A stretch of DNA of 15,429 bases from Candidatus Micrarchaeota archaeon (GTDB lineage: Archaea; Micrarchaeota; Micrarchaeia; Anstonellales; Bilamarchaeaceae). Numbering within the stretch: the stretch's first letter is position 1; each line of letters starts with the position of its first letter. A program made the position numbers and the translations under genes. Where the stretch lies: NCBI GenBank assembly GCA_038046765.1, contig JBBSVN010000013.1, positions 1 through 15,429 on the forward strand, read 5' to 3'. The notes beneath the pieces were generated by a model. That model searched no databases, was not told the DNA's origin, and was given only the letters and a program-made list of their open reading frames with translations. Shown piece by piece: positions 1-15,429 of this stretch.

Positions 1-34
1 CTCATAGCCAGCCTAAGAAAAGCATTAGGATTTA

Positions 35-52
35 AGTACTTTCGGAAGTACT
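35..52. promoter_or_regulatory. Inverted repeat AGTACTT-TCGG-AAGTACT (possible operator or 3' hairpin)
   Basis: Perfect 7-bp arms at 35-41 and 46-52. It lies just past the stop of ORF 66..455 and abuts a minus-strand TATA-like CTTAAAT (36-30), about 30 nt before a possible ATG at position 5. Confidence 0.35.
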
Positions 53-65
53 GAATTTATCCAAA

Positions 66-455
66 TTAGTTCTTTTGTTCAGATCCTTTACTATCTTTCT
101 CTTTAGTTTCCTTATGTTTATCTTTTAATGGTGGGAAACACTTTGGTGAAAGAACTTTTTTACCTAGTAAAAGAAGGTCTAATTCTTTCTTGAGCAACTT
201 CGGATCTACTTGCTTTCCTTTTGCATATATATACTTGGCTAAATTATCCCTTTGAATTTCTAGTATTCTTTTTGTGTCTCCAACTTCTACATGTGAAAAT
301 TTCGCAGGAGCATCGGGATTACCTTCTAACGCATGGTATATCACTGCAAGTTCAAGCTGGTTGATGTCAAAAAAAGATACATCTGATCTTGGTTTCATTG
401 ATGTTTTTGTTTTTCCGTTTTCTTGTTCATTACTTACTTCTAAAAAGGGAGACAT
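66..455 (-). CDS. Hypothetical protein (129 aa, charged C-terminal tail)
   Basis: Clean ORF with AAACATTTATAAA (BRE/TATA-like) starting about 30 nt upstream of the ATG, consistent with a leaderless transcript. No family recognised. Confidence 0.7.
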   Translation of the reverse strand: MSPFLEVSNEQENGKTKTSMKPRSDVSFFDINQLELAVIYHALEGNPDAPAKFSHVEVGDTKRILEIQRDNLAKYIYAKGKQVDPKLLKKELDLLLLGKKVLSPKCFPPLKDKHKETKEKDSKGSEQKN

Positions 456-477
456 GCAACAAATAACTATCTAATCA

Positions 478-490
478 TTTATAAATGTTT
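478..490 (-). promoter_or_regulatory. Archaeal-type BRE/TATA promoter for ORF 66..455
   Basis: Minus strand reads AAACATTTATAAA. TTTATAAA at 485-478 is spaced as expected for a start site near the ATG at 455. Confidence 0.55.
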
Positions 491-515
491 TTTTCTGATT
501 TTTTTTAATTTTATG

Positions 516-530
516 CAAACCTTTATAAAA
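516..530 (+). promoter_or_regulatory. Archaeal-type BRE/TATA promoter for carB
   Basis: CAAACCTTTATAAAA, divergent from the promoter at 478-490. It would give a leader of roughly 60-65 nt. Confidence 0.5.
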
Positions 531-615
531 TTAGGAAGCGAATTAATATTCTAGTTCTTAGAATTGCTTAAAATTCATTTCAAATTAATTAATGCCAAGT
601 TATTAGGTCATAATT

Positions 616-3600
616 ATGATTAAAAAAGCATTAGTAATAGGTTCTGGACCAATAGTCATTGGTCAGGCAGCAGAATTTGATTACGCCGGAACACAAGCTT
701 GCAGGGCACTACGTGAAGAAGGAGTAGACGTAGTCTTAGTTAACTCTAATCCCGCTACAATTCAAACTGATTTAGATGTTGCTAATAAAGTTTATCTGGA
801 GCCGCTAACATGCGAAGTCCTGGAAAAAATAATTGAAAAAGAAAAACCAGAAGGAATTCTTGCAACAGTCGGTGGTCAGACTGGTTTGAATTTAGCAGTT
901 GAATTATTTGAAAAAGGTATTTTGAAAAAATATAATGTTGCATTTATGGGAACAAATGCGGAATCTATTAATAAGGCAGAAGACCGTGAAAAATTTAATG
1001 AAACAATGCGCAAAGTAAATGTTCCTATTCTACCTGGTTTAACTGTTTCTAACTATGAAGATGCATATTCTTTTGCAGATAAAATCGGGTATCCGGTAAT
1101 CGTTCGTCCTTCATTTACCTTAGGTGGTAGTGGTAGTGGTATTGCCAAAGATAAAGAAGAATTAAAAAATATACTCGAACTAGCCTTTAGATTAAGCACA
1201 ATTCATCAGGCTTTAATTGAAAAAAGTGTAGTGGGTTGGGGCGAATTTGAATACGAAGTGATTCGGGACAGTTTTGGCAATAAAGCAATAATTTGTACTA
1301 TGGAAAATTTTGATCCGATGGGGGTACATACTGGCGAAAGTATTGTTGTTGCGCCAGCGCAAACTTTAAGTAACCAAGATCATCAGATGCTTCGAGATGC
1401 TGCGCTGCGAATTGTAGAAGAGATTGGTGTTCAAGGAGGTTGTAATGTTCAATTCGCATTTAATCAGGAAACTGGAGAATATACTGTAATTGAAGTAAAT
1501 CCAAGGTTATCACGAAGTTCAGCTCTTGCCTCAAAGGCAACTGGATATCCTATTGCGCGTGTTGCAGCAAAAATCGCACTAGGTCAAAAACTTTACGAGA
1601 TAAAAAATTCCATAACTAAAACGAGTGCTGCATTTGAACCTGCACTTGATTATGTAGTTGTAAAAATTCCAAGATGGCCATTTGATAAGTTTTCAAAAAG
1701 CGATAGAAAAATCGGAACCCAAATGAAAAGCACTGGAGAAGTAATGTCAATTGGGCGAACTTTTGAAGAAGCAATTCTTAAGGCAATAAGAAGTTTGGAA
1801 GTAAAAATTCCAGTTATACACAATCCAGACCAGCACCTTATGCCGCCTACTGATTTGCGTTTGTTCGCGATTTTAGAAAAATTAAGAAATGGAACAAAAA
1901 TTAAGGAAATTTTTGATCTTACTAAAATTAATACTTGGTTTTTAAATAAACTTTTAAACATCGTAAAATTAGAATACAAAATAAAATCGCACGTTCTTTC
2001 CCGGGAGTTGTTGCTCGAAGCTAAAAAGTTTGGCCTTAGCGATGCTTATATCTCACACCTTAAACTTACTAATGAAAATGAAATCCGAAAAATTAGAAAA
2101 AATTATAGTATATTTCCTACTTATAAAATAGTTGATAGTTGCGCTGGCGAGTTTGACGCGTTTACTCCTTATTACTATTCTACTTACGAAATGGAAAATG
2201 AGGCAAAACCGCTTGAGGGTAAGAAAGTAGTAATTTTAGGATCTGGTCCGATTCGAATTGGGCAAGGAATTGAGTTTGATTATTGTTGCAGTCACGCTTC
2301 ATTTGCACTAAAAGAATTAGGAATTAAAAGTATTGTAATAAACAATAATCCTGAAACTGTTAGTACTGATTTTGATTCTAGCGATCGTCTTTATTTTGAG
2401 CCGCTTACTATGGAAGAAGTTTTGAACGTTATTGAAAATGAAAAACCTTTTGGTGTAATTGTCCAGTTAGGCGGCCAGACTAGTATTAATCTAGCCTCTA
2501 AATTAGCTGAACATGGAGTAAATATTTTAGGAACAGATATTGACGGGATAGATTTAGCTGAAGACCGGGAAAGATTTAGTGCCTTACTTAGAAAACTAGA
2601 AATTCCACAGCCAATAAATGGAGTCGCTACAAATGAAAGCGAAGCTTTGGCTGTTGCAAATAAGATTACTTATCCTATTGTTGTTCGTCCAAGTTATGTG
2701 ATTGCAGGGCGTGCTATGGAAATTGTTTATTCGGACTTGGAAATGAAGAGATACATAAATGAAGCGGTCGAAGTTAGTGAGAAAAAACCCGTATTAATTG
2801 ACAAATATCTAGACAATGCGATCGAATGCGAAATCGATGCTGTATGCGATGGAAAAGATCTTTTTATAGGAGCAATTATGGAACATATTGAGTTTGCCGG
2901 AGTTCATAGTGGGGATGCAAATATTGTAATCCCACCAGTTCAACTTAGTGAAAATGCTAAGAATACTATTACTGAATACAGCAAAAAAATTGCAATTTCG
3001 CTTAAGACACTTGGACTAATTAACATCCAATATGCAGTTCGAAATGATGTTGTTTATGTTTTAGAAGCTAACCCAAGAGCTAGTAGAACTAATCCATTTG
3101 TTAGTAAATCAATCGGAGTTCCAATCGTAAAAGTCGCGACCAAAGTTATTTTGGGTGAAAAATTATCTAATCTTAATGTACATTCCAAGCAAAAATCTTT
3201 TGCAGTAAAAGGTGTAGTTTTTCCATTTTTAAAACTAGTTGGAAGCGACAGCGTCCTTGGTCCCGAGATGCGAAGCACAGGGGAAACAATGGGGCTAGGA
3301 AAAACTTTTGAAATGGCTTATTATAAAGCGCTCTTATCTGCGGGAGTCAAACTTAAAACTGATTTGGGCGGAAAAGTTCTAATTAGTTTACGTGATGAGG
3401 ACAAAAAAGAAACAAGTAAGCTTGCGAAAATTCTTAGTGAACTAGGCTATGAAATTTACGGTACAGAAGGTACAGTACAAGGTATATCTGGCGCAAATGT
3501 TATTCCTAAAATAGGTAATGGTAAACCAGATATTCTAGATTTAATAAATGAAAAGAAAGTTGACCTTGTGATAAATACTCCTAGAAAAGGAGGTGTTTCA

Positions 3601-3756
3601 ACTTCTGATGGATTTAAAATCAGGCGCGCAAGCATTGAAAAGGGAATTCCCTGCATTACGAATATACGAACTGCTTTTGAATTATTAAAGGCGCTAAAGG
3701 AAGTTAAAAATAAGGAACTTGAAGTTAAAGAAATAAGGGAATATTGGGGAGGTTAA
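616..3756 (+). CDS. carB: Carbamoyl-phosphate synthase large subunit
   Basis: N-terminal IGSGPIVIGQAAEFDYAGTQAC, NSNPATIQTD, GVHTGES and EVNPRLSRSSALASKATGYPIA. The duplicated second ATP-grasp half has LGSGPIRIGQGIEFDYCC, GVHSGD and EANPRASRT. A C-terminal MGS-like domain contains DLVINTP...DGFKIRR. 1046 aa. Confidence 0.98.
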   Translation: MIKKALVIGSGPIVIGQAAEFDYAGTQACRALREEGVDVVLVNSNPATIQTDLDVANKVYLEPLTCEVLEKIIEKEKPEGILATVGGQTGLNLAVELFEKGILKKYNVAFMGTNAESINKAEDREKFNETMRKVNVPILPGLTVSNYEDAYSFADKIGYPVIVRPSFTLGGSGSGIAKDKEELKNILELAFRLSTIHQALIEKSVVGWGEFEYEVIRDSFGNKAIICTMENFDPMGVHTGESIVVAPAQTLSNQDHQMLRDAALRIVEEIGVQGGCNVQFAFNQETGEYTVIEVNPRLSRSSALASKATGYPIARVAAKIALGQKLYEIKNSITKTSAAFEPALDYVVVKIPRWPFDKFSKSDRKIGTQMKSTGEVMSIGRTFEEAILKAIRSLEVKIPVIHNPDQHLMPPTDLRLFAILEKLRNGTKIKEIFDLTKINTWFLNKLLNIVKLEYKIKSHVLSRELLLEAKKFGLSDAYISHLKLTNENEIRKIRKNYSIFPTYKIVDSCAGEFDAFTPYYYSTYEMENEAKPLEGKKVVILGSGPIRIGQGIEFDYCCSHASFALKELGIKSIVINNNPETVSTDFDSSDRLYFEPLTMEEVLNVIENEKPFGVIVQLGGQTSINLASKLAEHGVNILGTDIDGIDLAEDRERFSALLRKLEIPQPINGVATNESEALAVANKITYPIVVRPSYVIAGRAMEIVYSDLEMKRYINEAVEVSEKKPVLIDKYLDNAIECEIDAVCDGKDLFIGAIMEHIEFAGVHSGDANIVIPPVQLSENAKNTITEYSKKIAISLKTLGLINIQYAVRNDVVYVLEANPRASRTNPFVSKSIGVPIVKVATKVILGEKLSNLNVHSKQKSFAVKGVVFPFLKLVGSDSVLGPEMRSTGETMGLGKTFEMAYYKALLSAGVKLKTDLGGKVLISLRDEDKKETSKLAKILSELGYEIYGTEGTVQGISGANVIPKIGNGKPDILDLINEKKVDLVINTPRKGGVSTSDGFKIRRASIEKGIPCITNIRTAFELLKALKEVKNKELEVKEIREYWGG

Positions 3757-3799
3757 ACGATCTAGGGAATACTATTTAAACGCGAGTTTCAACAAAATT

Positions 3800-3820
3800 C
3801 GTTACGGAACCGTTACGGAA
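3800..3820 (+). repeat. 10-bp direct repeat CGTTACGGAA x2
   Basis: Copies at 3800-3809 and 3811-3820, in the convergent gap between carB and ORF 3822..4367. Confidence 0.7.
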
Positions 3821-3821
3821 A

Positions 3822-4367
3822 CTATTCTCTATCTACAATCTCAGTTTTTGCTTGATCTAAGTATCCTATGTCTTCAAGAGCCTCTGCAGCTTTTTTTCTT
3901 GTTTTTCTTATTCCATTACTCATTTCATGTAGTCCTGAAGTTATTGATTTTCGTCTATTTGCAAATAGCATTATTCCTACACCCATTAGAACTCCTAATC
4001 CACCTGCTTGAAGAGCTAAATTATGTTCAATATCCCAAAAATTTTGGACTAAATTTACAAAATAACTATATGCAGTTACACCTACGCTTGATGTAAGTAT
4101 GGCCGCACCTAATCCTCTTTCAAAAGTAATTACTTGTGGATCCATATCTTTTCTTTTAAGTTCAAATCTACTTAAGTGCATTTCACTTCTTATTTTATTC
4201 TCTTCTTGTTGATATTCAAAAATATTCCTTCCCAAATCCGCTTTTCTTAGTACTATCCCATCAAGTACTGGCGAATATATTTCTCTATTAATGTCCCTAC
4301 GTATATCTCGAAGTTGAGTGGACTGAGCATTAGAAATTTGAGCAGGATGGTTTAGTTTTCTGATCAT
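3822..4367 (-). CDS. Hypothetical membrane protein (2 predicted TM helices)
   Basis: 181-aa ORF with hydrophobic segments GLGAAILTSSVGVTAYSYFVNLV and LALQAGGLGVLMGVGIMLFA. GGTG RBS at 4376-4373 and AAAGGTTTATATA promoter-like element at about 4411-4399. Confidence 0.75.
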   Translation of the reverse strand: MIRKLNHPAQISNAQSTQLRDIRRDINREIYSPVLDGIVLRKADLGRNIFEYQQEENKIRSEMHLSRFELKRKDMDPQVITFERGLGAAILTSSVGVTAYSYFVNLVQNFWDIEHNLALQAGGLGVLMGVGIMLFANRRKSITSGLHEMSNGIRKTRKKAAEALEDIGYLDQAKTEIVDRE

Positions 4368-4465
4368 TTAGACACCGTTAATAGATACACAGTTCTAATA
4401 TATAAACCTTTACTTTTTACCACATTTTTCACTCGCAGGTCTGGGATTGACAACTTACGCACTTA

Positions 4466-4840
4466 TTAAACTCCTGAAGTATGTACTGCCTCGATTTCTA
4501 TAAGCATTTTATTTTTACCCACCCGTGAAACTAAAACGTGCTCATTTCCACTTAAATGCATGTCTCGCTCTAAATCATTTGGAATTCTTAGAATAGTTCC
4601 TCCAGTACTCTTTGAAAGTTTTCTGTGAAGTTTTAATGGTTGTCCCCAAACACCCATACGCCTCGCAACTTCGATTGTTTTTTGACCTTGTTCCTCTGGA
4701 ATAAACTCTTCTTTACAATTTGTGCATCGCTCTCCCTTTTCGATAAATATGAAACCTTCTAATTCCGTAACTATATCATCAACAGAAGCCAGAACTCCCT
4801 TTTCACAGATCGGGCATGATTTTGTAGTATCAGTTTTCAT
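4466..4840 (-). CDS. YgiT/MqsA-type zinc-ribbon protein with C-terminal AbrB/MazE-like DNA-binding domain; putative antitoxin
   Basis: CPICEKG...RCTNCKEEF (2x CxxC) followed by LHRKLSKSTGGTILRIPNDLERDMHL...VLVSRVGKNKMLIEI, which matches the AbrB swapped-hairpin pattern. AGGTGA RBS lies inside the upstream gene, with an ATGA overlap at 4840-4837. Confidence 0.75.
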   Translation of the reverse strand: MKTDTTKSCPICEKGVLASVDDIVTELEGFIFIEKGERCTNCKEEFIPEEQGQKTIEVARRMGVWGQPLKLHRKLSKSTGGTILRIPNDLERDMHLSGNEHVLVSRVGKNKMLIEIEAVHTSGV

Positions 4841-5028
4841 TTAATATCACCTTCCGAACCGCTTATTATAAAAACGGTTTCAAATTCCAAATAATAAACA
4901 AATATGATTTTCTTTCCACCATCTTTTCTTATATATGATTCATATTTATTTTTTCCGATTTTCTCTGTTTTGTATGTTTCTATAAGTGCACTACGTAGTT
5001 GATTATAATCCCAGTCCCACTTACGCAT
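4837..5028 (-). CDS. DUF4258/RelE-superfamily-like small protein, putative toxin (N-terminus apparently extends to ~5068 but is frameshifted)
   Basis: Small basic ORF translationally coupled to the Zn-ribbon gene. The frame continues upstream of the annotated Met as KLDISKHFRDKY-MRKW, resembling the 'S/T-x-H...M' start of DUF4258-like toxins. Family assignment is by eye. Confidence 0.55.
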   Translation of the reverse strand: MRKWDWDYNQLRSALIETYKTEKIGKNKYESYIRKDGGKKIIFVYYLEFETVFIISGSEGDIK

Positions 5029-5096
5029 GTACTTATCACGAAAGTGTTTACTAATGTCAAGTTTACATGTGGGAAAGTCTGATATGAAAAACTATA

Positions 5097-5127
5097 CTTA
5101 AAAAGGTTGTGATTTTGGAGAAAATCA
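5097..5127 (-). promoter_or_regulatory. TA operon promoter (TATA-like TTTTTAAG at 5104-5097) with adjacent palindrome TGATTTT-GGAG-AAAATCA (5110-5127)
   Basis: Minus strand reads ACAACCTTTTTAAG. A perfect 7-bp inverted repeat lies immediately upstream of it. Confidence 0.45.
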
Positions 5128-5191
5128 AGGATATTCGGGTCTTATCAGAAATGAGTTTTGTATTGTAAATTTTGTGTTTTCCGATTTTGGT

Positions 5192-6367
5192 TTAGGATTG
5201 TTTTCTTAGCTCGTATTTTTTTACCAATTTATATATGGTATCATAATTCACATCTAATCTTTTTGCTATGGCTGGTATGCTCAAATCTTCATTCAAAAGC
5301 TTTTGCACAATTTCAATTCTACATTCGTCTATTATTTTATTAGGATCATAACGCTTATTAAGTAAAAATTCATAGATCTGATTAAGTGGAAAATTCATCA
5401 AATTTGATAGACGCTGTGCAAAACCTCTTGGTTTGAATTTAGGCCTTAGATTAAATGGATCAAGTTTCAATACTGCTCGTTTAATACTATCTAAATTTAA
5501 AGTTCTATCTTCTGATACCATCTGTCCTATTTGAACTGGGACAGTTGAGGTCGCAGGCATTTTACCAGTAAAAACATAATTATTTACATCAATAACTCCA
5601 CCTTCAGAAAAAACAGCGGCTCGCTCAACAAAATGTTTCAAGTCCCGAACGTTTCCGTTAAATCTTTGGGATATTGACCCAAGTTTTTCCAGAGCATTAT
5701 CTGAAAAAATCAATCCTTTTCCATATTCTTCACTTAAAAGCTCTAAAAAATGACTAACTAAGAGCGGAATGTCTTCTACTCTCTGCCATAATTGTGGCAT
5801 GTCTATTGTTAATCCAGTTAATCTTGAATAAAGGTCTCCCCTAAATTTACCACTTGCTATCTCCATTCTAAGATCTTTATTTGTAGCTGCAACTAAACGA
5901 AATTCTATTTTTTGAAATCGATCACTGCCAAGAGCTCGGATTTGTTTGTACTCCAGAGCTCTTAATAAAGCAGACTGAACATGCATTGGCATATCTCCAA
6001 TTTCATCTAAAAAAAGTGTTCCATTTTCAGCACACAAAATAGCTCCGCGCCTATCATTATACGCTCCTGTAAAAGCACCTTTGACATGACCAAATAATTC
6101 GCTTTGAAGAAGTTCGCCATTTGGAGTCGCAGCGCAATTTAGAGGAACTAAATCTCCTTTTCTACCGCTTTCTTTATGTAGTGCTTGAGCTACTAACTCT
6201 TTACCCGTGCCGCTTTCTCCAGTTATTAAAATAGGAAGTTTTGCTGGTGCAGCTCGTTCAATAATTAGTCTAATCTCTTCAATTTTTGGACTCTTTCCAA
6301 CAATTCCAAAGCGTCTATGCTCCAGAGGAATAGAAGAAGGTCTACCAATAACAATTGCTGCAACCAT
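5192..6367 (-). CDS. Sigma54-interacting (NtrC/PspF-family) AAA+ transcriptional regulator with C-terminal HTH and no sensor domain
   Basis: Walker A GESGTGKE, LNCAA, ELFGHVKGAFTGA, Walker B LFLDEIGDM, RLVAATNKDL, FRGDLYSRL and GNVRDLKHFVERA. C-terminal HTH SIPAIAKRLDVNYDTIYKLVKKY. Start is ATG at 6367 (or TTG at 6376), with TTTATATA at 6405-6398. Confidence 0.93.
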   Translation of the reverse strand: MVAAIVIGRPSSIPLEHRRFGIVGKSPKIEEIRLIIERAAPAKLPILITGESGTGKELVAQALHKESGRKGDLVPLNCAATPNGELLQSELFGHVKGAFTGAYNDRRGAILCAENGTLFLDEIGDMPMHVQSALLRALEYKQIRALGSDRFQKIEFRLVAATNKDLRMEIASGKFRGDLYSRLTGLTIDMPQLWQRVEDIPLLVSHFLELLSEEYGKGLIFSDNALEKLGSISQRFNGNVRDLKHFVERAAVFSEGGVIDVNNYVFTGKMPATSTVPVQIGQMVSEDRTLNLDSIKRAVLKLDPFNLRPKFKPRGFAQRLSNLMNFPLNQIYEFLLNKRYDPNKIIDECRIEIVQKLLNEDLSIPAIAKRLDVNYDTIYKLVKKYELRKQS

Positions 6368-6416
6368 ATTTATCAAATATTATATTGTTACAAAAAGTAT
6401 ATAAATAGTTAATAAA

Positions 6417-6548
6417 TTAGATGTAAAGTATTTTGTCTATGTTTTTGCTTAGATCATGTTCGCCAGAAGAAAATGAGATCTTATCGTAAGTATCGAAGAT
6501 ACTTTTGTACTTCTTTTTGCTTTTTTTCTTTGTTTTACTTTTTGTCAT
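6417..6548 (-). CDS. Small basic protein (43 aa), antitoxin-like C-terminus
   Basis: ATG at 6548, 2 nt after the CorA-like stop, with a GGAG RBS. Sequence MTKSKTKKKSKKKYKSIFDTYDKISFSSGEHDLSKNIDKILYI. The longer 6650 start in the ORF track overlaps the CorA-like gene and is unlikely. Confidence 0.55.
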   Translation of the reverse strand: MTKSKTKKKSKKKYKSIFDTYDKISFSSGEHDLSKNIDKILYI

Positions 6549-6550
6549 AA

Positions 6551-7603
6551 TTACTCCGGTCTCTCGGGTAACAGTCCCGCTCTTTTTACAATTACATACG
6601 CAAGAACTGTTGAAATAATTGTCGAAGCGACTAATAAAATTATATACCAATTAGCATCTTTTGGACCTAGATTAAAAATAGTTCCGCTAAGCGCTGTTGC
6701 AAGCGTATTTGGAACTAAAACCGCAGTTCCAACAATCGTTAAATATGCCATCAGTAATGCAATCCTATTGTTAAGTATCTGCAATTGGTTGTTGTATATA
6801 CTTTGTAAAACTTCAAACCCGCTAGATAAAACTGCGCTTAAATGTTCTGCTAAACTTATCTGATGTGAAACTGAATCGACAACATTTCCAAATTTTCCAA
6901 GGATAACCTCATCATCAGTAAATAATTTTGCATCTCCATACTTAAATGAATTAAGGACATCTACGGTAATCCACAAGCCAGATAAATAAGAAATTAATGC
7001 ATGTTTCATCTTATGTATCTCTTTGCTGATTTGTGTTCTTGAAAATTTAGGGTCTGCTAGTTTGCTACTTATAGAATCGGAATGTTCTTGTATCTCCTTA
7101 AGATAATCGAAATTTCGGTCATTATTTTCATCAATTAGACGAATAAACAATAATGATAAGTTGTCTTCTGCTTTATGTTTTGGGTTTAATTTGCCAAGCA
7201 TAACTTTTCCATACCTTCTTAATCTGACAAACCTCTGGACTTCTTTGGAATGTATTGTCAAAACTAGATTTTCTTTAACTAGGATATAAAGAGAATTTAA
7301 TTTAACAATAAATCCAGACACAGTTATAGATGGAATTATTATTGCTAATTCGGAATCAAAATCTTCGTATCTTGGTTTATCATTTGAGAATACCTTTAAA
7401 AGAAAATCCTTACTAAATCCAAGTTCAGGCGAAATTTTGTTTGCTGTTTTTTCAATTTCATCAGTTACAATATCTACCCATGAAATAAAGTTGGTTTTGA
7501 CCATATCAGGAATTCCATTCGTTTCTGTTGCAGCGAGCGAAGTGGTTTTCCCATTTTTGGACAAAGATACGCAGTAGATATTCTGATTGTTTGTGTTTTC
7601 CAT
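6551..7603 (-). CDS. CorA-family divalent cation transporter, atypical (no GMN motif)
   Basis: 350 aa. The soluble alpha/beta domain (SWVDI...PRYEDFD...ENLVLTIHS) and long stalk helices are followed by NNQLQILNNRI and two C-terminal TM helices, which is CorA architecture. TM1 ends VPNTLATALSG instead of YGMN. Confidence 0.85.
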   Translation of the reverse strand: MENTNNQNIYCVSLSKNGKTTSLAATETNGIPDMVKTNFISWVDIVTDEIEKTANKISPELGFSKDFLLKVFSNDKPRYEDFDSELAIIIPSITVSGFIVKLNSLYILVKENLVLTIHSKEVQRFVRLRRYGKVMLGKLNPKHKAEDNLSLLFIRLIDENNDRNFDYLKEIQEHSDSISSKLADPKFSRTQISKEIHKMKHALISYLSGLWITVDVLNSFKYGDAKLFTDDEVILGKFGNVVDSVSHQISLAEHLSAVLSSGFEVLQSIYNNQLQILNNRIALLMAYLTIVGTAVLVPNTLATALSGTIFNLGPKDANWYIILLVASTIISTVLAYVIVKRAGLLPERPE

Positions 7604-7605
7604 GT

Positions 7606-9900
7606 TTATCCCGTACTAACAAATCCAAAGTAAACTAGAACAAGTCCCAAGAGAATTAAGAAAGCACCGTAAACAATCGCGCCAATCGTTCTTCTTTTTG
7701 GGTCAGTCATAAATTTAGCAAATGCAGCTAGTTCAAGCGCAAATACTAAAACTCCGATACCAACCGCAAGCATTTTTGATAAATTCCACGTTAAGTTTGA
7801 GTTTATTCTAACAAAGTGCAATACTGAAAACAGATATGCTAAATAAACCAATCTGTGAAGGCGCTTCCAGTTTTTAGCCCCCAATTTAGCTGTTGCCCAG
7901 TCAGTTGAAGTCAAATACAGTGGTAGATAAATTGCAAATGCCATACTTCCAAAAAGAATCGCATTTTCTAGTGGATTAAGGTTTGCAAATATTGCGCTAG
8001 GTCCAATTTGTAAAAAGATTGAAACTGCGAGCATGTGAACTATTGCAAAAGTGAATCCCCAAACTCCAAGAGTTCTTCTATGTGTAATATAATTTATTTT
8101 TGGAACTAATATTGCAAGTGGTCCAACAATTAATGCTAGTCCAATCAGTTCTGCTGCAACATAAGCTGCTGAAAGTAATATCGCCCTGTTCAATGAACCT
8201 GCTAAATTTGTTAAAAATAAATAAAAGAATTGTATGAGCCAGAATGCAATTATCACTGCGCTTGATTTTAGTACGTAGCCAATGTTCTTTTTTGCGCCAG
8301 CAAATAGTTGCGGGCCTGTTTTTGTAGTTGCTGCTGTATTCGCTGTTCCGCCTTGCATCTCTACCTCGATATCATTTCCAGTTACGCGAACTTTAAATGC
8401 CTCAACTGCTTTTGGTGCTGGTGCTCCAAGTACTGCTCCTGTTTTTATATCGAACCGTGCATTATGGAGCGGGCATTGGATTGCACCATTTTCTATTGTA
8501 CCATCGCATAGCGAACCTCCGGCATGAGTGCATGTATTATCAATCGCGTAGTATGCTCCATCCATTTTGAAAAGTGCAAGTTTTGTTCCCCCTGCGGTAA
8601 TTCCAAGAGGTTTACCTTCAACAACATCGCTTACTTTCGCTACTTTGAAAAATTCTTTAGCGCCTGTTTTTAGCATTTGCGTGCGTGGCACTGGTTTTGC
8701 AATATTCGCTTTAGTTCTTGAAAATGAAAGTAAATTCGCATAAATATTTGAATTGCCAGTTACTAAGTCCGCCACTATAGATGAAGCAAAAGTCCCAAAT
8801 ACTAAGCCGTTTCCTCCAAACCCGCAACAACTTCCTACAAATACTTTTCCTTTATAATGTGGGTGTTCAGAAGCATAGGGTAAACCATCTGATGAATCAA
8901 ATAAACTTCCTGACCAGGTGTTTGTTACCTTAAATTCTGTTTTAAAGTATTTTTCTAAAAAGTTTTGTAACTTTAAAAATGGCGATTCTTTTGAAGGCGG
9001 TTCGCTAACTGAACGGTCCGAACCTCCTAAAATTACTGTATTCTTATCGAGCCTTCTATAATAAAAATAAGGATCAAATGTATCCCAAAATAAGTTATCC
9101 GAAAACGGTACTTCATTTTCAAACTTAGCCAATATAGAGTAAGTTATTTTTGGCATAAATAATGAATGAAGTTCAGAGAAAAATTTAGGTGGTAATCCTG
9201 TTGCAACAACAAGTTTTTTTGCCTCTACTTCTCCTTTGTCTGTTTTAGCTATTACAAATTCGCCAACATCCACATCTGTAACTTCGCTCTCCTCAAATAC
9301 CTGAATTTTTTTAGATTGCGGTAGGGCAAGTAATCCTAGTAAAAATTTCCTGACATTAAATTTACCTTCGTTGGAAAATTTTATTGCCTCTTTAATTGCA
9401 GGCGAAAAGGCTATTGCTTCTTTACCCGAAATAAAAGAACTATTTGGGTCCGCTTTTTTTATCGAATCCCACTCTTGCTTTAGCACTTGGTCATCTTTAG
9501 AATACGCACAATAGAATGATGAACAGTTAGAAAAGTCGCAATTAATTTTATTTTCCTTTATTGTACTAAATAAATATTGTTGTGTTTTTGTAGTTGCTTC
9601 AAAAAGTTGTTTTACAAATTCTTCTCCGTATAGTTTTTCTAATTCACAAACTTGAGTATCAGGAACCCTAGTCATAAATCCGGTAGTAAAAGCAGTATCC
9701 CCTGTTGCCACGTGATTTTTTTCTAATATTACAACTCTTAAACCTTTGTTAGCTAAATGCCACGCAGTCATTACTCCGACTATTCCGGCACCGACTACTA
9801 CAACATCAGTTTCGATCTTTTTATCAAGACTAGAAAATCTTTTTTGGTCTGGTACTGATTCTAACCATGGCGAAATTGTTAATATATTTTCATTTTTCAT
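7606..9900 (-). CDS. FAD-dependent oxidoreductase (DAO/YhfW-like) fused to a Rieske [2Fe-2S] ferredoxin and a ferric-reductase/MsrQ-like heme-binding transmembrane domain
   Basis: Rossmann motif DVVVVGAGIVG...VVILEK, WSG...SDGLPY and GFGGNGLVFG. Rieske motifs CTH (Cys457) and CPLH (Cys476) with RFDIKTG. C-terminal multi-TM region with HRRTLGVWGFTFAIVH, YLTSTD, WKRLHRLVY and SVLHF. Confidence 0.9.
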   Translation of the reverse strand: MKNENILTISPWLESVPDQKRFSSLDKKIETDVVVVGAGIVGVMTAWHLANKGLRVVILEKNHVATGDTAFTTGFMTRVPDTQVCELEKLYGEEFVKQLFEATTKTQQYLFSTIKENKINCDFSNCSSFYCAYSKDDQVLKQEWDSIKKADPNSSFISGKEAIAFSPAIKEAIKFSNEGKFNVRKFLLGLLALPQSKKIQVFEESEVTDVDVGEFVIAKTDKGEVEAKKLVVATGLPPKFFSELHSLFMPKITYSILAKFENEVPFSDNLFWDTFDPYFYYRRLDKNTVILGGSDRSVSEPPSKESPFLKLQNFLEKYFKTEFKVTNTWSGSLFDSSDGLPYASEHPHYKGKVFVGSCCGFGGNGLVFGTFASSIVADLVTGNSNIYANLLSFSRTKANIAKPVPRTQMLKTGAKEFFKVAKVSDVVEGKPLGITAGGTKLALFKMDGAYYAIDNTCTHAGGSLCDGTIENGAIQCPLHNARFDIKTGAVLGAPAPKAVEAFKVRVTGNDIEVEMQGGTANTAATTKTGPQLFAGAKKNIGYVLKSSAVIIAFWLIQFFYLFLTNLAGSLNRAILLSAAYVAAELIGLALIVGPLAILVPKINYITHRRTLGVWGFTFAIVHMLAVSIFLQIGPSAIFANLNPLENAILFGSMAFAIYLPLYLTSTDWATAKLGAKNWKRLHRLVYLAYLFSVLHFVRINSNLTWNLSKMLAVGIGVLVFALELAAFAKFMTDPKRRTIGAIVYGAFLILLGLVLVYFGFVSTG

Positions 9901-10026
9901 AAATGTAATTGGAAAAGTGAGGATTAAAAAGCTGAGTATAAATAAAAAGATGAAATAAAAAGATAAAATTGAATCATAAAAATTAGATGTGAAAATTAAA
10001 TGCTTCTAAAAAAATCATAAAAAATC

Positions 10027-10071
10027 CAGTGGCTGTTGCCACTAGCTTTTTAAAATCGTGGATTTTAAAAA
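10027..10071 (-). terminator. Two hairpins downstream of the helicase, followed by T-rich tracts
   Basis: 11-bp perfect IR TTTTTAAAATC-GTG-GATTTTAAAAA (10047-10071) and AGTGGC-TGTT-GCCACT (10028-10043). These are followed on the minus strand by GATTTTTTATGATTTTTTT. Confidence 0.5.
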
Positions 10072-10086
10072 TTAAAAAAAATTTAT

Positions 10087-11508
10087 TTAAGCAGAGTTTC
10101 TGCTATAAAACCGGGTACCAGTGTGTTTTGGATATCTTCTTCGTTCTGGTCTTCTTTCTCCCTCTGCACCTTGCGTTCTTTCTCCGCCTTCTTTATGCTC
10201 AGAACTACCTTCTCGTCTTGGTGCCCCTTCGCTTCTGTATCCGCCTTCGCGCCTTGGACCGCCTTCTCTTGGTGCTCCACCTTCTCTAGATCCACCTTCG
10301 CGTGAACCATATCCGCCAGATCCGCCTCGGTATCCGCCACCGCCTTCACGGCTTCTGCCACCGCCGAACCTGCTTCCGCCACTTCCTGGTCTTCGTGAAA
10401 AAGAGATTCTTCTAGGTCGGTCTAAATCAGAACCTTGCAATCTTGGTTTGCTATAATCAACTTGTCTTGGTGTATAATCCGTTTCGACAAAGGTTATTGC
10501 CTTACCTTTTTTACCCATTCTACCCGTTCTTCCGATTCTGTGTGTGTGGGTATCATGTGATTGTGCCCGGTCATAATTAATTATGTGGGATACTTCTTCA
10601 ATGTGTAATCCTCGAGCTGCGACGTCTGTTGCAACCAATATGTTGAAAAATCCGTCTTGGAAATCCTTCAAAGTCCTTTCTCTTTGACTTTGGCTCTTGC
10701 CTCCATGTAAGAATCTAGCTTTTACTCCTGCTATGTTTAATTTTTTACATACAAATTCAACTGCATGCTTGGTTGATGCAAAAATAATCATCTTGCTGTC
10801 TGTTTCTTTTGCTATAATATCAACAAGTTTTTGCATTTTGTCTTTTCTTGGCAAGTTAATAAATTCTTCTTCTATACTTTCTGCTTTTCCAAGTTCACCT
10901 ACCTCGATTAATTCTGGTGAATTCATATATGTGGATGCTATTTGTTTTATCCTTGCATCAATTGTAGCAGAAAATAATAATATTTGTCTTTGGTGATTTA
11001 TTTGGGACAATATATCATCAACGTCCTCCTTAAATCCCATATCGAGCATTCGGTCTGCTTCATCTAACACAGCATAACCAATTACGCTTAAATCAAGTAT
11101 TTTTTGTCTTACATGGTCGAGTAATCTTCCAGGTGTTGCAACAAGTATGTCGTAACCACCTTTTATTAATTGTATTTGTGGTCGCATATCCTGTCCGCCA
11201 TAAATTGCATAAATTCTCATTCTGTGTGTTTTTGCGATTGCCCTTAATTCTTTAGTAATTTGCACTGCTAGTTCACGAGTTGGAGCTAGTATAAGCGCTT
11301 TACGATTTGGTTCTTTTGATAATATTTCAACTAGTGCAATTCCAAAAGCAGCAGTTTTTCCTGTACCTGTTTGGCTTCTTACTAATACTTCTTCTCCTTG
11401 TAATACTAAGGGTATTGCCTTTTCCTGAACTTCAGTTGCGTCTGTATATCCTAACATCGTTAGTGCTTCCAAAGTTTTATCACTAATACTCAAATCTTTA
11501 AATTTCAT
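10087..11508 (-). CDS. DEAD-box ATP-dependent RNA helicase (DeaD/CshA-like) with Arg/Gly/Glu-rich tail
   Basis: Q motif (ATEVQ), SQTGTGKT, PTRELA, YGG, TPGRL, DEAD, SAT, TDVAARGL and HRIGRTGR. Low-complexity REGG-repeat C-terminus. GAGG RBS upstream. Confidence 0.97.
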   Translation of the reverse strand: MKFKDLSISDKTLEALTMLGYTDATEVQEKAIPLVLQGEEVLVRSQTGTGKTAAFGIALVEILSKEPNRKALILAPTRELAVQITKELRAIAKTHRMRIYAIYGGQDMRPQIQLIKGGYDILVATPGRLLDHVRQKILDLSVIGYAVLDEADRMLDMGFKEDVDDILSQINHQRQILLFSATIDARIKQIASTYMNSPELIEVGELGKAESIEEEFINLPRKDKMQKLVDIIAKETDSKMIIFASTKHAVEFVCKKLNIAGVKARFLHGGKSQSQRERTLKDFQDGFFNILVATDVAARGLHIEEVSHIINYDRAQSHDTHTHRIGRTGRMGKKGKAITFVETDYTPRQVDYSKPRLQGSDLDRPRRISFSRRPGSGGSRFGGGRSREGGGGYRGGSGGYGSREGGSREGGAPREGGPRREGGYRSEGAPRREGSSEHKEGGERTQGAEGERRPERRRYPKHTGTRFYSRNSA

Positions 11509-11908
11509 TTTTTCATCCTCTTATTTAGAATCCGAAAAAAGTTTTTTTACTAAACTTTTTATTAAACCTAACATTTAGTACCAAAGTTTATTTCCGGATT
11601 TTTTCTTATGTTGTCAATTTTGTTTTGACATCCGATTCCGGTTATCTCCATTATTATATATCTTATATATAATATTTTTATAAAATAAGGAAACTTTAGT
11701 TAGGTTTGTCTTTCCTTATCGCACGGATACGTAAAACTCTTGGTTTTACATAGATGTGGAAAAACAATTTTCCCACAGATAACAAAAATCGCACTATCTT
11801 TGATTACTACTTTCCTTTATTTAAACCTTTGCTTTTTACATAAAATAACAATTAAATACACTACCTCGCCCAGTTCCCCTTTTAAACCTTCTCCTAAACA
11901 TTCTATCA

Positions 11909-12547
11909 ATGAGATTTATTAAAATTTTTACCTCTCTATTAGCGTTGCTTGTATTATCATCCATAAGTAGTGCTATTTTTATAGGTGTTAATGGAAGTTC
12001 ACCACCTACATGCGTGCAGGGTATAAATTTTATCTGGAACTTTTCAACAATCCAGGCTGCAGTTAATAATGCAACTACTGGAGATACTATTTATGTATGT
12101 AAAAATAGTACTAATCCGTATGGGGAACAAGTAGTTGTAAATGTATCAGTAAACATTTATGGTAATCAAAGTACAGATGTTAATTTGTCGATCCCAACTA
12201 CTGCACCAATATTATTTAATGTAACTAGCAATTGGGTAAACATAACTAATATATCATTTAATGGAGGTGATGGTACTGGAGGCACTTTTGTATCAGGTAT
12301 TCTTCTAAGTAGTTCAAATTATAGTAAAATCTACAACAACAGCTTTACTAAAAATCTCTACAATATATATGTATACAATTCCAATAACGTAACTATCGAA
12401 AATAACAGTATCGATAGACAGCAGCACGGTGGGGCTTCTGAAATATCTATCTATTTGAATTCAAGCAGTATGAATAATATTACTAATAACTCGTTTTACA
12501 CTTCAGGTGGATCGGGGGGGAACAAGCATTTCTATAAAGTTAGTTAA
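11909..12547 (+). CDS. N-terminal fragment of a large secreted parallel beta-helix (PbH1/NosD-like) surface protein
   Basis: Signal peptide MRFIKIFTSLLALLVLSSISSA, TIQAAVNNATTGDTIYV motif and Asn-ladder repeats. The frame ends 9 codons after a G7 tract (12514-12520). TATA-like TTTTAAA lies about 29 nt upstream. Confidence 0.85.
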   Translation: MRFIKIFTSLLALLVLSSISSAIFIGVNGSSPPTCVQGINFIWNFSTIQAAVNNATTGDTIYVCKNSTNPYGEQVVVNVSVNIYGNQSTDVNLSIPTTAPILFNVTSNWVNITNISFNGGDGTGGTFVSGILLSSSNYSKIYNNSFTKNLYNIYVYNSNNVTIENNSIDRQQHGGASEISIYLNSSSMNNITNNSFYTSGGSGGNKHFYKVS

Positions 12548-15429
12548 TTCAACTGATAATCTTATCTATGATAATAATATGACTGGTGCGTCTGGTACTG
12601 CTGCATTATGGGTTGCACTAGACTCACCAAGAAATAACCTTACGTCAAATAAAATAAATAGTTTAAATGCTGGTGCAAGTGGCATCTACATTGCTTCATC
12701 TTATAATGTGCTATTAAATAACTATGTTCGAAATTGGGGTGGCAGTGGGGCTTCAGGAATTTATTCTGATGCAAGCAACAACAACTATACTAATAATCTT
12801 CTTCACGGAGATAGTGATCGCGGTCCAGGTTACAGTTTTTCAAGTTCCAATAACAATAATATAATTAACAATACTGTTTCAAGTAATAATCCTGCTTCTA
12901 GTTACTCAACTAATACTGCTGGTTTTTCATTTTCAAGTAGTTCGAATAATGTTCTTATAAATACTACTGTTTTACAACCTCAACCTCCCGGTCCCGGTGT
13001 TCAATTTACTTCAAATTCTAACAATAACACGCTACAAAACATTAATGTCTCTAGCTTTTCAGGAGGTTTTTCTGCAAATGGAGTATTAATTTCTGCTAGC
13101 TATAACAATACTGTTAAAGACAGTAACTTTTCGAATTTGGATGGCGGAGCAGGTGCTGCTTCTACTGCTATAAATTTAACAAGCGGAAGCGCAAATAATA
13201 CTATCTCAAATAATAGTATGAATACAACTACTCTCTCTAGTTTCTTGGACTTAAACACAAACTCTGAAAATAATACGATTAAAGATAATGTCTTATACAA
13301 AGTTGTTCTAGGTTTTCATATTGGTGCTACTGCCAAGTACAATTTAATATTTAATAATACGGTTAGACATTCCACTACTCAAGCATTTCAAGTAAATGGT
13401 GGTAGTTCGGATAACTTATTTGAAAATAATACCGCTATTTATTGTGTCAGTTATTGTTATTATTTTTTCAATGTAAATAAGACAAATGTAACTGGAAATA
13501 ATGCTACAAACGGTCAGGCCGGATTCTATTTTACAACTGGAAGTTGGGTGATTGCAGTTAATAACACTGCATTTAACAGCTCAGAAAATGGATTTTATTC
13601 AGACATAAATAACAGCGCATTTATCAATAATACTGCGTCTTTAAGTAACGGTAGCGGATTTAATTTTACTTCTTACTCTTTTGGAATTAATTTTACAAAT
13701 AATACTGCATTCAATAATAGTTATGCTGGTATTGCATTTGCACTAGGTTCAAACTTTAGTAATTTAACAAACAATACGGCATATAAGAATTTTATCGGTT
13801 TATACATATTAAACACAAATGATACGCGAATAAGCGGAGATCATTATTATAATAATAGTTTTGATCTTCGTGTGGAAGATACAATAAACAGTAATCGTTT
13901 AATTAATTTTTCAAGAGTTATAATTGACAGTCCAAGAGGAGATTATGCTAATTATTCTAATTTATCCATAAATATGACTCTATATGGTAATAGTGCTTTC
14001 ATAATAAACTGGAGCAATCTGACTAATCTGGTTAATCTCCCTGCATCTTCGTATGTTTCATTTGGAAACAAATTCCTTAACATAACTAACGTTACTAGTA
14101 ACATTACTTTTACTAATGTTGCATGGCACTGGCAACAGAATGAGATTACACTGGGTTATGTAGAAAGTTTATTTGAAGTTTGGAAATTTAATCATACTGG
14201 AGTTTGGAATAAATTAACTACGACCTTAGATACATCTGGAAATTCATTAAATTTCGATAATATAAATACTTTTAGTCTTTTCTCAATACTTATGCTTAAC
14301 GATACCACTGCTCCAACAGTGGCACTTAATTCGCCGGTAGCTCATACTGCGTTTAGTACTGCTACGGTAAATTTCAATTTCACTGGAACAGATAATGGTG
14401 CTAGTACGCTTAATTGTACTATTTTTGTTGATGGGGTAATGAATAACTCAAACTCTTCAACTACAAATGGCAGTGCAACCAATATTACTGTTTTAAGTAT
14501 TCCCCAAGGAAACCATACCTGGTTTACACAGTGTGCTGATAGTGCAAATAACTATGCAAATGCAACTGCAAGAAATTTCACTGTAGATACTACTGTTCCA
14601 GCAATTACTCTCAATACTCCTGTTGCAAATAACATTTCAAACATAACTACTGGTAATTTTGCATTTACGCCTACAGATAATGTTGCAACTTCTTTCAACT
14701 GTTCAATTTCGATTGATGGAACACTAAGGGTCAGTAATGCCTCAACCATCAATAATACTGCAACTAATTTAAGTTTAGTCAGTTTAGGGCAAGGTAATCA
14801 CACTTGGTTTGCAAGTTGTTCTGATACTGTCAATAATTCAGTAAATACTTCTGCTCAGAATTTTTCTATTGATAGTGTGGCTCCAAGTATTACTCTTAAT
14901 TACCCAATTAATCATACTGTCTTTAGTTCAAGCACGGTAAACTTTACTATAACTGCCACGGATAATCTGGCACTACCAATGAACTGTTCAATATTTGTTG
15001 ACGGTTCCTTAAACTTATCTAATACTTCAACTATCAATAATACTGCAACTAACCTAAGTTTAACTGGAATAGGACAGGGCAATCACACGTGGTATTCAGT
15101 ATGTTTAGATATGGCTAACAATTCTATAACGACTGGTTCAAGAAATTTCACTGTAGATACTACTGTTCCAGCAATTACTCTCAATACTCCTGTTGCAAAT
15201 AATATTTCAAATGTAAGCACAATGAACTTTAGTTTTACTCCATCTGACAATACAATCGGTGCATTAAATTGTTCATTAACTGTTGATGGAACCTTAATAT
15301 TCAGTAATACCTCAACTCAAAATAATACTGTAACAAATATTAGTTTAACGAGTCTTGGGGAATCAAATCATACGTATGTAATTGGTTGTTCAGATTTAGC
15401 AAATAATTCAGTAAATAGCAGTGCAACTA
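12522..15429 (+). CDS. Continuation of the large surface glycoprotein (beta-helix repeats, PGF-pre-PGF-like domain, tandem Ig-like repeats); open to the window end
   Basis: Hand translation from 12522 gives TSISIKLVNSTDNLIYDNNMTG... with no stop to 15429 (~969 codons; first in-frame ATG at 12579). The ORF track misses it because it lacks a stop. It contains beta-helix repeats (GIYIASSYNVLLNN, NNTAFN...GF), a ...WNKLTT...FSLFSI domain ending near 14290, then DTTxP-initiated repeats. Confidence 0.9.
14301..15429 (+). repeat. Tandem 285-bp (95-aa) Ig-like domain repeats, at least 4 copies
   Basis: Units start at 14301 (DTTAP), 14586 (DTTVP), 14871 (DSVAP) and 15156 (DTTVP, truncated by the window). 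Each has DN...NC..xVDG/IDG...NHTW/Y...C.D..NN with two conserved Cys. Confidence 0.92.

Follow-up and report, generated by a model that had tools for sequence, protein, structure and literature searches.

A PspF-type sigma54 activator in the Bilamarchaeaceae, an archaeal family in whose genomes no sigma54 was found

The Bilamarchaeaceae, a family of tiny archaea of the order Anstonellales within the Micrarchaeota (PMC8561730), keep a bacterial-type motor protein whose only known partner is bacterial, and this suggests that they may live on bacteria and could tamper with the gene expression of these cells. The protein is a bacterial enhancer-binding protein (bEBP) of the PspF type, as judged by its sequence and predicted fold, yet no cognate sigma54 is found in its own genome. 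The reading preferred here, with a probability of roughly 0.55, is that the archaeon makes the bEBP and delivers it into a bacterial host, where it would either drive or jam the sigma54 polymerase. A loop that grips sigma54 and is kept under selection in a lineage without sigma54 points to a bacterial target. If this is true, the orphan sigma factors of DPANN archaea would be explained, a candidate lineage of bacteria-parasitising archaea would be at hand with its hosts narrowed to sigma54-bearing bacteria, and effectors passing from archaea to bacteria would constitute a new kind of cross-domain system. If the protein is instead repurposed within the archaeon, there would be an unrecognised archaeal substrate for a bacterial remodelling motor. 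A 2025 survey gives a count of zero for bEBPs in 380 archaeal proteomes, archaea serving as the negative control for bEBP searches (PMC12316311), and no report of archaeal bEBPs was met in the literature searched, which lies mostly outside subscription journals.

The bEBP gene, its product and its promoter

The window, i.e. the whole stretch of 15,429 nucleotides that was analysed, belongs to a metagenome-assembled genome, hereafter G000. The features that concern the bEBP are listed below; all lie on the minus strand.

5192..6367, minus: bEBP gene, 391 aa from the likely start, ATG 6367
6376, minus: alternative start, an in-frame TTG of the bEBP gene (full open reading frame 5192-6376)
6398..6405, minus: archaeal TATA box, at -38 from ATG 6367 and -29 from TTG 6376
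6385..6397, minus: conserved element directly 3' of the TATA box, a T-run followed by AAC, forming an imperfect palindrome; also present with orthologs at other loci and in a class of orphan genes
6305..6367, minus: N-terminal extension, residues 1-21, of low confidence in the predicted model; candidate export leader
6197..6220, minus: Walker A, with Lys56 in 22/22 sequences
6062..6079, minus: loop L1 GAFTGA, residues 97-102, with G97, T100, G101 and A102 in 22/22 and F99 in 20/22 (Tyr in 2)
6002..6019, minus: Walker B, with D121 and E122 in 22/22
5822..5842, minus: arginine fingers R176 and R182, each in 22/22
5645..5656, minus: sensor II (R241), in 21/22
5507..5572, minus: flexible linker, pLDDT below 50 at residues 273-287
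5195..5506, minus: family-specific six-helix double-HTH module, arranged like an AraC DNA-binding domain

The sequence-only reading of the window had described all bEBP motifs as intact, with GAFTGA at exactly 6079-6062, and the motif coordinates, the Pfam match and the fold match confirm this. PF00158 covers residues 22-188 (E 5e-59; 199 bits against a cut-off of 20.2), the lid family PF25601 residues 195-262, and HTH families residues 350-386; the switch Asn77 can be read directly from the sequence. Compared with the AAA+ domains of FleQ and NtrC1, the predicted model shows an rmsd of 1.4-2.2 Å (1.4 Å for FleQ), and its fold matches include PspF, NtrC1 and FleQ. Receiver, GAF and PAS families, which the same reading had not seen, are found in 0/16 members of alignment A1, and the short N-terminal extension it described corresponds to residues 1-21. 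An N-terminal CARF domain of the RtcR type is likewise absent, the matches starting only from model positions 163 and 179 onward, i.e. in the AAA+ part, to which the PADLOC matches are also confined. The AAA+ domain begins no more than 46 residues from the start in 19/19 genome-derived family sequences as against 2/77 complete bacterial relatives, kin not being independent in this comparison. By every test of sequence and predicted fold, the protein is an intact, sensor-less sigma54 activator. Basic N-termini of low hydrophobicity are common to the bEBPs, the sigma factors and the promoter-class genes described below, and a classifier of N-terminal leaders, trained on hand-picked sets, places the bEBP gene at the 97th percentile.

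The C-terminus had been described as unusually long and ending in an HTH. It is long and does carry an HTH at residues 350-386, but it is formed by a linker and a double-HTH module, not by a single HTH. The predicted module has 103 residues and six helices (pLDDT 96.6), and its best fold match is an AraC-type domain (Z 8.9, rmsd 3.1, 95 residues aligned), which is a moderate score where helical domains are concerned; neither the ESM Atlas nor Foldseek gave a clear family. One to four copies of the module occur in 17 family bEBP sequences, and 2 carry an ordinary Fis-type HTH. A tail model built without the window gene matches the window tail over positions 6-100 (E 1e-11), with 38.2 bits as against 27.7 for the best of 80 bacterial bEBPs. 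A tail search over 1.84 billion representatives returned mostly generic multi-HTH repeats, and the full-length proteins joining an AAA part to the module, among 13 inspected, were family members or close kin. Stand-alone modules are clear in 5 bEBP-bearing genomes and, in bEBP-less genomes, appear in 2/81 as weak and partial matches (E 7e-5 and 5e-4); since they are almost confined to bEBP genomes, an internal circuit would fit just as well. Proteins made up purely of double-HTH modules (one to four copies) were observed at L169:2551-4389 and L170-L174, one of them directly 3' of a bEBP gene. A possible parallel to the stand-alone modules is fam04645 in Table S3 of PMC8204110, a tandem Fis-HTH family given for 26% of Woesearchaeota and for no other group listed in that table.

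The gene had also been credited with a TATA-like box of its own at 6405-6398, and this stands up genome-wide. Counted over 1484 ATG starts, TATA matches have their main peak, of 65, at -30 and a second one, of 16, at -38, above a background of 1-8; the bEBP box lies on the second peak, so its position is not due to chance. The box and the downstream element are common to orthologs with different neighbours. A matrix from nine ortholog promoters, chosen by eye from 17, ranks the window bEBP 1st of 425 TATA-bearing genes. The independent test is a matrix trained in this genome without the bEBP, and it scores the bEBP promoters of relatives above those of neighbours (13/17 with a TATA box; p 0.003). 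When 601 candidate promoters of this genome (417 genes) are fitted with two classes, the log-likelihood rises by 141 units, as against 38-43 for shuffled data.

The promoter class carrying this element, which is 13-14 nt long and immediately follows the TATA box, is rich in orphans with basic N-termini. Pfam matches at E 1e-12 or better were obtained for 15/60 top class genes and 34/60 controls, and kinases or ankyrins for 7/60 top class genes (6 at the control threshold) and 0/60 controls; the original thresholds differed (1e-6 versus 1e-12), the counts are given at a common one, and 60 of 113 control genes were scanned. Among 113 scanned class genes there are 7 Ser/Thr kinases, 3 ankyrin proteins, a Fic protein, a pentapeptide protein and two sigma-region-4 proteins, and housekeeping genes also belong to the class, lower in the ranking; 86 further genes were hand-picked from 140 ranked and allow no rate to be derived. 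The element is a candidate operator of a repressor. A single promoter regulon that would include the sigma70 genes was rejected, because the sigma70 genes of relatives do not share the element: of 15 with a TATA, 2 score 3 or more, and the median is below controls. An orphan gene in the window at 3822-4367 (181 aa) has a TATA box at -39, and its product has a polar N-terminus and two hydrophobic segments.

Host genome, distribution and origin

The contig is native and archaeal. Genome G000 (1.52 Mb, 89.7% complete, contamination 0.15%) encodes TBP and TFB. In codon usage the bEBP gene ranks at the 84th percentile among 645 genes, and the tetranucleotide distance of the contig is within the range of the genome (7/85 chunks are equally far or farther), the nearest of 65 bacterial loci being twice as far. 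The CarB encoded on the contig is 67-76% identical to that of the family genomes it was compared with (4/4), as against 55% for one bacterium, and both composition and contig ends, the latter matching further contigs of G000, agree with a native origin. The earlier doubt that the contig might be bacterial, or chimeric with rpoN, is settled by TBP and TFB, the CarB identity, the composition and the absence of any rpoN domain in the genome searched. In run X3, possibly from the source study, an 1811-base contig joins most of the bEBP gene to its downstream neighbours, and a further contig covers the junction between the 5' end of the gene and corA. Runs of three other studies also contain identical gene fragments, and no single contig of another run extends over all of the 4-kb stretch.

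Several other features of the window were observed. A sequence of 53-55 bases at window 1-55 is identical to the starts of contigs C1, C11, C12, C16 and C20 and is an assembly-breaking repeat. A surface beta-helix gene at 11909-15428 is split into two overlapping open reading frames in different frames near 12507-12547, by a frameshift or an assembly error. At 7606-9900, an FAD-dependent oxidase, a Rieske ferredoxin and an MsrQ-like heme membrane domain are fused. Two small overlapping open reading frames without a Pfam match at 4466-5028, encoding a Cys-motif protein and a 63-aa partner, look antitoxin-toxin-like by eye.

The bEBP is present in 18/99 family genomes (the window genome and 17/98 others), at unrelated archaeal loci, and its bearers span 8/23 family genera; matches came from 18/98 other genomes, namely 17 true bEBPs, one of which is divided between two contigs, and a weak match to another ATPase. 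A lone recent transfer, another option considered in the sequence-only reading, is therefore not borne out, as 17/98 other family genomes carry the gene and GAFTGA is the most strongly constrained stretch of the domain. The proteins vary in length from 332 to 1928 aa, without sensor domains. Neighbours of the orthologs, named by eye from translations, include Lon, ValRS and HMG-CoA reductase, and the loci inspected showed neither a conserved neighbour nor a target operon. Outside the family, matches occur in 3/325 sampled phylum genomes, two of them among archaeal genes; the third, in G288, is a NifA-like GAF protein and looks like contamination. The two in other families are a bEBP with an altered loop and an unrelated tail (L106, G151) and one with an intact loop, in a genome that also has the SLT-like protein described below (L109, G272). 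A whole-protein search of named genomes gave at least 80 bacterial loci and no archaeal one among the matches listed.

In a tree of 146 rows, a clade with an SH-aLRT of 98 unites the other 18 family sequences, and the window gene adjoins this clade among three bacterial-type rows that had been chosen for their likeness to the gene. In a 45-row tree, built without G066b, G151, G272, G288 and 97 of 124 bacterial rows, 18 family rows including the window gene fall on one side with a support of 82. Neither tree points to a particular bacterial donor, and a single acquisition of the family bEBP is likely. A viral origin finds no support, the tail being present in 0/80 bEBPs from viral contigs.

Missing sigma54, the GAFTGA loop and other bacterial-type parts

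The sigma54 core-binding and activator-interacting domains were each found in 0/99 family genomes, with controls positive in 4/14, and the sigma54 DNA-binding domain has no match in the window genome (89.7% complete). The -24/-12 promoters show no excess upstream of 1561 window-genome genes (4 seen versus 2.8 expected), as against 22 versus 4.0 expected in 635 genes of bacterial bEBP loci. A bEBP is normally accompanied in its own genome by a cognate sigma54 together with -24/-12 promoters; here neither a sigma54 domain nor an excess of such promoters was found. In the supplement of PMC8204110 a figure label refers to sigma54, and this may bear on rpoN in some DPANN.

A check for selection on GAFTGA across homologues, proposed together with the first reading, shows that no part of the domain is more strongly constrained. 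Among the six-residue stretches of the AAA+ domain, GAFTGA evolves the most slowly, with a mean rate of 0.16 versus 1.03 for the domain; Walker A (0.20) and Walker B (0.22) are both above it. These rates come from 22 sequences (19 from genomes and 3 database proteins) with 15.4 substitutions per site. The GAFTGA codons show synonymous variation, the catalytic residues are retained in 21-22/22 sequences, and the closest pair has a dN of 0.33, a dS of 1.42 and a dN/dS of ~0.23, the dS being near saturation; a metagenome search with the C-terminal 212 residues gave one weak locus and no close strain from which an unsaturated dN/dS could be taken. According to Francke 2011 (PMC3162934), homologs that work independently of sigma54, and those of two bacteria without sigma54, have substitutions or deletions in this loop. 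The motif contacts region I of sigma54 as well as the -12 DNA, and it has an effect on ATP coupling (PMC7175178), so that its constraint is no proof of a sigma54 ligand.

Other bacterial-type transcription proteins occur in the same family. Sigma70 region 2, in line with the sigma70 genes already reported for DPANN (Castelle 2021, PMC8204110), is found in 27/99 family genomes, mostly among archaeal genes; the region 2.2 Asp is invariant in 16/16 aligned sequences, and one member matches RpoD with an E of 1e-43. Among 20 sigma loci inspected, two (L124 and L126) are unlike the others and may be mis-binned. There is no association with the bEBP, sigma70 being present in 5/18 genomes with the bEBP and 22/81 without it. 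Three sigma70 region-4 proteins without region 2 are encoded in the window genome (G000:C5:75446-76318, C6:2825-4117 and C7:6576-7550; best E 6e-15). Matches like the C-terminal domain of the alpha subunit (alphaCTD-like) were obtained in 9/99 family genomes, 5 of them over the cut-off, and the five proteins inspected (121-364 aa) are not whole alpha subunits. As side observations, relatives were seen to carry two or three divergent sigma70 genes in tandem (L177, L178, L179 and L181), one of them encoding 1661 aa, and stand-alone alphaCTD-like proteins with basic N-termini occur at L183:868-1962 and L184-L187, also in relatives, with at least two copies at L183.

The window genome further encodes an 856-aa Cys-rich surface protein (G000:C16:2067-4637, minus strand, locus L243) that combines a lipoprotein-like leader with an SLT-like domain; homologs of the protein are present in 91/99 family genomes. 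Within the order, the SLT-like domain was found in 61/64, 20/23 and 12/14 genomes of three families, and outside it in 0/75 and 0/54 genomes of two families. Glu-Ser at the catalytic position is invariant in 13/13, and 18/18 PDB matches are lytic transglycosylases, although weak ones (E 0.005 at best, over 35 residues), with a Pfam E of 5e-4 in this genome, where M23 and peptidoglycan-binding domains were not found (89.7% complete). Enzymes of a similar kind have been taken as signs of predation in Woesearchaeota (PMC9723730, PMC12352652). A TraG/VirB4-like ATPase (G000:C2:60521-66816; E 2e-10), clustered with membrane and uncharacterised proteins, is a possible part of a transfer machine; TrbL/VirB6 has no Pfam match in the window genome (89.7% complete). 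Separate small SLT-family proteins with basic N-termini were observed in three relatives (L256:1192-1908, L259 and L261; best E 2e-27).

A bacterial host, known systems and competing explanations

According to the preferred reading, the archaeon would express the bEBP from its own TATA promoter and deliver it into a bacterial host or prey cell, where the sensor-less protein would assemble as an always-on AAA+ ring. GAFTGA would grip region I of the host sigma54 and the double-HTH tail would guide the protein, with the outcome that host sigma54 promoters would be switched on or the sigma54 holoenzyme tied up. The bEBP would be one member of a variable host-directed arsenal that includes sigma70, sigma-region-4 and alphaCTD-like proteins. 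An intact motor, selection on the loop, no recognisable target of its own, an archaeal promoter and a family-wide spread can be read from the sequences, and the ligand of GAFTGA and the possible constitutive activity of sensor-less forms are established bEBP biochemistry; export, a bacterial host and an effect on that host we infer.

This reading is preferred because the lineage has no recognisable sigma54 target of its own, GAFTGA is still selected and a sensor domain is absent; because the sigma70, alphaCTD-like and region-4 parts fit only a bacterial polymerase; and because of the SLT-like surface protein and the orphan promoter class with basic N-termini. Of the three options raised in the sequence-only reading, an effector acting on the sigma54 regulon of a bacterial partner is now the best supported, though it stays conditional. 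A DctD lacking both its sensor and its DNA-binding part activates many sigma54 promoters in another species (PMC3844500). On the other hand, the cultivated DPANN hosts are all archaeal (10.1101/2023.02.24.529834), and Anstonellales have been interpreted as having a rich metabolism and perhaps a weaker dependence on hosts (PMC8561730, PMC12892359); the weak SLT matches, the lack of M23 and the sigma70 genes, with neither a shared promoter nor co-occurrence, also count against it. A broader proposal, slightly less than an even bet, is that the Bilamarchaeaceae, and probably the whole order, are parasites or predators of bacteria that would breach the wall by means of the lytic-transglycosylase-like surface protein, inject sigma54 activators, sigma70 factors and polymerase-fragment mimics, and so reprogram transcription.

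Among known systems, PspF and HrpR/HrpS (group 4, PMC7175178) resemble the window bEBP in having a clade-6 AAA+ domain with the catalytic motifs and GAFTGA, no regulatory domain and a C-terminal HTH. The window bEBP differs in being archaeal, without rpoN and behind a TATA box, and in its tail, a double-HTH module that may be repeated or stand alone. A PspF ortholog was considered and rejected (TIGR02974, 204 bits versus a cut-off of 443.55). TyrR, DhaR, HupR and VpsR (PMC3162934) are likewise NtrC-family ATPases without a sigma54 of their own, but their GAFTGA is broken, whereas in the window bEBP it is intact and the most constrained stretch. The sigma70 factors of DPANN (fam00359, Castelle 2021, PMC8204110) are, like the bEBP, bacterial transcription proteins without a bacterial core polymerase; that paper leaves their function unexplained and raises bacterial hosts, i.e. 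DPANN living on bacteria, as an open question, and its searched text and table contain no bEBP family. Unlike sigma70, the bEBP depends on one particular protein from outside, sigma54, so that the question becomes sharper and can be put to an assay. The GH23 enzymes of Woesearchaeota (PMC9723730) and other archaeal peptidoglycan hydrolases (PMC12352652) are also genomic signs of small archaea attacking bacteria; they act from outside, whereas the bEBP would act inside, on host transcription, and in Micrarchaeota. The principle of the proposed role is that of a parasite's transcription factor redirecting the polymerase of the host. Phage sigma factors and TAL effectors work in this way. To our knowledge there is no archaeon-to-bacterium case, and none was met in the literature searched.

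The main rival, which keeps alive the earlier suggestion of a repurposed repressor or remodeller and is unlikely though far from negligible, places the bEBP inside the archaeon: the tail would bind archaeal DNA, GAFTGA would act on a mimic of sigma54 region I, either a protein of the archaeon or a DNA structure (a repressor, TFB/TBP or a closed complex), and the stand-alone tail modules would be competitors of the bEBP. The trees do not contradict a single origin with long residence thereafter, the gene has a conserved promoter of its own, the modules stand alone in 5 bEBP genomes (2/81 others having weak and partial ones), a short helical ligand would escape HMM searches, and Castelle 2021 (PMC8204110) suggests that DPANN sigma factors may help to run acquired bacterial genes. 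However, known sigma54-independent homologs lose the loop (PMC3162934), which is here the most conserved stretch; presence in 18/99 genomes at shifting loci, with lengths of 332 to 1928 aa, is unlike a core regulator; the loci inspected share no neighbour or target operon; and the same genomes carry several other bacterial polymerase parts without the core enzyme.

An improbable alternative is traffic in the reverse direction, in which the host sigma54-polymerase would enter the archaeon, or DNA of the archaeon would pass into the host, with the bEBP then activating archaeal -24/-12 genes much as phage sigma factors act on phage genes. A bacterial partner would again be needed, so that the polymerase parts and the SLT evidence are shared with the effector reading; the TraG/VirB4-like ATPase (E 2e-10) and the entry into the host cytoplasm reported for one DPANN (10.1101/2023.02.24.529834) would suit it. 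Against it stand the missing TrbL/VirB6 Pfam match in the window genome and the lack of a -24/-12 excess over 1561 genes, in which a handful of targets could hide.

Marginally less credible again is a relic, or a set of independent bacterial transfers, retained without any function that depends on the loop. The patchy presence would agree with it, as would the 146-row tree, where the window gene lies next to the clade formed by the other 18 family sequences and not within it, but the site rates largely refute it, and against it also speak the catalytic residues kept in 21-22/22 sequences, the dN/dS of ~0.23 (dS near saturation), the fully host-like codon usage, the shared upstream element, the match of the leave-out tail model to the window tail (E 1e-11) and the 18 family rows on one side of the 45-row tree (support 82).

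Mis-binning of DNA from a bacterium or virus, or chimerism of the contig, might be suggested by the metagenomic assembly, the 4-kb stretch spanned by no contig of another run and the contaminant-like NifA match in G288; this explanation is refuted in practice and hardly credible, given the contamination of 0.15%, the native composition, the CarB identity, the contig-end matches, the 0/80 viral-contig bEBPs with the tail, the linking contigs, the identical gene fragments in runs of three other studies and the orthologs lying beside archaeal genes.

Follow-up and report, generated by a model that had tools for sequence, protein, structure and literature searches.

A Micrarchaeal fusion of a DAO-family flavoprotein, a Rieske domain and an MsrQ/STEAP-like membrane domain as a candidate outward electron wire

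Can one polypeptide of a small archaeon oxidize a substrate in the cytoplasm and hand the electrons through the membrane to an acceptor outside the cell? This question is raised by a single gene in the window (the whole 15,429-nucleotide stretch analysed), which is one entire contig of a 1.5 Mb Candidatus Micrarchaeota genome that is 89.7% complete. The sequencing runs matching the window best are groundwater metagenomes, runs with small shares having been left aside for this habitat call.

The fusion gene and its three domains

The gene product, P0001, is read from a frame without an internal stop (Table 1). The three redox modules that the first-pass annotation had seen in this frame were all recovered by Pfam above the cut-offs, as DAO (residues 32-379, E 6.6e-45), Rieske (418-502, 1.2e-21) and Ferric_reduct (604-692, 1.5e-9), and the motifs CTH...CPLH, AIVH, RLHR and VLHF lie where that annotation had placed them. 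It had also considered that a misassembly might have joined separate genes. Neither this nor a frameshift lies behind the fusion: the frame is open, a single contig of sequencing run X2 crosses positions 6991-10460 with zero differences (X2 may itself be the source of the assembly), and 27 further proteins, 38-84% identical, have the same domain order. In RNA run X10 (share 0.07), two short contigs fall within the gene, one of them spanning the DAO-Rieske linker; they may derive from DNA and were therefore not counted as expression. A promoter and terminator scan of the locus gave a signal no higher than in shuffled sequence.

Table 1. Positions of the fusion gene, its domains, its predicted membrane cofactor residues and the adjoining gene
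Feature	Position	Strand	Description
Dehydrogenase-Rieske-MsrQ-like fusion gene (P0001)	7606..9900	(-)	764 aa; Pfam/NCBIfam, AlphaFold2 model
DAO-family flavoprotein domain, YhfW-related (aa 9-398)	8707..9876	(-)	GxGxxG, E60, WDxxxPYxYxR pocket motif; without carboxylate Arg
Ferredoxin-type Rieske domain (aa 415-514)	8359..8658	(-)	Ligands C457, H459, C476, H479
MsrQ/STEAP-like 7-helix membrane domain (aa 540-763)	7612..8283	(-)	Predicted N-in, C-out
R608-R609 (MsrQ R77-R78)	8074..8079	(-)	Predicted FMN site, with S665 and W678
H622 (MsrQ H91)	8035..8037	(-)	Predicted haem b ligand
H682 (MsrQ H151)	7855..7857	(-)	Predicted FMN stacking residue, no haem ligand
H695 (MsrQ H164)	7816..7818	(-)	Predicted haem b ligand
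CorA-family gene	6551..7603	(-)	Starts 2 bases past the fusion stop codon

The AlphaFold2 model of P0001 (mean pLDDT 85.7, pTM 0.64) has seven helices in its membrane part, which supplies the topology model that the first-pass annotation had suggested building. The inner loops carry 3, 3, 5 and 4 Lys/Arg residues and the outer loops 1, 0 and 0; this positive-inside pattern and the seven helices together predict that the N-terminus, with FAD and the Rieske domain, is inside and the C-terminus outside. In the linkers at 407-412 and 518-530 the pLDDT is below 50, and the contacts between the domains are not fixed by the model. Foldseek with the whole model returned DAO-fold entries alone, and the ESM Atlas matches were solely generic DAO and DAO-Rieske clusters. 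The membrane fold was compared on the model of a family member, P0169, rather than on the membrane part of P0001 alone; this model has the FRD-type helical bundle, and its nearest solved structures are STEAP4 (Z 17.5, rmsd 3.9, 194 aligned) and STEAP1 (Z 17.2).

Predicted cofactor sites and comparison with known systems

The four Rieske ligands are kept in 26 of 26 aligned family proteins. P0001 has the dioxygenase-type Rieske ferredoxin signature (CxH...CxxH, without the disulfide Cys); its best NCBIfam matches in this part are the dioxygenase ferredoxins HcaC and AndAb, and the nearest solved chains are dioxygenase ferredoxins as well. Judging by the likeness to BphF-type proteins, the cluster would be of low midpoint potential.

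The membrane domain was mapped by alignment to E. coli MsrQ, whose R77, R78, H91, T134, S135, W147, H151 and H164 correspond to R608, R609, H622, T664, S665, W678, H682 and H695. Each of these eight haem/FMN positions is conserved in 50/50 family membrane domains, of which 42 belong to complete fusions and the other 8 to partial or stand-alone proteins, and all 50 show the signature of the YedZ/STEAP branch, with R608 in place of the first haem His and the outer pair H622 and H695. According to the available text of the MsrQ study (PMC12525009), H91 and H164 hold a single outer haem, R77, R78 and H151 lie at an inner FMN, and electrons pass from the cytosolic FMN to the outer haem. The first-pass annotation had read three His as residues of a haem domain; H622 and H695 retain this role as the predicted haem b pair, but H682 aligns with the FMN-stabilizing H151. 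The three His would therefore mark one haem b and one flavin in the membrane domain, which raises the predicted cofactors of P0001 to four.

In the structure search the flavin domain matches the DAO fold, and its GxGxxG...E motif is intact. The Arg of the glycine oxidase WAGLRP motif, which we take to be the carboxylate ligand, aligns to L333 of P0001, and no Arg occurs at this position in 82 fusion proteins (L, I, V or Q in 82/82). The missing Arg argues against an amino acid as the donor and sets P0001 apart from ThiO-type amino-acid oxidases. Accordingly, of the amine or amino acid proposed at first, the amino acid is disfavoured and an amine is kept as the putative donor. The conserved pocket is acidic and aromatic (W272, D273, Y278, Y280 and D295, plus R282), likewise in YhfW-type proteins, and hints, with low certainty, at a cationic amine. 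The available text of PMC7317962 gives no assigned substrate for YhfW, the nearest studied relative. A dehydrogenase-only gene elsewhere (L184:22-3485) is flanked on the same strand by speD and mtnA, which may hint at polyamines; no weight is placed on this link, as the arrangement occurs at a single locus and this genome has weak spermidine-synthase matches and, by BLAST, no SpeD match.

P0001 shares with MsrQ (YedZ, of E. coli MsrPQ) the Arg-for-His signature, one predicted bis-His haem and the counterparts of R77, R78, S135, W147 and H151. However, P0001 has a fused donor module, whereas MsrQ uses the free reductase Fre; it has a seventh helix, and residues 549-703 score 55.8 bits against NCBIfam MsrQ (NF003831), under the cut-off of 130. 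There is no msrP in the operon: as first annotated, none is adjacent, the neighbours being the CorA gene and a DEAD-box helicase. On these grounds P0001 does not belong to MsrPQ. STEAP2-4, the best fold match, also combine a cytoplasmic oxidoreductase and a flavin/single-haem membrane domain in a single chain, but they use an NADPH-binding domain and diffusible FAD in place of the DAO-family domain and Rieske cluster of P0001, and they carry Gln at the flavin position where P0001 has His. Two stand-alone MsrQ-like genes of one genome (L096:6517-7209 and L097:6056-6934) resemble STEAP in having Gln in place of H151. NOX and long-form ferric reductases were rejected, since the first haem His is Arg in P0001 and an FNR domain is absent.

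The nearest dehydrogenase family is that of YhfW (Bacillus subtilis, DAO + Rieske), a type defined here by motif, with the B. subtilis YhfW sequence itself outside the comparison. The positions D273, P277, Y278, Y280, R282 and D295 are common to both. On the other hand, YhfW-type proteins are soluble, have a C-terminal CPCH Rieske and form a separate clade, whereas P0001 has a ferredoxin-type Rieske (CTHAGG...CPLH) and seven membrane helices, and is thus not a member. Finally, the NQR/RNF-like and MsrQ-like flavinylation systems, as described in the part of PMC8238504 at hand, also fuse a cytosolic donor to a conduit for a surface redox protein; the donor of P0001 is DAO-Rieske and not NAD-binding PF00175, and BLAST searches of this genome gave neither ApbE nor FMN_bind. 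In general, P0001 has a STEAP2-4-like layout and belongs to none of the MsrQ, NOX and YhfW groups.

Distribution, other fusions and gene neighbours

With residues 400-764 of P0001 as the query, 30 proteins were retrieved among 8000 scored candidates; a second search of 1.84 billion representatives gave its best 150 matches, and the pool of both comprises 177 proteins. Among the matches listed, the order DAO-Rieske-MsrQ-like occurs in 42 of these 177. Type A (this order, P0001 included) accounts for at least 34, type A plus a C-terminal DM13 for at least 8, type B (DAO-ferric reductase-Rieske) for at least 15 complete proteins and the YhfW type for at least 66, the remainder being single or partial domains. 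In type B the membrane part is a four-His, two-haem ferric-reductase domain, the four His being present in 16, 16, 15 and 15 of 16 domains, and the Rieske domain is shifted to the C-terminus. Type C (DAO-RnfD-like-Rieske) was found in one Micrarchaeon with a weak Pfam match (25.5 bits vs 27.7), and type D (RnfD-like-DAO) in 25 proteins, 17 of which have a CPCH-type Rieske; the membrane parts of types C and D are homologous. A first dehydrogenase tree that included fragments was poorly resolved. In the final tree, from which dehydrogenase-only and unclassified proteins were left out and in which half of the YhfW-type proteins were kept, A, B+C and D form separate groups (support 0.988, 0.834 and 1.0), and this separation suggests that the same dehydrogenase was joined to membrane conduits at least three times.

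The named family members belong to the Micrarchaeota and to the Patescibacteria (Magasanik-, Kerfeld-, Andersen- and Peribacteria), together with a single partial protein from Nitrososphaerales and one bin with the label Gammaproteobacteria. A genome of the same taxonomic family (G394, Candidatus Bilamarchaeum) encodes a protein with the same beginning as P0004. No homologue of the fusion was found in the 60 nearest relatives of the host genome; within the phylum, a threshold of 1e-50 gave matches in 8 of 401 genomes, three of them type A, and on the Patescibacteria side a threshold of 1e-45 gave matches in 19 of 401, of which 16 were examined further and four are type A. The distribution is patchy. 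At least one full and at least one partial close locus occur among the 80 matches listed in the metagenome scan. The dehydrogenase and the membrane domain are also found apart: stand-alone membrane domains are common, and membrane-DM13 proteins without the dehydrogenase occur in Nitrososphaerales. At L225:6029-6784 a stand-alone membrane domain lies beside a DEAD-box helicase, where same-genus relatives have the full fusion.

No published description of the DAO-Rieske-MsrQ-like fusion was found in the literature covered, which mostly lies outside subscription papers; the available text of the FRD survey lists a Rieske extension and no DAO (PMC3591440), and PMC11334425 and PMC10659578, each in the part at hand, give further context. 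The type D loci could already be in the gene-cluster table of PMC8238504. The architecture, regarded at first as unrecognized, is therefore apparently undescribed but not a one-off, as it recurs across small-genome archaea and bacteria. The fusion is a real and recurrent variant of the MsrQ/STEAP kind.

No conserved operon partner was found across the 20 loci compared. The CorA gene is probably co-transcribed with the fusion gene, but none of the 19 other loci has a homologue of it, and it was rejected as a functional partner. The C-terminal part of its product is without GMN, the signature motif of the CorA family, and a divergent selectivity is possible. Elsewhere in the window, a sigma-54-type AAA+ activator with a C-terminal HTH (5192-6376, minus strand; PF00158, E 5e-59) stands in an archaeal genome; sigma-54 is known as a bacterial factor, and this is probably a transferred or repurposed regulator. 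Two small overlapping ORFs at 4466-5028 (minus strand), the larger with two CxxC pairs, have no Pfam match, and their layout is suggestive of a toxin-antitoxin pair. A Beta-helix/Ig-like surface protein at 11909-15428 (plus strand) is read in overlapping frames (11909-12547 and 12507 onward), possibly a frameshift or a split gene.

Direction of electron flow and candidate acceptors

Based on the results presented above, there is about an even chance that P0001 is an outward electron wire from a flavin donor to a surface acceptor. The flavin domain would oxidize a cytoplasmic metabolite, likely an amine, and the electrons would pass from FAD to [2Fe-2S], to the membrane-bound FMN, to one haem b and then to a surface acceptor. 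Swinging on its flexible linkers between both flavins, the tethered Rieske domain would turn the two-electron step into one-electron steps. Oxidized metal centres, i.e., Fe(III) or Cu(II) chelates as for STEAP, would be the likely acceptors, with a surface protein (cupredoxin or DM13) as an alternative in relatives that have one, and the haem would be taken up by scavenging. The self-contained trans-membrane chain proposed by the first-pass annotation thus gains from the invariant cofactor residues, the topology and the repeated conduit fusions, while its direction, donor and acceptor are what we infer.

Export is the most likely direction, a reading favoured by the modularity of the dehydrogenase, which is the strongest clue to function: its fusion to four-His ferric-reductase and RnfD-like domains and the layout of a type D locus. 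The latter (L219:4089-9384) is a Parcubacteria operon in the order cupredoxin, RnfD-like-DAO-Rieske, FMN_bind (SGAT motif) and ApbE, a full NQR/RNF-like system whose donor domain differs, and it has 25 homologues. The cytosolic donor of NQR/RNF-like systems is an NAD-binding domain in the part of Méheust 2021 (PMC8238504) at hand, and DAO-Rieske in this donor slot argues for outward flow.

An intact type-1 cupredoxin directly adjoins the fusion in three of the 20 loci compared (a single locus for each of types B, C and D) and in none of the 13 type A loci. Cupredoxins occur in 14/18 carrier genomes (one of which has the membrane domain only) vs 8/34 non-carriers, a pattern seen post hoc among kin that are not independent; within the Micrarchaeota the enrichment is weak (4/6 vs 6/14). 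DM13 is C-terminal in 8 type A proteins and predicted to be on the outer side of the membrane; its Cys is kept in 19/20 aligned domains and a His-Cys pair in 18/20. Its function is given as a prediction only in the available text of PMC4140639. The DM13 of the P0169 model (residues 290-398) has a borderline likeness to the Cu/Zn superoxide dismutase sandwich (Z 8.3, rmsd 3.0). DM13 was detected in 3 of 18 carrier genomes, each time fused, by searches that were silent on the control set and positive in three genomes known to carry it. In this genome, at 89.7% completeness, MsrP (PF00174), DM13, FeoB, cytochrome bd and COX1 were not found; cupredoxin gave no Pfam match, and the sole cupredoxin-like protein is without the copper motif. 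A small molecule is thus the default acceptor here. SufBD, NifU and VIT1 are present in this genome.

Instead of a surface metal or protein, a membrane-anchored dehydrogenase might reduce a quinone-like carrier, or O2 to superoxide. Ubiquinone was present in purified MsrQ and was proposed as its acceptor (PMC12525009, available text), and the searches of this genome gave no dedicated surface acceptor, but the outer DM13 fusions and the cupredoxin and FMN_bind neighbours of relatives indicate surface acceptors and no oxidase was found for re-oxidizing a quinol pool, so that this reading is improbable, if the first among the alternatives.

Next in probability, and still improbable, is a wire running inward, in which a low-potential donor outside (host surface, reduced mineral or flavin) would feed haem and FMN, then the Rieske cluster, FAD and a cytoplasmic substrate. 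In E. coli MsrQ the potentials are -340 mV for FMN and about -250 mV for haem, and a low-potential Rieske ferredoxin lies at about -150 mV. The Rieske-to-FMN step of the outward wire would thus be uphill unless it is tuned or pulled by a high-potential acceptor, whereas electrons leaving the membrane domain for a ferredoxin-type Rieske would move downhill; the small-genome hosts, in which no terminal oxidases were found, fit inward flow as well. Against it, 17 of the 25 RnfD-type fusions have a CPCH-type Rieske, which is high-potential and suited to oxidizing FAD. MsrQ, STEAP and NOX, moreover, all move electrons outward (available parts of PMC12525009, PMC3591440 and PMC10659578), and blue copper sites are high-potential acceptors (PMC11638306, in the part at hand).

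Less probable again, the wire might supply an MsrQ-like repair of surface thiols or methionines through DM13 or a thioredoxin-like lipoprotein. All the MsrQ cofactor residues are retained, the Cys of DM13 is nearly invariant, CcdA/DipZ-like and DsbA-like genes are present in this genome, and in 3 Micrarchaeota loci DipZ-like genes are found no more than 6 kb away. However, these three loci resemble one another in gene order over a wider stretch, and the DipZ link may therefore be inherited; the MsrP family occurs in just 1/18 carriers and DM13 is rare and always fused; and the donor would have to be stronger than an amine likely is. Separately, two DsbA-like secreted proteins are followed by an FNR-like gene at L238:2561-4928 of this genome (by sequence and BLAST).

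ALAD, ferrochelatase and COX1 were found in none of 18 carrier genomes in searches with positive controls, the genomes being incomplete. This lack of haem synthesis genes speaks against the outward wire and suggests either scavenged haem or an empty site. Least probable of all is an unwired fusion of convenience, whose membrane part would be an anchor without haem or a reductase with its own electron supply. Haem synthesis genes were not found, membrane domains often stand alone (in G172 at the same gene site beside the helicase) and an FNR-like gene lies at another place in this genome, but the haem and FMN residues are invariant over 38-84% identity, and the dehydrogenase is joined, in four arrangements, to three membrane electron carriers that are unrelated or distant.

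If the outward wire is true, P0001 would be the first conduit of the MsrQ/STEAP type to receive its electrons from a DAO-family dehydrogenase instead of NAD(P)H, and a prokaryotic single-chain counterpart of STEAP2-4. Haem reduction would provide a direct read-out for seeking the substrate of the widespread YhfW family. The fusion also implies that selection maintains haem proteins in symbionts with small genomes and no haem synthesis, and thereby opens haem scavenging to testing. More tentatively, and with the odds against it, DPANN archaea and Patescibacteria might share a plug-in electron source other than NAD(P)H, made up of the YhfW-related dehydrogenase and its Rieske shuttle, with at least three wirings and stolen haem, that delivers electrons to surface copper proteins, minerals or the host; if so, a hidden route of extracellular electron transfer would exist in cells regarded as purely fermentative.
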